From a virus: DNA of 61,319 nt. The stretch is from IMG/VR virus record IMGVR_UViG_3300050821_006531; one strand, given 5' to 3'. The notes under the pieces were generated by a model. That model had not been told where the DNA came from. It saw only the letters and a program-made list of their open reading frames with translations, and searched no databases. How positions within the stretch are numbered: the stretch's first letter is position 1; every line of letters begins with the position of its first letter. Of the stretch, positions 1 to 61,319 are shown piece by piece. Made by a program: the position numbers and the translations under genes.

Positions 1-150
1 CCAGGGCGCGTACCTCCAGGGCGCGTACCTCCGGGGCGCATACCTCCAGGGCGCGTACCTCCAGGGCGCGTACCTCCGGGGCGCATACCTCCAGGGCGCG
101 TACCTCCAGGGCGCGTACCTCCGGGGCGCGGACCTCCAGGGCGCGAAGGG
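1..150. repeat. 15-nt tandem repeat in a 45-nt super-period; this is the coding repeat of the pentapeptide gene
   Basis: Units ccagggcgcgtacct / ccggggcgcatacct are arranged AAB AAB AAC. Nt 1-37 are identical to nt 61283-61319. Confidence 0.95.
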
Positions 151-406
151 CATCACGCCCAAGGTGCTACAAATCGGCGGGTCAAGGGACTGGGTAATCG
201 TGCACAAGTACGGTCAAGTGCAAATTGGCTGCATGCAGGAAACACTTGAGTGGTGGGAAGATCACTACCGGGCGGTGGGAAGGAAGGAAGATTACACGGC
301 GGAAGAGGTGGAAGAGTACAGGGAACACATTGCAGCGTGTAGGAGGTTTATGGAGCGGTACGGGTTGTTGGTCGAACCAGCGGCAGAGCCGACGATGCCG
401 TGCTAG
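2..406 (+). CDS. Pentapeptide-repeat protein, C-terminal part; continues the ORF that leaves the window at 61319
   Basis: Frame 2 reads (QGAYL/RGAYL)n from nt 2, then GITPKVLQIGGSRDWVIVHKYGQVQIGCMQETLEWWEDHY..., with the stop at 404-406. There is no start codon at this edge. Confidence 0.85.
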   Translation, partial: QGAYLQGAYLRGAYLQGAYLQGAYLRGAYLQGAYLQGAYLRGADLQGAKGITPKVLQIGGSRDWVIVHKYGQVQIGCMQETLEWWEDHYRAVGRKEDYTAEEVEEYREHIAACRRFMERYGLLVEPAAEPTMPC

Positions 407-1362
407 TCCCCGCGCTTCTCCCACCCCCGCCTACACCCCGGCCTGTTTACACGCCAGACACCGTGGCCGCAGCTACAATAGCCAGCTTTGCCAGTGCCTC
501 AACACGTCGCAACTACAGCCGTGAGGTTGCCAGCTTCCTGACATTTGCCCGGTCCCGAGGCCCGGATGGGGGTAGAACGAGCCGAGATGGGGTCGGAGGT
601 AGTCTGGGTCCCCCCACCAGGGACAACGTAATGGCGTTTGTCGCAGCAAAACGCGAACAAGGGGCGAAAACGCAGACGTTAGCGGTGTCGATCGCCGCTG
701 TGAAAGCGTTCGCGCGGGAGTGCTGGGCTCGCGGGCTGCTGAGCGAGTTCGAGTACGTCGGCGTCGAGCGGCTCAGAGTCGAGCGCCAGCGCGGCGGCAC
801 GGTCGGCAATTGGCTCGACACGGAAGGGCTTGAGCGGCTGCTCCGCGCGGCCGGCACCACACTACACCCAGCGCGCGACCAAGCGCTCGTAGCTGTAATG
901 GTTGGCTGCGGGCTCAGACGCGCCGAAGTATGCGGGCTTGAGTGGGAACAGCTACGCCAGCGCGATAGCCGGTGGTGCCTGACGGACATACGCTCGAAAG
1001 CTCAGCGGGTCCGTACGGTGGCCGTGCCGGGGTGGGTCGCCCAGTACTTGCACGAGTACAGGCCCGAGGGCGCAGTCGGCAGCATGTTCCACGTAAAGCC
1101 GGGCCGGGTACACCAGCTACTACACGCACTGTGCATCAAGTGCGGCATGGAACCAATTGCCCCGCACGACCTGCGACGGACGTACGCGCGGCTGTGCCGG
1201 GCCGGGGGTGCAAGCCTCGAACACATCAGCAACCAGTTGGGTCACGCAAGCATTGCAGTGACTGAGCGGTATTTGGGGAGTGCGTTGGAGTTAAGGCCGG
1301 GGCTGGCGGCGGGCGACTACATACCTGTGCCAGACCCCAACCAGGAACAAGAAAGTGAGTAA
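400..1362 (+). CDS. int: Tyrosine recombinase / phage integrase
   Basis: The C-terminal catalytic region reads ...CGLRRAEV...HDLRRTYARLCRAGGASLEHISNQLGHASIAVTERYL (R..HxxR..Y). The N-terminus looks like a SAM-like domain. GTG start. Confidence 0.9.
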   Translation: MLVPALLPPPPTPRPVYTPDTVAAATIASFASASTRRNYSREVASFLTFARSRGPDGGRTSRDGVGGSLGPPTRDNVMAFVAAKREQGAKTQTLAVSIAAVKAFARECWARGLLSEFEYVGVERLRVERQRGGTVGNWLDTEGLERLLRAAGTTLHPARDQALVAVMVGCGLRRAEVCGLEWEQLRQRDSRWCLTDIRSKAQRVRTVAVPGWVAQYLHEYRPEGAVGSMFHVKPGRVHQLLHALCIKCGMEPIAPHDLRRTYARLCRAGGASLEHISNQLGHASIAVTERYLGSALELRPGLAAGDYIPVPDPNQEQESE

Positions 1363-1364
1363 AT

Positions 1365-1574
1365 TTGATGCCTGAAACCGAGACTTGGTATGAGATTCAG
1401 TACTTCCTGAGCGAGCTAAGCGGCTGGTCAAGCGCTGCCACGGGAGGTGCGAAAACACTCGAAGACGCCCGCGAAAGGCTTGCAGTGTTTCAATCCATGA
1501 AATCCGCCAAAGGACAGATCTTTCGCATTGTCAAGAAAACGACGACTTGGGAGGTAGTGGAGGCCCGGCGGTAA
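1365..1574 (+). CDS. Hypothetical small protein
   Basis: A 69-aa ORF directly after int, with balanced composition, ending inside a strong hairpin. Confidence 0.55.
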   Translation: MMPETETWYEIQYFLSELSGWSSAATGGAKTLEDARERLAVFQSMKSAKGQIFRIVKKTTTWEVVEARR

Positions 1575-1587
1575 GGGCCGGGCCTCC
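1559..1587. terminator. Bidirectional hairpin between convergent genes
   Basis: ggaggcccggc (1559-1569) pairs perfectly with gccgggcctcc (1577-1587) around a 7-nt loop. No clear U-tract. Confidence 0.55.
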
Positions 1588-1594
1588 GGGAGTG

Positions 1595-1957
1595 TCAGGA
1601 CGACGCAGGAAGCGACGGAGCGGCTGAGGGGGTAGTCTGAGCCCCCGGCGCGGGTTCAAGCGCTGCAATGGCGTTCAAAGCAGCAACAAGCTGGTCAATG
1701 CTTGCGGACAGGTGGGTCTGGTTCAGCCCCGGAACCTGGGCGTTCACGGCGGCCATGGCGGTTGCCTTTTTGACAGTACCCTGGCCACTGGTTGGGATCA
1801 GACCTTCAAGCGTGGCCACGGTGTTGAAGATTGTGGTGAAGGCTGTGCCAAAGCCGGGAATCAGCCCCGCGTACTGCACAAACGGCTGTGCGACCGTGAT
1901 TCCCTTCTTCACGTCGGTGTTGAGATGTTGGAAGAACGACAGGAAAGAGTTTGCCAT
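1595..1957 (-). CDS. Hypothetical protein with a Gly-rich hydrophobic segment
   Basis: The internal ATG at 1957 (MANSFLSFFQ...) lies 10 nt after the upstream stop. Contains YAGLIPGFGTAFTTIF. Confidence 0.5.
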   Translation of the reverse strand: MANSFLSFFQHLNTDVKKGITVAQPFVQYAGLIPGFGTAFTTIFNTVATLEGLIPTSGQGTVKKATAMAAVNAQVPGLNQTHLSASIDQLVAALNAIAALEPAPGAQTTPSAAPSLPASS

Positions 1958-1967
1958 GGGTAGCCCC

Positions 1968-2603
1968 TTAAGCTTTGGCAGCCAGTTTAGCGAGAGACGA
2001 AGCAATACTCGCATTGGAGTCCGAGAGGGTTTGGAGCAACGTGGTGTTGGTCGCATTCTGCTCCTGGACCAGCGCTGTGAGTTCGCCGAGCTGAATACTC
2101 ACGTTGTTCAGAGCGGACATGGCAGCGGCCGCGCTGATTGCTCCGCCGGCGACAGCGCCCGTGGTGTCGGTGATGCGGTTGGCAGGTACAGCACCCGCGC
2201 GGACATCGTCGCCCACGCCGGTCGTGACAGGGTTGCCTAGGTCATACGCTTGCTCGTAGGCCCACATGTCGGAATGGCGGGCGCGCATGGCGTCGATCTG
2301 AGCCAGCTTGACGCGAGTACCCTGCGAGCCGGCCATGTACTCGGCGTGGACTTTCTTCGAGAGCATGACCGACTCGTTGAGCGAGTCAACGCCAATGCGG
2401 CTCAGTTCGTCGAAGTGCGACTGCGAGCGCCGGGCGGCGGCGAGCCCGATGTCTTGGAACTCGTCAAACGTTCGCTTGGCGTTGAGTGCGTTCTTTTCGC
2501 TCTGGTCTTGGTAGAAGTCGGAGGTTGCCGCCATGACTGGGAAGGGCGGAGGCGGGGCAGCCGTGGTTCGAGTATCTGTGGTGCGGGTTTCTGTTTCGGG
2601 CAT
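1968..2603 (-). CDS. Hypothetical protein
   Basis: The ATG at 2603 (MPETETRTT...) is preceded by GGAGAA. The 5' extension of the track ORF looks non-coding. Confidence 0.6.
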   Translation of the reverse strand: MPETETRTTDTRTTAAPPPPFPVMAATSDFYQDQSEKNALNAKRTFDEFQDIGLAAARRSQSHFDELSRIGVDSLNESVMLSKKVHAEYMAGSQGTRVKLAQIDAMRARHSDMWAYEQAYDLGNPVTTGVGDDVRAGAVPANRITDTTGAVAGGAISAAAAMSALNNVSIQLGELTALVQEQNATNTTLLQTLSDSNASIASSLAKLAAKA

Positions 2604-2708
2604 TGTTGCAGGTTCTCCTGGGCCTAGAAGTAATTGCCGGTGTTGCGGAGCCAAGCGCACGGGCCTGAGCCTGAGAGACCGGAAGCGTATGCGAAGCTCC
2701 ACAGGGAA

Positions 2709-2726
2709 AAGTATAACCTAAAAACC
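2709..2726 (-). promoter_or_regulatory. Variant copy of the TAGGTTAAACT box
   Basis: The minus strand reads ggtttttaggttatactt, about 105 nt upstream of the 2603 start. Confidence 0.35.
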
Positions 2727-2784
2727 TTGACAGGTTGGTGTCAGGCGGGGACCGTCGCGGCCTCTGGACAACCCAAAAACAAAA

Positions 2785-3022
2785 AAGTGACGATCTTTTC
2801 CTTGCAACTTAAACATAACAAATCACAAGTGACAAAAAGGACGATTTTTTGGCCTTCCGTATACCTTTCCTGCGCGCGCGCGTATATGCAAGGGGCCATC
2901 TACTCTCTGTTCTAATAATCTTTTATACCTATGTCACTTATGTCACTTATATCACTTAGACTAGAAAAGAAAGGAGTTAGAAGGTGGAGGTTTGGTTTTT
3001 ACATATCCACCTTATGTCACTT
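2785..3022. repeat. Iteron cluster with core GTCACTT: candidate origin or integrase arm sites
   Basis: Tandem atgtcactt/atgtcactt/atatcactt at 2931-2957; tatgtcactt at 3013-3022; inverted aagtgac at 2785-2791 and 2827-2833. The surrounding sequence is AT-rich. Confidence 0.6.
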
Positions 3023-4231
3023 GGCTGATTTGCGATACCGTCGGTAGCCGTCCCTGCGGTAGAGTTCAAACCCGATCAAGGGGCTCCTGAGACAGTGGGA
3101 GATGATTCGTTCGTTTGAAAGATTGAGTTGGATGTTTTTAGGGAGTGCGGGGCACTGTTCGATGACTTCCCGGCTGGACACGTTGGTGAGTTTTTTGGCT
3201 TTGATCCATTCCGCGATTGGTTCAGTCCAGGGATGCTGACCGATGCGGGATTCCTGTTCCTTCTTTGCGGCCTGTTCCTCCCAGTCTTCGAGCCACCACA
3301 TGCCTACCGTGCGGTAGCGGTAGACGGCTTCGGCCCAAAGCTGGTCGCGGTCGCGGGCAAGACCGTCTATGTCCGCTTGGTCGGTGCAGCGCACAGGCCA
3401 GAAGCGTCGATTGCCGGTTGGGTCTACCAAGTACTCGTCTTCATTGGTGGTGCCGGCGAAGACACATTGGCGGGGAAAGCGTTCGGAGTATCGTCCATAC
3501 GGCGGTCGGTAGTGGTCCTCCACGCGACTGAAGAAAGCTTTGAGTGCTCCCAGGCCGCTGTTGCTCAAACTTTCCAATTCGGAATGTTCGATGATCCAGG
3601 CCCCGGCACACAGAATCGCCGAGTCCTTATTGCTCAAATCGTGGCCAATCATGTCAGAGAAGAATTCGTCGGAAGCGAGAGTGCGGAGGGCAGTGGACTT
3701 GCGGATACCCTGCGAGCCTTCCAGAATTAAGCAGTAATCAGCCTTGCATCCCGGCTTGAAGGCACGTGCCACGGCGCTCATGAGCCATTTATCGCCAACT
3801 GCCGAGGTAAAGTCTGTCAGGGGCACTTTGAGGTAGGTTTTGAGCCAACGTTCGTTCCGCACCACGCCATCCCAGGTAAGAGAACTGAGGTATTGACGCA
3901 CGGGGTGAAACCGGAACTGTTTGGAGGTGTCTTCGGCGGCCTGGCCAACGACGGACGTTGGGGCAAAAATTCTAAGGGAGTGGAACCATTTAGTGGCAAG
4001 TCCTACTTGGGTTGTGCCCCAGCGCTCGCCAGCGCAGCCGCTGGGACAATTTCGTTGGATGACTGTTGAGCGGCTCAGTTCGTTGTAAGTTAAAGCTCCG
4101 ATCCAGTCTGGAGACTCTTCAAACGCGAGAGCGCAGTTTCCGTAGATGGCTAAAGGTTTGGTTGGGTCACCGTTGACGCCTTGGAGTCGTTCTGTCCAGC
4201 GTGGTTCCGGGAACTCATGCAGCGTAGCCAC
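3017..4231 (-). CDS. VirE-family / P4-D5-type primase-helicase-like NTPase
   Basis: P-loop context ADYCLILEGSQGIRKSTALRTLA, then a VirE-like continuation ...FFSRVEDHYRPPYGRYSERFPRQCVFAGTTN. Confidence 0.75.
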   Translation of the reverse strand: MATLHEFPEPRWTERLQGVNGDPTKPLAIYGNCALAFEESPDWIGALTYNELSRSTVIQRNCPSGCAGERWGTTQVGLATKWFHSLRIFAPTSVVGQAAEDTSKQFRFHPVRQYLSSLTWDGVVRNERWLKTYLKVPLTDFTSAVGDKWLMSAVARAFKPGCKADYCLILEGSQGIRKSTALRTLASDEFFSDMIGHDLSNKDSAILCAGAWIIEHSELESLSNSGLGALKAFFSRVEDHYRPPYGRYSERFPRQCVFAGTTNEDEYLVDPTGNRRFWPVRCTDQADIDGLARDRDQLWAEAVYRYRTVGMWWLEDWEEQAAKKEQESRIGQHPWTEPIAEWIKAKKLTNVSSREVIEQCPALPKNIQLNLSNERIISHCLRSPLIGFELYRRDGYRRYRKSAK

Positions 4232-4439
4232 CCCGCGCCTCCTTGGATTGGGCGTGACCGCTCATGATAAGTCGGAGAACCTCGGGTTCATGGATACGCC
4301 AAATCTTACCCGAAAACTTCGTGGCAACGATTTTCCCTTCGCGGCACCAACGGTAAACAGTGTCAGGCCGGACTTGGAGCATCTTGGCAACTTGGTGTGG
4401 TGTGTAGTTTCTTAGGTATCGAGGTGTGGCTCTGGACAT
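4215..4439 (-). CDS. Excisionase/AlpA-type helix-turn-helix DNA-binding protein
   Basis: YTPHQVAKMLQVRPDTVYRWCREGKI is a typical HTH_17/Xis-like pattern. It overlaps the start of the VirE-like gene. Confidence 0.7.
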   Translation of the reverse strand: MSRATPRYLRNYTPHQVAKMLQVRPDTVYRWCREGKIVATKFSGKIWRIHEPEVLRLIMSGHAQSKEARGGYAA

Positions 4440-4501
4440 TCGACAAATCTATCACAACTCAACGCTTGAAAACACAAGTGGCAAACTGGGGCGTTTTGTG
4501 C

Positions 4502-4531
4502 TTGACAAGTTTAACCTAGAAAGTGTAAGAT
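4502..4531 (+). promoter_or_regulatory. Sigma70-like promoter for the ParB-like gene
   Basis: TTGACA (4502-4507), 18-nt spacer, TAAGAT (4526-4531). The GTG start at 4539 is only 7 nt further, so the mRNA may be leaderless. Confidence 0.45.
4508..4522 (-). promoter_or_regulatory. TAGGTTAAACT box, minus orientation
   Basis: The minus strand reads tttctaggttaaact, 67 nt upstream of the 4439 start. Confidence 0.45.
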
Positions 4532-4538
4532 CAATGTC

Positions 4539-5753
4539 GTGCTCACTCAGAAAAACCACCAGTTGTACCTTGCCCCGGACTCGCTTACGGCCAACGAAGC
4601 CAACGAAAAAGCGAGGCCCACCGAGACCCCGGACCAGCGAAAGGCCAGAGTCAAGACGATGGCTACGAGCATTGCGGATGCAGGCAAGCAACTGGTGCCC
4701 GTGCTGGTCGCCGAGGTGGACAACGGAGACGACACTTACTCGTACGAGTACGTGGACGGTGGGGCGAGAGTGGACGCTGTCAAGCTGATTCGCGAGCACC
4801 CGGACGACTTCGCGGACGGGCACGCCCCCGGCTGGGCCGCCAGCCTCGAAGTCTGGTGTGTGCTCGCGGACCCCGACGTGGACCTGTTCAGACAAGCGAT
4901 TGTCAGTAACTTGCACAGAACACAGAACTCGTTGCTGGACATGGCGAGCATTTGCAGGGAGGTGCGGGAGAGGAACGGGTGGAGCGGGCACGGGGCGCAG
5001 ACGAAGGTCGCCGGGTACCTGGGGCTGCTGCCGAGCCGGGTCAGCGAGTACGAGAAGTTGCTGATGGCCCCGAACTCGCTTGTGAGGCGCATTCAGTCTG
5101 GGGAAGTCCAAACGCTCGACGTGGCGCTCAGGCTCATGAGCCCGAGCATTCCAGAGGACAAGCGCGAGCAAGTGGCCGAGCGTGCAAGTGAGTTGGCTGC
5201 GGAAGAGGTTGAGGACACGGAGTTGGATGATCCAGAAGATATCCTGGCTGAGGACGCAGGTTTGACAATCATTACTCCCAAGACGTCAGACGAACCAGAC
5301 GGGCAGGCGGGAAATAGTCGCGCGGGTAAAACTGCTGCACAAGGGGGCTCTTCGAAGCCTGCCCCGAAGGCGGACAAGCCAAAACCAAAGCCCAAGGTCC
5401 AAGCCAAGCATGTACGTGAGGCCGCACGGGAGGTTGGCGTAAAGGGTGCGGTGACGGCCAGGACCAGAGACGAGATTGTGACTGGACTGGCCAAGCTGGG
5501 GGCGAAGGCCGGTACCAAAGGTCAGGTGCTCGTTTGGTTGGCAAAAGAATGGTGCACGGGACAGAAGTCCGACAAGGAAGCACTCCGTGTGGTGAACGCG
5601 GGACGCGCCGTCTTCTCCCCGGTCAAGCCCGCGCCCAAGAAGGCGTCAAAGCCAGCGAAGACCAAGAAGGCCGCGAAGCCGAAGAGAAAGGCGGCTAAGA
5701 AGTTAAATTCGAGATACGTAAAGCGTCCGCCAAGCAAGACGACGGCAACGTAA
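4539..5753 (+). CDS. ParB-like DNA-binding protein with a Lys/Ala/Pro-rich histone-H1-like tail
   Basis: YEYVDGGARVDAV (GxxR-like box) and IVSNLHRTQNSLLDMASICREV...LLPSRVSEYEKLL..IQSGEVQTLDVALRL (ParB HTH pattern). C-terminus: KPAPKKASKPAKTKKAAKPKRKAAKK. Confidence 0.6.
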   Translation: MLTQKNHQLYLAPDSLTANEANEKARPTETPDQRKARVKTMATSIADAGKQLVPVLVAEVDNGDDTYSYEYVDGGARVDAVKLIREHPDDFADGHAPGWAASLEVWCVLADPDVDLFRQAIVSNLHRTQNSLLDMASICREVRERNGWSGHGAQTKVAGYLGLLPSRVSEYEKLLMAPNSLVRRIQSGEVQTLDVALRLMSPSIPEDKREQVAERASELAAEEVEDTELDDPEDILAEDAGLTIITPKTSDEPDGQAGNSRAGKTAAQGGSSKPAPKADKPKPKPKVQAKHVREAAREVGVKGAVTARTRDEIVTGLAKLGAKAGTKGQVLVWLAKEWCTGQKSDKEALRVVNAGRAVFSPVKPAPKKASKPAKTKKAAKPKRKAAKKLNSRYVKRPPSKTTAT

Positions 5754-5985
5754 CACCGCCGATTTCCCTCCTGTCCAACTGTGAGGACGGCATGGTGCTC
5801 GGCGCGGCGCAGGGCACGTTTGCGCAGTGGGGTGAGGACGTGGACACAAATGGCTGAAAGTGCAAGCGAAGGCCTGGGCCGGGCGCGAGGACGTGGACTT
5901 TCTGGTGACGGAAGAAGAAGAAGAGGACCAGAGCAGGATTGTGGTCGCGCACGGGCCGCTGCCGCAACGAAAGATGTAAGCACAA

Positions 5986-6204
5986 ATGGGTATCGAAAAC
6001 GAACTCCGCTACTACGATGCTTTGAAGCAAATCACCAAGTACATGTCTGTCGAGAGTCTTCACAAGAACTCCCAGAGGGAGTATGGCCTGCCCCCACAAG
6101 AAGCTCTGGAGTATGCCTACGAAAACGTGATTGCTGACGCTCACATGGCAATTCGCGGGAGAAGCCGTCCCAAAGCGCCAGCTCTGGTAAAGAAAAGTGT
6201 TTAG
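5986..6204 (+). CDS. Hypothetical small protein
   Basis: A 72-aa ORF with an ATG start and protein-like composition. It overlaps the next start by 8 nt. Confidence 0.5.
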   Translation: MGIENELRYYDALKQITKYMSVESLHKNSQREYGLPPQEALEYAYENVIADAHMAIRGRSRPKAPALVKKSV

Positions 6205-7747
6205 CCCTCCCGAACTCGGCTTTCCCGAAAAGTTCCAAACCTTCCGCCCCGCGCAGGAAGAAGCAATACACCACGTACTCACGTCAGAGAAGCGCTTCGT
6301 TGGTATTGGAGCTCCTCCAGGCGTTGGTAAGACTGCTGTAGCGTTCGCGCTCGCGAAACTGCTGGGTGGTCGGACGGTCATTCTGACAGCCAACCTGGGC
6401 CTGGAGCGGCAGTACTTGAGCGAGCTGGGTTCGGCGGGGCTGGTTGGCATGCGTGGTCGAGCCAACTACGCTTGCTGGGAAGGGGGGTCGTGCGAGGACG
6501 GAGTGCGTTGGGGCTGCCGGGACCGCGCTGGCTGTCCGTACACGTCGGACCTCCGAGCCTTCAATGCAGCCAGTGTTGGCGTGACCAACTACGCCTGGTG
6601 GATGTCCGCACCAAAGATTGAAGAAGCTGACACACTAGTGTGCGACGAGTGCACCCAAGCCAGCGAATGGCTCTCCCGCGCACTCGACTACCGCATTACG
6701 GAGCGCGAGTGCCGGGAAGTCGGAGCCAAGCTCGCGCCCGTGCCCGGAGAGTCGCACGAGGAGTGGAAGGCGCTGGCCAGGCTGCTGCGCGAACGCTCGA
6801 ACTCGCGAATTACCGTGCTTAAGGCCAAGCTGAGTGACGCGCGCGGGTCCACGCGCGAACGTCTGGGCCGGGACCTCAAAGCAGCCGAGCGCCTGCACGA
6901 GAATGCAGGCAAGTTGAATGGCTTGGACGCAAACTGGGTTGTGACAGCGGACGAAGGGTCGGACGAAGGCCGGGCCTGGCGGTTCGAGTGTGTCTGGCCC
7001 GGACAGTTCCGGGAGAAGCTGTTTCGCTTCACGCCCCGCGTCGTGCTACTGAGCGCCACCTTGCGCCCCAAAACGCTCGAACTTTTGGGCATCAAACGCG
7101 CCGACTGTGACTTCCGCGAGTGGCCCCGGCAGTTCCCCCCAGCCAATGGACCCGTGCTGTGGGTGCCGACCGCCCGCGTCAAGCACTCGATGTCCACTGA
7201 AGACGAACAACGTTGGCTCAGACGCATTCGTGAAGTGTCGGACTGGGGCTCGTCCCGGCGCGGGTTGGTGCACACAGTGTCGTACGACCGGGCCAAGCAA
7301 ATTGCGAGTACGTTAGACCCTGCGCGAGTTGTATTGAACGGACGAGCCGACCCGGAGTCACTGACCGCCAGGAGGGCTTACGACAAATTCGTGAACGGCC
7401 CGGACAGTGGAGTTTTGGTTAGCCCCAGCTTTTCGACTGGCTGGGACTTTAAAGGTCGCCGGGGAGAGTGGCAGGTCATTGCTAAAATTGCATTCCCCGA
7501 CACACGGAGCAAGTTAATGCAGGTTCGTACGGACAAAGACCCCAGTTACCCAATGTACCTTGCGGCGCAGGAGCTGGTGCAGGGCAGCGGTAGAATTACC
7601 CGGAGTGAGCAGGACAGGGGAGTCACGCTAGTAGTTGACGACCAGATTGAGTGGTTCCAGCGCCGGGCGTCGGAGTACGTTCCGCGCTGGTTCCGCGTAA
7701 GACGGGAAACCGAGCTTCCAAAACTATTATCGCGCGCGGTAGATTGA
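6197..7747 (+). CDS. DinG/Rad3(XPD)-type SF2 helicase
   Basis: Walker A GAPPGVGKT. A Cys cluster ANYACWEGGSCEDGVRWGCRDRAGCPY lies between Walker A and the DECT (DEAH-like) box. Motif VI reads QGSGRITRS. Confidence 0.8.
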   Translation: MFSPPELGFPEKFQTFRPAQEEAIHHVLTSEKRFVGIGAPPGVGKTAVAFALAKLLGGRTVILTANLGLERQYLSELGSAGLVGMRGRANYACWEGGSCEDGVRWGCRDRAGCPYTSDLRAFNAASVGVTNYAWWMSAPKIEEADTLVCDECTQASEWLSRALDYRITERECREVGAKLAPVPGESHEEWKALARLLRERSNSRITVLKAKLSDARGSTRERLGRDLKAAERLHENAGKLNGLDANWVVTADEGSDEGRAWRFECVWPGQFREKLFRFTPRVVLLSATLRPKTLELLGIKRADCDFREWPRQFPPANGPVLWVPTARVKHSMSTEDEQRWLRRIREVSDWGSSRRGLVHTVSYDRAKQIASTLDPARVVLNGRADPESLTARRAYDKFVNGPDSGVLVSPSFSTGWDFKGRRGEWQVIAKIAFPDTRSKLMQVRTDKDPSYPMYLAAQELVQGSGRITRSEQDRGVTLVVDDQIEWFQRRASEYVPRWFRVRRETELPKLLSRAVD

Positions 7748-7773
7748 CCTTACGTGGATCAGGCAGGTAACCG

Positions 7774-7977
7774 ATGAGTAGACCTCTTAGAATCCCATGG
7801 TCCGCACTGGCTGAGTGCATAGCCGAGCGTGAATACTTGAAAGAAACTGTCAGGGAGTTGACGGAGGTGCTACGCCGAGCCAGCGGCTATCTGGTATTGA
7901 TGCCTAGCGAGGAGTTTGCGCAATTACGGGCGGACGCCAGCGCCGCCATCCTCAAGGGAGAGCAGGCAACGAAATGA
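7774..7977 (+). CDS. Hypothetical protein
   Basis: A 67-aa ORF, ATGA-coupled to the next gene. Confidence 0.5.
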   Translation: MSRPLRIPWSALAECIAEREYLKETVRELTEVLRRASGYLVLMPSEEFAQLRADASAAILKGEQATK

Positions 7978-8243
7978 GCGAATACACAAAAGGACCTTGG
8001 TCCGTGGAGTGTATGTGGTTCGTCAGAACGGATGGATGCACGATAGCTGAGGTTCGTAGCGCCAACACGCCAATCGGGGCGGCGAATGCGCAGTTGATAT
8101 CGGCGGCTCCTGATCTGGTGGAGGCGCTGCAAGATGCTGTCCGCCTGCTGGATCGTGCGCCTATGATCTACCCGTACAATAACGAATCAGACGATGTGCG
8201 CGTCAAGGCCCGCGCCGCGCTCAAGAAGGCAGGTGTGCTGTGA
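7974..8243 (+). CDS. Hypothetical phage protein (KGPW...ANAQLISAAPDLVEAL type)
   Basis: I recognise the motif KGPW...NAxLIxAAPDLxEAL from many small phage proteins. Its function is unknown. Confidence 0.6.
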   Translation: MSEYTKGPWSVECMWFVRTDGCTIAEVRSANTPIGAANAQLISAAPDLVEALQDAVRLLDRAPMIYPYNNESDDVRVKARAALKKAGVL

Positions 8244-8464
8244 CAGAGCGAATGAAGCAGTCCATATCGGCATCCGCCAGTCCACGCACGGACAAACAAC
8301 GTCTCGACTGGTGGGAGAAACAGAAGGGCTGGGTTTCGTGGCGAAACAAATCGTGGCGGTGGGTCGGGCACCTCGAACTGGTTCCATTAAAGGTCGATAA
8401 GTCGTGGCCGACCTTTGAAACCGCCCGTGAAGCCATAGATTGGGCGATGGAGCATGACAAATGA
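8240..8464 (+). CDS. Hypothetical protein
   Basis: A 74-aa ORF, translationally coupled. Confidence 0.5.
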   Translation: MTERMKQSISASASPRTDKQRLDWWEKQKGWVSWRNKSWRWVGHLELVPLKVDKSWPTFETAREAIDWAMEHDK

Positions 8465-8682
8465 AAAAGCGGAAAACAATACCCAAGTACATTCTTCGAG
8501 CCTGCCGAGGGCGACTTGGCGTAGAGGACAATGATAACGACATATCGAGGGATGCGGATATATTGGCAATGCCGCCGCGTAAAATCGTGGAACTGTACTA
8601 TGGGTGGACGCTCGGCGACGGATCTTGGAGCGATAGCATCATTGACGTAATCAACGCGGTATATGGAATCAAACTTAAATGA
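8461..8682 (+). CDS. Hypothetical protein
   Basis: A 73-aa ORF with ATGA coupling at both ends. Confidence 0.5.
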   Translation: MKKRKTIPKYILRACRGRLGVEDNDNDISRDADILAMPPRKIVELYYGWTLGDGSWSDSIIDVINAVYGIKLK

Positions 8683-8861
8683 AACAACCCAAGCCCAAGC
8701 GCCCGATAAAGAGCGTGGGCAAGTTGGCGTTTATACACACCGACGAGATTTACTTGGAGCGCGGTTTAGGACCGAAGTTGGCCGATGTTGAGCGAGCATT
8801 CCACGCTGGCTACCGCGCCGCACAGCGTGACGCACGCCGGGGAGTGAGGAGGCCACGATGA
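8679..8861 (+). CDS. Hypothetical protein
   Basis: A 60-aa ORF, ATGA-coupled. Confidence 0.45.
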   Translation: MKQPKPKRPIKSVGKLAFIHTDEIYLERGLGPKLADVERAFHAGYRAAQRDARRGVRRPR

Positions 8862-8998
8862 GCGACCCACGAAATCCAAAACGTCCCGATGGGGAAGCTG
8901 GTAGCAACTGGGTGCGTTGCCGGGATTGCGGGCGCGAGGCTCGCAAGATCGTGGCGATACGCCACCGGAAGTCCTGCCGAGCGAGGAGACCGCGATGA
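8858..8998 (+). CDS. Hypothetical 46-aa CxxC mini-protein (below the track length cut-off)
   Basis: My own reading: MSDPRNPKRPDGEAGSNWVRCRDCGREARKIVAIRHRKSCRARRPR. ATGA overlaps at both ends keep the coupling chain unbroken. Confidence 0.4.
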   Translation: MSDPRNPKRPDGEAGSNWVRCRDCGREARKIVAIRHRKSCRARRPR

Positions 8999-9183
8999 GT
9001 AAGGCGCTAATCCATGCCGCCGATCCCACGCGCACCGGTAGAAAAACAGTAACCGCGCTGTGCGGCAAACGGGTGTCCGTAAAGTACGTGTTGTCATCGG
9101 ATCGGTGGAAGCCGGATGATTACCCGTGCCTTGAATGTCGGAAAGAGGTTGTCCGCCGAAGGGGTAATCGGGTTGAAATATGA
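8995..9183 (+). CDS. Hypothetical zinc-ribbon-like protein
   Basis: The start is moved to the ATG at 8995 (ATGA overlap). Reads MSKALIHAAD...ALCGKR...CLECRKE. Confidence 0.5.
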   Translation: MSKALIHAADPTRTGRKTVTALCGKRVSVKYVLSSDRWKPDDYPCLECRKEVVRRRGNRVEI

Positions 9184-9392
9184 TCAACATCGCTGAAGCC
9201 ATCGAGCGGCTGAGCACCCGAACATACAGGTGGGATGATCCACAGCTTTGCTTGGATGTCTCTGCGCTCATCGCCGAAGTGAAGCGGCTCTCGGCTCCAG
9301 TAGCGGGGAGTTACGAAAAGGCCAAACGCGCGGCGTGCAAGTCGTGCGCTGAGGGGTTGCCATACTCAAGGGAATTATATACATGAGTACAG

Positions 9393-9518
9393 TTAGCCTT
9401 TCTTTGCATCGCGTTGCGCCTTTCGCTTCGCGCGCTTTTTCGCGGCCTTCGCCTTGGCGGGCGGTTTGTATGCAAGCACTACGTCAGTTATCGTGTCTAA
9501 CTGCTTGGGTGTGCTCAT
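9393..9518 (-). CDS. Possible 41-aa Lys-rich ORF inside the IS
   Basis: My own reading: MSTPKQLDTITDVVLAYKPPAKAKAAKKRAKRKAQRDAKKG. It has a TGATG overlap with the upstream stop and GAGGAGG upstream, and ends inside the IS inverted repeat. Confidence 0.3.
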   Translation of the reverse strand: MSTPKQLDTITDVVLAYKPPAKAKAAKKRAKRKAQRDAKKG

Positions 9519-10261
9519 CAATCCTCCTCACCGTCGAAGCATATACACGGAGTCTGCACCACTTCAGGGAACAGCCCACGTTGGGTCTCGGAATTCTTTA
9601 CAAGTTCTTCCCAGGACCAGTGTCGTCCAAGCCCCTTAATGGCGGTAAGCCCAACTGCTGCGCGTTCCATCGCTACAGCACGCGCGAAGAGATCGGGGTG
9701 TTCAACACTCAACTGGATAACCTCGGTCTTCTTAGAGGCTGGACAAAAGAAGCAAGCACTCTTTACCGGAATCGGCAATTGAGCGCGATTCAGGGCGGCA
9801 ATACATGCGTCACGATCCCAGCCCCAATCAATCAACGGGTGCCAGTACTTTATGCTCTCAGTATCAAAATTCTTGCCCACTCTTCGCGTCTCTCCCGCAT
9901 CGATACCCACAGCCATTGTGACTTCGCCCCAAGAACGAATGAATTTGTTGATAGGGCGTCGCTTATATTTGTCCGAGCAGGAGCGCCATCCGAAAACAAG
10001 AGAAGGCATCGTATTTCGCGTAAGGCAATCGCGTTCCAGCGTGCGATGGATACCGTCATTGGAAACGATTGTGATCGGCGGAAAGCCCCACTGCGCAAGC
10101 CATCCGACCATCTGATTCAGAAACGTGTATGTCTCCGGTTTCTCGCCGCCAGTATCCGCAAACAGAATGGCTTGTGGATAGACATTCCGCTCCTGCATCC
10201 CCACCAACATAGCGGCGGAGTTTACACCCCCGCCGAAGGAAGCGATAAGGGGGATACTCAC
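9518..10261 (-). CDS. PAPS-reductase / PP-loop ATP-pyrophosphatase family protein (IS passenger)
   Basis: PP-loop SFGGGVNSAAML, then ILFADTGGEKPETYTF and a C-terminal CFFCP. The start overlaps the transposase stop by 4 nt. Confidence 0.8.
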   Translation of the reverse strand: MSIPLIASFGGGVNSAAMLVGMQERNVYPQAILFADTGGEKPETYTFLNQMVGWLAQWGFPPITIVSNDGIHRTLERDCLTRNTMPSLVFGWRSCSDKYKRRPINKFIRSWGEVTMAVGIDAGETRRVGKNFDTESIKYWHPLIDWGWDRDACIAALNRAQLPIPVKSACFFCPASKKTEVIQLSVEHPDLFARAVAMERAAVGLTAIKGLGRHWSWEELVKNSETQRGLFPEVVQTPCICFDGEED

Positions 10262-11193
10262 GCCGACACCTTGGCAATGAGCCGAGCATATGTGAGGCGC
10301 TTGCCGACAATGGCGTCAATGAACGAATCCAGCCGTTCAAACGTGTGGCGAGCGACGTTGCCTTCGTTCAGCCGCCACGTGAACTCATTGACGTACCGGG
10401 TGAGATGCTTCGGGGACGCATGATGGTAAACACCATGCAGCCCGCGTTTCAGGACCGCCCAAACGCTCTCGATGCTATTGGTGTGCGCCGCGCCCTTCCT
10501 GTACTCGCCAGCGCTGTGATTGACCGAATCGTGCGAGTAGAACAGCCCGTCCAGGTCTTGAAAGAGAACGTGTTCGTCGGTGTAGATCTGCGTGCCAGTC
10601 TCGACGTTCGCAAAGATCTGATCGTTCACCGACTGAAGCGAGCGGATCGGCGTGACCTTGGCGATGGTGCGCCCGCCGCGCTCCCGCATTCCGAGAACGG
10701 TTTGCTTGCCGACCGAGCCGCGTCCGGCGTGGAGTTTCTTGTGCTCATGCTTGTTGCCTTCCAGACCGCCAACGAAGCATTCGTCGATCTCGACGATGCC
10801 TTTCAACTTGTCGATGGAATCGGGCGTGCTGCACGCCTCACGGAGCCGTCCGAGGATGAACCACGCCGTCTTCTGCGTGACGCCGATTTCCTTCGCCAGT
10901 TGCATCGAACTGATCCCCTTGCGCGCCGTGACGAGCAGATACATGGCGTAGACCCATTTGTGGAGCGGAACCTTGGACCGCTCGAACACCGTGCCGGTAC
11001 GGATCGTGAAATCGAAGTTGCAGGCGTTGCAGTGGTAGAAGCCGATCCGGGTCCGGGTGCTGATCGCCGCCGATTTGCAATCGGGGCAGACCGGCCCGTT
11101 CGGCCACAATCGGCCTTCGAGGTACAGCCGCGCCGACTCCTGATCCGGGAACATCTCGAAGAGTTTGAAAGTGCTGATGGTGCTCTTACTCAT
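10258..11193 (-). CDS. IS1595-family DDE transposase
   Basis: N-terminal zinc ribbon CPDC...CNAC, then KWVYAMYLL...GISSMQLAKEIGVTQKTAW, IVEIDECFVGG, IYTDEH and NSIESVWAVLKR. Confidence 0.9.
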   Translation of the reverse strand: MSKSTISTFKLFEMFPDQESARLYLEGRLWPNGPVCPDCKSAAISTRTRIGFYHCNACNFDFTIRTGTVFERSKVPLHKWVYAMYLLVTARKGISSMQLAKEIGVTQKTAWFILGRLREACSTPDSIDKLKGIVEIDECFVGGLEGNKHEHKKLHAGRGSVGKQTVLGMRERGGRTIAKVTPIRSLQSVNDQIFANVETGTQIYTDEHVLFQDLDGLFYSHDSVNHSAGEYRKGAAHTNSIESVWAVLKRGLHGVYHHASPKHLTRYVNEFTWRLNEGNVARHTFERLDSFIDAIVGKRLTYARLIAKVSA

Positions 11194-11410
11194 GTTTCAA
11201 TTGTAGCTGAGTACAGAGCCGTTGTCAACTGTACTCATGTATATAATTCCCATACTCAAGTCACGACCAGTATCATTGGACCGGGAAGGATAATGCACCG
11301 GCCTGCACCGCCCCCACACGCGAGCAATATGAAGCAGCGCTGCTGTGGAGAATCGCCGAACTGGAGCGCCAGCGCGATCAGACCATCCGCAGGATTGAGG
11401 AGCTGACCCG

Positions 11411-11773
11411 ATGAGCCCATTCGAACAGGCAGCGATCGAAGCATTGACGGACCTTGAAGGTAGCGCCCTGTGGCATAACCGTCACGGAAGGACTAGCAGC
11501 TCGTTGTCGTGGGCTCTGGCGATTCGAGTGAAGTTGGATGCCTTGCTAAAGTTGGTCAGGCAGGAGCCGTCGCGCATCGCCGAACTCGAATCTGAGAACG
11601 CGCGGCTCCGCGACCTCATCAGCAACGGACCGGCAGCGAGTTGCACCGTCCACGAAGGACATGACTACGACGCTCAAGGCGTTTGCGTGCGTGGGTGTGG
11701 AATACCAGAGGATGGATTCGCCCACGGATTGCAGCGGCAGGTTGCGCGGCTCCGCGCGGCGGTGGAGCAGTAA
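11411..11773 (+). CDS. Hypothetical protein
   Basis: A 120-aa ORF whose ATG overlaps the stop of the restored upstream gene. Confidence 0.6.
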   Translation: MSPFEQAAIEALTDLEGSALWHNRHGRTSSSLSWALAIRVKLDALLKLVRQEPSRIAELESENARLRDLISNGPAASCTVHEGHDYDAQGVCVRGCGIPEDGFAHGLQRQVARLRAAVEQ

Positions 11774-11804
11774 AAGAAAGTTTGTCCACTGCCCCACTTT
11801 CCGC

Positions 11805-11827
11805 TTGACAAGTTTCTAGGTTAAACT
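11805..11827 (+). promoter_or_regulatory. TTGACA plus TAGGTTAAACT box ahead of the replication/recombination operon
   Basis: ttgacaagtttctaggttaaact, 39 nt upstream of the GTG at 11866. Confidence 0.5.
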
Positions 11828-11865
11828 GTACACTTAAACTTCTTTGAAGGAGATCACCACCAAAA

Positions 11866-12759
11866 GTGCCAAAACCATCACTAGACCCGGCAAAAGCGAG
11901 GCAAGGAGGAACAGGACCCGAGTCCGGCGCATACGAAGTGCTCAGCGCTAAGTTCACCAACCTCAAGAGCGACTACAAGGCCACGTCGTTGACGTTAGTC
12001 CTGCACTCAGCGCTGCTCGACAAAGACGGCGACCGCGTGCGCGGAGCGGACGAGGTAGACATCAACCTGAGCTTTGGAGAGAAGAGTCTCGAAGCGTTCC
12101 AGCCGGCGCTTGTCAGCGGGCCACTCGACCCGGACCCGGAGCCTAAAGGCACCGAAGCGGACGCCGAAGGCAACTCGATCTACTGCGAAGAAGGCGCGGA
12201 AATCAATGGTTCGTGCGGAGCGACCGTGTTCAACACGAGCTTGGTCAAGCTTGGGTTTCCAAAGGACACGCTCGACCAGTGCTACGCGCCCAACTACGTA
12301 GGGCTGAAGTTCTTCTTGGAAACCTTGCCGTCCAAGGACTGCAACGAGCGGTTTGGAACGCGGCTCAACACAAAGCCGATGACTGGCAAGGACGGAGTCG
12401 AGAGGCCGATCACATACAAGGTGGCTACAAAGTGGCTCAACCCGAACTACCTAGCTGCTGGGAACTCAGGTCCCAAGTCCACCAAGAAGGCCGACGCGCC
12501 CGCGCAGACCGGTGCCAGCGCCGAGCAACTGGCCAAGGACGGACTAGCCCGCGTTGCCGCTTCGAAGTCCGGCAAGGCAATCAAGACAATGCAGGCTCTG
12601 ACAGGGTTCTTCACGAGCGAGTACTCGTCGGCGAAGATGCCGCCTGGACAGCTCGCGGCGGCGCAGAGGTTTGTCAAGGACGAGGCATGGGTGAAGGCTT
12701 ACCTGACGGACGAACTCGGGGCATCCCTGAATGACGACGGGTCGGTCCTGTTCCCGTAG
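11866..12759 (+). CDS. Hypothetical protein; possibly ssDNA-binding or recombination-associated, judged by position only
   Basis: A 297-aa ORF, first in the operon and directly before the nuclease. It has an acidic internal stretch and a Lys/Ala linker. No diagnostic motif was recognised. Confidence 0.6.
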   Translation: MPKPSLDPAKARQGGTGPESGAYEVLSAKFTNLKSDYKATSLTLVLHSALLDKDGDRVRGADEVDINLSFGEKSLEAFQPALVSGPLDPDPEPKGTEADAEGNSIYCEEGAEINGSCGATVFNTSLVKLGFPKDTLDQCYAPNYVGLKFFLETLPSKDCNERFGTRLNTKPMTGKDGVERPITYKVATKWLNPNYLAAGNSGPKSTKKADAPAQTGASAEQLAKDGLARVAASKSGKAIKTMQALTGFFTSEYSSAKMPPGQLAAAQRFVKDEAWVKAYLTDELGASLNDDGSVLFP

Positions 12760-12859
12760 TTGAGCGAGTTTGGCTGCCTGGGTCGCGGGGCGGGTTGAGT
12801 GCATTCCTCCTGTCAGCTAAGCTTCCTGGGCAGCCAGCGCGATCCAACCGGAGCGTCTA

Positions 12860-13504
12860 GTGAAAGTCCTTTACGAGCAACGAATCAAGCTAACTCCTGC
12901 TGTAATGGACTCACGAACACCCCGGTCGTGCCCAGTCAGGCCCCGGACCCCCGGCGTGCACGTACAGGCAATCAACAAAAGCCTGGGCATCGCGGCCGGC
13001 AAACTTTCCAACTTGGAAGACTCGTCCGGGGAGAGTGTGTTTGAACGGTTTAGCAGCGAGTCGTACCCGCTGCTGGCGGCGCTCGGAGTTGCATGGGAGG
13101 AGCTCCGGGCGTCGATGTACCCGGAAGACGAGTTGGTGTGGCAGCCGTGCGAGTTTGAGCGGGACCAAGTGTACGGGACGCCGGACGGCCTGCTGCCTGA
13201 GCTGGGTGCTCTCTGGGAGTGCAAGCTAACAACCAAGAAGCTCCAGCCTGTCCAAGATCTGTGGATGTACAACCGCCAGGGCATGAGCTACTGCGCGATG
13301 AGCGGGATGAACCAGGTTCTGTTTGATATTTGCTTTTTGCTGGGGGACTACTCGCGGCCCTACCAACCATACGGAATTACAGCGTTGGTTGAGTACAGCA
13401 GGGCAGAAATCGAAATGTGGTGGTCGCACGTGCTAAGAGCAAAGTCCAACGTGACGCCGGAAGGGGAAATTGTGCCAAGGGTTGTTCAAGAGGTGGAGTG
13501 GTGA
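12860..13504 (+). CDS. PD-(D/E)XK-type exonuclease (YqaJ/Cas4-like)
   Basis: YGTPDGLL...LWECKLTTKK fits the D...ExK catalytic pattern. GTG start, with GGAG 6 nt upstream. Confidence 0.6.
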   Translation: MKVLYEQRIKLTPAVMDSRTPRSCPVRPRTPGVHVQAINKSLGIAAGKLSNLEDSSGESVFERFSSESYPLLAALGVAWEELRASMYPEDELVWQPCEFERDQVYGTPDGLLPELGALWECKLTTKKLQPVQDLWMYNRQGMSYCAMSGMNQVLFDICFLLGDYSRPYQPYGITALVEYSRAEIEMWWSHVLRAKSNVTPEGEIVPRVVQEVEW

Positions 13505-13944
13505 GACCAGAACCTCAGTATGTTGAGCCGCCTCCTGCCATTCTACTGTTCCGGGGGAAGAACAGGTTCTTGTCCAACTTTTACATTGAGCCAGACGGCA
13601 CATGCGTGGAAGTTGAGTACCAGGCTGCTAAGTGCGCAGACCCTGAAGAGGCCAGGAGGTTCTCTGGAATGCGTCCTGGAGACGCCAAGCGTTTTGGAAG
13701 ACGCGTGAAGTTACGCAAAGACTGGGAGTCAGTCAAGATCCAGGTCATGCGGGAGTTCGTGTTCCAGAAATTCAAAGAACACTTGTCGCTACGTATCCAA
13801 CTGCTCGCGACTGGAGAAGCCGAGTTAATCGAAGGTAATCATTGGGGTGACAAGTTCTGGGGTAAGACAGAGGACGGCTTTGGTGGCGGGTCCAACTACC
13901 TGGGGAGAATTTTGATGGAAGTAAGGGAGACGCTTAAAAAGTGA
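13501..13944 (+). CDS. NADAR (YbiA/DUF1768) domain protein
   Basis: ILLFRGKNRFLSNFY...VEYQAAK...AKRFGR...DWESVKIQVMREFVFQKF...LLATGEAELIEGNHWGDKFWG. The start is trimmed to the GTG next to the AGAGGTGGAG RBS. Confidence 0.8.
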   Translation: MRPEPQYVEPPPAILLFRGKNRFLSNFYIEPDGTCVEVEYQAAKCADPEEARRFSGMRPGDAKRFGRRVKLRKDWESVKIQVMREFVFQKFKEHLSLRIQLLATGEAELIEGNHWGDKFWGKTEDGFGGGSNYLGRILMEVRETLKK

Positions 13945-14747
13945 GCGGAGGACTCAAGTTGCCGGAAGGGTTTTCACGTGAATGGACGGGCCGTGACTGT
14001 GCCTGTATTGGTGTGTTCGGGCCGCAGGGCTCGGGCAAGACCCGGCTGTGCGCCACGGCGTGCGCCTGGTCCGCCGAACGCGGCAAGGTCCCTGGCTGGC
14101 TTGTAATGGACCGCAAGACTCGCAAAACCGTACGTGACACCTGCGCGGCCCTGGGCTACGACTTGCCAGTAATCAACCGCGACGATTTTATTACACAGGC
14201 TGAGGCGTTGAAGCTGGCGACCAACGAGGCTGACGAGGTCAAGAAGAAGACCTACACGGTTGCGGTCGAGAAGGTGTTCAAGGCAGCGGTAGACCTCGCG
14301 GCCAACCCTGTGATCGATCCGATTGTGATCGACTCAGCGAGCGGGCTCTGGGACTGGATTGCGTACTCACACTTTGGCAAAAAGCAAGATGTGGGCAAAA
14401 GCCGGGTGTGGGGGCCGCCAAAGCAGGACTGGACGGACTTGCTGGACGGGATTGCGCACAAGACAGTGATTGTTACACTGCACGCTAAAGACCAGTGGAA
14501 AGACGACAAGTCTACGGGCAAGCTTACGTTTGACGGGCCGCCGCACCTTGGGTACACAGTCACGTCGCTCGTGCGTTTGAGGCAGTTCGACGGCAAGCTT
14601 GCGAGCGACCAGACGTACGTGGACAGGTTCAGACTGGACTTGATCGAGTCGCAGGACAACAAGGCGCTGGAAGGTCAGGAAGACTTGTTGAGCGGGGAGT
14701 CGGTGACGTTTGCGGATTTGATGAGTGTGCTGAGACCAGAGGAGTGA
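13941..14747 (+). CDS. RecA-fold ATPase (Sak4/AAA_24-like)
   Basis: Walker A GPQGSGKTRL and Walker B-like PIVIDSASGLWDW. Size and context fit phage Sak4-type recombination ATPases. Confidence 0.6.
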   Translation: MSGGLKLPEGFSREWTGRDCACIGVFGPQGSGKTRLCATACAWSAERGKVPGWLVMDRKTRKTVRDTCAALGYDLPVINRDDFITQAEALKLATNEADEVKKKTYTVAVEKVFKAAVDLAANPVIDPIVIDSASGLWDWIAYSHFGKKQDVGKSRVWGPPKQDWTDLLDGIAHKTVIVTLHAKDQWKDDKSTGKLTFDGPPHLGYTVTSLVRLRQFDGKLASDQTYVDRFRLDLIESQDNKALEGQEDLLSGESVTFADLMSVLRPEE

Positions 14748-14750
14748 CAA

Positions 14751-14984
14751 GTGCCTGACCGAAACTACGACGTACAGCTACGAGCCACCGTGACCGTTGG
14801 TGGAGTGTTCCGAGCCCCCGACGCGCAGGCGGCGTACGCAAACGCACTGCTGGAACTTCGAGCGCAAGGTGAGCTAAGCGACGTGGAAGTCGAACGTTTG
14901 GTGTTTCTGGATGACGAGGAGGTGACGGACAATGTCAGCACTGGCGAACCTGAACCCTTTGCCCCCACAACGGAAGAGACCTAG
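14751..14984 (+). CDS. Hypothetical acidic protein
   Basis: A 77-aa ORF with a GTG start. Confidence 0.45.
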   Translation: MPDRNYDVQLRATVTVGGVFRAPDAQAAYANALLELRAQGELSDVEVERLVFLDDEEVTDNVSTGEPEPFAPTTEET

Positions 14985-15003
14985 ACCGAGAAGGACTCCC
15001 CGC

Positions 15004-15204
15004 ATGTCCAGCTTCAAAGAGTCTCCGACGTGGACTACAGCCGACGAAATGGCTTACGTCAAGGGGCTCTGGGAGCGAGGCAACTGTAGAGCGCTAGAAG
15101 AGTGGCTTAGAGTGTCTGAGCACCGTGTGTGGCGGGGGTTCGGAATGGCGGTTGAGCTGGAGGTTGTCAGGCAGCAGGTCCGGGAGTGGCTCAAGGAGGG
15201 TTGA
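15004..15204 (+). CDS. Hypothetical protein
   Basis: The start is moved to the ATG at 15004 (MSSFKESPTW...) to avoid overlapping the previous gene. Confidence 0.45.
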   Translation: MSSFKESPTWTTADEMAYVKGLWERGNCRALEEWLRVSEHRVWRGFGMAVELEVVRQQVREWLKEG

Positions 15205-15209
15205 AATTT

Positions 15210-15497
15210 ATGATTTGGTTGGCAACCGAAGTTACTAACAAAGAACAACAAGGTAAAGCTCAGTGGTTTGTGGAGGAGAACTTTTTCGGCGGTCGAGTCT
15301 TCGCGGTTTCTATCATGCCAGTTGACATTGTAGTAGCAGCTCTACGGGAGGCCTGGGCCTGGATGCCACATGGAGATGGAAAGACACCAGCCCAAAGGGG
15401 CGCACTATGCGAGACGCAGAACGAGGCTCTCCGACTTGTTCGAGATACTTTCAGGACGCTAGAGGCAGCAGGCTTGGGTGTCCAGCAGAAATCCTAA
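15210..15497 (+). CDS. Hypothetical protein
   Basis: The ATG at 15210 is preceded by GGAGGG. TAATG coupling to the next gene. Confidence 0.5.
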   Translation: MIWLATEVTNKEQQGKAQWFVEENFFGGRVFAVSIMPVDIVVAALREAWAWMPHGDGKTPAQRGALCETQNEALRLVRDTFRTLEAAGLGVQQKS

Positions 15498-16246
15498 TGG
15501 TTCTGGTGGACGAACGTATCGGCAGCCGTGAGTTTCTCGAACCCCTCCGCAACCTGGGCGTGGACGCAGACCTGGCCCGGCTCGACGCGGACTTTCAGTG
15601 GGTCGGAAACGGCCCGGACGGAGCAGTGCTTGTAGGCGTGGAGCGCAAGGAGATTGGCGACTTTCTGACCAGCATGCGCGACCGCAGGCTTGGTGGCAAA
15701 CAAGCGATCGACATGGGGAACACTTACGACATTCAGTACTTGCTGGTTGAAGGGGCTTGGCGGCGCGGGGCCGGTGGAGTGCTTGAAACACTCAAAGGCC
15801 GGAACCAGTGGGCCTCAGCGCGCGGGTCGTTCAAGTGGGCCGAGGCTGTGAGCTTTATGACAAGTTTGGAAGAGTTGTACGGGATGCGGCTTTGGCGGTG
15901 CTTCGGTACCGAAGACACTTGTGCAACTGTGGCGGCAAAGTACCAGTGGTGGCAGAAGCCCTGGAGTGAGCACAAGTCCGACCGGCAGGTGTACGCACCG
16001 GAGCCTCAGGCAGGCACAGGTCGTCGCGCTCGCGCGTTCAGGCATACGGCTACGCTGCTGGAGCGGTGGCTGTGTGCGTTGCCTGGCGTGGACGGGCGGG
16101 CGCTGGAGTTGGCTAAGTACTTCAGCTCCGGGCATGATATGGCTACAGCGAGCGTGGAGCGGTGGCTTACAGTGCCTGGACTGAGAATTGGCAAGAAGAC
16201 CGCTGAGACGATTGTTGGAGCAGTGCGCGGGGAAGACAGTGTCTGA
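15497..16246 (+). CDS. ERCC4 (XPF/Mus81)-type structure-specific nuclease
   Basis: LVDERIGSRE...DADFQW...VGVERKEIGDFLTSMRDRRL matches the GDxn-ERKxxxD signature. Confidence 0.7.
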   Translation: MVLVDERIGSREFLEPLRNLGVDADLARLDADFQWVGNGPDGAVLVGVERKEIGDFLTSMRDRRLGGKQAIDMGNTYDIQYLLVEGAWRRGAGGVLETLKGRNQWASARGSFKWAEAVSFMTSLEELYGMRLWRCFGTEDTCATVAAKYQWWQKPWSEHKSDRQVYAPEPQAGTGRRARAFRHTATLLERWLCALPGVDGRALELAKYFSSGHDMATASVERWLTVPGLRIGKKTAETIVGAVRGEDSV

Positions 16247-16493
16247 CGTAGTCACGTTCTCGCCCCAGCAAACGCGCATTCTAAGGCTGCTGTGTCTGAA
16301 CGGCCTGACCGCCAAACAAGTCGGCGCTCGGCTTGGAATTAGCCCGAAGACAGTAGACACGCACCTGACCGCGTGTAAGAACAAGACAGGCGCGAAGACT
16401 CCCTGGGAGCTGGGCTGGAGGCTCGCGTACAACCAAGTGCTCAGGGACGCGATTGAAGATGACTGGAACAACGAGCTGGCAGGCTGTCCGTAG
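16239..16493 (+). CDS. LuxR/GerE-type HTH regulator
   Basis: FSPQQTRILRLLCLNGLTAKQVGARLGISPKTVDTHLTACKNKTGAKT. The GTG at 16239 overlaps the upstream stop. Confidence 0.7.
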   Translation: MSDVVTFSPQQTRILRLLCLNGLTAKQVGARLGISPKTVDTHLTACKNKTGAKTPWELGWRLAYNQVLRDAIEDDWNNELAGCP

Positions 16494-16511
16494 AGAGGAG
16501 TAGGAACTACC

Positions 16512-16754
16512 ATGACCTGGGGAAAAACACCTCCACCTTGTCCGAACTGTGGTGGCGTTGTGTACGTGGGGATCATGTCCCTGAAAGCAACATGCGAAGG
16601 CCCGGACAAGGAATCCAACTATTGCGGCTACTGGTGGGATGACGTGAATCATACTTGGAACCATCCCTTGGCAAGGCTGGAGACTGCTGACTTTACCGAA
16701 AGTGAGAGTCTCTGGGTGGCTGCGTTCAGGAAGCAGGTAGGGGGTTTAGTGTGA
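16512..16754 (+). CDS. Hypothetical zinc-ribbon protein
   Basis: Contains CPNCGG...C...C. 80 aa, with an RBS (GAGGAG) upstream. Confidence 0.55.
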   Translation: MTWGKTPPPCPNCGGVVYVGIMSLKATCEGPDKESNYCGYWWDDVNHTWNHPLARLETADFTESESLWVAAFRKQVGGLV

Positions 16755-16966
16755 CCAAGTTCAGAATCTTTGTTGAAGTCCCCGGCGCGGAGAAGCCCAT
16801 GCAAATGTTTTTCCCCACAGAGAGCACCTGCGAACGTGTTGTCAAGGAGATACTTGTCAAACAGCCAGCGGGCACGCGCGCGCGGATTTACTCGATTGTT
16901 GAGACGTGCGTGCATGACGAGACTGTGCCAGCGCCCGCGCCAGTCATGCTTAAAGCAGGAGCCTGA
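16751..16966 (+). CDS. Hypothetical protein
   Basis: A 71-aa ORF with GTGA coupling. Confidence 0.5.
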   Translation: MTKFRIFVEVPGAEKPMQMFFPTESTCERVVKEILVKQPAGTRARIYSIVETCVHDETVPAPAPVMLKAGA

Positions 16967-18358
16967 GTGTCACGGTGCGCGCTTTGTCCGAACACTCACC
17001 GGCAAGTGCTGCCGGACGGCCCAGAGGACGCCCAAGTCGCGGTTGTCGGCGAAGGTCCCGGCTACTGGGAGAACCGTAACGGCATACCCTTCAGTGGCCC
17101 GAGCGGACAAGAACTAAATCTGACGTACTTGCCACTCGCTGGTCTGACGCGGGAGGGAGTGTTCGTCACAAACGTGCTCCAGTGCCGCTGTGAAGCGAAC
17201 GGTGTGGACCGCAAGCCCAGCGACGAACTCGCCCGAGTCTGCGCGAACAACCACCTGTGGGCCGAGCTTGAGCGCGTCAACCCACGAATTGTAGTTGCGT
17301 GCGGAGCTACAGCGTGCGCTCAGTTCGACGACACGATCAACCTGGAGCTGGAGCATGGGTTTCCAAGACCAGCGAGTCACGGGGACTGGCAAGGGATGCT
17401 CGTGCCGATGTACCACCCGGCGGCAGGACTCCACAAGGGTCGATTCATGATCCCGCAGTTGGCCGACTGGGAGAACCTGGGGAAGTGGATGCGTGGGAAG
17501 TGGCGCGTTCCCGATAGTGGTGACGTGCCGTGGGCTCCCCTGGACTACCAGCTTGTCAGCGGCGGCGTGGAACGGAGCAGCCTTGACCAGTTCCTGGCGC
17601 TCGACACAGAAAGCGACGAGGGCAGACCTTACTCAATTCAATGGTCGAGCAAGGCAAATTCCGGAAGGATGCTGCTGGTGGCGGACAGCCACGCGCTCTC
17701 AGACTTCCGGGAGTACGTTCACAGCCGCAACCCTCTGGTCGTAATGCACAATGTGGTTCACGACCTGGAGACTCTCAGGCAGTTGGGCATACACGTTGAA
17801 CGCTTCCGGGACACCATGCAGGAGTTGTACCACTTGGGTAACCTACCCCAAGGACTCAAAGCCGCTGTCTACCGCGTGTTCGGCTACCGCATGACTTCCT
17901 ATGACGAAGTGGTCACACCACACTCGAAGAACGTGCTTGAGTCCTGGCTCGCCGAAGCGCTCGCTGTAGCGACTGAAATGCGGGAGACTACAGCGCACCC
18001 TGTAGGCCCGGACTGCCCGACTTGTGGCAAGAAGCACCGCAAGGACGTGTCCGTGGACAGGCCGCACGAGGCTGAGTCCGTGCTGCACAGGGTTCTGGGC
18101 AAGCTTGACACGGACTACGACCCATGGAAGCAGCCGTGGTTTGACAAAGGTGTTGAAAAGCGCCGGCTGCTGGGCCAGGACTGGCTGCCCGCGCTTGAGG
18201 GCTGCGTGGGGCGGATGCCAAGGCGTTCGATCGTACATGCGCCACTTGACCGGCAGGTTCAGTACGCGGTTGGGGACGCAGACTGGACTCTGCGTCTGGC
18301 GAACTGGCTGGACAAGGAACGAACCCGCATTGTAGCCGAGGAGTGGGCCGTTGCCTAA
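16967..18358 (+). CDS. Family-4 uracil-DNA glycosylase domain fused to a PolA-type 3'-5' exonuclease domain
   Basis: UDG motifs: GEGPGYWENRNGIPFSGPSGQEL, VFVTNVLQCR, MYHPAAGLH. Exonuclease motifs: LALDTESD (Exo I), VMHNVVHDLETL (Exo II), YAVGDADWTLRL (Exo III). Confidence 0.85.
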   Translation: MSRCALCPNTHRQVLPDGPEDAQVAVVGEGPGYWENRNGIPFSGPSGQELNLTYLPLAGLTREGVFVTNVLQCRCEANGVDRKPSDELARVCANNHLWAELERVNPRIVVACGATACAQFDDTINLELEHGFPRPASHGDWQGMLVPMYHPAAGLHKGRFMIPQLADWENLGKWMRGKWRVPDSGDVPWAPLDYQLVSGGVERSSLDQFLALDTESDEGRPYSIQWSSKANSGRMLLVADSHALSDFREYVHSRNPLVVMHNVVHDLETLRQLGIHVERFRDTMQELYHLGNLPQGLKAAVYRVFGYRMTSYDEVVTPHSKNVLESWLAEALAVATEMRETTAHPVGPDCPTCGKKHRKDVSVDRPHEAESVLHRVLGKLDTDYDPWKQPWFDKGVEKRRLLGQDWLPALEGCVGRMPRRSIVHAPLDRQVQYAVGDADWTLRLANWLDKERTRIVAEEWAVA

Positions 18359-18551
18359 ACCCTGGAGCAGTCAACCGCGCGAAGTGCTCGAAGAGTGGCT
18401 CAAAGCCTGTCTGTGGGTTAAGTACTCGAAGCTGACGGACTGGGAGCGGGACTTTTGCACCTCACTTGAGGATCAACTGGAGCGCCGGGGCACGCTCACC
18501 CAGAAGCAGCAAGAGATTCTCGAACGAATTTACGCGGAGCGTACCGACTAA
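18351..18551 (+). CDS. Hypothetical 66-aa protein between the exonuclease and polymerase ORFs
   Basis: A TTG start overlaps the upstream stop. TAATG coupling to the polymerase ORF. Reads LTDWERDFCTSLEDQLERRGTLTQKQQEILERIY. Confidence 0.45.
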   Translation: MPKPWSSQPREVLEEWLKACLWVKYSKLTDWERDFCTSLEDQLERRGTLTQKQQEILERIYAERTD

Positions 18552-21007
18552 TGGCTCTGTACGCAGGCGTCGAACTTCCCGGTCACCCCGATCCTGTCAA
18601 CGTTGCAAAGCTCGACCGGCTGCCACTACGCATGATCGGCGATATGCAAAGGTTTGGCTTTAAGATTGATCCCCCGCACTTCGCCGAACTGTCGTCGCGG
18701 CTGCAAGCAAGACAGCAAGCTCTGCGCAAAGAAATCGCCAACGAAATCCCACCCAAGGCACTGGACCGGTTTGTCGAGGTGCTGGCCGCAACCGACAACG
18801 AGGACGACGACTCAGACTCAGACGCAGTCGTGGACGACTCCGGCCTGTTCAACGTCGAATCGAGCAAGCGCGTGGCTGAACTACTCTACGACACCCTGCG
18901 CCTGGACCTGACCGCTGGCGTCAAAGTCAAAAAGACCAAGGGCGGGGACCGGCTCTCGACCGGCAAGAAAACCCTGGAGCAACTCAAGCGCGCGCACCCG
19001 GTCGTGCCTCTGATTCTTGAGTACCGTGAGTGTTCAAAGCTTGACGGAACGTATGCGCGAGCGATGCCACGAAGGGCCGTGCTGCACCCCAAGGGACCGG
19101 ACTGCCCCAGGTGCGGGCGCAAGCACTGGGAAGACGAGTGGCGGGTGCACACACAACTATTGACGACTCGCACAGCCACGGGTCGCACCGCGTCGAAGAA
19201 TCCGAACCTCGGCAACATACCCGGTAGGTCCGCACTGGGCCGCGAAATTCGCGCTGGTTTTATTCCGAGTGTTGGACACGTAATCTGCCAGCGCGATTGG
19301 GCACAAATAGAATTGCGATTAATGGCTGACAGGTCCGGTGACTCAACAATGATTGAAGTCTACCAAGCAGACGGAGATATTCACGTACGTACTGCAATGG
19401 GTACGTTTGAAATCTCCGATCCAGAAAAGGTAGATAAATTATTACATAGAGCGCCATCGAAAAATACAAATTTCGCGGTCTGCATAGCCGGTGGTCAAAA
19501 AGTCCTTACTGACCGTGGATTGATTCCCATAGAACGAGTAGGATATCATGATCGTGTATGGGATGGACAAGAATTTGTTTTTCATCAAGGTGTGATCTGC
19601 CAGGGCTTCAAGGAGGTCATCGAGTATGACGGACTCACAGCAACCCCGGACCACAAAGTCTGGCTCAAGGATGGTACCGTTTCGACGCTCGAAGGGGCGC
19701 GTTCAGCCAGACGACAACTTGCTCATACCGAGGTTGGCGGCATTGCCATTAGGTTCCTTGAGACTGAACTTGGACGGAATCCACCGGCGAGGCCCACGTC
19801 GAGAAAAGTGCATCTTCGCGACATGCGTGGAATGTGGACGTACGCGAGAAGTGACGTTGAGCAATTTGTTGCTGAGAAGAACAACGAACTGTACTTGCAA
19901 GAAAACCTATCCAGATCCACGCTCCACAATGCTTTTGAAGAGATGGCAGGCCATCCTTCAGCGATGCAACAACCCAAACAACGAGTCGTACCGAAACTAT
20001 GGAGGACGTGGCATCGAGTGCAAGTTTGGCTCCGCGAAAGAGTTTCTCGACTACGTTTTAAAGAGACTCCCACATCCTTCCTACAAAAAAGTGGACATTG
20101 GCAGGAAGAACAACGACGGCCATTACGAGAAGGGCAATCTACGGCTGGAGACCCGGAGTCAGAACTTACGCAACAGGCGCTCAAATCGGTTCGTGGAGTA
20201 TCGCGGGCGTTTGGTTACGCACGCGGACTTGTACGACCTGCTGAGACGCGACTATCCAGACTTCAAGCTCAGCCTAATACGCACACGCAATTTGGCTGCT
20301 CTTGGGGTTCCGTGGCAGGAAATACTCCAAAGAACCCCACGGAAACATTGGAAAAGGAAGGCAAAAAGTACGCCTGGGTCTTCGATATTCTAAATGCAGG
20401 ACCACGTCGCCGTTTCACCGTATCGGGCCGGCTGGTTAGTAACTGCTACCTCATCACCGGAGCTGGACTGTTGGACCTGATGGCCTCGACGTTCGCGACT
20501 GCTGGCCAACCAATGCCAGACTACATGACTGAGCGCTGGTGCAACGACTTCATTGAGAAGTGGTTTGGGTTGTACCCCGGTGTGAAGAAGTATTTGTCGA
20601 GCGAGGAAGAGAAAGCTCGCAGATACGGGATTGTATGGACAGCGACGGGCAGAGTCCGGCGCATCCCAGAAGCGCGAAGCTGCCACCCTTGGATACAAGA
20701 CGCCGGAGTGCGCCAGGGTTGTAATCACGGTATACAGGGCTATTCGGCGGATCTCATGAAGTTGGCAATGGGAGAATTGGACGAGAGATTAGCGAGCTTG
20801 CGCGAGTACGGAGTACAGTCATTTTGTTTGATGTCAATTTATGATGAATTACTGGTGGAAGCTCCCGAGGATGATGCTTTGACAGTCTCGGCCTGCATGG
20901 AGACTGTTATGGATAATGTTCTATTGGACCGCCAAACAGGCAGTCTTCTCTGCAAGGTTCCAATAAAGTCAGACGGGAGTATTCTTACCAGATGGAACAA
21001 GAACTAG
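18551..21007 (+). CDS. Family-A DNA polymerase, polymerase domain, containing an intein
   Basis: Motif A DWAQIELRLMA. Motif B RAPSKNTNFAV | intein | CYLITGAGL. Motif C MSIYDELLVEAP. Also NHGIQGYSADLMK. Confidence 0.85.
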   Translation: MALYAGVELPGHPDPVNVAKLDRLPLRMIGDMQRFGFKIDPPHFAELSSRLQARQQALRKEIANEIPPKALDRFVEVLAATDNEDDDSDSDAVVDDSGLFNVESSKRVAELLYDTLRLDLTAGVKVKKTKGGDRLSTGKKTLEQLKRAHPVVPLILEYRECSKLDGTYARAMPRRAVLHPKGPDCPRCGRKHWEDEWRVHTQLLTTRTATGRTASKNPNLGNIPGRSALGREIRAGFIPSVGHVICQRDWAQIELRLMADRSGDSTMIEVYQADGDIHVRTAMGTFEISDPEKVDKLLHRAPSKNTNFAVCIAGGQKVLTDRGLIPIERVGYHDRVWDGQEFVFHQGVICQGFKEVIEYDGLTATPDHKVWLKDGTVSTLEGARSARRQLAHTEVGGIAIRFLETELGRNPPARPTSRKVHLRDMRGMWTYARSDVEQFVAEKNNELYLQENLSRSTLHNAFEEMAGHPSAMQQPKQRVVPKLWRTWHRVQVWLRERVSRLRFKETPTSFLQKSGHWQEEQRRPLREGQSTAGDPESELTQQALKSVRGVSRAFGYARGLVRPAETRLSRLQAQPNTHTQFGCSWGSVAGNTPKNPTETLEKEGKKYAWVFDILNAGPRRRFTVSGRLVSNCYLITGAGLLDLMASTFATAGQPMPDYMTERWCNDFIEKWFGLYPGVKKYLSSEEEKARRYGIVWTATGRVRRIPEARSCHPWIQDAGVRQGCNHGIQGYSADLMKLAMGELDERLASLREYGVQSFCLMSIYDELLVEAPEDDALTVSACMETVMDNVLLDRQTGSLLCKVPIKSDGSILTRWNKN
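19481..20443 (+). mobile_element. Intein (321 codons) inserted in PolA motif B
   Basis: Cys1 in CIAGGQKVLTDRGLIPIERV; block B LTATPDHKVWL; blocks F/G VFDILNAGPRRRFTVSGRLVSN followed by the +1 Cys (tgc at 20444). Confidence 0.8.
19626..20393 (+). CDS. +1-frame ORF nested in the intein: homing-endonuclease-associated DNA-binding-like protein
   Basis: 255 codons are open in the +1 frame. Reads CVECGRTREVTLSNLLLRRTTNCTC...RWQAILQRCNNPNNESYRNYGGRGIECKF...DIGRKNNDGHYEKGNLRLETRSQNLRNRR. The true start is uncertain. Confidence 0.6.
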   Translation: MTDSQQPRTTKSGSRMVPFRRSKGRVQPDDNLLIPRLAALPLGSLRLNLDGIHRRGPRREKCIFATCVECGRTREVTLSNLLLRRTTNCTCKKTYPDPRSTMLLKRWQAILQRCNNPNNESYRNYGGRGIECKFGSAKEFLDYVLKRLPHPSYKKVDIGRKNNDGHYEKGNLRLETRSQNLRNRRSNRFVEYRGRLVTHADLYDLLRRDYPDFKLSLIRTRNLAALGVPWQEILQRTPRKHWKRKAKSTPGSSIF

Positions 21008-21537
21008 AACGCTGGCTACCTATACAAGATTGGCCAGACTATGAGGTCTCCAATTTGGGGCGGATCAAAAGCCACCACAACCGGAGCTACAAGAATCACA
21101 TTTTGCGCCCGGTGTTCACGACCAGAAACGGTTATATGAAAGTCACACTTTGTTATAACAGGATTCGCCGTGACGTTCTTGTGCATCGAATAGTGGCGAC
21201 GGCTTTCCTTCGGCCGCCTAAAGCCGGTGAAGAAGCCAATCACAAAAACCTTGATAAGGTGGATAACCGAGCAATCAATCTGGAATGGGTGACTCGCGCG
21301 GAGAATGCTTAACACGCCATGGCGTGGGGTCGTAAGTTCATCCCTTCCTTGCGCTGTCCAGAATGTATGGCTCGTGGAGAATCCAGCGGTCAAAGTAAGT
21401 TGAAGAATCGCCAAGTCCTAAAAATTAGAGAACTGGTGAAAACCGGCATTTCCATGAGCGAAGTGGCACGTAGGTTTTCAGTCAGCCCTCACACCATAAC
21501 TCGCATACGAGACAGAAAAAGTTGGAGACATATTTGA
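20992..21537 (+). pseudogene. HNH (NUMOD4 + HNH_3-type) homing endonuclease with an in-frame TAA
   Basis: WLPIQDWPDYEVSNLGRIKS...VHRIVATAFL...ANHKNLDKVDNRAINLEWVTRAENA, then TAA (21310-21312), then HAMAWGRK...SKLKNRQVLKIRELVKTGISMSEVARRFSVSPHTITRIRDRKSWRHI in the same frame. Confidence 0.75.
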
Positions 21538-21538
21538 A

Positions 21539-21913
21539 ATGGCAATGCGTAAAGACGAAGACCTGTACAACCTAGTCCCCGTGACCGAAACACCCCCGCA
21601 CTGCGCCGCCGAACTCAAGGCGTTGCTGGAGGAGGCTCACTCGCTCAAACTTGCGGTCGCACGGCTGGACGAAATCAAGACTCGTGTCAAAGAGCTTGTG
21701 TACGACAACGGCATTTGCAACGAAGCCGGCCACTTCGGAGTGCGGTCCGGGAGCTTTTGTGTAATGGTGGTGGAGAGAAGTGGACGGAAAACGCTGGACA
21801 GGGAAGCGTTGATTGACAACGGTGTGTCGCCAATGCAGATTGAAGCGAGCATGAAGCAAGGCAAGCCGTCCGTGTCGTGCGAGCTGCACGAGTTGGGCCA
21901 ACGCGGGTGGTGA
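21539..21913 (+). CDS. Hypothetical protein
   Basis: A 124-aa ORF with an ATG start, last gene of the operon. Confidence 0.6.
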   Translation: MAMRKDEDLYNLVPVTETPPHCAAELKALLEEAHSLKLAVARLDEIKTRVKELVYDNGICNEAGHFGVRSGSFCVMVVERSGRKTLDREALIDNGVSPMQIEASMKQGKPSVSCELHELGQRGW

Positions 21914-21930
21914 GCCCCAGGGCTGGGGCT
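21913..21930 (+). terminator. Candidate terminator hairpin
   Basis: agcccca-gggc-tggggct: a 7-bp stem directly at the stop codon, followed by a G-run rather than a T-run. Confidence 0.3.
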
Positions 21931-21955
21931 GGGGGATTGACCCCTCCCCGTTTAC

Positions 21956-21971
21956 CGGTTAAACTTGACAC
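21956..21971 (+). promoter_or_regulatory. GGTTAAACT box abutting the start of the HTH gene (possible leaderless transcript)
   Basis: ccggttaaacttgaca: TAAACT at 21960-21965, ATG at 21972. Confidence 0.4.
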
Positions 21972-22184
21972 ATGAACGACTCAAACGACCCACACCGCCT
22001 CCGGGTCCGCGCCTGGGTACTCGCCAACCACGGCGTGTTCAGTCGCTTGAGCCGTGAACTGGGTGTGTCGGTCGCATTTGTGCAGCGCATTGCCTACGGG
22101 TTGCAGGACTATGGCTCAAAGGACCAGCGGGTCGAACGCAGACTCAGAGCGCTCGGGTGTCCGCTCAAACAAAAAGTCGCGTAG
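21972..22184 (+). CDS. Small HTH DNA-binding protein (candidate regulator)
   Basis: FSRLSRELGVSVAFVQRIAYG is an HTH-like segment. A 70-aa stand-alone gene between two promoter boxes. Confidence 0.55.
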   Translation: MNDSNDPHRLRVRAWVLANHGVFSRLSRELGVSVAFVQRIAYGLQDYGSKDQRVERRLRALGCPLKQKVA

Positions 22185-22197
22185 AACAACTCTTCGC

Positions 22198-22227
22198 TTG
22201 ACTCCAGTCATGTTTCTAGGTTAAACT
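22198..22227 (+). promoter_or_regulatory. Sigma70-like promoter containing the TAGGTTAAACT box
   Basis: TTGACT (22198-22203), 18-nt spacer, TAAACT (22222-22227), embedded in tgtttctaggttaaact. Confidence 0.5.
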
Positions 22228-22264
22228 TTCCTTCGTAGTTAGTTTGGGGTTTGGGAGGACACCA

Positions 22265-22438
22265 GTGCCCAAGTTCCTAGAAACCAAGTTGAAAAGTGAG
22301 TATGGGGCCAACAGCAGCGTCCCGTACAAGATCATGAACAAGATTGGCGCAATGCGCGGCTCCAAAGAGACAGCACTCGGCCAGTCGATGGAGCGAAAAC
22401 ACGAATCCAAGCTCGGGCGGAAACGGAAGGCCAAGTGA
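22265..22438 (+). CDS. Hypothetical small basic protein
   Basis: The GTG at 22265 is preceded by GGAGGA. Reads VPKFLETKLKSEYGANSSVPYKIMNKIGAMRG. Confidence 0.45.
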   Translation: MPKFLETKLKSEYGANSSVPYKIMNKIGAMRGSKETALGQSMERKHESKLGRKRKAK

Positions 22439-22620
22439 GCTTGGGCGACCCACCTGTTGTCACACCTGTTGAAGAAGCGCCGCTCAAGTTGGGCGTGATG
22501 CTGATTTCTATGGCGGCGGTTGCTACCAGCATGTGGAGGCTGTCTTGGGCTGAGCGGCTGGTTGTGTTGTTCACCGGTCGAGTGTACTTGCAGCAGTTAG
22601 TCAGCCCGATCAAACAATGA
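22435..22620 (+). CDS. Hypothetical small protein with one hydrophobic segment
   Basis: A 61-aa ORF with GTGA/ATGA coupling. Contains LGVMLISMAAVATSMW. Confidence 0.4.
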   Translation: MSLGDPPVVTPVEEAPLKLGVMLISMAAVATSMWRLSWAERLVVLFTGRVYLQQLVSPIKQ

Positions 22621-23795
22621 AGCTCACGTACAAGCCCCTCGCCAATCCGCTCCTGATCCTGTCAGACTCACCGTCCCTGCTCTCCGGGCTCTCCCGCGCC
22701 GGTCGCGACATTGCTTCGCTCGCGGCTACGCTCCCACAATTTCGTGTTGGTTACCTGGGTCGAGGCGGTTTCAACCAGCGCAAGTTCCCCTGGCACCAGG
22801 TAGACTTTCCAGAGTCCGCGCAGTGGGGCGAGGGCTACCTTGAACGCGTCTGGAACGATTTCTCGGGCGGCGAACCCGGCGTGATACTGAGCAACTGGGA
22901 CCTCAGCCGACTACTGTGGTTCACGCACCCGCAAGGCACCGGCCTCGAAGCCTTCGCCGGTCCCAACCGGAACTTCCAGAAGTGGGTTTACAGCCCCGTG
23001 GACAGCACTGGCCCCAACGGACAAACGCTCAGTGTGGCCAGCCAAGCCTGCCTGCACGGGTTCGACCGTGCCTGCGTCGCCAGTGAGTTCGGATGCCAAG
23101 TCATGCGAGCGAGTGGCCGCACGGACGCGGACTGGTTGCCGCATGGGCTCTGGTTGGACAAGTTCCACCCATACGCCAACGCGAAGGCGTTGCTGGGTGG
23201 GGACGAGAACGGTGTCTACGTCGGGGCGAACATGACCAACCAGGCCAGGAAAGACATGCCCGCAGCCTTCGAGTGTGCAGCCGCTCTCCGGCAAGAGTAC
23301 GGCAGTAAGTTCAAGTTCTGGCTGCACACCGACGTGCTGGTGCGGTACTGGAACGTGTACGCGCTCGCGGCGGACTACGGAGTGCAGGACTGCCTCGAAG
23401 TCACAACCGAGTTGACGGACGAACAGCTCGCGGTCAGGTACTCGGCCTGTGACTGCACCGTGAACCCAACCGCTGGCGAAGGGTTTTCGTACGTGACAGC
23501 GGAGTCGCAGGCGTGCGGGACAGCCTGCGTGGTCACGGACTACGCGGCGGGCGCGGAGCTGGTCGAGGAAGACTGCCGGGTGCTGCCAGTCGCAATGCGC
23601 GTAGACACGCAGCACAATGTGTTGCGGGCTGTGCTGAGCGGGTATGGGTTTGCGGCAAAGGTCAAGGAGCAGGTGGAGCGTAAGCGCGGGGACTGGGAGT
23701 ACAGGAGTGAGCAGTTAGCAGACAGAGTTTCGTATTTGGGATGGGAAAAGTTGAAGCACCCGTGGACGAAGTGGTTGCTGGAGGGGTTGAAGTGA
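22617..23795 (+). CDS. GT-B fold glycosyltransferase (GT4-like)
   Basis: NPTAGEGFSYVTAESQACGTACVVTDYAAGAELVEE resembles the E-x7-E region of group-1 glycosyltransferases. Confidence 0.6.
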   Translation: MKLTYKPLANPLLILSDSPSLLSGLSRAGRDIASLAATLPQFRVGYLGRGGFNQRKFPWHQVDFPESAQWGEGYLERVWNDFSGGEPGVILSNWDLSRLLWFTHPQGTGLEAFAGPNRNFQKWVYSPVDSTGPNGQTLSVASQACLHGFDRACVASEFGCQVMRASGRTDADWLPHGLWLDKFHPYANAKALLGGDENGVYVGANMTNQARKDMPAAFECAAALRQEYGSKFKFWLHTDVLVRYWNVYALAADYGVQDCLEVTTELTDEQLAVRYSACDCTVNPTAGEGFSYVTAESQACGTACVVTDYAAGAELVEEDCRVLPVAMRVDTQHNVLRAVLSGYGFAAKVKEQVERKRGDWEYRSEQLADRVSYLGWEKLKHPWTKWLLEGLK

Positions 23796-24502
23796 CAGAG
23801 ACCAAACTGGACATTCAGGCATTCATTGTCGCTGCGGACAATTATACAGGTCCGAGTGTTGTTCCGTACCCGGTTCGAATTCGGAATAATCCAAACAATG
23901 AAGTCTCACCCTGTGCTGTCTACCAGAGAATCCTACAAGAAGAAACGTGTGACATTCTGGTATACCTACACTCAGACCTCACCATCCACGATCCAACTTG
24001 GATGACTCGGCTCGAAGCCATCTTCACCAACCCCAACTGCGTCGTGGCCGGCCTCGGTGGCGCGACCGCCCTGGGCCACCCCGACATCTACCGCAAGCCC
24101 TATGAACTCCAACAACTCGCTCGCTACGGCTACGCAAGTAACCAGTCCGACTGGCAAGTCCACGGCTCGCACGAAGCCGGTATCAAACGAGTCGCCGTAC
24201 TGGACGCTTTCCTGCTGGCCGTACGCAGGGACTGGTTGCTGGACGTAGGAGGCTGGCCCACCGAACACTTGACCTTTCACTGCCTCGACACATGGCTCGC
24301 GTGTGAAGCCGCGCGCCAGGGCAAGGAGACTTGGATGGTCGGGGTGCCGTGTCACCACGCAGGTGGAGGCACGAGCGTGACAGAGTCGTATGCAAAGGCC
24401 AAGTGGTTACAGGGCAACTCGGTTGAAGAGGATCACCGCCGTCCGCACGCCTTTCTGTACCACGAGTATCGAGACGTGCTGCCTCTGAGGGTACCTGAAT
24501 GA
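23792..24502 (+). CDS. GT-A-like glycosyltransferase family protein
   Basis: ILVYLHSDLTIHDPTW...VVAGLGGA...VAVLDAFLLAVRRDW...FHCLDTWLACEA...CHHAGGG follows the pattern of stand-alone GT2-like enzymes. Confidence 0.5.
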   Translation: MTETKLDIQAFIVAADNYTGPSVVPYPVRIRNNPNNEVSPCAVYQRILQEETCDILVYLHSDLTIHDPTWMTRLEAIFTNPNCVVAGLGGATALGHPDIYRKPYELQQLARYGYASNQSDWQVHGSHEAGIKRVAVLDAFLLAVRRDWLLDVGGWPTEHLTFHCLDTWLACEAARQGKETWMVGVPCHHAGGGTSVTESYAKAKWLQGNSVEEDHRRPHAFLYHEYRDVLPLRVPE

Positions 24503-25212
24503 CCAACATCGTTTTGACCGTGCGCGGGCGTTACCGCCTAACCGAGCAAGCTTTTCGAAGTTTGCTCGATCACACATCCCCCGACCAGTTCAATCTGACA
24601 ATTGTTCATGACGCGTCAGGAGACCTCAACTTTAAAGTTGGCCGACTCGTCGAAGCAGCCGCTGGGTGGCCAAATATAACCGCACTCTCGGTACTGAACT
24701 CCAACCACAAGCTCTCGTCGCTCAAACGCCTGGGTATCGAGTGGTCCTGCGCGCGCTTCGGCAGCGACGGCTGGCTCTGCACCGTAGACAGTGACGTGTA
24801 CTTTGGCAACGACTGGCTCTCCACAATGGTCACGGCAGCCGAGCTGACGCGCGGCCTGGGCTTTAAGCTGTGGGGCGGACAACAGCACCCCTACCACCAC
24901 GCGATTGCTGTAGTCGGTGGCACACAGACGCCAGAGACATATTTGGAGGAGTACGAGGCACTCCCCGGCACTCACTGGTTCATGCCTTGGTCTACTTGGT
25001 GGGAGTTCGGGAACTCGTTTGTGTCGAGCGCGCCAGGCGTGTGCCAGGGCGAAGACGTGAGCTTCTGCCAAGCAATTCGTAACCACGACGGGAGAATCGG
25101 CGTGGTCAAGCCGTTCTGCGTGGCCGACTGCGGGCTCACCAACACAGAGGGAAAGCCGCAGCCGGGGGCGGAGCTGAGAACGGAGCGTTGGCTGGGAGTG
25201 TTGTATGAGTAG
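24499..25212 (+). CDS. GT2-like glycosyltransferase
   Basis: IVLTVRGRYRLTEQAFRSLLDHTSPDQFNLTIVHDASGD plus VDSDV (DxD). Confidence 0.5.
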   Translation: MTNIVLTVRGRYRLTEQAFRSLLDHTSPDQFNLTIVHDASGDLNFKVGRLVEAAAGWPNITALSVLNSNHKLSSLKRLGIEWSCARFGSDGWLCTVDSDVYFGNDWLSTMVTAAELTRGLGFKLWGGQQHPYHHAIAVVGGTQTPETYLEEYEALPGTHWFMPWSTWWEFGNSFVSSAPGVCQGEDVSFCQAIRNHDGRIGVVKPFCVADCGLTNTEGKPQPGAELRTERWLGVLYE

Positions 25213-25894
25213 CGAATCGTTGTTGGTTTTTACTTGCGAATATACGGGTGGGGGCAACGACCCCAACTCCGCACTGCTCAGAGAATCGTGCGAACGAGTG
25301 GGCATTAAGCTGGGCTCGTACGGGCACGGTGAGCCCTGGCCTGGGTTCATGGGCAGGATCAAAGGTGCGGCTGAGTACTTGCGCGGGCGGACGGAGGAAC
25401 GAGTATTGTTTCTGGACTCGTCGGACACGTTCGTGTTGGACCCAGCCAGCAAACTAAGCGCATGGTTTGGGACTCGGATTCTGTTGGGTGGTGCGACTAT
25501 AATCGCAGGGGAGAAAAACTGCTACCCCGAGCCATCTCTGGCTCCGAAGTTCCGCTACACGAGAGGCCCCTACAAGTACCCCAATGGAGGCTGCTGGGGC
25601 GGCTGGCGGAAGTGGGTTCTTGAAGACCTGGACTTACTTGTTGAAGGTCAGACTCGTGATGACGACCAGTACGAGTGGTCGATTCTGCTCCCGCCACGCG
25701 CGGTAGACAACAAATGTGAGTTGTTCCAAACCATGTACGGCTTCCGCGACGGCGACATTGACTGGAACACTTTCCGAAACACTCTTACAGGCACGTACCC
25801 GTCCGTGTTTCACTTCAATGGTCGTGCACCAGGCCGGGAAGAGACTTACAGAAAAGCTCTGGAGGTAGGCCGTGTCAAACCCTTACAACCTTGA
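25205..25894 (+). CDS. Hypothetical protein, possible glycosyltransferase
   Basis: VLFLDSSDTFVL is DxD-like. The call rests mainly on context. Confidence 0.35.
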   Translation: MSSESLLVFTCEYTGGGNDPNSALLRESCERVGIKLGSYGHGEPWPGFMGRIKGAAEYLRGRTEERVLFLDSSDTFVLDPASKLSAWFGTRILLGGATIIAGEKNCYPEPSLAPKFRYTRGPYKYPNGGCWGGWRKWVLEDLDLLVEGQTRDDDQYEWSILLPPRAVDNKCELFQTMYGFRDGDIDWNTFRNTLTGTYPSVFHFNGRAPGREETYRKALEVGRVKPLQP

Positions 25895-26477
25895 CGAGTT
25901 CTACACAGCCGAGTTCTTCGCCGCCAACCAAGCGGAAGGTCTGAAACACGCGGAGTGGTTTGTCCCGCTGCTCAAGCGTTTGTTCGACCCAAAGTGGATG
26001 ATTGATGTTGGTTGTGGGACCGGACACTTTGTGCTGAAGGCACACTTCTTGGGCATTAACTGTGTTGGTGTAGATGGGGCGCATGAGGCCCTGGAGAAAA
26101 GCGTATCGATGGGGCTGGTGCGGCACGACCTGCGGATACCGCTCCGGCCAGCGATACGCTACGACCTGGCCCTGTGCATCGAAGTTGCTGAGCACCTGGA
26201 GCCTGAGTACGCGGACACACTGGTAGAGACGTTGTGCAACTGCTCGGACATGGTGGTGATGACAGCGGCGACTCCAGGCCAGGGTGGCCTGCAACACGTC
26301 AACGAGCAACCGCTTGATTACTGGTCTGATAAGTTCGCATTTCGGGGCTATGTGCTTACTGTATGGCGAACCCGATTACTTCGAAATGGAGTATTGGAAG
26401 CGGCCCAGAGTGATCACCACGTAGCCCCTTGGTTCCACAAAGTAGTATGTTTTGAGAGGAGCACTCCCAGTGTCTGA
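25872..26477 (+). CDS. Class I SAM-dependent methyltransferase
   Basis: Motif I MIDVGCGTGHFV; later DLALCIEVAEHLE. Confidence 0.75.
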   Translation: MSNPYNLDEFYTAEFFAANQAEGLKHAEWFVPLLKRLFDPKWMIDVGCGTGHFVLKAHFLGINCVGVDGAHEALEKSVSMGLVRHDLRIPLRPAIRYDLALCIEVAEHLEPEYADTLVETLCNCSDMVVMTAATPGQGGLQHVNEQPLDYWSDKFAFRGYVLTVWRTRLLRNGVLEAAQSDHHVAPWFHKVVCFERSTPSV

Positions 26478-27363
26478 GCGGCTAGACCTGCTCCGTCCCG
26501 CGCTTGACCGGTTCAAGCGACCGTTCACTGTGTTCGACTTCGGAGCGGGCATTCACGCCTGCGTCGGTCTTGAAATTGCTACCGCGTACGAGAACGCGAT
26601 TGTTGTCCTGGCCGAGAAAGACGCGCGCAACGTGTACGCGCCGCGCACGATGCATTTGCGGAAAGAACTGACGTGTGAGGACCTGGAAGGACTGAGCCGG
26701 TCTGAGGACTTCGATGTGGCACTTGCACTGAATATCTTACATTGGCTCAAGGACAACTGGGTGCGAGCGCTTGGAGCTTTGTTCGATTACGGCTCACTGT
26801 TTGTTCAGATACCCGGCCCTGATGATCTAAAAACCTGCAACGTGGAATACGCTCAGGAAATTTACTACTGGTGTAGCAAAACTTCCCGCTGCCTAGGTGA
26901 CACCGCTCAATTCGAGGGTCATCTGAAACGCCCACTTTACGAGATTTCGAAACAAGAACCTGGTAGTCAGTATTCAGTCATGCTCAATGCCAAGTCCGCA
27001 AAAGCAAAACCCCACGAAGTTCGATGCGTGGTCACAACCGGGCACGACCACAAAGACATCGCTCTGCTACACAAGCGCGGCCCGGTCTGGAACACTCAGC
27101 CATTCGTGCATGGCCTCACGCTCCAGAACTTCTGCGAACTCGGCGGCGTCTACCCAACTCGTGACACAGTGCTAAAACTCCTGCGAGACATGCCGGTGCC
27201 AAACCCACCGCACCGTGACATTCAGCCGTGGAATATTCGGTTTAACGGAACAGCAATGCACTTGATCGACCCTGGGGAGCCTGACTGGGTGAACTCGGAC
27301 GCGGCGAACATGCGGCATGTGGTTGAGTGGGTGGACGCGGAAATGAGGCGGTGGGAAAAGTGA
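26470..27363 (+). CDS. Putative methyltransferase-fold protein
   Basis: FTVFDFGAGIHACVG (motif I-like) and DVALALNILHWL. GTG start with overlap. Confidence 0.4.
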   Translation: MSERLDLLRPALDRFKRPFTVFDFGAGIHACVGLEIATAYENAIVVLAEKDARNVYAPRTMHLRKELTCEDLEGLSRSEDFDVALALNILHWLKDNWVRALGALFDYGSLFVQIPGPDDLKTCNVEYAQEIYYWCSKTSRCLGDTAQFEGHLKRPLYEISKQEPGSQYSVMLNAKSAKAKPHEVRCVVTTGHDHKDIALLHKRGPVWNTQPFVHGLTLQNFCELGGVYPTRDTVLKLLRDMPVPNPPHRDIQPWNIRFNGTAMHLIDPGEPDWVNSDAANMRHVVEWVDAEMRRWEK

Positions 27364-27866
27364 CCTGCATCAATATCAATCTCGGTTCTGGTCAAAGACC
27401 ATTTAAGAACTGGGTTAATGTTGACTTGAACCCGAAGTGGTCGCCAGACGTGGTGGCCGAGGGTGCAAACTACTTGTACCAACTGGAATCTGATTCAGTA
27501 GACAAGATCACGCTTCACCATGTTCTTGAACATTACGGTTGTGGTGAGGCAGCCAGACTGCTCGCTCAGTGCTACCGAACACTCAAGCCACTCGGCTCAC
27601 TGTTCGTGTTTGTACCGGACATGCGTGAGCTTGCTCAGATGTGGTTCGAGGGACGACTAGATGATGCCACCTACCTGATTAACGTGTACGGGGCCTACAT
27701 GCAGGACGAGGCTGACCGGCACAAGTTCGGGTTCACCAGACGCTCCTTGTTCAACGAGCTCCAGGGGCACGGCTTCAGAGTACGAATGTTCGACTGGAGG
27801 GAAGTTGAGGGGGCCGACTTCGCGCGAGCGCGTTGGGTGCTGGCAGTGGAGGCAATCAAGCCATGA
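27360..27866 (+). CDS. SAM-dependent methyltransferase (type 11-like)
   Basis: ININLGSGQRPFKNWVNVDL...DKITLHHVLEHYG...LKPLGSLFVFVPD. Confidence 0.7.
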   Translation: MTCININLGSGQRPFKNWVNVDLNPKWSPDVVAEGANYLYQLESDSVDKITLHHVLEHYGCGEAARLLAQCYRTLKPLGSLFVFVPDMRELAQMWFEGRLDDATYLINVYGAYMQDEADRHKFGFTRRSLFNELQGHGFRVRMFDWREVEGADFARARWVLAVEAIKP

Positions 27867-28576
27867 ACGAAAAAGGTCTAGTAATCATAATCGCTTTCAA
27901 CAACGCCCACCTGACCAAACACGCAGTCCGCACAGCACTCTCACAAGACATGCCGGTTGACGTGCTAGTGGTGAACAACCACTCACTCGACGGCACCGCC
28001 GACTGGCTCAAGACCAAGCAAGTCGCGACCGTCACGTTCAGCAGCCAGATCAGTCTAGCAGCCTGTTGGAACCGCGCTCTAAAGCTTGCCTGGATAGTTG
28101 GCTTTGAGCACGCGCTGGTGCTCAATAACGACGTGGAAGTCCGCCCGGACACTTACAGGCTGCTGCTCGCGCACGGCGGCCCGTTTGTGACTTGCGTGAG
28201 CGTGGATGACCCAGCAAGGCTTGGCGCTGCCGGTGACCGTACGATTGAAGAGTTGAGGCCCAAGGCGCGCGAGCACCCGGACTACAGCGCCTTCCTGATT
28301 CGGAAACAGGTGATGGAGAAGGTGGGCTGGTTTAACGAAGCATACCTAGGGGGCTACGGTGAGGACGCGGAGTTTCACGTGAGGTGTCACCGCAAGGGAG
28401 TCAAGTCGGTGTGCATTGACGTGCCGTTTCTGCACCACGGAGCAGCCACTGTGAAGAGCGCCAGTCCTGGTGAGGCTGCGAGGATTCGGCGCAACGCAGA
28501 CACGAACCGTGAAAGGTTCAAGCGGGAGTACGGAGCGGAGATCGGGTCGAAAGAGTATTACGAATTGTTCGAGTAG
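27863..28576 (+). CDS. GT2 family glycosyltransferase
   Basis: LVIIIAFNNAHLTKHAVRTALSQDMPVDVLVVNNHSLDGTADWL...ALVLNNDVEV. Confidence 0.7.
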   Translation: MNEKGLVIIIAFNNAHLTKHAVRTALSQDMPVDVLVVNNHSLDGTADWLKTKQVATVTFSSQISLAACWNRALKLAWIVGFEHALVLNNDVEVRPDTYRLLLAHGGPFVTCVSVDDPARLGAAGDRTIEELRPKAREHPDYSAFLIRKQVMEKVGWFNEAYLGGYGEDAEFHVRCHRKGVKSVCIDVPFLHHGAATVKSASPGEAARIRRNADTNRERFKREYGAEIGSKEYYELFE

Positions 28577-28584
28577 TTAGACTT

Positions 28585-28674
28585 GGGTGTCAGGCAGATA
28601 CGGTTAGCTGCGTTGGTCTGTAAAACCAATGGCCCTAGATGGTCTTGCGAGTTCGAATCTCGTGGCACCCACCA
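28585..28674 (+). tRNA. tRNA-Tyr (anticodon GTA), class II with a long variable arm; CCA encoded
   Basis: Hand-folded. Acceptor gggtgtc/ggcaccc; D stem gcag/ctgc; anticodon stem ttggt/accaa with loop ctGTAaa; 17-nt variable arm; T arm gcgag-ttcgaat-ctcgt. Confidence 0.9.
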
Positions 28675-28909
28675 CCACCAAAGATGCGATATTTACTTTA
28701 CCGACTGGAGTCCTGGTGTGTAAGGCACCGCTGGAAGCGGGCAGCCGCACTCTTCTTGAACACTGCGACTTGGCTGCTGTTTCGGAGTATCGGTCCAATC
28801 TACTCTTGCCCGGAACCTGCTTGCGTGTCGCGTGTTGTCAGCTCACGTGCGTGGTGACTAGCCGCTTTGGAGAATAGACCGGAGCATGTGTTTAGGCACA
28901 CTCGAACAC

Positions 28910-29161
28910 ATGAAAACTCTACTCTTCTTTCTTCTAATCGGTGTTTCAGTGCGAGCGGTCTCCCCGACACAAGCAGTCTCCAACCAACCCTACTGTCAGC
29001 GCTTTGTCCACGTGCTCAACAATGAAGGCACAATTGGCGTGCCTTTCGGGTTGCTGGCCTTGGATACTAAAACGGGACAACTGTGCCGCACGTACGATAT
29101 CGCGAACGGTCTCACAACCTGGAACGGAATTGTGGACTGCTACTCGCTCTCACTCCGGTAG
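28910..29161 (+). CDS. Small secreted Cys-containing protein
   Basis: Signal-peptide-like MKTLLFFLLIGVSVRAVSP. It converges on the late operon. Confidence 0.45.
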   Translation: MKTLLFFLLIGVSVRAVSPTQAVSNQPYCQRFVHVLNNEGTIGVPFGLLALDTKTGQLCRTYDIANGLTTWNGIVDCYSLSLR

Positions 29162-30253
29162 CAAGTCCCCCGGCTTCGTCGGCAACCCCTTGTTCTTAAG
29201 CATGTACTCGTGCAGCGCGAGCGCCTGGTCGTAGCTGAGCTGCGACAGACTCTTGCCATACACGTCGGTAGCTGCCTTGGACAAAGCCTTGGCGTCAAAG
29301 CCTAGCTCGCCACGGACTGCGTGCATTTGACGAATCAGGTCCGTGTGTACGGCTGGATGCTTGAAGGTTTGAGCGTTTGCTGGGACGACGGAGGAGCCCA
29401 GCGGGGCCATTGACTGCGCAGGCGTGGCTGTCACAGGCGGGATCGGTCCAGCCGGTGCCTGGGTTTCCTCCACGCCGGCCGCGGGCCATTCTGGCAGGTC
29501 TGGAATGCGCTGACTCGGGCGCACGGCAGGCACCCTCCCCGACTGGGCGCTCGGCATTCCTCCCCCACCCGGACCCGGCGTGAAAGCAATCTTCCGAGCG
29601 ATGTTAGGGTTGGGCGTGAACGGCTGGGGTAGGTCTTCGAGAGGAGCTACATCACCCCGTAACCCGCCAGCAGCAGACTTTCCGAGCGAGTGTAGGAAGT
29701 CGTAACCAGCCGGTAAAACGCTCAAGGGCTCGTTCAGCTTAACGTGCTTTGTGAGGTTGGTGAAGGCGTCGGGTAGACCAGAGACTGCCCCGTGCATGGC
29801 GTCTCCGACTGGACCACCACCGCGTACTGCGCCGAGAGCCATCAGCGCCGGACCGCTGATTGTGCCAGCGGGGTCTTCGGCGAACGATTCCTCGGGGTGT
29901 AGAGCGACATTGCCCAGTGACCGCAACGGGTCTAGCAGGCCGGCGTCCCAGCCCATGTCCGGGAACCCCCCACCCGGAGAGCCGGTTTCGAGACCACCCG
30001 GAGCACCGCTCAGCGTAGACATCGTGCGCGCGAGGTTCAGAGCGGACCCAGGCAAGTTAGACAGCGCTCGCTGTCCAATAGACAGAGGAGGACCGGAGAG
30101 CGCAGCCGGGATTGGAGCCTTGGGGTACGCCGGGGGCGCACTCACGCTGCCCTGCCTGCGCCGCAGCAACTCCTGCAACGCGGCCTTCTGCTCGGGCGAG
30201 TACGATTCCATGCGCCGTTGCAATTCAGCCAGCGCTGCGCTACTGTCCGCCAC
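29150..30253 (-). CDS. Hypothetical virion-associated protein, last gene of the late operon
   Basis: A 367-aa Pro/Gly/Ala-rich ORF contiguous with the upstream ORF. Confidence 0.55.
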   Translation of the reverse strand: MADSSAALAELQRRMESYSPEQKAALQELLRRRQGSVSAPPAYPKAPIPAALSGPPLSIGQRALSNLPGSALNLARTMSTLSGAPGGLETGSPGGGFPDMGWDAGLLDPLRSLGNVALHPEESFAEDPAGTISGPALMALGAVRGGGPVGDAMHGAVSGLPDAFTNLTKHVKLNEPLSVLPAGYDFLHSLGKSAAGGLRGDVAPLEDLPQPFTPNPNIARKIAFTPGPGGGGMPSAQSGRVPAVRPSQRIPDLPEWPAAGVEETQAPAGPIPPVTATPAQSMAPLGSSVVPANAQTFKHPAVHTDLIRQMHAVRGELGFDAKALSKAATDVYGKSLSQLSYDQALALHEYMLKNKGLPTKPGDLLPE

Positions 30254-32296
30254 TTACTTCTTGCCTCCGGTGACCAGTTGCAGGAGTTCAGCGTCGGACA
30301 AGTGCGAGAGGTCGCCCTCGACAGGTTTGACCACACCGCTCTTACGCTCGTCGTTCAGAATCATCTGCCGACCATCCCGAAGAATCCCTTCCATTGTGGT
30401 GAGTTTTTGGTAGATGGCTTTGGGGCTGTCGGGGAGGAGACCACCCATGCGATCGAGAATTGGAGCGTGCTCCCCGGCTTTGTTGAGAATCGGCAGCGCA
30501 CGTGAGTTCAGACCCTTGAGCGCGGCTGCGGTAGAGCGCAAGCCCTCGAAGCTTAGATTGGTGAACAAGTCGCTATGCGGCGTGTTCAGGCCGAGACGTT
30601 TGTATTGCTGGTACTCTTTTGTGAAGTAAGCCGCTGTGTTGTTGTTCTGGAGCTTCTCGTCTTCGATACCTTTCTTGAGGTCCTGGATTTGTTTCAGGAC
30701 CGGGTCAATTGACGCGAGGTCGGACTGGCCCTTGGCTGAGAGACGCTCAGGCTGTGAAAGACCCCGGCTGCGTAGCTCAGACTGGACAGCATCCTTTTCG
30801 CGGGCTGGAACGTCCGAAATAGCACTCCGACCGTTGGTGATATCGTCAGCCCACTGCTTGACTGCCGGAGTGACCGTCGAAGCGCCTCCCCCGGCACCGA
30901 CTGGAGCAATCCGAGCCCCACCCGGAGCAGCCGCGCCGCCGCGCTGCGAAGTGTGCGAGCTGACGGTCGGCAACTGTCCTGGCACCTGAGTCGTCGTGTG
31001 TGTGGTAACCGGCACAAAACTCGGGTTCACGCCAGCGCCCACACCCCCAGTCCGCAACTGGTCGCCAGTCTGGAACGTGGTGTGTCCCTGGCTGTCCACG
31101 CCAGTCGAGCGTTCGTTCAGGTTTGTCAGCGGCACGGCCCCAGTTGGAAGCGCCCCCGGACGAGTAGATACGTTGACAAAACTGCCACCTATGTCAACTG
31201 GCCGGGACCCGACACCAGCAGGTTCTGCTGCCCGCAAGGGCTGTTGTGTCAGCTTGTCTACGTACGTCCAATAAGGTCCCGTGGCATCTTCTGGAATGCC
31301 ATGCGCTCGCTTGGCTTCTGGGCTCATGACCCCGGCGTCCGCCCGACTGACTTGTGGACTGAACAAAGCCGGGCTCATGCCGGGGATTTGTGACCCCGGC
31401 GTCGCCGCCCAGAGTTCGTACTGAGCCTTCATTTGCGGGGCCAGGGCAGCCCAGCCTTCTGACCCCTTGAGGCCAGCGAGTGCCTTACGTTTGGTGCCTA
31501 GCTCGAACTCTCGTTGCTCGTAAGTCTGGCGCAGAGCTTCGTTGTGCTCAAGCTCGCGCTGCATGGCCGCTTGCAGAATTGGCCGGTTGGTCGGAGCAGC
31601 CCAGCGCGGGTCGGACATGTAGCGGTTGACGATGGCTTGCGAGTCTTGAATGGCTGGGGCACCCCCGCCACCACCGGCTGCCGAGACCGGGGGTAGCGGT
31701 GGGGCAGCCGCCGGGCCGGGAGACGGTGTGGCCAGCGGCGCGATTGCGTTGCCCGGACCCATGCCCAAACCAATCGTTCCAGGCATCGGCGTCAGCTCAC
31801 CCGCTTGGCTGGCCGGTGACACGGGGCTCGATGGAGCCTGAGCAGCATTAGGTGGTGCGGGTGCGGCCTGGGGACCGGCAATCAGCCCAGCCATCGGACT
31901 TGCCGGTGCAACAGTCTGCGGCCCAGCTGCTGTGCCAAGTGTTCCAGGTGCCGCGCCACCGGTCGCCGGTCCCGGCTGCACCGGCTGGGGTTTGCCCTGC
32001 TTGTCTCCCAGCCCCTGCGTCACAACCGGGTGCGGCATGAACGTCTCGTTTAAGTCTTTCAGGATTTTACTGGGGTCCTGACCGACCTTGAGGTTGTTCA
32101 CGTCAAACAAATGCTGAATGTAGTTAGAGCGCTTTTCGGGGTCAGACTCGGTAGCGATTAGCTGTGAGAGCTGGTTGGTTACAGCTTCTTTGTGCCGCTC
32201 CCAGCGGTTGAGCACCTGCTCCCGGTACGGAGCTGCCGCCGCGCCCGCGCCCGCCAGACCGCTCCCGAGGTTTGCTAAAAAACCACCCATGACCAA
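30254..32296 (-). CDS. Large Pro/Ala/Gly-rich protein, putative internal virion (ejection) protein
   Basis: 680 aa, located after the fibre gene as in podovirus core-protein modules. No catalytic motif was seen. Confidence 0.55.
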   Translation of the reverse strand: MVMGGFLANLGSGLAGAGAAAAPYREQVLNRWERHKEAVTNQLSQLIATESDPEKRSNYIQHLFDVNNLKVGQDPSKILKDLNETFMPHPVVTQGLGDKQGKPQPVQPGPATGGAAPGTLGTAAGPQTVAPASPMAGLIAGPQAAPAPPNAAQAPSSPVSPASQAGELTPMPGTIGLGMGPGNAIAPLATPSPGPAAAPPLPPVSAAGGGGGAPAIQDSQAIVNRYMSDPRWAAPTNRPILQAAMQRELEHNEALRQTYEQREFELGTKRKALAGLKGSEGWAALAPQMKAQYELWAATPGSQIPGMSPALFSPQVSRADAGVMSPEAKRAHGIPEDATGPYWTYVDKLTQQPLRAAEPAGVGSRPVDIGGSFVNVSTRPGALPTGAVPLTNLNERSTGVDSQGHTTFQTGDQLRTGGVGAGVNPSFVPVTTHTTTQVPGQLPTVSSHTSQRGGAAAPGGARIAPVGAGGGASTVTPAVKQWADDITNGRSAISDVPAREKDAVQSELRSRGLSQPERLSAKGQSDLASIDPVLKQIQDLKKGIEDEKLQNNNTAAYFTKEYQQYKRLGLNTPHSDLFTNLSFEGLRSTAAALKGLNSRALPILNKAGEHAPILDRMGGLLPDSPKAIYQKLTTMEGILRDGRQMILNDERKSGVVKPVEGDLSHLSDAELLQLVTGGKK

Positions 32297-32312
32297 AGCT
32301 CCTTATTGGTTC

Positions 32313-32609
32313 TCAATCAATCTTAGGCGGGACTTTGTCTTTGGGAAAGTTCCCACCCAAGAAGTTACCCCCTAGTATGTTCCCGCCCAGGAAGTTTCCC
32401 CCTAAGAAATTACCGTCCCGGAAATCTCCTTCCAGAAAGTTCCCTCCTCGGAAATTACCACCTCGGAACTGACCTCGGAAATCACCATCCAAGAAGTCTC
32501 CATCCCAAAAATGAATATGACCACCCACACTAAAAGTTATGTTCTCATTGCTCACGGTAGCGTTTTTCAGCCACTCGGGAACATTCTTCAACTGTGAAAC
32601 ACGTGGCAT
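32313..32609 (-). CDS. Pentapeptide-repeat protein (second copy type)
   Basis: DGDFLDGDFRGQFRGGNFRGGNFLEGDFRDGNFLGGNFLGGNILGGNFLGGNF. Confidence 0.75.
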   Translation of the reverse strand: MPRVSQLKNVPEWLKNATVSNENITFSVGGHIHFWDGDFLDGDFRGQFRGGNFRGGNFLEGDFRDGNFLGGNFLGGNILGGNFLGGNFPKDKVPPKID

Positions 32610-32643
32610 TACTCTTCCTCACTTTCTCGCGACAAGACTCCTT

Positions 32644-33291
32644 CTAGATCAAGCCGAGCAAGCCGTTTGCTGCCGCGCCTCCGCCGAAAGGCGTTGTGGC
32701 TAGATTGAACAGACCCGACCCTAGTCCGCTCCACAAACTGTTTGTGAGTTGCTGCTGCTGTTGCTGAGCCTGAATTTGGGATGTGTTCGCACCCGTGCCG
32801 ACTCCCAAGGCACTGTTAGCCCCCTGGAACAGGTTTGCCCCCAGGTTGCCTTGACCGAGACCAATCCCGGCCTGTGTCCCACCCGCCGAAATCAACGGGC
32901 TCGCTGCCGCTGAACGCGCCCCACTAAACAAGTTCTGAATTGCTTGATTTGGAGCAGTCTCGGCGCTGAACAACGTCCCAAACCTGCCACCACCACGAGG
33001 CATTAACGTGCTGGCAGCCTGGATGTTCTGCTGGTTAGCCTGCTTGATTTGCTGAATGTTCGGTGCAAGCAGGTTGGCGGTCTCAGCAGGCGACCCGCTC
33101 AGAATGTTCTGGAAGTAGTTAATTCCCGGCTGCATGGTCTTGAGACCCTGCTGAACAGTCTGGTTGCCGGCAGCAAGTTGCTGCGTGCCTGCGGCGTCAA
33201 GCGCCGGGACCTGTGTGTTTAGCGCGGTGTTGCTGATTCCCGAGAGGTTGTTCTCCGCAGCCTTTGTACCATTCGTAGCTCCAAAACTCAT
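32644..33291 (-). CDS. Gln/Gly/Asn/Ala-rich hypothetical virion protein
   Basis: 215 aa with low-complexity stretches. ATGA-type coupling. Confidence 0.5.
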   Translation of the reverse strand: MSFGATNGTKAAENNLSGISNTALNTQVPALDAAGTQQLAAGNQTVQQGLKTMQPGINYFQNILSGSPAETANLLAPNIQQIKQANQQNIQAASTLMPRGGGRFGTLFSAETAPNQAIQNLFSGARSAAASPLISAGGTQAGIGLGQGNLGANLFQGANSALGVGTGANTSQIQAQQQQQQLTNSLWSGLGSGLFNLATTPFGGGAAANGLLGLI

Positions 33292-33779
33292 TGCACTGGC
33301 TCCTTGGGTGAGTCTGTGGACTCGGGCGCAACCACCATGCTAAGCACGGTCCAGGGCTCGGGAGACATGCCGATTGCCTGGGCCATGCGTGAAATCTTGC
33401 CGGGAGTGGCAAACACGTACACGACCGCGCCGCCGAACTTTTCGAGGACCAACTGCTCGGCCTTGGTGGCGAGCGCCAGGAACATACCCTCGTCGCCCTG
33501 AAGCAGGTTCAGAGGCTGGGCGTGCAGGCAGAACTGCAAAACCAGAAACGACCCGGTTGGCACACCATCACGGACCACGCCAAGAGTGGTCGAAATGCCG
33601 GGATGTGGCTTGACCGCGCCAGCAGCTTCGTAGGCTTGAGCACAGTACTTGTCCACTTCCTCAGGGGTCAGTACCCGAACTTCGGTGACTGGGGTGGCAG
33701 CGAGGCTTGGCAGTTCAGCGGCAGTCTCTTGAGTGTCCGGCAAAGGCCGCGTCGGAGGCGGCAGCAGGTCGAGCGGCAT
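33288..33779 (-). CDS. Hypothetical protein
   Basis: A 163-aa ORF following the fibre gene. Confidence 0.5.
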   Translation of the reverse strand: MPLDLLPPPTRPLPDTQETAAELPSLAATPVTEVRVLTPEEVDKYCAQAYEAAGAVKPHPGISTTLGVVRDGVPTGSFLVLQFCLHAQPLNLLQGDEGMFLALATKAEQLVLEKFGGAVVYVFATPGKISRMAQAIGMSPEPWTVLSMVVAPESTDSPKEPVQ

Positions 33780-33809
33780 GAATACAATTGTACAGCGTTG
33801 TACAATGTC

Positions 33810-35450
33810 TCAGGCATGGAGCCAGACAGCCGTGAGTGTTCCGGTTTCAGCGGACCCTGTTGTGTAGGTAAACCCACCGCCTGACCCCGATTTGGCCTGG
33901 AGCTTAACTATATCGTTGACTGCCGCTGCGTAAACCCATGTTTGAGAGGTTGCGTAGAGCGCACTCCCGCTGCCGTTTGCCGAAACCGGCGGAGCAAACG
34001 GACTTTGAGGTGTTCCAGCCGCCACTAATTGCATGAACGCACCGCCATTGGTCGCGAGCAAACCAAAAGACTCACAACCGGTAATAACCCAGGTCCCGGC
34101 CCTGGACAGGGTCAAGGTCAACCCTGGAATGTCCTGGTAGGACGTTGTAAGAACTAATTGCGAGGACTCGACAGCAGACTGAACAATCGGTGTCAGTACG
34201 GCATTCCGCGTAATTGCCAGCACGTCCCAGTTGGTGCCTGTAAGTGGAGCCTGAAGAATACAACCCTCGCCGGGAGCGAACGAGAAAGCCGAACTGCCGT
34301 CGATGGTTTGGGCAGCCGCCGCGTTCAGGGTCAGAACACTGGTGGAAAGTGCCGAGTTCTTGACCGCGAAGACTTGGCCCGGAACCGTGGTTACGTCAGG
34401 TAGCGTGAAGGTCTCGACACCTGAGTTGTTGCTCTCGTAGGTGAAGTTGGCTGCTGTAATGCTGACTGAGCCGGCACTTGTTGCAAAGTTCAGAACAAGA
34501 ATGCCGGGGAGGTGCGCCCAAGCGCTCCCAGTCCAGTACAGAATCCCAAGCGTGTCACTAGCAACAAACAAAAATCCGGCGTCGGCGGTCCCGAGCGTGG
34601 GCAAGCTGGAGAACGCGGCAATCATGACCCCGGTCAGGTACACCCAGGTGGGTGTGGCTGTGATTAGCTTGTTTATGTAGGTGACTGTCCGGTCGGTTTC
34701 GTAGAACAACGTGCCAATTGGGTAGTTTGCGGGAGCATAGTTGCTGAGACGGTTGGCGTGTGTGTCTTCGAGCACGGGTAGGAGTTCACGTACCCAGGCC
34801 GAGCCGGTCCAGCGCCAGAGCGTGACCGGGGTGTCCGTAGCCAGGAACAAAAACCCGGCGTCGTGAGTGCCGAGGTCGGCAGGCTTGCTGGCTACCGCTG
34901 CCTGCATCACACCCCCGGCGTAGATCCAGTTGGTGCCGTTCGACTCGTAGAGGATTTGCCGGTCGCTCTCGAAGAACAACGTGAGCTTGTAGGACGCAGC
35001 CGCGTAGTTCGCGACTCGGTTGGCGTGTGTGTCTACCTGGATACCACCAAGTTCAGGCCCGGACCACTGGTAGTAAGGCTTGGCGGCGTAGCGGTACAAT
35101 GACCCAGGCTTGTTCGCGTTGGGCGTGAACAGGATCGCCAGGCCGTCCTGCGCGTAGGGCGCTCCCTGAGTTGGGTTGTTGGACGGAATAGTTGGCAGAG
35201 CGGGCAGAAACGCAAACTGTGGAGCGCCGGTCAGGTCGGTTACGTTGGGGTTGTAGAGGTTAGTGATTGCTGCCTGAAGTGCTGTGACCTGCTGCTGAAG
35301 TGTAGCAATCTCCGAGTTGATTGTTGTTAGGTTGGGTGGGGTAGTCTGGTTCGACTCGACCTTGTCATAGAGGTCGCTGATCGCGGCGGCGTTCGCCGAG
35401 CCATCAGGCAGCGTGACGGGCAGCCGCGAGAATGGGTTTACGGAAGCCAC
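33810..35450 (-). CDS. Tail fibre protein
   Basis: N-terminal coiled segment NSEIATLQQQVTALQAAITNL. An internal ~88-aa duplication (THANRVANY.../THANRLSNY...). A beta-rich C-terminus. Confidence 0.65.
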   Translation of the reverse strand: MASVNPFSRLPVTLPDGSANAAAISDLYDKVESNQTTPPNLTTINSEIATLQQQVTALQAAITNLYNPNVTDLTGAPQFAFLPALPTIPSNNPTQGAPYAQDGLAILFTPNANKPGSLYRYAAKPYYQWSGPELGGIQVDTHANRVANYAAASYKLTLFFESDRQILYESNGTNWIYAGGVMQAAVASKPADLGTHDAGFLFLATDTPVTLWRWTGSAWVRELLPVLEDTHANRLSNYAPANYPIGTLFYETDRTVTYINKLITATPTWVYLTGVMIAAFSSLPTLGTADAGFLFVASDTLGILYWTGSAWAHLPGILVLNFATSAGSVSITAANFTYESNNSGVETFTLPDVTTVPGQVFAVKNSALSTSVLTLNAAAAQTIDGSSAFSFAPGEGCILQAPLTGTNWDVLAITRNAVLTPIVQSAVESSQLVLTTSYQDIPGLTLTLSRAGTWVITGCESFGLLATNGGAFMQLVAAGTPQSPFAPPVSANGSGSALYATSQTWVYAAAVNDIVKLQAKSGSGGGFTYTTGSAETGTLTAVWLHA

Positions 35451-35816
35451 TTACTGCAAGTAGTTGTACGTGATTGAGTCGCCGCTAACCGTGCAGGCAA
35501 AGTAGATGTTTGTGGCCTGGTAGGGGAACGTGTTGGCGACCGGCAGGAAGGCATAGTTGCCACCAGCCAGAATGAAATTGCCCGTAGAGGTGGTCACGGC
35601 AGACCCGCCGAAGTACACCCGGCCTGTGTTGGCAAGTGGAGCCTGGAACGAAATCCACATGTAGGCAGCAGCAGTCGAGGACAGTTGTTTGGCTCCACTT
35701 GACGGGCAGGTCGCCGAACCCTGACCGATGTTGCCCGCGTGCGCAAGACTTTGCCGGGCCGGAGCAGCCGAAAACACAAGCAGCAAAACAAGGAGTAAGA
35801 GTCGAAAACGTTGCAT
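35451..35816 (-). CDS. Small protein with a signal peptide
   Basis: The start is trimmed to MQRFRLLLLVLLLVFSAAPARQSLA. Confidence 0.5.
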   Translation of the reverse strand: MQRFRLLLLVLLLVFSAAPARQSLAHAGNIGQGSATCPSSGAKQLSSTAAAYMWISFQAPLANTGRVYFGGSAVTTSTGNFILAGGNYAFLPVANTFPYQATNIYFACTVSGDSITYNYLQ

Positions 35817-35841
35817 GCCCGCAATTATAACCCGAGCACCC

Positions 35842-38800
35842 TTACGTGCGGAACACAGCCAGCTCAATGTAGTCGGGTTGCGTCCACTCCTTCAGCTCAA
35901 TTGTGAAGGCGTCGGGGAACAGTGCGAACGGTTGCGCGGACGTGAGCGAGTACGCAAAAGCCAAGTCTTTGATGCGGTAATCGAGCATCTGCTGGAGCAC
36001 CTGGAACTGACCGTTCGTGGATGGAATCGAGTAGCTGAACTGCCGCCCGTCCTGTGTCATGATGAGCAGCGTGACCGGGCTTGTGGAAATCAGCCCCGCG
36101 TAGAGCCGGCGGTGATACTTCCAGCCAGGGTCAGCCAAGTTAATAAATTGGGTTGTGACGCTCGTGGACAGGTACGGCTGCGGGTACCAGGAGGGTTCAC
36201 AAGCGTAAAGCCGAGGACCGTCTGGTCCGCCTGTCCAGGAGTACTTCACTGCGATGTTGCGGTAGAGCGCCATGCCGCCGCCAGCAATAGCCTGCAAACT
36301 CGCGATGTTGTTCTGGACCTGAATACGGGCTCCAGCGACCGCTACTTGCAATAAAGCAATAAACGACTGCGCGTCGTTCACCCCAACAGCCATGTTGAGC
36401 GCACCGGTCCCGTCACAGTCGGTCATCTGGTCAATGTAAAGCTTTTGTGAACGCTCGTCACCGCCGTCGAGCGCCGGGGTGAGTACGATCGACGTAAACG
36501 GAGCACCGTTGTCAGAGTCCCCACCCGACTGGTAAATCTGAGTCTTTGCCCGGTCAAGCAGCAAAATCTCTTGCTGATTCGGGTCGGTCGCGGAAGCTTC
36601 TACCAGGTAGTGGTAACGGACATTGTCAGTGTAGTGGTGCAGGAACCAGCGCTGTTTGGTGATTTCGTACCGCAGCGTGACAGGGTTGTTGTCCACGTCG
36701 ATGTAGTCGAAGTACAGGTCCTGGTCGCAGCACGACAAGCGCAAGTCCGTGAGCCGGGTCATATCCACAGGCAGAATGATGTTGGTCCCTGAGTTGACCG
36801 CCACGGCGGGCGATCCGTCGTGTGGAAAGATCGGGTAGAGCTTGGCGTCACTGATGTTGACCGCCCCGGCTTCGGTGGCTTTGTAGATACCGTCGCGGCC
36901 CAGGTAATAGACGCCGTCAGGGCCACGGCAGCAGGCCCAGGTGGACCACATGCCCGAGAAGGCTGGGATACGTGAGAACTGGTAGACAACAGGACCGGCG
37001 GAGACTCCAAGCGACGTTAGGTAGGAGTACCGGACGACAAACACGTTGTCGCGAGAACCTACGAACACAAGGCCGTTCCAGACCTCGCCGGAAATCAGTG
37101 GTTCGGACGGCGGACAGACCTCAAGTGTGTTCGCGTCAGACGCACTATCCAAGTTGGAAGAATTGGTGTAGTAGAGCGTGCCGGGGTTGACCGGGTCCCC
37201 GAGTCCGAACGCGACGGGAGCGAAAGGCCCTTCCAAGGGACCGAACACATAGTTCAGAGTTTGCCCGTACAGAACCGGGTTTTCGATCTGGTAGGGAACG
37301 CCACCAAGCAGCCCGCCCTGGACCGAGGTAGCAATTTCAAGAAAGCTTGCGGAGTGCGGCTGGCCATACGTCTGGTAAGCCACACCATTAATTGTGATTA
37401 TGGTACCGCTGAGCAGTTGGAGGTCGAAGTTGGAACCGCCAGCAAGAATCACTGAGGTTCCGTAGACCGTGACCAGCCCAGTGCGTGCGGGCTGGAGCGT
37501 GGGCCAGGGCTGGATTTGTGTGAGGTCGGTTGTGGGGCTGCCCGCCACCACACCGTCTGAAAGCACATCGTTGAAGACGTTCGGTGTCGCAGTGTTGTTT
37601 GGAACCGTACCTACGTACGTAAAGTCGGTGAGGCCGCCGCCCTGCCGGTAAATGTCCAGACTGTCCACGCCAACCTGCATGGACGTAGCCGGTGTGACCA
37701 CAAGCTCTTCACGCATTGGAGACAGGTCATAGCGTGGCGCGGGCGAGGGCACCGACTCCGCTCCAGTGAGTGAGTCCCGAGCTACTACCTCGTACAAGAG
37801 TCCAACTGGCGAGTTCGACAACACGGCAGGCCCATACGTTCCAAAGAAGTACCAGCCACTCGTCTGAATGGGACCGACTGAGCCTGTGGTTACGAACAGA
37901 ATTTGAATGGCTTGAACGCCTGCAAACGTGAGCGTCGGGTCGGCCCCACTCTGCACTCCTGTGTTGATTGTCAGAACGAGTTCGTTCCACTGCGACATCG
38001 AGTCCTGAAGCTGGCTTGGTAGGATTGTCCAAGTCCAGTAGTTGCCTGTGAAAGCATTCCCCAAGCCTGTCGTTGCCGGGTCGATGTCAATCATGACCTG
38101 GACGTTAACCAAATTGGTTGGGTTGGTGACGAACAGCGACAAGTGAAAGTTGTCCAGGACTGAGATTGGCCGGGAGCCAATCGCGGTATTTGAGGCATCT
38201 ACCGAGAGTTGGAGACCCATGCCGCCAGTCCCCGCCGTCGTGAGTCCCCCGAGCGCGGTGGATGGAATATGAATGACTTCAGTAGCCGCGTGGTTGACCG
38301 TGGTGTAGGCCCTCCAACAGGTCAGCCCAGACACCGACTCGCCGGCCGCGTGAGTGCCTGACGTAGAAGCGCGGATCGAGTACGTAAGTCCGTCCGGGGC
38401 CTGAGTCACCGACAGAACCCGGACCACTTCAGACGAATTAACGTAGATCAGGGAGTTCCGGGCAATGTTTACCGGGTTGGCTGAGAACGCAATCGTGCAA
38501 GGGCCACTCGTGCCAGAGTCGTAGTTGATTGCAAGAATCGTCGTCGAAGCAATCGGGTTGTGGATTTCCCGGACGGTGACGACTTCCTGCGACATGCCAG
38601 GGTTGAGAATGACCTGCATGAACGGGACTGCGTAGTCGAAGTTGCCTGAGTCTCCGACTGCGACGTTGATGCATGCCCAACCAGTGTTGCCGGAATCATA
38701 GGAGATCGACGTGACTGTCGGGAAGGTGGAAGTGGTTTGTGTGCGGTCCCCGAGCGTGATCGAGCCACCAGTGCCGGACGCAACCCAGGAGGCGTAGTCA

Positions 38801-39297
38801 GCGAACGCTGTGTCGATTTCGGCTATGCCGGGGACGCCGAACTCAACCGTTGGGGGACTCACAGGGGCCACACCAATGTTGCGGAGTGTGCCGTCTGCCT
38901 TGAACTTGTTCTGACGTTGGATGTCGTAGACGTACATCCAGGAATCCGGGGAGTTGTTAGGCCGGAAGGTCAGGAACGACAAAGGGTTGTTTGAGTAACC
39001 AGTGTCTACCTTGGGCATGAAGCCGGGCTGGCCCGCGTAGAGGTTGGCGTTGCCAGCACCAACAAAGTAAGCGTAGGCAGGGGACAGAAGTGCGTCGTTG
39101 AGACGACGGATTGAGTTGGGGATGTCAGCTACCCAAGAGAAGATTGAGTAACCAGGTCGGGCTTCGAGACGACCCTCCTGCACCACACGGCAATTGAAAA
39201 TATACGGGTACGCGCCGGGGGGCATCCGGTCGATAGTAGAGACAAGGTCAATCCCGGTGCAGTTCATGCGCCACGGAGCCCTTTGTATCTCAGGCAT
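35842..39297 (-). CDS. Large tail/nozzle structural protein
   Basis: 1151 aa. Assigned by its position between the adaptor-like genes and the fibre. Confidence 0.65.
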   Translation of the reverse strand: MPEIQRAPWRMNCTGIDLVSTIDRMPPGAYPYIFNCRVVQEGRLEARPGYSIFSWVADIPNSIRRLNDALLSPAYAYFVGAGNANLYAGQPGFMPKVDTGYSNNPLSFLTFRPNNSPDSWMYVYDIQRQNKFKADGTLRNIGVAPVSPPTVEFGVPGIAEIDTAFADYASWVASGTGGSITLGDRTQTTSTFPTVTSISYDSGNTGWACINVAVGDSGNFDYAVPFMQVILNPGMSQEVVTVREIHNPIASTTILAINYDSGTSGPCTIAFSANPVNIARNSLIYVNSSEVVRVLSVTQAPDGLTYSIRASTSGTHAAGESVSGLTCWRAYTTVNHAATEVIHIPSTALGGLTTAGTGGMGLQLSVDASNTAIGSRPISVLDNFHLSLFVTNPTNLVNVQVMIDIDPATTGLGNAFTGNYWTWTILPSQLQDSMSQWNELVLTINTGVQSGADPTLTFAGVQAIQILFVTTGSVGPIQTSGWYFFGTYGPAVLSNSPVGLLYEVVARDSLTGAESVPSPAPRYDLSPMREELVVTPATSMQVGVDSLDIYRQGGGLTDFTYVGTVPNNTATPNVFNDVLSDGVVAGSPTTDLTQIQPWPTLQPARTGLVTVYGTSVILAGGSNFDLQLLSGTIITINGVAYQTYGQPHSASFLEIATSVQGGLLGGVPYQIENPVLYGQTLNYVFGPLEGPFAPVAFGLGDPVNPGTLYYTNSSNLDSASDANTLEVCPPSEPLISGEVWNGLVFVGSRDNVFVVRYSYLTSLGVSAGPVVYQFSRIPAFSGMWSTWACCRGPDGVYYLGRDGIYKATEAGAVNISDAKLYPIFPHDGSPAVAVNSGTNIILPVDMTRLTDLRLSCCDQDLYFDYIDVDNNPVTLRYEITKQRWFLHHYTDNVRYHYLVEASATDPNQQEILLLDRAKTQIYQSGGDSDNGAPFTSIVLTPALDGGDERSQKLYIDQMTDCDGTGALNMAVGVNDAQSFIALLQVAVAGARIQVQNNIASLQAIAGGGMALYRNIAVKYSWTGGPDGPRLYACEPSWYPQPYLSTSVTTQFINLADPGWKYHRRLYAGLISTSPVTLLIMTQDGRQFSYSIPSTNGQFQVLQQMLDYRIKDLAFAYSLTSAQPFALFPDAFTIELKEWTQPDYIELAVFRT

Positions 39298-40624
39298 TCG
39301 CGCCCTCCGCAGCTTCGGCCATCACGTCCGGGCGTGCAGCCTCTTCACGCTGAGGCTGACCGAACAGCGGCTCAAGGTACCGAATCTTAGCGGCGTTGAT
39401 GCGTCCACGCAGCGCCGCACGCTTCATAAAAGCGTCGTACTGGGCAAAGGACGTTTTCAGGTTGTTGCCGCCGCACTTGAGTGACAGGTAGTTTGCGCAG
39501 TAGTTCACGAGTGCTGGAATGTCTTCCTCACCCAAGGGTATAAAGTTGATCGGACTGATTGGGATGGGCGCGGATTGAATCACGTCCACAGAGACGCCGT
39601 AAGCTTGGTCCGGGAGTCCGGGGGCTACAACAAAAGCGTCGTAGAGGACACCAGCCAACACGGGAGAGCCGGTCTGGTTGCGCCAGTAAGGTAGTGCCGC
39701 GTCGATTGCCTGGAACGAGTCGATTGGCGAGGGCACACCGCCAAGCGTGAGTCGCTGCACCGAACGTGCAGTCTGAGCCATCGTGACCGACTGTTCGTAC
39801 CGTCGCTTGGCGTACTCGGCCCGGAAGTCGTCCCGAACCTGGCTCTCGCTGCTGTAGATGTCCCACAACGCCGCGTACTTTACAGCGTGAATCCACTCAT
39901 CAGGAATGTTGAACGTAGCTGCCGGGTTGGTGATATCTACCTGCAACGAGTCCACAGAGATTATTTCGAGCGTTCCGCTGTTGAGCGGTGCGGGCACAAG
40001 CTGAAGCGTGAGAGGGGCAAGCTCAGACTCTGAGTAGGTTGCTGGGAGGTCCGGCGTGAGTGGCCACTGCCAGTTGGCTTTGTCCAGGCTCCAGGCGTCT
40101 TCCCGCCAGAGGTTGTTCCACCGGCCCGTGAACTGGTCCTGCCACGTAGCCCTGTGAACGTACACTGAAGCCTGCGGGAACGAAATCGTGCCTTGGGGCG
40201 ACGGCGGCGACGTGATCTTGTGCGTGGAGAACGGAAAGTGCACGTCGATCACAAACCGGTCGCGCGCCCGCTGAATTGCCAGGAGTATGTTTTGAACTGT
40301 GACTTGGCCGGTCATGCCGCCGCCACTCACCCCACCCGCGCTTTCAAGCAAGTGGTACTGGATCTCGTTAACCATTGCGTTGAGAGTCCAAGTCCGGGTG
40401 CGTAGCAGGGGGAGTTGCGCGGAAATGTCGTAGTAGGAAACGTTCGGGGTAAGGCTGAATGCGCCACGGGAGCGCCAGTAGTTGGTCAGTGCTCCCCAGT
40501 AATACAACCCTTCCCAGATCGCGTACTGGAGTTCGTTGGGCTGCCAGTACAGGGAGCTGGGGTCGTCGAGCAGCGTCGAGAGTTGGTTTTGGAGTTGCCC
40601 GAGCGAGACTTGGGAGTAAGGCAC
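39290..40624 (-). CDS. Virion structural protein (tail/adaptor-like)
   Basis: 444 aa, overlapping the start of the 1151-aa gene. Confidence 0.6.
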   Translation of the reverse strand: MPYSQVSLGQLQNQLSTLLDDPSSLYWQPNELQYAIWEGLYYWGALTNYWRSRGAFSLTPNVSYYDISAQLPLLRTRTWTLNAMVNEIQYHLLESAGGVSGGGMTGQVTVQNILLAIQRARDRFVIDVHFPFSTHKITSPPSPQGTISFPQASVYVHRATWQDQFTGRWNNLWREDAWSLDKANWQWPLTPDLPATYSESELAPLTLQLVPAPLNSGTLEIISVDSLQVDITNPAATFNIPDEWIHAVKYAALWDIYSSESQVRDDFRAEYAKRRYEQSVTMAQTARSVQRLTLGGVPSPIDSFQAIDAALPYWRNQTGSPVLAGVLYDAFVVAPGLPDQAYGVSVDVIQSAPIPISPINFIPLGEEDIPALVNYCANYLSLKCGGNNLKTSFAQYDAFMKRAALRGRINAAKIRYLEPLFGQPQREEAARPDVMAEAAEGANA

Positions 40625-40639
40625 GGGGCAGTCCTCAGG

Positions 40640-40834
40640 CTACTCCTTGCCGTTGTAGCAGGCGTCGTCCGCCGGGCCTTCGATGACTCCGCCGCCTGAG
40701 TTTGCGAGTTTGCTGGAGCCAGGGTACTTCTTGACGGGAGCAGCAATTGAGCTGGGGGCTTTGCCGTTGTAGCCAGCGGGGCCAGCGATCCCGCTCTTGG
40801 ACGGTCGTTCGGATTTGGGCTCGGACTCGCGCAT
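40640..40834 (-). CDS. Hypothetical small protein
   Basis: It exactly fills the 40625-40861 gap. AAGGAGA lies 8 nt upstream of the ATG. Confidence 0.5.
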   Translation of the reverse strand: MRESEPKSERPSKSGIAGPAGYNGKAPSSIAAPVKKYPGSSKLANSGGGVIEGPADDACYNGKE

Positions 40835-40861
40835 GTAAGGTGTCTCCTTGCAGTCAGTGTA

Positions 40862-41419
40862 CTACATGGAGGCCAGGGCAGCGGTCTGAGCCGCCGGGAG
40901 GTGGGACTCGTAACGAGTTTGGTAAACGCCGGGATGGTCGATGTACCAGGCCAGGGAGAGGTTCTTGTTGTTCCCAGCCCAAAGTTTGTACCCGGCACGC
41001 ATGTTGGTGAGTGGATCCAGGAGTTGGCTTTCGTCAGTAATACCAAACAGTTTCATACGTGGAGCCTTCAACGCACCAGCAAGATTTATTTGTAGTAATC
41101 CCCAGGAATCGTCACCCGTGGCTGAGTCGCCATTGTAAGCGCTCGGGACGCCCGCTGACTCGCGCAGCGCGATTGCCGTCATGGTAGTCGCAACCACGGA
41201 CGGGAAGCCCGCCTGAATAGCGAGCTTGTAAATTGCCGCTGGGGAAAGTGGCACATTCGGATTGTACACAGTTGAAGGATTAGCGGGGGGTGTGGGTAGC
41301 ATGGTTTCGTGAGTCTCCAGAGGGCTAAGCGCTAGTACTGTCCAAAGGGCCGCGCGTCGGAGGGGGCGGGCGGCCCTCAAACGCTGAAAACCCCAGCGCC
41401 GGGTCTTCCGTCGAGTCAA
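40862..41419 (-). CDS. Lytic transglycosylase (SLT domain) endolysin-like protein
   Basis: ALRESAGVPSAYNGDSATGDDSWGLLQINL gives the catalytic E-S and GLxQI motifs. The N-terminus is basic then hydrophobic. Confidence 0.8.
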   Translation of the reverse strand: MTRRKTRRWGFQRLRAARPLRRAALWTVLALSPLETHETMLPTPPANPSTVYNPNVPLSPAAIYKLAIQAGFPSVVATTMTAIALRESAGVPSAYNGDSATGDDSWGLLQINLAGALKAPRMKLFGITDESQLLDPLTNMRAGYKLWAGNNKNLSLAWYIDHPGVYQTRYESHLPAAQTAALASM

Positions 41420-41553
41420 CGGAAATTTGTCAGAATCAGCCGCTGCTGGACCGTGAGCGGCTGAAGAGCGATTGCGCAGCGAAGCGTCTCACGGTAGGAG
41501 TCGGCGGCCCGGCCAGTGCCGAACCTGAGTTTGAGCCATTCCAAGTGTGTCAT
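41416..41553 (-). CDS. Possible 45-aa ORF
   Basis: The start is trimmed to MTHLEW..., just after the upstream stop. Confidence 0.3.
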   Translation of the reverse strand: MTHLEWLKLRFGTGRAADSYRETLRCAIALQPLTVQQRLILTNFR

Positions 41554-41554
41554 A

Positions 41555-41764
41555 TCATCGAAGCGCATGTGGCGTAAACAGCGAGGTCCCAGCCCCCGCA
41601 AACTGGCTCGCGACAAACAGAAGTAGAACGATCAACAGAAGCGCGCCGCACAGCCAAAGGACAGGTTGTGGAAGCCCAAACCTTTGGCAAACCCACAACA
41701 TGCCGTAAGCAACCACACAAAAAATAATGATCCAGATAATAATCTGAACGATTTGAGGAATCAC
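41555..41764 (-). CDS. Small membrane protein with two predicted TM helices (holin-like)
   Basis: IVQIIIWIIIFCVVAYGMLWV and VLWLCGALLLIVLLLFVA. Confidence 0.6.
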   Translation of the reverse strand: MIPQIVQIIIWIIIFCVVAYGMLWVCQRFGLPQPVLWLCGALLLIVLLLFVASQFAGAGTSLFTPHALR

Positions 41765-41801
41765 GGGGAAGTCCCCTTTCTCAGTTCACAATAGCACGTG
41801 G

Positions 41802-42221
41802 TCAGTGCCGTCCGTTCGCGTCGATCTTGGCTTCGATGCGCACCAGCGTATCTTTCAAATCCAACTGTGACCTATCGATTGTGGCAAACCTCAAATTGTC
41901 TTCGGCGGTGTGAACCGCAATCGACTGTGAGTTTTCGTGATCCTTCCTGGACAACTCTTCCTTGATGCTGTTTTGCGCCGCTAGAATCTCCACGTGCTTT
42001 CGTTGGAGCTCTTCCTTGCTCTCAACGTACTTCATCTCCAACTGCTCTTTTACGTTAACCTGGCTCGCGAGCAGCTCTGCCTTGACCTTCTCCTGGGTCA
42101 GTTTGATGTCCGCGAGCGAGTTTTTAATGAACAGGCTGACGACTAACCACGCGACAGTGACACACGCGGAGATCGCTTCGAAAATGACGTGCGGGTCGAT
42201 TGGCGGCATCCACAGTCTCAC
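41802..42221 (-). CDS. N-terminally anchored coiled-coil protein (i-spanin-like)
   Basis: A TM segment ISACVTVAWLVVSLFI followed by heptad-like KEQLEMKYVESKEELQRKHVEILAAQNSIKEEL. Confidence 0.55.
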   Translation of the reverse strand: MRLWMPPIDPHVIFEAISACVTVAWLVVSLFIKNSLADIKLTQEKVKAELLASQVNVKEQLEMKYVESKEELQRKHVEILAAQNSIKEELSRKDHENSQSIAVHTAEDNLRFATIDRSQLDLKDTLVRIEAKIDANGRH

Positions 42222-42562
42222 TGCTTAGAAGATGAGATTGGCTCCACGTGTGTTTCGGAAGTAGTCGTGGTGATCACAGGAGGCTTGGAGCCTTGCGCGG
42301 TAATTGCTGTGGTTGTGGTGACCTCTTTCACTGACGGAAGCGGCTGCCCCTGCAAGAACTTCGCCATGCTCACCACGGCGTTGGTCGCAAACAAAATCCC
42401 AATTAGCAGCCAGAACTTACTTCCCTGGAAGTGCTCCGGGTCCATGGTGGTGACCGCGAGGCCGCCTGTGATGGCGGAAGCGCCACCGCTGATGCCGGCT
42501 GAGAACAGGCCACGAAGCCATCCGTCAACGTCCAGGTTTGAGACTGTGCTAAAAAGTTTCAC
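42218..42562 (-). CDS. Membrane protein (holin-like)
   Basis: GTG at 42562 with AAGGAAG upstream. Contains GLFSAGISGGASAITGGLAV and FWLLIGILFATNAVVSM. Confidence 0.5.
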   Translation of the reverse strand: MKLFSTVSNLDVDGWLRGLFSAGISGGASAITGGLAVTTMDPEHFQGSKFWLLIGILFATNAVVSMAKFLQGQPLPSVKEVTTTTAITAQGSKPPVITTTTSETHVEPISSSKQ

Positions 42563-42573
42563 GTGACTCTTCC

Positions 42574-43824
42574 TTACCCGCCCCTGAGGTACGGCGCATG
42601 TTTTTGCATCCATTCTCCAGTCTCGAACGGAGCGAACGGCAAGCTCTTGTAATCGACGTTGTAGATCCCGACTTCCTGATCATTGCGTTCTAAATCCCAC
42701 AGCATCTTCTCGGCGGTGACCATGTGCTGTCCGTAGAGCGCGAGGTTGAAGTAGGGGTTTTTGTGCTCTGCGTCCGGGCCTGGGTAAGACGCAGCCTTCG
42801 CAAGCGCCATTTCGAGAAGGACCTCGCCACGATTTGCAATAAAGGGCGGAAGCTGCGGTTGCTGCGGAGTCAGGTCGTACTCCTTGGCGATGTAGATGTA
42901 CGGGTAGAGGTACGTGTTGCTGGTCGGCGAAGGCCACAGTTCGAAGCGCGGGACACCACTGGTCATTTGTGAGGTCGCGTTAATCACGAACAGATCGTTA
43001 GAGACGTAGGAGACCACGTCCGGCCAGTAAATCTGCACACCGTCCATCAAATCCTGAGCTTGGTCTGAAGTCGTCACTGGCCCCGTGAAAGTGCTTTGAC
43101 CAGCCCGCATCCACTGGAAAGTAGCAGTGCCACTTACCCCACCAGTTACAACTTGGATGATGTAGGTTGCATTCGCTACGTAAGAGTACCCAGTTGTCGT
43201 CGTCGAGATCGGTGCCGGGTCCGTCGCACTTGTCACACCTAGCACTGGGCCGATTGTTCCGCCGAAATTCGGCGAGAAATCGTAGAAAGAAACGGCGTAC
43301 GTCTGTTGCTGGTTGGTGCGTTGTGGGTCGAGGATCGACAGTTCTTCCTCAGTAACGTTCGTCCAAAGCTGGAAGGCATCTTTGACCGACCAGACCACGT
43401 ACCAATAACCGAAGTCGGCTGGAGCGGGGTAGTAGATTTGAAGGACCTGGTAAGTGACACCGGTCACGTCCGGGCCAGCCCACGGCTGGTCAATCAACAA
43501 ACTCGTCGGTGACAGATAGCCGACAATCGTGTAGTACGGATAGAGCAGGCCACCGAGACGGATCTGCTGACCGACCATGGCCGGTGTCCAGGTTGTGCCG
43601 GAGCCTGTTATCAGATTGGGGTTGCCGGTCGCGACATTGCTGGATGCAGTGCCAGTAATGTACATGTTCGGCGGGGCAAAGGTACCGTGGCGGCGACGGA
43701 AGCTCCACATGCCACGGCTCTGGAGCGTTCTCCAGCTGTCATTCACTAATTGTTGCGAAAGTGCAATTCCGACTTGTGGAGCCCGGCTGAGCAAGCGGTT
43801 CGACAATGTGAAGAAGTCATCCAT
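42574..43824 (-). CDS. Virion structural protein
   Basis: 416 aa, lying between the capsid-accessory genes and the lysis cassette. Confidence 0.6.
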   Translation of the reverse strand: MDDFFTLSNRLLSRAPQVGIALSQQLVNDSWRTLQSRGMWSFRRRHGTFAPPNMYITGTASSNVATGNPNLITGSGTTWTPAMVGQQIRLGGLLYPYYTIVGYLSPTSLLIDQPWAGPDVTGVTYQVLQIYYPAPADFGYWYVVWSVKDAFQLWTNVTEEELSILDPQRTNQQQTYAVSFYDFSPNFGGTIGPVLGVTSATDPAPISTTTTGYSYVANATYIIQVVTGGVSGTATFQWMRAGQSTFTGPVTTSDQAQDLMDGVQIYWPDVVSYVSNDLFVINATSQMTSGVPRFELWPSPTSNTYLYPYIYIAKEYDLTPQQPQLPPFIANRGEVLLEMALAKAASYPGPDAEHKNPYFNLALYGQHMVTAEKMLWDLERNDQEVGIYNVDYKSLPFAPFETGEWMQKHAPYLRGG

Positions 43825-43833
43825 GTCACGGGT

Positions 43834-44082
43834 TTACGAGTCCTCGTTCAAGTCGAAAGCATGACCAAGGTGCAAGAGGTGTGTCTGAGCTTCCTTCATG
43901 CTGGAGTGGATCGCAGACTCGGGCTCGTGGTACTCGCCGCCCTTGTGCTTCTTGTGGGTCTTGGAGATCAGACCGCCGTGAGCAACTTCGAACTCGATCC
44001 GATGTGGGTGGCCTGAGACTTCGTGCTCGCGGTTGACGCTGCTGTCAGCCTTCTTGACCGCGATTGCGCCGGACTTCGCCAC
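43834..44082 (-). CDS. Small His-rich protein
   Basis: GTG start. Reads HEVSGHPHRIEFEVAHGG...THKKHKGGEYHEPE...THLLHLGH. Confidence 0.5.
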   Translation of the reverse strand: MAKSGAIAVKKADSSVNREHEVSGHPHRIEFEVAHGGLISKTHKKHKGGEYHEPESAIHSSMKEAQTHLLHLGHAFDLNEDS

Positions 44083-44084
44083 GG

Positions 44085-44309
44085 TTACTTCTTACCTCCG
44101 TGGTGGAAACTCTTGAGGGTCTCAGCCAAGCGGGCGCGCTTACCGAGTTTGCCGCCGGCCTTCTCGGCGCGGCGCAGAGTCTTCTCGGGGATTTTCTTCC
44201 CTTCGGAAATACCCAGCTCGCGGTGGAGTGCTCCGGGCTTCTTAATCGCGCCTTGAATCCATTTCTCGGACAACGGATCACCCCCTTTACGACTTACTCC
44301 ACACAGCAA
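44085..44309 (-). CDS. Small basic protein (KKPGALHRELGI type); start uncertain
   Basis: IKKPGALHRELGISEGKKIPEKTLRRAEKAGGKLGKRARLAETLK. The 5' end overlaps the upstream gene. Confidence 0.45.
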   Translation of the reverse strand: MLCGVSRKGGDPLSEKWIQGAIKKPGALHRELGISEGKKIPEKTLRRAEKAGGKLGKRARLAETLKSFHHGGKK

Positions 44310-44583
44310 TCAGTTCGTTCACCATGGGCGCGGACGAGCTGATTGTCAGCGTCACATTCGCACCGTTGGTGTAAGTGATACCTGTAATCAGTGACGCCGA
44401 TGACGTTGACCCCAGCGGGTTCCCGGCCTGGGTCACCTTCTGGATGTCAATGAACATGATGTTGTTCTGGCCTGTGGCGAGCGTCGAGCCGGAAGCCCCA
44501 GTGATATTGAAGAACCGAACGATCAGGTCGCCGATTACGTGCCGGTTGCCATACTGCGAGTTGTTGACGGTAACGGCTGCCAT
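44287..44583 (-). CDS. Small beta-rich virion protein
   Basis: 98 aa, immediately after the decoration-like gene. Confidence 0.5.
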   Translation of the reverse strand: MAAVTVNNSQYGNRHVIGDLIVRFFNITGASGSTLATGQNNIMFIDIQKVTQAGNPLGSTSSASLITGITYTNGANVTLTISSSAPMVNELIAVWSKS

Positions 44584-44604
44584 TCAAATGTCTCCCTTAC
44601 TGCA

Positions 44605-45189
44605 CTACTGGATGAACCCGAGCTGAACGTCTACCGGGGCCTGGGAACTGGTGATTGTCGAAGAGGCAAAAACACCAACAGGTTGGGACACAGGCGCGGT
44701 ATTGACACCTGTGGTGTAGACCACACGCGAGGTGTTCGCAGTCGTGTCAGCAGTTGCGACCGCGCCGATCAGGGCGGAGTTGGCCGCTACATTGATCTGG
44801 CCTTGAATCAGCAAGTCGCACATATAGAGCACGGGCTGACCGGTTGAATCATTGGTGCCGGGCGCGGTGGATACAGCGACAGTGAAAATTCCGGCTACGC
44901 GATTGATTGCGCCGGATGGGCCAACGTCGCACATGCGCTTGTCGTTCGTGACTGTGGCAGTTGCCTGGTTCTTCCAGAATGCGAGCTGGCCGGCAGCAAC
45001 AGCACCAACAGGAGTTGAGGCAGTCGCGCCAGAGTCGAGTTGCACGCGAAGATACGCGGAGCCGGTGTTCTGGTCATTGAAGGCACAGCCGAGTTCTCCC
45101 GGAGCGTAGTAGGGTGACTTCGCGTTTGTTGCCGTGGGCACGCCGTTGGGCATGTACGGTGTGGAAATTCTTGGGTAGACTTGAGCCAT
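44605..45189 (-). CDS. Putative capsid accessory/decoration protein
   Basis: 194 aa directly downstream of the capsid gene, with a Thr/Ser/Ala-rich C-terminus. Confidence 0.5.
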   Translation of the reverse strand: MAQVYPRISTPYMPNGVPTATNAKSPYYAPGELGCAFNDQNTGSAYLRVQLDSGATASTPVGAVAAGQLAFWKNQATATVTNDKRMCDVGPSGAINRVAGIFTVAVSTAPGTNDSTGQPVLYMCDLLIQGQINVAANSALIGAVATADTTANTSRVVYTTGVNTAPVSQPVGVFASSTITSSQAPVDVQLGFIQ

Positions 45190-45229
45190 GAACTTTGTCT
45201 CTCCTGGGTCTGTAAATTACTGATTCTAA

Positions 45230-46339
45230 TCAACTTTGGAAGTTCATCCCGTATGTGTGGTACCCCGGCAACACTGTCAGGTTGTGTGCCAAAAGCACCT
45301 TGCCCACAATCTTGGTGTTCCCGGCGCTCGGGATAAACCCGTCGTCGTCCAAGCTGCCGTTGAACGGAGCCTGCTTGGAAATCCGGTACTTGATCATGGG
45401 CTTGCGCACATTCATGATCCAGATGCTTTCACCCGTCGAGTTGCCGGACAGGGTCGGGTAGGCGGTGACCGCGCCTCCGGTGGTGTAGCTGAAGTACCGG
45501 ACAGCCACCCGGTCGTTGGTGCCGGACGAGGCCGACAGGTACGACCCTGGCACATACCGGGATGCCATGATTACCGCACCGTCGTATTCCAGGCCCCGGA
45601 AGCCGCCCTTGGCGACAGAGACATTCTGGAACCGTTGCTGGGTCTGGTAGTTGGACCGGATGTACCCAAAGCCCTTGACCGTGGTCATGATGACGTTGGG
45701 CTCGTACTCGCCTGAGCCGAAGTTGACTGACTGGTACATGTTTTCAAGAAGAGGGAGAGTGATTGAGCCGCCCCCGAAATTGGTCGGAGCCGGAGCGAGC
45801 ATACGACCACCGTAGTTGGCGCGGGTCAGCGTGCCGTAAACCGCATAGGCGTTGCCGTCCAGGCCCGAGGTGGTGCCATCCGACAGCGCCTCCATCAAGC
45901 CGTTGATGAGCTTGACGTAGTTGCCGGTCTGACCCTGGAGGTAGAGCTGGAGCGCGGTCTGCGCGCCGAGCTGCATATACGCCGAATCCACCCGCTCCTC
46001 GACCAGCTTGACGACCGCCAGCGGCCCGTTGTTCAAGACCTTGATGTCTTCCTTGTAGAACGGAATCATCACGGTCTGGTACTTGGGGTCAAAGCGGAGC
46101 TGCTGCTCGATTTGCCGCTGGTCGGCGGGCAGGTCCTGGCCCTTGGAGTACGAACCGCCATCCTGCACATCGTACTCGATGTTGTCGTTCCAGGTGGAAC
46201 CGCCCTCGACTTCGTCCAGGCATTGCTCGTCGAGCATGGACATGAGCGGGTCTTTGTTGAAGACCAGGTCGCGGAGCTTGGGCTGCTCGTCGATGTAGCG
46301 TCGAGTCGTTACTTCGATTTGACTGAGAGTGTCAGGCAC
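45230..46339 (-). CDS. Putative major capsid protein
   Basis: 369 aa. Assigned by its position after the scaffold-like gene and by its size. Confidence 0.6.
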   Translation of the reverse strand: MPDTLSQIEVTTRRYIDEQPKLRDLVFNKDPLMSMLDEQCLDEVEGGSTWNDNIEYDVQDGGSYSKGQDLPADQRQIEQQLRFDPKYQTVMIPFYKEDIKVLNNGPLAVVKLVEERVDSAYMQLGAQTALQLYLQGQTGNYVKLINGLMEALSDGTTSGLDGNAYAVYGTLTRANYGGRMLAPAPTNFGGGSITLPLLENMYQSVNFGSGEYEPNVIMTTVKGFGYIRSNYQTQQRFQNVSVAKGGFRGLEYDGAVIMASRYVPGSYLSASSGTNDRVAVRYFSYTTGGAVTAYPTLSGNSTGESIWIMNVRKPMIKYRISKQAPFNGSLDDDGFIPSAGNTKIVGKVLLAHNLTVLPGYHTYGMNFQS

Positions 46340-46371
46340 GTAAATACCTCATTCCAAAGGACTTAGTCCAG

Positions 46372-47187
46372 TTAATTGGCCTTGCTACTATCTCCAAAAC
46401 CTTCGTACTTGCCAGTCATGGCTGCTGCAACCACGCTTTCGCGGTTGTAGACCGGCTTCTTGTCGGCGGTTACAGGCTCCCGACGACGTAGCCCCTGGGC
46501 CTCGCCCGAGCCGCTACCTGAGTCAGCACCGGCAGGGAAGAACGTCGAAGCGGACTTCTTGCGCTCGGCTTCAAGGCGAGCCTGGACACGCTTCTCGACT
46601 TCCTTCTCGTCAGCCTGCTCCTTGAGCTTCTTGGCCTCGGGGGCGATCCACTCGTCGTAGGCCCCGGCGAGGTCGCCGTTGCGGGTTGCAGCCAACTCGC
46701 TGACTTTGTCCCAGTCGATGTCTTGTTTATAGCCGGCACGCATGTGGCGCTCGATGAGCTGGCCAGAGCCTTTGAGAAGCTGGGTCCAGCGCGGGGCGTA
46801 GTTGGTCTGGATTTGTTCGTTGACCAGGCGCGCGACTTCGTCCTTGGTCAGACCGCCCCCGCCCGCAGCCTGGGGTGTGCCGGGCTTCGGCGCGGACAAG
46901 TCACCGTACTGCGCCTTGTAGGCTTCGACGTCAGCCTGGAGTTTCTGCACGGCAGCGTAGTTGTCCTGGTACCACTTCTGGTACTGGCTCGCACCCGGCT
47001 TGTCCTTGGTGCCGTTGAGGGACATTTCAAGGTCGGCGGCACGGCTTTCGAGCTGGTCGTACTCGGCCTTGCGGACCAGAGCGGTCTGTTTGTTGGCAGC
47101 AGCATCGTCCGACATCAACCGCTTGGCATCATCAGAACTGAGACCCGCTGTTTCTGTCAAGTACTGGTAAACTTCTTTGTACGTCAC
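46372..47187 (-). CDS. Putative scaffolding protein
   Basis: 271 aa, charged and helix-prone (KAEYDQLESRAADLEMSL, KLKEQADEKEVEKRVQARLEAERKK). Located between portal and capsid. Confidence 0.6.
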   Translation of the reverse strand: MTYKEVYQYLTETAGLSSDDAKRLMSDDAAANKQTALVRKAEYDQLESRAADLEMSLNGTKDKPGASQYQKWYQDNYAAVQKLQADVEAYKAQYGDLSAPKPGTPQAAGGGGLTKDEVARLVNEQIQTNYAPRWTQLLKGSGQLIERHMRAGYKQDIDWDKVSELAATRNGDLAGAYDEWIAPEAKKLKEQADEKEVEKRVQARLEAERKKSASTFFPAGADSGSGSGEAQGLRRREPVTADKKPVYNRESVVAAAMTGKYEGFGDSSKAN

Positions 47188-47561
47188 TGGTTAGGTCCTC
47201 CGACTGGAGCGAGGCCGCCGCCGGGGCCACCCGGACCACCCAAGCCCCCGCCCGGAGTAGGGCCGGGCGCGGGACCGGTTGGTTGAAGAGCTTGTTGAGC
47301 CGCCATGGGCAACAAAGACTGGGCCAGAGCCACGATCTGACCGCATACCTGCTCAGCTCCCGGCACACTACCGGACTGGACAATCTGCTTGCATGCCGCG
47401 TTGATGCTGTCTACTGCGTTCTTGACTGGAGCGATTCCGCTCATGATGGAAGCGAGGAAAGACGGGGGCGTGGAAGGTCCAGACCCGCCCCCGTTCGCCG
47501 AGAAGTCCGGCAGCGGTGGAAGCTGGGAAGCGGAAGCGGTGGATGGTGTAACAGGGTCCAT
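47184..47561 (-). CDS. Pro/Gly-rich hypothetical protein
   Basis: 125 aa, GTGA-coupled to the scaffold gene. Confidence 0.45.
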   Translation of the reverse strand: MDPVTPSTASASQLPPLPDFSANGGGSGPSTPPSFLASIMSGIAPVKNAVDSINAACKQIVQSGSVPGAEQVCGQIVALAQSLLPMAAQQALQPTGPAPGPTPGGGLGGPGGPGGGLAPVGGPNQ

Positions 47562-47565
47562 TGCG

Positions 47566-47754
47566 TCAGTGAGTCATCGCGTCGTGCGCGGGAGACATTT
47601 CCTTGCCAAATTTCTTGTGGTGCTTGCCGACTTTCGCGCCGAAGCCTTTTTCTTTCTTGCCGAAGCCCGGCTGGCCCTTGGAGCCCATGCCACCGTGTTT
47701 CGCACCCATGCCGCCGTGCTTGGCCTTGTGCTCACCGTGTCCTTCGTGTTTCAC
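47566..47754 (-). CDS. His/Gly/Lys-rich 62-aa protein
   Basis: GTG start with AAGGAG 7 nt upstream. Contains AKHGGMG twice. Confidence 0.5.
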   Translation of the reverse strand: MKHEGHGEHKAKHGGMGAKHGGMGSKGQPGFGKKEKGFGAKVGKHHKKFGKEMSPAHDAMTH

Positions 47755-47948
47755 GTGGTTGCTCCTTTGGCTCGTAGCTTCGACAGGGACTGTTCCAACT
47801 TGGATGCTTTGGAACCTAGCTTACCGGGAGACCCGGCTTTCTTGCGTGCGAACGAACTTACTGCACCGGCGCTGGCCAGCTTGGGCTTGGAGAGCTTGGG
47901 TGCCAGGGAAGTACTGGTGCTACCGGTATCGTTGTCGTCCCATGCCAT
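47751..47948 (-). CDS. Small Ser/Lys/Ala-rich protein
   Basis: 65 aa, the first gene after the promoter-like box that follows the portal gene. Confidence 0.4.
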   Translation of the reverse strand: MAWDDNDTGSTSTSLAPKLSKPKLASAGAVSSFARKKAGSPGKLGSKASKLEQSLSKLRAKGATT

Positions 47949-47996
47949 TGATTGGAAGAATACGCGAGTAGGGACAGGGCTGTCAAGTTATTGAAA

Positions 47997-48013
47997 AGTT
48001 TAACCTTTAAACC
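47997..48013 (-). promoter_or_regulatory. TAGGTTAAACT-box variant downstream of the portal stop
   Basis: The minus strand reads ggtttaaaggttaaact, 50 nt upstream of the 47948 start. Confidence 0.4.
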
Positions 48014-48019
48014 ACACGC

Positions 48020-49978
48020 TCAGGAGGTCTTCAGAGTCACGTCCCCGGCCCCATCGTTTGAGAGCTTGGGAGGCGCTTCGTCAGTGGCTTTGCGGCCTTG
48101 AGCGTTCGCAATCATGCCAATGCCAAGCTGGGCCTGGAGCTGGAGCCGACTGAGTTCATCGTTGGGCACTTGCAGACTTGGCGGCGCGAAGTTCATCTTG
48201 CCCAAATTCTCCATCAGAGTGAACACCGACAGGTAACCCATCTTGCTCAGCATCAGATCTTCCATGCGTTCTTGCATGGCGGCACTGTTGAGCAGGCTGC
48301 CGGGCTTGAACGTAAACGTGAACGAGTCGAACATTTGCCGGGCACGCATATACTGCGGGCGCGGATTGTCGGCGGCGAGCGCGTCTTCGGTCGCGCCGAT
48401 GTCGCCGGGGGTGCCGTCCGGCACGTCGTCAGGAATGAAGGTTCCGGGGTCGTAGTCGAAGTCCTCGGGAGTGACGGCTTGTGGGCCAAACTTAGCAACT
48501 CGCTTGGAGATCGTGTCGAACTCGGCAATGCAGTAGAGGTATTGCTCGGCGAAGTCTTTCATGAATCCTTCAAGGATTCGGGACCGGAGGCGGTTCCCCG
48601 GCGTCATCATTTTCATGAGAGTGTCGAGAGTGTCGTCGGAGGGGAGCTGGCCGAGTTGGCTGACCTGGGTCATGTCGGCGGTGCCGGACAGCTTCTGAAT
48701 CATTGTCTCGATCCAGTTGACGTGCTGCCAGAGGGACTGCTGAAGAGGCGGTTCGACTTGGATTTGGATGCCCTTGCCGGCCGCCATGTTGGTACGGATC
48801 TGGTAGCCAGGGGTGCGGGAGTTGAACTTGTTGAGTTCGGCGCGCGAGACGTTGCGGTCAGCCACGACGCCAGGCTGGGCCAGCTTCGCCGCGTGGTCAT
48901 CAATCACACGCAACAAGCTGTTCAAGCTTTCGTTCAGGGGCATCACGTCCCACAGCGGGGCCTTGCCGAGCCAGGACATCGGCCACGGGTTGAGAGTCAG
49001 CTTCAGCAGTGGGAACTGTGCGTGCCAGTACGGACTCGTGTCGTCGTAGAGCAGGCAGTTGCCACCCCAGACAATCAGTCGTTTGAACGGGTAGAGCGGC
49101 GCGCCGGGCGGGACTTGGTACGACCAGGGAGCGGTGGGCTCACCGTCCTTCCACGGACCCATGTACTGGGTTTTGTTCGACTCGTTCGTGCGTGTGTCGT
49201 TCAAGTACATCGTGTTGACGAACACGGTGGGAGTCGCGGGGATTGGTTGGTCGTCGCCGCGCGACTTGCTGAGCGGCCCGGAGTGCTTGTTCTTGGACGT
49301 GCCGCCGAAGGTGCGGGTGAACCAGCCAAACATGCCAGCACTGCCAATGTCTGGCTTTACGTCCTTGCCGTATTCGGCCTGAACCCAATGCGGGGTGCGC
49401 GGCTGACGCAGAATTACCCCGAGCGCGTCTTGGATCGAGTGGTAGGAAATGGGTTCGATCGGGAAGACATTGCGCGGGTCGAGTGCTTCGAGCATCATGT
49501 CTTCGAGGCGACGGTTGTAGTAGAGGTGGCCCCAACCGGTGCCTGCGATTGTGTAGTAGCGCACAAGGTCAGCGAGGCGCAGGTCGATGTTGCGGGAGGT
49601 GTACCAGTCTTCCGCTTCCTTGTTGCAGATTCTGGCCTGGGACTCGTACTTCGGGTTGCGGGTCGCGTAGTTCCAGAAGATGCGGGTGTCGGTCAGGTCA
49701 GCGGTTAAGTCCTCGGCTGTTTTGGCGCAGAGGTTGGCACGGGTGCGGGACAGGGGTTTCGGGGTCGGGACGTACGAAGCCCCGGACTCGCGTTCGTACG
49801 AGAAGATGGAGTTGAGAGCGTTGTCGATCTTGTCAAAGCCCACGGCGGCCTCGACGAACCTGCGGCCTTCCTGCAAGCGCGACTCACACCACTCTAACGT
49901 TTGGTAGTCGCGGGTGCCAGGCTTGACCTCGTCAGCTTCGACGCGGGCGTCGGGGAGTCCGTAGAAGTCGTTGGGCAT
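48020..49978 (-). CDS. Putative portal protein
   Basis: 652 aa, the first large gene after the terminase block. Confidence 0.65.
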   Translation of the reverse strand: MPNDFYGLPDARVEADEVKPGTRDYQTLEWCESRLQEGRRFVEAAVGFDKIDNALNSIFSYERESGASYVPTPKPLSRTRANLCAKTAEDLTADLTDTRIFWNYATRNPKYESQARICNKEAEDWYTSRNIDLRLADLVRYYTIAGTGWGHLYYNRRLEDMMLEALDPRNVFPIEPISYHSIQDALGVILRQPRTPHWVQAEYGKDVKPDIGSAGMFGWFTRTFGGTSKNKHSGPLSKSRGDDQPIPATPTVFVNTMYLNDTRTNESNKTQYMGPWKDGEPTAPWSYQVPPGAPLYPFKRLIVWGGNCLLYDDTSPYWHAQFPLLKLTLNPWPMSWLGKAPLWDVMPLNESLNSLLRVIDDHAAKLAQPGVVADRNVSRAELNKFNSRTPGYQIRTNMAAGKGIQIQVEPPLQQSLWQHVNWIETMIQKLSGTADMTQVSQLGQLPSDDTLDTLMKMMTPGNRLRSRILEGFMKDFAEQYLYCIAEFDTISKRVAKFGPQAVTPEDFDYDPGTFIPDDVPDGTPGDIGATEDALAADNPRPQYMRARQMFDSFTFTFKPGSLLNSAAMQERMEDLMLSKMGYLSVFTLMENLGKMNFAPPSLQVPNDELSRLQLQAQLGIGMIANAQGRKATDEAPPKLSNDGAGDVTLKTS

Positions 49979-50012
49979 TAGCCCGATTGTACGCTAGAAC
50001 GCGCGGAAACTA

Positions 50013-50417
50013 CTATGCTGGCTGGTCCAGTCCCTTGGGCTGCGGGGCATCGAGCGCTGGGGCACATACGTCACGCTCAGCCCCACCGTTGTTACCGTAA
50101 CTCGAAGCTTCGTGTACACGCCCGCTCGACTTCTCAAACTGAAGCATGTTGGTGATTTCCTCACGTTCGTAGCCTTGACGAGCGTAGACTGCGGGGACTG
50201 GCTGGTCGGCACGGGCAGGGAAGCGGAGCTCGCCCGTGCGGGGGTTGCGGTAGACGACTGCTCGGCTGGAGGCGTGCGGGAGGGCGTGGCGCTCGCGGCG
50301 CGGCGTGCCGCAGTTGCCGCAGACTTCGTGAGACGGACCACGGTTGATGTGCTTGCAGGTACAAACCCAAAGGACTAACACGATAGTGCGCTGCCTCCCG
50401 GCAATGACTTTGAACAC
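50013..50417 (-). CDS. Hypothetical zinc-ribbon protein
   Basis: CTCKH...CGNCG; YRNPRTGELRFPARADQPVP. Confidence 0.5.
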   Translation of the reverse strand: MFKVIAGRQRTIVLVLWVCTCKHINRGPSHEVCGNCGTPRRERHALPHASSRAVVYRNPRTGELRFPARADQPVPAVYARQGYEREEITNMLQFEKSSGRVHEASSYGNNGGAERDVCAPALDAPQPKGLDQPA

Positions 50418-50426
50418 CCAGACATT

Positions 50427-50654
50427 CTAGAACACGGCGGTTTCAAGCGCCTTACGAAAGATGTTTTCCCAACAGTACAGAGCCAGGTCCTGCTTGTACG
50501 CACGCTTTTGCAAGCGTGTCAGCACGACTGGATCAATTCTAACGTAAGCGATTGCGCTGCCGTCCGGCTGGTCGAGGTCGATCACGCAGTTGGTGGGCCG
50601 GGCGGTGGCGGGTTTGGGCTTGGTGTGGATTGGGCGGTCTTGAACGGCTGGCAT
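50427..50654 (-). CDS. Hypothetical protein
   Basis: A 75-aa ORF. Confidence 0.45.
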   Translation of the reverse strand: MPAVQDRPIHTKPKPATARPTNCVIDLDQPDGSAIAYVRIDPVVLTRLQKRAYKQDLALYCWENIFRKALETAVF

Positions 50655-50715
50655 GTAGGCTAGTTTACCTCAAGAGGCGGATCATCTCGCAATCCGCCTC
50701 TTTCGTCTCAGGTTT

Positions 50716-50967
50716 CTAGGTCTTCGTCTCAGTTTTGGGAACTTCTACCGGAGTAAAGTCCACATACATCTCAGCCCCCAGCGGGAACTGCTCCCACGCT
50801 TTGTGATTAAGTGTACCAATCTCAATCGTGCCTGACGGCGTCCAGCGGAAGAACTGCTTGTTCTCGTCGCTGCCGTCCACCACCACTTGAAGCTTGATCC
50901 GGCGAAGCTCCTCGCCCCGATCCAAAAACGTCTCGTAACTGCTTACTCGGAATTTGCAACGTACCAT
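50716..50967 (-). CDS. Hypothetical phage protein
   Basis: MVRCKFRVSS...ENKQFFRWTPSGTIEIGT...YVDFTPV is a pattern common in small phage proteins. Confidence 0.55.
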   Translation of the reverse strand: MVRCKFRVSSYETFLDRGEELRRIKLQVVVDGSDENKQFFRWTPSGTIEIGTLNHKAWEQFPLGAEMYVDFTPVEVPKTETKT

Positions 50968-51017
50968 TTTAGTCTCCTTGAAAGATCGGACATTGGCTCA
51001 TTCCATGCCAAAGCCGT

Positions 51018-51917
51018 CTACCAGGAGTCTACCGCATCCGCCCAGGCGTCACGCACGCTACGGTACTCGCCAAGGACTGGCGCGTACTGCTGGTGGTCGA
51101 GGATTGCACGTTCGGTCACTGGCTCGTTGGTACGCTCGGGGTCATACGTCCACTTGTGAGCTGCCCAAAATAACATGTTGGCTGTTTGCAGCAGGTCGTC
51201 ATGCATCCCGTAAGCTGCCCGAGCCCGCATCTTCTCCACGTCCAGCACAGCGTTTGCGTACTCGGCCAGCAGCCAAGGCGAGTAAATCAGCGCTCGGTCT
51301 TCCATGAGATGCCGGCGCGAGCGGTACCAAAGAATCTTCTGCGTTTCGCGGCCCGAGTACCAGCCAATGTGCTGGGTTTGCTGAGCGACGTTGTCCGCAA
51401 TCTTCTCCCACTGCCACAGGTTCCCGTAGCCCAGGCGCAGGAGTTCTTGTAGGGTTAACATGCCGGGGCCTGGGTAGGACTCAAAAATAAACTCACACTG
51501 GTCGTCTTCGTCGCCGGCGTAGATACGGCCAAGGACGTTGGCTACGCGGGCCGCTTCGACTGCGTCGATTGGAGCGAAGTACTCGGCACACTGAACGTCC
51601 TGGTAGTAGAACTCCTGCTGGTTCGTCTGCTCGCTCAGCTTGGGGCTTCCGTCTTTGTTGTAACGGAGGACTTTGAAAGCGTCTACTTCGAAGATTTCAA
51701 TGGCGGCGTTGTCGGTCTTGTGGTCGCCTTCGGTGCGGCTGGACCGAGTCCAATTTGTAATTCCGACTGTCGGATCACACGACATTACATACTTGGCGTG
51801 GGGCCGGGGCTCGCGCCAGACGTGAACGAAACCGCGCGGGTCTTGGAGCACGCTCTCGTCGGACTCGATGGTGCGCAAGAGATTTGACCCTGCAACATGA
51901 TAACTGTCTAGAATCAT
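51018..51917 (-). CDS. terL: Large terminase, nuclease (RNase H-like) domain as a separate ORF
   Basis: YVMSCDPTVG, DNAAIEIFEV and AYGMHDDLLQTANM (acidic catalytic residues). ATGA coupling to the HNH gene. Confidence 0.7.
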   Translation of the reverse strand: MILDSYHVAGSNLLRTIESDESVLQDPRGFVHVWREPRPHAKYVMSCDPTVGITNWTRSSRTEGDHKTDNAAIEIFEVDAFKVLRYNKDGSPKLSEQTNQQEFYYQDVQCAEYFAPIDAVEAARVANVLGRIYAGDEDDQCEFIFESYPGPGMLTLQELLRLGYGNLWQWEKIADNVAQQTQHIGWYSGRETQKILWYRSRRHLMEDRALIYSPWLLAEYANAVLDVEKMRARAAYGMHDDLLQTANMLFWAAHKWTYDPERTNEPVTERAILDHQQYAPVLGEYRSVRDAWADAVDSW

Positions 51918-52387
51918 CCGCGCCTTCCATATTGGGCTTCTCGATACTGAACTGCATAGACAGTTCTAATTGCTACACCAAAATCCCGTGCTATTTCTGG
52001 AGCGGTGTCCCCTCGTGATCGACGCTGTCTTATCTCGGCAAGATCGGAGTCACTAAGACGTTTGTTGTATGAATGAAGTTCCTTGATCTTTCTTATACAC
52101 TTTGCAGAACCGCAGGTCTTAGCCCGCCCCCGCTTGGATTTTGGCGGGGCAAATTCTATACCACATATAAAACAGTTTTTTGTTGCTGGATGCCTGGTTC
52201 TGTGAAGCCGCTGGTGCTCCGATGCTGACAAGACCTCCAGATTCTCTAACCGGTTGTCTCTTTTGTTGTGATTCTTGTGATGAACGTGTTCCTTCGTATC
52301 TAATTTCCGTCCCAGATGTTTTTCCATGATAAGACGGTGCTCGCCCACTGGCTTGCCATTAACCCGAATGTTTTTGTAACTGTTCAT
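51914..52387 (-). CDS. HNH endonuclease
   Basis: EHRLIMEKHLGRKLDTKEHVHHKNHNKRDNRLENLEVLSASEHQRLH. Visibly more AT-rich than its flanks. Confidence 0.85.
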   Translation of the reverse strand: MNSYKNIRVNGKPVGEHRLIMEKHLGRKLDTKEHVHHKNHNKRDNRLENLEVLSASEHQRLHRTRHPATKNCFICGIEFAPPKSKRGRAKTCGSAKCIRKIKELHSYNKRLSDSDLAEIRQRRSRGDTAPEIARDFGVAIRTVYAVQYREAQYGRRG

Positions 52388-52405
52388 GTGGTACTCGCCT
52401 TGGAC

Positions 52406-53662
52406 CTAGGCTGCTGTTAGTATCTCAGGCTCAAACACCGCGTCGGGGAACTTGGTTCGTTGCTCCATGCGTTCGATGAGCTCGACCGGCAAAGCGCCTG
52501 CGCTTGGAGACTGGAACGACTGCTCGGGCGTGGCCGGGTAATTGGTCAGAAACGTGGCCAGCTCGCCATTTTGCGCGTGCAGGGCGCGGGCCGACTCCCA
52601 CCAGAACAATTGTTCGCGCGTCAGGTGGTACGTGCGACCGTCGAGGAACTCAGGACTCGTGCGCTCAATTAGAACGGCGTGACGGAGAGTGTGTTCTTCA
52701 GGGACCCAGTTCGGAGAAGGGTTCGCCCTGTACTTAAGCTTGTTGTAGTACCAAGGTATAAACGCGTAAATCCATGACTCGTAGCCCCGGCGCTTGTGCC
52801 GGGCGGCCTCGGTGACTTCGTGCCAGTAGTTGCCCTTGCCGTCGGCGGTGGACTCTTGGACGTGCAAGGTTGTGATGGCTTTGGGCATTGCGGGGACGAA
52901 TGAGTAGCGGATTCGACCGGGGTACTGCCAGAGCGCGACTTCGGTCAGGTGCGACACGTCAACCTGCGACCCGACGCCGATGCCAGCGGTTTGGTTCTCA
53001 GCCTGGTAGGAAATGCGGGAACTGATTGGCGGTGCAAACCCAATCTCGGAGTCCTTCACGTCAGGGTAGATTTTCGGACTCATCCAAAACGGAAGATTGT
53101 CCAGAATCAGGTGGTCGCGTTTGAAGAGTTCGCCGACACGGTCGGCATCGAGCGAGGCGGCGAAGGCGCGAGTGCCGGGCCAGAACAGCATGCGGTGTTG
53201 CGTGACACCGCGCACCAGCGCGGTCGCCATGACTTGGCGGCACTTGTGCACATACACGAGTATGCCTTCTGTGAACTTGTGCTTGGCCAGTTCTTCGTGA
53301 CACTGCTCCTCGCGGCGGCCGAACAGGTCCACGTAGCGGTGCTGCGACTCAGCCATGACCGGGGGACCAATGCCTGAGTTGTCGCACACGCCAGGGTCCA
53401 GCTCCACGTTGGCGTAGCGTTCGTACCAGTACTTGAAGTCGTTTTTGCACAAGAGGCGCTCCGAGTCCACGAAGGCTTGTTCGCGGGGGTCGAAAGGCCG
53501 GGAGGTGTTACCGTCTGGAATGAGGTGGCCCCGGCGGTCGTAGCGCAGGGCTTCGAGTTCGTGGGCTATTTCAATGGAGCGGGAGCGGTCCTCGCGCTTG
53601 TACTTGAGACCGGCCTTGCGGGCGGCGAAGAGGCGTTTGTCTACGATGATGTCGCTGTACAC
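52406..53662 (-). CDS. terL: Large terminase, ATPase domain as a separate ORF
   Basis: Deviant P-loop VYVHKCRQVMATAL (KxxxxGx[ST]-like, as in lambda gpA and P22-type TerL). Walker B-like QVDVSHLTEVALW. Confidence 0.7.
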   Translation of the reverse strand: MYSDIIVDKRLFAARKAGLKYKREDRSRSIEIAHELEALRYDRRGHLIPDGNTSRPFDPREQAFVDSERLLCKNDFKYWYERYANVELDPGVCDNSGIGPPVMAESQHRYVDLFGRREEQCHEELAKHKFTEGILVYVHKCRQVMATALVRGVTQHRMLFWPGTRAFAASLDADRVGELFKRDHLILDNLPFWMSPKIYPDVKDSEIGFAPPISSRISYQAENQTAGIGVGSQVDVSHLTEVALWQYPGRIRYSFVPAMPKAITTLHVQESTADGKGNYWHEVTEAARHKRRGYESWIYAFIPWYYNKLKYRANPSPNWVPEEHTLRHAVLIERTSPEFLDGRTYHLTREQLFWWESARALHAQNGELATFLTNYPATPEQSFQSPSAGALPVELIERMEQRTKFPDAVFEPEILTAA

Positions 53663-53946
53663 AGGGCAGTCTGGATTGCTTTCATGTCTCTAAAGACGGT
53701 TGCTTTGGACCACTGATTCTCGCGAGCGATCTGTCCCACTGACAAGCCACGGTTCATTCCAAGGTAGATCCGTCGAGCCCGGTCCAGCAAAGAGGTGTTC
53801 TTGCGCACTCCCCCCGTCGCGAGCAGCCACAGGCACATTCTGCACCTTCCCCGATTGCCTCCACACTCCCAGAAGCCGTGTTCGTGGCGGCAGTTTGACC
53901 AGTCCATCATTGCGACTTTCGGCAGATGCTCTTCCAGGTCGTCCAC
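53641..53946 (-). CDS. Small HTH protein (candidate small terminase or regulator)
   Basis: GLSVGQIARENQWSKATVFRDMKAI. Immediately upstream of TerL. Confidence 0.45.
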   Translation of the reverse strand: MDDLEEHLPKVAMMDWSNCRHEHGFWECGGNRGRCRMCLWLLATGGVRKNTSLLDRARRIYLGMNRGLSVGQIARENQWSKATVFRDMKAIQTALCTATSS

Positions 53947-53955
53947 ACCACAAGA

Positions 53956-54252
53956 CTACTTCTCGGTCCCGGACGTAATCAAGCAGACTTGGCGCTTGGG
54001 CTCAGGCGCACGGTGGCCCAGGCGTTTCCAGGAACGATGCTGACGCGGGAGGACCGGCTGCGGGATTTCAGTGCACATCAGCATCAGGACTTGTTTGCTT
54101 ACCGTGCTGACCGGGATTCGTGTTGGTCCTGGGCAGTCCACTGGCACGGGGCCGGTTTCGGTGAACTTCACACACGTGTTAAGCAATGAAGGACCGGTCG
54201 CCGGCGCGGCGGGCTGAAGCAACAAGAACATTCCTACTATGGTGTTTAACAC
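53956..54252 (-). CDS. Hypothetical protein
   Basis: A 98-aa ORF with weak coding character. Confidence 0.3.
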   Translation of the reverse strand: MLNTIVGMFLLLQPAAPATGPSLLNTCVKFTETGPVPVDCPGPTRIPVSTVSKQVLMLMCTEIPQPVLPRQHRSWKRLGHRAPEPKRQVCLITSGTEK

Positions 54253-54257
54253 TACAG

Positions 54258-54491
54258 TTACTCTTCCTCTTGTTCGTCAGGATCGCCGGGGCTCCACAAG
54301 CGCTTCCAGAGCGGGCGGTCCTCGGTCACTCCCTGGTAGCTGACTTCGGTGTTGCGAACGTTTGGCGACTCGGTCACAAGGTAGACCGGTGGAGTGCGGG
54401 ACGCAAGGTCGGCTTCGTAGAGTTGGCGCAGTTTGGTGAGTTCTTGAGCGATTGTACGGAAGGGTCGGAGAACTTGGAGCCATTTACGCAC
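54258..54491 (-). CDS. Hypothetical acidic-tailed protein
   Basis: The start is trimmed to the GTG at 54491 (VRKWLQVLRPF...). Confidence 0.4.
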   Translation of the reverse strand: MRKWLQVLRPFRTIAQELTKLRQLYEADLASRTPPVYLVTESPNVRNTEVSYQGVTEDRPLWKRLWSPGDPDEQEEE

Positions 54492-55272
54492 CTTCAGGCT
54501 CCGCTGGCTCGTCCGGCGCTTCGATAGCTTGTGTTGTGTCCAAGTCAACCGCAAAGTTCACCTTGTGCAGCTTGTCGAACACGCTCGGAGCGTCCATGCC
54601 GCTAAAGTTCATGTTCACACTGACCCCGCCGCCGGACTTCTTGCCCACTACCTGTGCGGCTTCGAGCACCTTACTGACGGCTGCCGGGTCGGGCGCTTTC
54701 TGTGTTCGACCAGCACCCTCACAAATCGGGCAGCGACGCACGTGCCGGACTTCGCCCTTTTTGTTCTTGGACTCACGAATGCCCAGGTCTTTGCGGTTAG
54801 CAGCCATTGTCACAAGATCGTCGGGGACAGGGATTTCGCCCAGGCCGTCACAGCGTTCGCAGTTGGTCCACTGGCCGACCGCTTGCTGGCCCTGCCGGCG
54901 CATGACTTCGAAACCATCCTCTTGAGCTTGCACCAGCGTGCGCGCGGTCTGGGCTTCACTCCAGAACTGCTTGAACTGTTTGAGCGTGATGTTGTTGATC
55001 TTTGCGATTGCGGCCAGGCACATCTTGTCAGACGAGGGTTTGCCCAGGTCTTCGAGCACCCGGTTGAACCTGTGGTCGCCCGAGAGCGCGAGCGCGTGTC
55101 TGGCTGCTTCGCCGCGCGGTGTGGACTGGCGAAGTTCGAGCGAGTCCAGGTAAGCGTTGTACTCAAAGTCGAGCTTTGCGTAGGTTGACGTGGGGACAAG
55201 GCCACGTTCGGTGGTGGTGTGGGGCTTGCCGGATTGGCGCTCGATCATGAGCTTGGGACGTTTGACGGACAT
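54484..55272 (-). CDS. Protein with a DnaJ-type CxxCxGxG zinc-finger pair; first gene of the late operon
   Basis: The start is trimmed to MSVKRPKL. Contains CERCDGLG and CPICEGAG. Confidence 0.6.
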   Translation of the reverse strand: MSVKRPKLMIERQSGKPHTTTERGLVPTSTYAKLDFEYNAYLDSLELRQSTPRGEAARHALALSGDHRFNRVLEDLGKPSSDKMCLAAIAKINNITLKQFKQFWSEAQTARTLVQAQEDGFEVMRRQGQQAVGQWTNCERCDGLGEIPVPDDLVTMAANRKDLGIRESKNKKGEVRHVRRCPICEGAGRTQKAPDPAAVSKVLEAAQVVGKKSGGGVSVNMNFSGMDAPSVFDKLHKVNFAVDLDTTQAIEAPDEPAEPEGA

Positions 55273-55286
55273 TGCAGTACACAGGA

Positions 55287-55300
55287 AGTTTAACCTATAA
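55287..55300 (-). promoter_or_regulatory. TAGGTTAAACT box ahead of the late operon
   Basis: The minus strand reads ttataggttaaact, with TTGTGC 17 nt upstream. It lies 14 nt before the ATG at 55272. Confidence 0.45.
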
Positions 55301-55405
55301 TTGCGGGTATGCACAAGGGTTACTTGAGGCTGTTGGTGCAGGTGGTTGTGGCCGCGCTGGCACTCGCGGCGGTTTGCTATGTGTCTTGTAAGGTACGATA
55401 GCAGC

Positions 55406-56329
55406 ATGAACTTTCGAAGACTTGTGTTGTTGTTCGCGGCACTGCTGTGGCTGGCTCCGGCTGTGCCAGCTCAGGAAATTCGCGGGGTGGAGTTGTGGTT
55501 GCCGGGGTTGCCGCCTGGTGGGGCCGGGGGAGCTTGCCTCGTGCCAACCATTGCGTATTTCAACCTCGCGACCGGTGTGCCGTACGTTTGTCCGTCGGGT
55601 ACGCTGGTGTGGACAGCGCTCGCAACGAGTGGCTCCGCAATTACTGGGGGGACTTGCACCAACCAAGCCGTAACAGCAATATCGACAGCGGGCGTGCCTA
55701 CCTGCACCACGCTCACAAGCTCCTACGTAGACACTTCGATTGCAAAGACCGGGACGGACATCAACACCAGCAACCAGGTTACAGCAACGCACTTGGCTTC
55801 CGCGCTGCCGGTCAACCAGGGAGGCACGGCGGCCACGACGGCAATCGGCGCGGTGACCAACCTCGCGTCGGGGTACATACTGTGCAGACAGACGACCGCT
55901 GTCTCGACCGGAGCTGACACTACCGTGGACTTGCTCTTTGGGTGTACCGTTCCAATCGACACACTCACGGCCAACTCCACTCTTAAAGCCGAGGGGCATT
56001 TCCTGGTATCGGCTGGGGTTACCTGCACCGCTTTTATTCACTGGTCCAACAGCGCCTCGACAAACACTGGAACCGGAATGGTGATTACGACTGCTCTAAC
56101 TCCGACCCGAGCTGTCGAGGCATTTGCGACACTGTCCAACCGGAACTCGGTAAGTTCTCAAAGCTACGGTGCGTTTTGGAACGGAACGGCGAGCACGATG
56201 AACCAAAACCAGGGTACGACTTCCCTCAATACTCACACAACCACATTGTTTGTTAACTTCGAAATGCAAAACGGAGCGAACACAGACACATGCACACTCA
56301 ACGACGCAATTGTTACGATTTGGCCCTGA
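55406..56329 (+). CDS. Secreted fibre-like protein
   Basis: Signal peptide MNFRRLVLLFAALLWLAPAVPAQE. LPVNQGGTAATTAIGAVTNL resembles the GGTG-type motif of tail fibres. Confidence 0.55.
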   Translation: MNFRRLVLLFAALLWLAPAVPAQEIRGVELWLPGLPPGGAGGACLVPTIAYFNLATGVPYVCPSGTLVWTALATSGSAITGGTCTNQAVTAISTAGVPTCTTLTSSYVDTSIAKTGTDINTSNQVTATHLASALPVNQGGTAATTAIGAVTNLASGYILCRQTTAVSTGADTTVDLLFGCTVPIDTLTANSTLKAEGHFLVSAGVTCTAFIHWSNSASTNTGTGMVITTALTPTRAVEAFATLSNRNSVSSQSYGAFWNGTASTMNQNQGTTSLNTHTTTLFVNFEMQNGANTDTCTLNDAIVTIWP

Positions 56330-56334
56330 CCTGG

Positions 56335-56691
56335 CTACTGTTGTTTTGGCGGGTCTGGGTGTAGACCGTTGGGGTGCAGGCGCGGGTCGCCGTTAGGAGC
56401 GGTTGGAGTCGGCTTTGCAGGGTCGGTCGCGGGAGCGTACGCGGGAGTGCTTGCTGGGGCCGGTGGCGGAGCCACACAGGACATTTTGCCTTCCTGGTCC
56501 CGGCCCAGGCGCTTCCCGACTGCCTGACACTCAAGCTGCCAGCGATACAAGTACTCGTCAGTCTTGGCCTTGAGCTTCTGGTACTCACGGTTTTGCCGGG
56601 CCACGCGACGGTACTCGGCGAGATTAGGGTCCACCGCGAGCGCGGGCAGCGCCAGCACTAATAAGGTTAAGAGTGGTTTTCTCACTAGCAC
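56335..56691 (-). CDS. Secreted Pro-rich small protein
   Basis: Signal peptide MLVRKPLLTLLVLALPALA. Confidence 0.5.
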   Translation of the reverse strand: MLVRKPLLTLLVLALPALAVDPNLAEYRRVARQNREYQKLKAKTDEYLYRWQLECQAVGKRLGRDQEGKMSCVAPPPAPASTPAYAPATDPAKPTPTAPNGDPRLHPNGLHPDPPKQQ

Positions 56692-58718
56692 CCTCCGCTG
56701 ACCAGTTTACCGACTGCGCTGACGCAGGCTTTGTGCACGCTCCCAGTAGCGAGACCAGTCACAATTATGTCCCCACCGACATTCAGAAACACCCCGCTCA
56801 CGTCCCCAACGGGAGCTACGTTAATCAACATATGGCCGTTGTCCATGAACTCAAAGACACCACCGGAGCCGCCGACATTAGTGAGAATTCTGACAGGGAG
56901 GCCCAAGCCTTCATAGTAGGCGTAGTTGGAGTCGGCGGTAACTTTGGCTCCCGTGGAGCCATTGCCGGGCTGAAGCAGAAAGTTCGGCGCGGTCCCCAGC
57001 ATGTGAAAGTTACCATTGTTATCCCCGTCAAAAACGTCAACAAACGTCGTCCCGTCGTTACGCATGATCTGGAAAGCTTTACCGGACTGAGAACCGCCGA
57101 TTTGTACGGTCAGGGTGCTGGTGCCGGTTGTGTCGTAGATTCGGGCGTTGCCGCCGACTTCGAGCACATTGCCGGTAGAGGCAGTGTTCGGGGCCAGAAT
57201 CAGCGAGGGCATAAAGCTCGCGTTGCCGGGAGACAAGTAGATCACATTGGTGGTAGTGCCGGAGAAGACTGGGCTGACCACGGAAGAGTTATTGATGACC
57301 GTGGTATCGAGCACGGTAGAGCCGGACTCAAACACGTACGAAATCGTGGCGTCGTTCAGGTAGGACCCGGTGACGTTGCCGAAGAAGTGCATTACAGGTT
57401 CGGTCGAGGACCGGTTGTTCACGATGCGTGCACTAATAAGGTTGCCACTGGTGGTCGTATCCATAAACGACACGCCTGGGTTGTCCACCGTGCAGTTTTC
57501 GATCACCAAGCCGCGCAGGTTGGCGGTAGTGTTGTCACCGTCCATGAAAAAGCCGTAGTTTGCGCCTTCCATGCGGATAGACCGGAAGCCGAACGGGCCG
57601 AGGCCGTTTGAAGCGGTGTGGTTGGTGACTGAGATCCCGGTGCCTTCGCCGGACGTTAGTCCGAGGTAGGAGTCGGTGATCCAAATGTCACCCGAGCCAC
57701 CCTTGGCGTCAATGTAGAAGCCGGCGGAGTTGGCCGCTCCGTTGAGGCTCAGCAAGTGGAGCGCGCGCCACCACTGGGATAGGTTGGATGCACTGGTGTA
57801 GGTACCGACGCTCAAGTCGTCGGCTTGGCTGGTGTAGACGGCAAAGCGGGCACCGCCGCCGTTGAGGTTCACGTACACGTCTTCCCAGGAGCACTCTTCG
57901 GAGGCAATGGAGTAAACAGCGGCGGCGGTCGCGTAGCCAGTGATTGACACTCGTTTAAACAAATGGTTGCCGTAGGCAGCGCTCGAAATGCGACCCAGGG
58001 TCACGATTGTCTTGGGCGGGGTCGCGGACACTTGTTCGGTAGAGATGTGGAGGTCCTTGACTGTGACGTACTTAGCTCCAAGCAGGCTGAAGACGGACTT
58101 GGTCGTGTTGGACGTGCCTACGTACTGGATCACGCTGTTCAAGGAGTCAGAGCCTTTGACGGTTATGCCGGTCAGACCGTTGAACGAGAGTTGGCCTTTG
58201 ACGTTACAGTAGCCGCCGGGGATTGCCAGGGTTTGGCCTACTTGCAGGTTGTTGATTGCGTTCTGGAACGTGGTCGTGTTGTCGGTACCCGCCGTGGTCG
58301 ATGGGTTGCCGTCGCAGACCACGCCGTAGTCAGTCACGGAGTAGCCGTCGAGCAGGGTAATGTCACCAAAAGTGAACGGTGTGGCTAGGCCACCACCGCT
58401 GATTTGTACGTCGTAGCGGCCATTGGCGGCGTAGAAGAACCAGTAGCCAAGGTTAGAGGCGTTGAAAGGGTTGGCGAGCGAGGTCGGGGAGGCGAGGTTG
58501 TCAGAGTAAAGAGTCGCTTTGGTCACGGTGCCAGCGAGGTACACGGTCACGGAGCACGTGGGGTAGGAGGCTTGGACTTTGGGGCTGGAGGCGTTAACGC
58601 CACCGGTTACCACCACTTTCGCGCCCACTTCGCACCAGGACGAGGCGCGGGCATTGGCCAGTGCGGGCGAACAAGCGGCGGCAAGGGCAGCGGCAAGGAC
58701 AAGCAGTCGAGAGGTCAT
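56685..58718 (-). CDS. Right-handed beta-helix (pectate-lyase-fold) tailspike/depolymerase-like protein with a signal peptide
   Basis: MTSRLLVLAAALAAACSPALA, then VTDYGVVCDGNPSTTAGTDNTTTFQNAINNLQVGQTLAIPGGYC (pectate_lyase_3-like). Confidence 0.7.
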   Translation of the reverse strand: MTSRLLVLAAALAAACSPALANARASSWCEVGAKVVVTGGVNASSPKVQASYPTCSVTVYLAGTVTKATLYSDNLASPTSLANPFNASNLGYWFFYAANGRYDVQISGGGLATPFTFGDITLLDGYSVTDYGVVCDGNPSTTAGTDNTTTFQNAINNLQVGQTLAIPGGYCNVKGQLSFNGLTGITVKGSDSLNSVIQYVGTSNTTKSVFSLLGAKYVTVKDLHISTEQVSATPPKTIVTLGRISSAAYGNHLFKRVSITGYATAAAVYSIASEECSWEDVYVNLNGGGARFAVYTSQADDLSVGTYTSASNLSQWWRALHLLSLNGAANSAGFYIDAKGGSGDIWITDSYLGLTSGEGTGISVTNHTASNGLGPFGFRSIRMEGANYGFFMDGDNTTANLRGLVIENCTVDNPGVSFMDTTTSGNLISARIVNNRSSTEPVMHFFGNVTGSYLNDATISYVFESGSTVLDTTVINNSSVVSPVFSGTTTNVIYLSPGNASFMPSLILAPNTASTGNVLEVGGNARIYDTTGTSTLTVQIGGSQSGKAFQIMRNDGTTFVDVFDGDNNGNFHMLGTAPNFLLQPGNGSTGAKVTADSNYAYYEGLGLPVRILTNVGGSGGVFEFMDNGHMLINVAPVGDVSGVFLNVGGDIIVTGLATGSVHKACVSAVGKLVSGGC

Positions 58719-59036
58719 GCGAACAGTTTAGCGCATGGTCAACAGGCCGGGGTGGAGGTGGTGCGGGGCAAACCAGCCGGGGGTGGAGGCCGGGGTGCGG
58801 GGAAGGCCAAAACCAGGGTCAGTGTGGGGTGAAAACCAGGCGAAAAGTTGTTACAAAAGTCGTTACAAAACAGCCTCTAAACGCCTCAAAAAAGGACGGT
58901 TTTCGGGCACCGCGCGGACCGGTAGACTCCCTCCCGTGATTGGCCGCCTTCGGCGTCAAATCAATGGTCGGTCCTAACCGGTCCGCTCCCGCTCCAAACC
59001 TCAACCCCCGTATACCTGTAACAGTATGGGTCGCAT

Positions 59037-59067
59037 AGGACAAATGGCCCTCCGGGCCATTTGTCCT
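59037..59067. other. Perfect 14-bp hairpin
   Basis: aggacaaatggccc-tcc-gggccatttgtcct. Confidence 0.7.
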
Positions 59068-59205
59068 CGCTCTGGCCGTGGCCTCGTCCGGCCCGCGCCC
59101 TCGCCTAGCTGCGCTCGCTCGTCTAGAGCGTACCACACTGTGTCAAGTGTGGGGAGCCAACAACATACAGACAATTGTGTGTTCTGTTCTAAGTTGGATG
59201 ATTCG

Positions 59206-59228
59206 TTCTAGGTTTTAACCTTTAAACT
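59206..59228. promoter_or_regulatory. Back-to-back TAGGTT/AACCT box in the large intergenic region
   Basis: ttctaggttttaacctttaaact reads as the box on both strands. Confidence 0.35.
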
Positions 59229-59345
59229 ATTTTTGTTTTATTTTCATGTACATACGTCCGGCGCGCGCCCCCGTCGGCCTCCCCTAACCCCTTCAACAAT
59301 GGCTTTGGGGGCTTAAACGCTCCACTCGATCGCGCAGCGAGCGAA

Positions 59346-59370
59346 GGTGAGACGGCGTAGCCGTCTCACC
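59346..59370. other. Perfect 11-bp hairpin (module 1)
   Basis: ggtgagacggc-gta-gccgtctcacc, flanked by cgcgcagcgagcgaa and gtagcgagctag. Confidence 0.7.
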
Positions 59371-59482
59371 GTAGCGAGCTAGTAATAGTGTTACGTGTGA
59401 GTGTGACGCTAACGTGTGTTAGCAATCGAAGCATTGAGCATTTGGGGAGCAATCCTTCCAAGTTGGATGGTTGCGGTTGAGA

Positions 59483-59526
59483 CTCCGCGCAGCGGAGGAT
59501 CAAATACCCGTTAGGGTATTTGATCC
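59483..59526. other. Tandem hairpins (module 2)
   Basis: ctccgc-gca-gcggag, then ggatcaaataccc-gtta-gggtatttgatcc, followed by gtagcgtctag. Confidence 0.7.
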
Positions 59527-59797
59527 GTAGCGTCTAGTCACGTAGTTTGCGCAACGCGCGCGCGACCTGCATCGACGCTTTGAGCGACCGCAAGCCGGCT
59601 ATCGTCCGTTTCTTGTGTCTTGTTTCCCCGCACTCTTTACACGACACTGTCGTGTGTAAACGCCACTTTCCACACTTACACTTCCAAGAATCCGGTCTTT
59701 CGTGCCTTGGCATGTCTCTAGTTTAGTCAAGACTAGTGTAGTAGCTGTAATTTGGGCCGGAAAAGTGGCTTGGGTACTGGTAGGTTCAAAGTGCGGT

Positions 59798-59817
59798 CTA
59801 GGTCTTGAAGTTTAACT
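59798..59817 (+). promoter_or_regulatory. Degenerate TAGGT...GTTTAACT box ahead of the early genes
   Basis: tctaggtcttgaagtttaact, about 75 nt upstream of 59892. taggttcaaa is also present at 59781. Confidence 0.3.
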
Positions 59818-59891
59818 AGTGAAAGTTTATCATTCATACCAGGTAAGGGACACAGCCGGCCGGTAAGGCTGGTAAAGGAGTGAATCAACCA

Positions 59892-60185
59892 ATGACCGCA
59901 CAACAGTTAACCAAGCTTCACTATCAACCGCTCCACTCAAACGCGGGCCTGAACCGCGATTCCGCGCTTCGTTGCCTCAAGGCTGGTATGACTCCTCAAG
60001 AGATCGCGGATGAGTGGCCCAAGGTCTGGCGGTGTATCGATGGCAAACTCAGTCAAATCTACGATTCCGAGTTCTGCGACGATCGCGGCAACCGAACCGG
60101 ACGATTCGAGACGAAGTACACCGTTACGAAGGCTTCCGTCGATAAGGCCATCCGTCAGCACACCAAGAGGCCGGTTACCGCGTAG
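59892..60185 (+). CDS. Hypothetical early protein
   Basis: ATG at 59892 after AAGGAG. The track start (GTG at 59880) overlaps the RBS itself. Confidence 0.55.
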   Translation: MTAQQLTKLHYQPLHSNAGLNRDSALRCLKAGMTPQEIADEWPKVWRCIDGKLSQIYDSEFCDDRGNRTGRFETKYTVTKASVDKAIRQHTKRPVTA

Positions 60186-60233
60186 CACGCGCGTCCTATC
60201 TCACGCACTTGAAAACAAAGGAGAAAACACAAC

Positions 60234-60572
60234 ATGCCGATCTCTAAATCATCCGAGAAACGAATCAAGCGGTTTGTCGATTGGTTCATCCGCTCCGAAT
60301 GCGTCGAAGCGCTCACGTCCGACCGCGACTGCGACTTTATCAATAAATCCGACCGGGCCGAACGTTGCTATGACGCAGCCGAAGACGGAGCGGACGGGAA
60401 GACGCACGCCGAGGTAATCGGCGATTGGCGCGATGCGTTCGAAAACTGGATTCGCGACACTCGCAAGTGGAAAGAAGATCCCGACCGGTTCATTGCAGCG
60501 GTAAACGCACATTTCGACCGGGTTGAAGATTGGCATGACAAGCACGGAAGCCTGCATCAACAGATTGGCTAG
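60234..60572 (+). CDS. Hypothetical early protein
   Basis: 112 aa, with AAGGAGA upstream. Confidence 0.6.
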   Translation: MPISKSSEKRIKRFVDWFIRSECVEALTSDRDCDFINKSDRAERCYDAAEDGADGKTHAEVIGDWRDAFENWIRDTRKWKEDPDRFIAAVNAHFDRVEDWHDKHGSLHQQIG

Positions 60573-60631
60573 TCCACAGCGTAGGTATGCCGGTTACATG
60601 ATCGGCATGCCGGCGAAGGGGATTACAACCA

Positions 60632-60823
60632 ATGCGCGACACACTTAACGACACGGATCGGTCTCAGTGGATCGATAACGACGAAGGTCTGTATAACTGG
60701 TTTCGGTCCAGTCGTCAGACCAAGCAAGAGTTTATCAAGGCCAATCGCACCGAGTTAGACGCTTGCATCCGAAACGTAACAGACGGGCGAAAACCTGCCC
60801 ATTACCTTGCATACGGGAGTTAA
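60632..60823 (+). CDS. Hypothetical early protein
   Basis: 63 aa. WIDNDEGLYNWFRSSRQTKQEFIKANRTELDACI is a pattern seen in small phage/plasmid proteins. Confidence 0.55.
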   Translation: MRDTLNDTDRSQWIDNDEGLYNWFRSSRQTKQEFIKANRTELDACIRNVTDGRKPAHYLAYGS

Positions 60824-60951
60824 GTCATGCTCAGAACCACGCGACCGTCCGACTGACTGAGCCGGACGGTAATGTCAGGTGGGTTTGCTGGCAGCACAAC
60901 CCAAAACGTCTGACGAGCAAACAACAAAGGGAAGGACAAGAGAGCAAATGA
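60763..60951 (+). CDS. Possible small ORF; start uncertain
   Basis: The stop forms an ATGA overlap with the pentapeptide gene start. The 5' third overlaps the previous ORF. Confidence 0.3.
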   Translation: MHPKRNRRAKTCPLPCIRELSHAQNHATVRLTEPDGNVRWVCWQHNPKRLTSKQQREGQESK

Positions 60952-61319
60952 GTTTTGAAATTCTACATCGCCACACAAAAGCCGTACTCTACACGAGCGC
61001 GACGGCAACGGAAGTCTTGAGTGCTTTAACTGAGGCTGTAAGGGCGGGCGCGAACCTCCAGGGCGCGGACCTCCAGGACGCGTACTTCCGGGGCGCGTAC
61101 CTCCGGGGCGCGGACCTCCGGGACGCGTACCTCCGGGGCGCGAACCTCCGGGGCGCGGACCTCCGGAGCGCATGCCTCCAGGACGCATGCCTCCAGGGCG
61201 CGGACCTCCGGGGCGCATACCTCCAGGGCGCATACCTCCAGGACGCATACCTCCAGGGCGCGTACCTCCGGGGCGCATACCTCCAGGGCGCGTACCTCCA
61301 GGGCGCGTACCTCCGGGGC
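60948..61319 (+). CDS. Pentapeptide-repeat protein, N-terminal part; runs off the window and continues at nt 2
   Basis: MSFEILHRHTKAVLYTSATATEVLSALTEAVRAGANLQGADLQDAYFRGAYLRGADL... No stop before the window end. Confidence 0.85.
   Translation, partial: MSFEILHRHTKAVLYTSATATEVLSALTEAVRAGANLQGADLQDAYFRGAYLRGADLRDAYLRGANLRGADLRSACLQDACLQGADLRGAYLQGAYLQDAYLQGAYLRGAYLQGAYLQGAYLRG
61050..61319. repeat. 15-nt coding tandem repeat, more diverged 5' and near-identical 3'
   Basis: About 18 units of the form cc(a/g)gg(g/a)cgc(g/a)(t/g/a)acct, merging into the repeat at 1-150. Confidence 0.9.

Follow-up and report, generated by a model that had tools for sequence, protein, structure and literature searches.

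A large terminase specified by two genes, with an HNH endonuclease gene at their junction, in an uncultured soil phage

Models of the DNA-packaging motor have been built on large terminases (TerLs) that are single chains, such as those of T4 (gp17), P74-26 and HK97, in which the domains move or communicate via a covalent hinge. In these canonical enzymes, as in those of Sf6 and the herpesviruses (pUL15/UL89), an ASCE ATPase is followed by an RNase H-like nuclease, the two being connected by a linker, and the genes lie beside that of the portal. The locus described here shares the order of the folds, the positions of the catalytic residues and the portal neighbour, but specifies two polypeptides without the linker, as do approximately 44% of the complete representatives of its family.

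The terL genes described as interrupted in the literature searched are split by introns or inteins or are bypassed, and no naturally separate ATPase and nuclease genes were found in it. Genes with group I introns or inteins are common (Jug phages, PMC12880540; ICP1, PMC10448857; cyanophage Mic1, PMC7156551) and bypassing has been proposed for the phiHau3 terminase (PMC10732093). The intron- and intein-containing genes resemble the present locus in appearing fragmented in annotation and in being targets of mobile elements; here, however, the junction carries neither a ribozyme nor a Hint sequence, a real stop and a real start lie at the domain boundary, and the parts stay unjoined. Fractured genes with split inteins (PMC2677866) also have the order N-fragment, endonuclease gene and C-fragment, but no split-intein halves are present here and, as far as the linker, the fragment ends match intact homologues residue by residue.

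An essential enzyme specified as two ORFs with a free-standing HNH gene between them is known from nrdA-a/mobE/nrdA-b of Aeromonas phage Aeh1, where the HNH insertion caused the split, the new tails are essential for assembly, and function is restored by protein-protein assembly and not by splicing (PMC3045599). The uninterrupted relatives and insertion tails of the Aeh1 type were not observed here: the relatives are split without the HNH gene, and both halves have native termini. The free-standing HNH homing endonucleases that phages carry (T4 Mob class, ICP1 HNH-3; PMC2988022, PMC10448857) share with the present HNH protein the HNH_3 domain, the zinc module and what may be a DNA-binding tail, and with its gene an intergenic position beside an essential gene, a sporadic occurrence and a foreign composition; the cleavage and homing activity of the present one is a predicted one, and it is only 48% identical to its nearest homologue. 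The occupation of one site by different homing endonuclease genes (HEGs) in different genomes is common to such elements and to the terL junction examined here, and terminase genes are known as places where HEGs cluster (PMC10448857). HK97 gp74, discussed in the same source (PMC10448857), is likewise encoded in the packaging gene cluster; HNHs of this type are conserved among related phages and located upstream of the terminase genes, whereas the present HNH is unique to one genome, is of the HNH_3 homing type and lies between the halves.

The terL locus and the identity of its two halves

The window (the whole stretch of DNA analysed, 61,319 nucleotides, IMG/VR record IMGVR_UViG_3300050821_006531) is the near-complete genome, of ~61 kb, of an uncultured soil phage, with portal, polymerase and other genes. 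The features of the packaging region are as follows.

53641..53946, minus strand: gene of a 101-aa HTH protein, with weak HTH matches only; it shares the 22 nt of its 3' end with the start of terL-N
52406..53662, minus strand: terL-N, predicted ATPase subunit of TerL, 418 aa from a GTG start to a TAG stop
52388..52405, minus strand: spacer from the terL-N stop to the HNH start, 18 nt, GTCCAAGGCGAGTACCAC, read from the sequence
51914..52387, minus strand: free-standing HNH_3 endonuclease gene, 157 aa, with its own ATG and stop
51018..51917, minus strand: terL-C, predicted TerL nuclease subunit (RNase H-like), 299 aa, ATG start
48020..49978, minus strand: portal protein gene, 652 aa (PHROG 156 portal, 2e-10; Pfam SU10_portal, 2.6e-5, below the gathering score)

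This layout of three ORFs, an 18-nt spacer and an ATGA overlap agrees with the preliminary description of the DNA. The gap of 488 nt between terL-N and terL-C is filled by a complete ORF, that of the HNH protein, whose TGA stop overlaps the terL-C ATG as ATGA; non-ORF sequence at the junction amounts to 18 nt upstream of the HNH gene and 0 nt downstream. A weak Shine-Dalgarno (SD)-like element rich in purines, AAGGCGAG, lies in the spacer, and GGAAGG is present 6 nt upstream of the terL-C ATG. The 6-nt AAGGCG that precedes the HNH start as well as that of terL-C is compatible with chance, and no promoter or terminator consensus above the shuffled expectation was found on the minus strand inside the cassette. 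The portal gene is co-oriented and lies ~1 kb downstream of terL-C, with three small ORFs between. From its position, the product of the 101-aa HTH gene may be a small terminase or a DNA-recognition subunit; the same order of genes is observed in the locus L097.

Independent assemblies of two further sequencing runs show N, HNH and C in this order at 100% identity, and the arrangement is therefore not an assembly artefact; the other assemblies of the same phage that were compared being 100% identical, no population variation was seen. The single-chain organisation is absent, a stop, the ORF-filled gap and a separate start being located between the domains, and, as judged by its reading frames, TerL must here be made as two polypeptides. 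A search of all stop-to-stop ORFs of the window with profile HMMs of both halves detected no second TerL-like ORF, in accordance with the earlier remark that no intact terL was seen elsewhere.

Pfam has no family for either half. PHROGs gave a weak terL match for the N half (E 0.002) and none for the nuclease half, and a profile of 32 N halves matched nothing at E<=1 among the PDB sequences. The halves being too divergent for such searches, their identity was settled by structure prediction and Foldseek. For the N half, the AF2 model (pLDDT 84.7) gave as best matches structures of the ATPase domain of T4 gp17 (3cpe, 2o0j, 2o0h; E 6e-9 to 3e-8), with further matches to the TerLs of HK97, T7, P74-26, D6E and Sf6. 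The model of the C half (pLDDT 82.1; C-terminal tail, aa 259-284, disordered in the model) matched the RB49 gp17 nuclease (3c6a, E 6e-6), 3ezk (1.4e-5), T4 gp17 and the nuclease domains of HCMV UL89 and HSV UL15. By these models the outer ORFs encode the ATPase part and the nuclease part of a single TerL; that they might belong to unrelated families, a possibility raised beforehand, is not borne out.

Key residues are conserved in both halves. The Walker A motif HKCRQVMAT (aa 139-147 of terL-N) follows the strand 134-139 at a strand-to-helix junction, and VSHLTE (aa 236-241), the motif of Walker B and the catalytic Glu, is found where the strand 236-239 ends. The former is of the deviant type, with Lys at the start, and the latter has T-E in place of D-E. 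K140, R142, Q143, T147, D235 and E241 are invariant among 32 homologues. In the nuclease half, D48 (SCDPTVG) ends the first strand and D240/D241 (GMHDDLLQ) begin a helix; these and D107, E112 and D118 are invariant among 35 homologues. The ATPase motifs (KCRQVMAT, SHLTE) and nuclease acids originally pointed out in the letters of the two ORFs are thus found where the models place such residues.

Stand-alone homologues form more than 100 clusters for the N half (~415-436 aa) and more than 110 for the C half (~297-320 aa). Intact homologues also exist, and terL-N is 51-57% identical to their residues 1-~415. The alignment to intact TerLs proposed in the preliminary description, carried out with seven homologues of 732-747 aa, revealed that the sole part missing at the junction is a variable interdomain linker of 12-20 aa. 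The ends facing the junction, ...FEPEILTAA of terL-N and MILDSYHVAGS... of terL-C, are native termini of the family. The original view of a TerL made as two polypeptides cut at the interdomain linker therefore holds for the place of the break, which the alignment puts there, but not for a cut by the HNH gene, as discussed below.

Distribution of the split and fused forms

A total of 95 related loci, 61 of them non-redundant, were compared. The halves are separate genes in 58 of the 61, adjacent with nothing between in 42 and with other inserts at the junction in 16 (unrelated HNHs, a C5 methylase, DpdA and small ORFs); the remaining three are fused. The 42 adjacent junctions, mostly ATGA or TGATG overlaps, comprise 23 ATGA/GTGA overlaps, 8 one-nt overlaps, 2 abutting pairs, 8 short spacers and 1 other, and 25 of the 42 have an SD-like motif ahead of the start of the nuclease gene, against a background of 15%. 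The HNH gene of the window occurs in none of the 95 loci. In the closest relative (P0122 contig, 81% identity) the halves are 8 nt apart without it, and four further relatives of 64-73% identity (L001, L002, L006 and L007) are also split in its absence. Judged from gene order, the split predates the HNH gene, since the halves are separate in 58 of the 61 loci, in 42 with nothing between and in none with this HNH. The claim that HNH insertion split terL is contradicted by these loci, by the closest relatives and by the native termini. The survey for an uninterrupted terL, also suggested in that description, did yield fused forms (3/61), yet the relatives devoid of this HNH are mostly split.

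The wider family was examined in a set of 1.84 billion proteins, from which the best 150 of 1904 matches were considered. Among these are 115 complete ATPase domains, of which 51 (~44%) are stand-alone and 64 fused, and members carrying inteins at Walker A and at Walker B. Fused and split forms interleave in the bootstrapped tree: fused P0003 and split L030 are sisters (91% bootstrap), and a clade with 100% support holds seven fused and ten split members, while the window's own clade has no fused member; the tree, a neighbour-joining one, gives neither the number nor the direction of the fission or fusion events.

The nearest isolates are Tunturiibacter phages, in which TerL is fused. No cultured phage with the two-gene arrangement was found among the isolate and phage records searched, the C half had no tblastn match among 50,697 phage records, and no relative was detected in 185,579 bacterial genomes (one per species), so that no prophage copy was found. 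A widespread two-chain TerL seems to be undescribed in the literature searched.

The HNH gene and the origin of the arrangement

The HNH ORF matches Pfam HNH_3 (7e-14) over profile positions 4-46 of 46, and no other domain than this and HTH was identified by Pfam in the middle ORF; about 20 PHROG HNH families match the protein. Its catalytic motif, HHKNHNKRDNRLENLEV...EH, is intact and conserved in comparison with homologues, as are a CxxC...C zinc module and HTH-like segments; the C-terminal HTH_7 and HTH_38 matches are weak (E 0.002, below the Pfam gathering scores). The gene has a GC content of 0.466 and a GC3 of 0.437, against 0.60/0.58 and 0.76/0.71 for terL-N/terL-C, in keeping with the earlier observation that it is more AT-rich than its flanks, and only 0.4% of the 474-nt segments of the genome are as low in GC. 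An exact copy is present in this phage only. The nearest homologue, 48% identical, lies beside a DNA methylase and not beside terL, and the HNHs at the junctions of three related loci (L039, L064 and L066), although of HNH_3, are 21-23% identical to it. A near-isogenic genome without the HNH gene was not found in IMG/VR by an exact-pattern search for the 5' end of terL-C. Its sporadic occurrence, low GC and confinement to one phage suggest that the gene is most likely a free-standing homing endonuclease gene, a selfish insert with a predicted homing activity.

We consider it probable that a two-gene TerL is native to the clade and that an HNH_3 homing gene landed cleanly between terL-N and terL-C. 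The gene lies exactly between the halves and intact homologues exist, which would suit the cutting of an intact terL by this HNH in this lineage, giving genes in pieces like the nrdA/mobE of Aeh1, and the fragmentation of essential phage genes by free-standing HNHs has a precedent (PMC3045599). Such an origin is nevertheless very improbable: all the close relatives are split without the HNH, no fused member occurs in the clade of the window, the native termini bear no insertion-derived tails, and the linker of the fused forms is missing on both sides of the HNH gene. An older event of this type is possible, though doubtful, with the first fission or fissions due to insertion of a homing endonuclease gene in the linker, that gene lost later and the site re-occupied by the present HNH. 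The junction is a hot spot, with inserts in 16/61 loci that include three unrelated HNH_3 genes, the family is heavily parasitised, as the inteins at both Walker motifs indicate, the linkers of the fused forms are longer than expected from a simple re-fusion of the split ones, and several state changes are apparent in the tree. However, none of the 42 clean junctions holds an endonuclease remnant, the tree gives no direction of change, and a point mutation in the disordered linker could equally make a stop and a start. Recruitment of the HNH as an accessory nuclease of the terminase, in the manner of HK97 gp74 in cos cleavage, was the other option of the preliminary description and appears improbable. 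The gene lies in the packaging operon, co-oriented and tightly coupled with both the TerL genes, its catalytic motif is intact, and cooperation of HK97-type HNHs with terminases is known (discussed in PMC10448857); against this, it is present in 1 of ~62 related genomes, the relatives therefore packaging without it, its composition is foreign, its build of HNH_3, zinc module and HTH is that of Mob-like homing endonucleases (PMC10448857), its closest homologue is located away from a terminase, and other genomes have methylases or DpdA at the junction.

The regeneration of a single-chain TerL by RNA splicing, protein trans-splicing, frameshifting, read-through or bypassing would have the precedents cited above, and the frame of the C half is -1 relative to that of the N half in most relatives. 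It is hardly credible here, as the gap holds a complete ORF with flanks of 18 nt and 0 nt and the expected signals were not found. An Rfam search of 50500-54200 on both strands (E<=10) detected no intron and one chance sRNA match (E 0.24), no Hint or intein blocks were identified, and, as the alignment of the fragments with intact homologues extends to the linker, there is no space for IntN or IntC; the absence of a group I intron and of an intein, as asserted at the outset, is supported by these results. Slippery heptamers occur in 0/42 of the adjacent-split relatives, whose frames are mostly -1 but also 0 and +1 and whose stops are TGA, TAA and TAG, so that one conserved recoding mechanism is excluded. 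Reassignment of a stop codon was also considered and rejected, all three stop codons being found at the junctions and most C halves lying in another frame. Decay of terL in a defective phage or a prophage remnant might be suspected, as the data are metagenomic only and Pfam is blind to both halves, but it is scarcely plausible for halves that are full-length, confidently modelled, invariant in their catalytic residues and represented by more than 100 clusters each, in a near-complete genome with portal and polymerase and without a match in the bacterial genomes.

A proposed two-chain terminase and its significance

Under the preferred reading of a native two-gene TerL with a cleanly inserted HNH gene, terL-N would be the ATPase motor subunit of the clade and terL-C its RNase H-like nuclease subunit with a C-terminal tail, the two genes parting precisely at the variable linker between the domains. 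Most relatives would have these genes translationally coupled through the ATGA/TGATG overlaps, with an SD-like GGAGG in the last codons of terL-N. In the present phage a foreign HNH_3 gene of low GC, encoding an HNH domain, zinc module and HTH, would have been inserted cleanly after the terL-N stop and before the start of terL-C. Its ORF would borrow its stop from the ATG-A of terL-C and supply the GGAAGG as SD for terL-C, and expression of all three genes would thus come from the packaging operon. On the portal, the TerL chains would presumably assemble non-covalently, and package and cut the DNA.

It is likely that a large and deep clade of uncultured soil phages, possibly of Acidobacteriota, packages its DNA with a two-chain TerL, that the split state has been exchanged with the fused one several times and that the junction serves as a landing pad. 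Such repeated switching would imply that neither translocation nor cutting needs the covalent hinge. The boundary that the split made would have become the landing pad for mobile and accessory genes, among them HNHs, methyltransferases and DpdA. The HNH gene is most likely an ordinary selfish element, and illustrates how mobile genes are drawn to a boundary between genes within an essential enzyme.

TerL is a standard marker in viromes, and annotation misses this family: both halves escape Pfam, and the nuclease half has no match in PHROGs or in any isolate genome that was searched, so that such phages will be scored as terL-less or fragmented. Approximately four in ten lineages of the family are free of the hinge, and its fused and split sisters, which are 50-60% identical, offer matched pairs for tests of the tether and its role in force generation, in the switching-on of the nuclease at headful and in portal docking. 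If the two-chain reading of the clade is true, the ATPase motor and the headful/cos nuclease would act in these phages as separate subunits.

Organisation of the terL locus

The region 51018..53662 of the window holds three ORFs, all on the minus strand and in the same orientation:

52406..53662 (-), terL-N, the ATPase half of the large terminase, 418-aa ORF, GTG start, TAG stop
51914..52387 (-), HNH gene, 157-aa ORF, ATG start, TGA stop
51018..51917 (-), terL-C, the nuclease half, 299-aa ORF, ATG start

As read from the sequence, 18 nt separate the terL-N TAG from the HNH ATG, the HNH TGA and the terL-C ATG overlap as ATGA, and some 1 kb separates terL-C from a portal gene located downstream of it. 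No Pfam family was recognised in either half and a profile of 32 homologues matched none of the PDB sequences; the structures of both halves were therefore predicted from homologue alignments. By structure comparison, the terL-N model (pLDDT 84.7) matches the ATPase domain of T4 gp17 (E 6e-9) as well as the large terminases of HK97, T7, P74-26, D6E and Sf6, and the terL-C model (pLDDT 82.1) matches the nuclease domains of RB49 and T4 gp17 (E 6e-6) together with those of HCMV UL89 and HSV pUL15. The ATPase and nuclease motifs quoted in the preliminary description fall where they should in the models and do not vary among the homologues, and its assignment of the outer ORFs to the two TerL domains is thus borne out by folds and motifs alike. 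Its statement that the genome has no intact terL also holds, since no second TerL-like ORF is present elsewhere in the window. In tblastn, terL-N is 24.5% identical to the intact 723-aa TerL of Tunturi_1 and Tunturi_2, Tunturiibacter phages that are the nearest cultured relatives.

Seven intact homologues (732-747 aa, 51-57% identical) span both halves end to end. The terL-N end ...VFEPEILTAA aligns where they have ...VYEIEVERT and the terL-C start MILDSYHVAGS where they have FPxALYVGGS, and the only part absent at the junction is a polar linker, variable in sequence and 12-20 aa long; nothing else of TerL is missing.

Several other explanations of this arrangement were weighed. The preliminary description had denied both a group I intron and an intein at HNH. 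Rfam finds no group I or group II intron at E<=10 and just 18 nt of non-ORF sequence are available, while an intein or split intein at the junction is contradicted by the absence of Hint blocks and of space for them. Frameshifting, bypass or read-through does not agree with the 488-nt gap in the window, nor with the mixed frames and all three stop codons of the relatives, at whose junctions no slippery heptamers were found. An assembly artefact is rejected by the agreement of independent assemblies, and decay of terL by catalytic residues that are invariant across hundreds of sequences.

Extent of the two-gene state among relatives

In the homologue search, proteins that cover the ATPase half only (about 415-436 aa) make up more than 100 clusters, and those that cover the nuclease half only (about 297-320 aa) more than 110. 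Both halves and HNH were mapped onto each of 95 related loci that were fetched, and 61 non-redundant loci carry both halves.

State of the 61 non-redundant loci and form of the 42 clean junctions
Adjacent separate halves, nothing between: 42/61
Split with another insert at the junction: 16/61
Single fused ORF: 3/61
Clean junction, ATGA/GTGA four-nt overlap: 23/42
Clean junction, one-nt overlap (TGATG, TAATG, TAGTG): 8/42
Clean junction, stop and start abutting: 2/42
Clean junction, spacer of 4-25 nt: 8/42
Clean junction, other: 1/42

An SD-like GGAG/GAGG/AGGA motif lies 4-18 nt 5' of the nuclease-gene start at 25 of the 42 clean junctions, against a background of 15% in the same coding DNA, and is encoded within a conserved C-terminal peptide, Y-E/D-V-E-V/I-A-A.

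The preliminary description had proposed that insertion of HNH split terL, and that related phages might show the uninterrupted gene. Fused forms do exist (3/61 loci), but the loci lacking HNH are mostly split, and the proposed cause is not upheld: 42/61 related loci are split with nothing between, and none of the 61 has a homologue of the window HNH. In P0122, the closest relative by its nuclease half (81% identity), 8 nt lie between the two genes and HNH is absent. At the junction, the termini of terL-N and terL-C match those of HNH-less relatives (...AVYEPEIVVAA in P0009, MIPDSYSVSGS in P0122); therefore, the HNH cassette, which measures 488 nt between the terL-N stop and the terL-C start, was inserted cleanly at a gene boundary that already existed. 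HNH, of foreign origin, came later and did not cause the split.

When 1.84 billion cluster representatives were searched with a profile (E<=1e-3), 1904 relatives were obtained, the best 150 of which were re-scored with profiles of both halves.

Forms among the best 150 of 1904 relatives
Fused: 58
Fused, large insert in the ATPase domain: 6
Stand-alone ATPase half: 37
Stand-alone ATPase half with large insert: 14
Fragment: 28
Other: 7

Among these best 150, 51/115 complete ATPase domains (~44%) are stand-alone, and stand-alone and fused forms are interleaved throughout the ranking. In a neighbour-joining tree of the concatenated halves (100 bootstraps), the fused P0003 and the split L030 are sisters (91% support). 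Fused and split members number 7 and 10 in a clade supported at 100%, and 1 and 12 in another supported at 99%; the window's clade is all split, with weak clade support, and both outgroups (L059 and Tunturi_1) are fused. Such mixing within supported clades argues that the state has changed several times. P0003 has about 12 linker residues more than its split sister, so its fused form is not a trivial read-through of the ATGA junction.

The HNH gene, other inserts and further features of the genome

The HNH ORF matches Pfam HNH_3 (7e-14), with weak C-terminal helix-turn-helix matches, and about 20 PHROG HNH families. Its catalytic motif is intact and it shares a CxxC...C module and an HTH-like tail with its homologues, a domain arrangement reported for Mob-like HNH-3 homing endonucleases (PMC10448857). 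It is clearly more AT-rich than its flanks, as had been reported, with GC 0.466 (terL-N 0.60, terL-C 0.58) and GC3 0.437 (0.76 and 0.71, respectively); only 0.4% of equal-length genome windows are as AT-rich. The exact protein was found only in this phage, on 4 contigs that come from 3 samples and agree at 100% identity across 6.5 kb. Identity falls to 48% for the next homologue, and the one homologue with readable context adjoins a DNA methylase. As no promoter or terminator consensus was found within the cassette, we infer that HNH is co-transcribed with the packaging genes. The gene had been regarded as either selfish or co-opted. A packaging cofactor like HK97 gp74 would be kept among relatives, but the window HNH is not, and co-option in that role fits poorly with its distribution, composition and family, which point to a selfish free-standing homing endonuclease.

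Several relatives carry other genes between the TerL halves:

L046:5424-6350, C5 DNA methyltransferase, E 4e-41
L062:511-1245, DpdA, E 1.4e-73
L018:5272-5775, possible DPPY/N6 methyltransferase, weak match
L039, L064 and L066, HNH_3 endonucleases, 21-23% identical to the window HNH
Other relatives, small zinc-finger or unknown ORFs

The three DNA-modification genes start on or beside the ATPase-gene stop, and the junction inserts are lower in GC than their flanks. The junction of the TerL halves is, judged from these loci, a landing pad for inserts. A weak DnaJ-type CXXCXGXG zinc-finger match was observed in an 81-aa ORF between the TerL halves of a distant relative (L003:6061-6306, E 4e-5) and, in the window, in a 307-aa ORF located upstream of its packaging genes (54484..55407 (-), E 0.0024). 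Inserts of 150-350 aa also occur within the ATPase domain of relatives, where they sit at Walker A (profile position ~148) and Walker B (~235); with Intein_splicing or LAGLIDADG_3 matches in P0365, P0388, P0405, P0414, P0427, P0448, P0453 and P0395, these large inserts are inteins, present in fused and stand-alone ATPase chains alike.

Further features of the window lie around its polymerase genes:

16967..18358 (+), 463-aa ORF, uracil-DNA-glycosylase superfamily (6e-23) and DNA pol A 3'-5' exonuclease (5e-11)
18551..21007 (+), 818-aa DNA polymerase A ORF, Pfam DNA_pol_A in two stretches ~350 aa apart
20992..21312 (+), second HNH homing-endonuclease-like gene, 106 aa, NUMOD4 (7.7e-15) and HNH_3 (5.7e-9)
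21319..21537 (+), 72-aa HTH_7/HTH_23 ORF following the 106-aa ORF

The exonuclease domain is on the ORF upstream of the polymerase-domain ORF, and therefore exonuclease and polymerase functions are also on separate ORFs. The polymerase insert (about 19480..20555), in which Pfam finds no family, begins C-IAGGQKVLTDRGLIPIERV and ends ...GRLVSN/C, ends that by eye look like intein termini, and coincides with a low-GC island. The second HNH-like gene overlaps the 3' end of the family-A polymerase gene in a low-GC island (about 20650-21150), and with the HTH ORF may represent a single endonuclease whose nuclease and DNA-binding parts have become separate ORFs. Both window ends (1..60 and 61260..61319) lie inside an array of 15-nt tandem repeats with units CCAGGGCGCGTACCT and CCGGGGCGCATACCT, and a repeat of the first 30 nt is seen at offset 45; the contig probably represents a genome of ~61.3 kb, complete or circularly permuted, whose assembly broke in the repeat array.

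Precedents and proposed mechanism

Known precedents are free-standing HEGs beside terminase genes, terL genes interrupted by an intron or intein, and an essential gene split by an HNH gene (PMC10448857, PMC12880540, PMC7156551, PMC3045599). No description of a natural two-gene TerL cut at the ATPase/nuclease boundary was found in the literature searched, whose coverage was incomplete, and this does not amount to evidence that none exists; the stand-alone nuclease half has no match among 50,697 cultured-phage records. The nearest cultured relatives, which have 63-kb genomes and a fused TerL, are phages of Acidobacteriota; this is a hint, nothing more, as to which phylum hosts the window's clade. 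In Tunturi_1 (PP887698.1, our L096), an annotated HNH endonuclease gene (5009..5605) directly follows the portal gene.

The two TerL chains would be translated separately, the nuclease chain of the relatives presumably by termination-reinitiation coupling, with the terL-C start of the window served by a GGAAGG that lies inside the HNH gene, at its 3' end. The chains would then assemble non-covalently; candidate contacts in the models are, on the ATPase chain, the C-terminal helix and tail (aa 385-418), a segment of low confidence (pLDDT 38-67), and, on the nuclease chain, the N-terminal beta-hairpin (aa 4-15). HNH probably spreads by cutting HNH-less junction alleles in co-infection. In this phage and most of its clade, the catalytic functions of the terminase reside on two genes.
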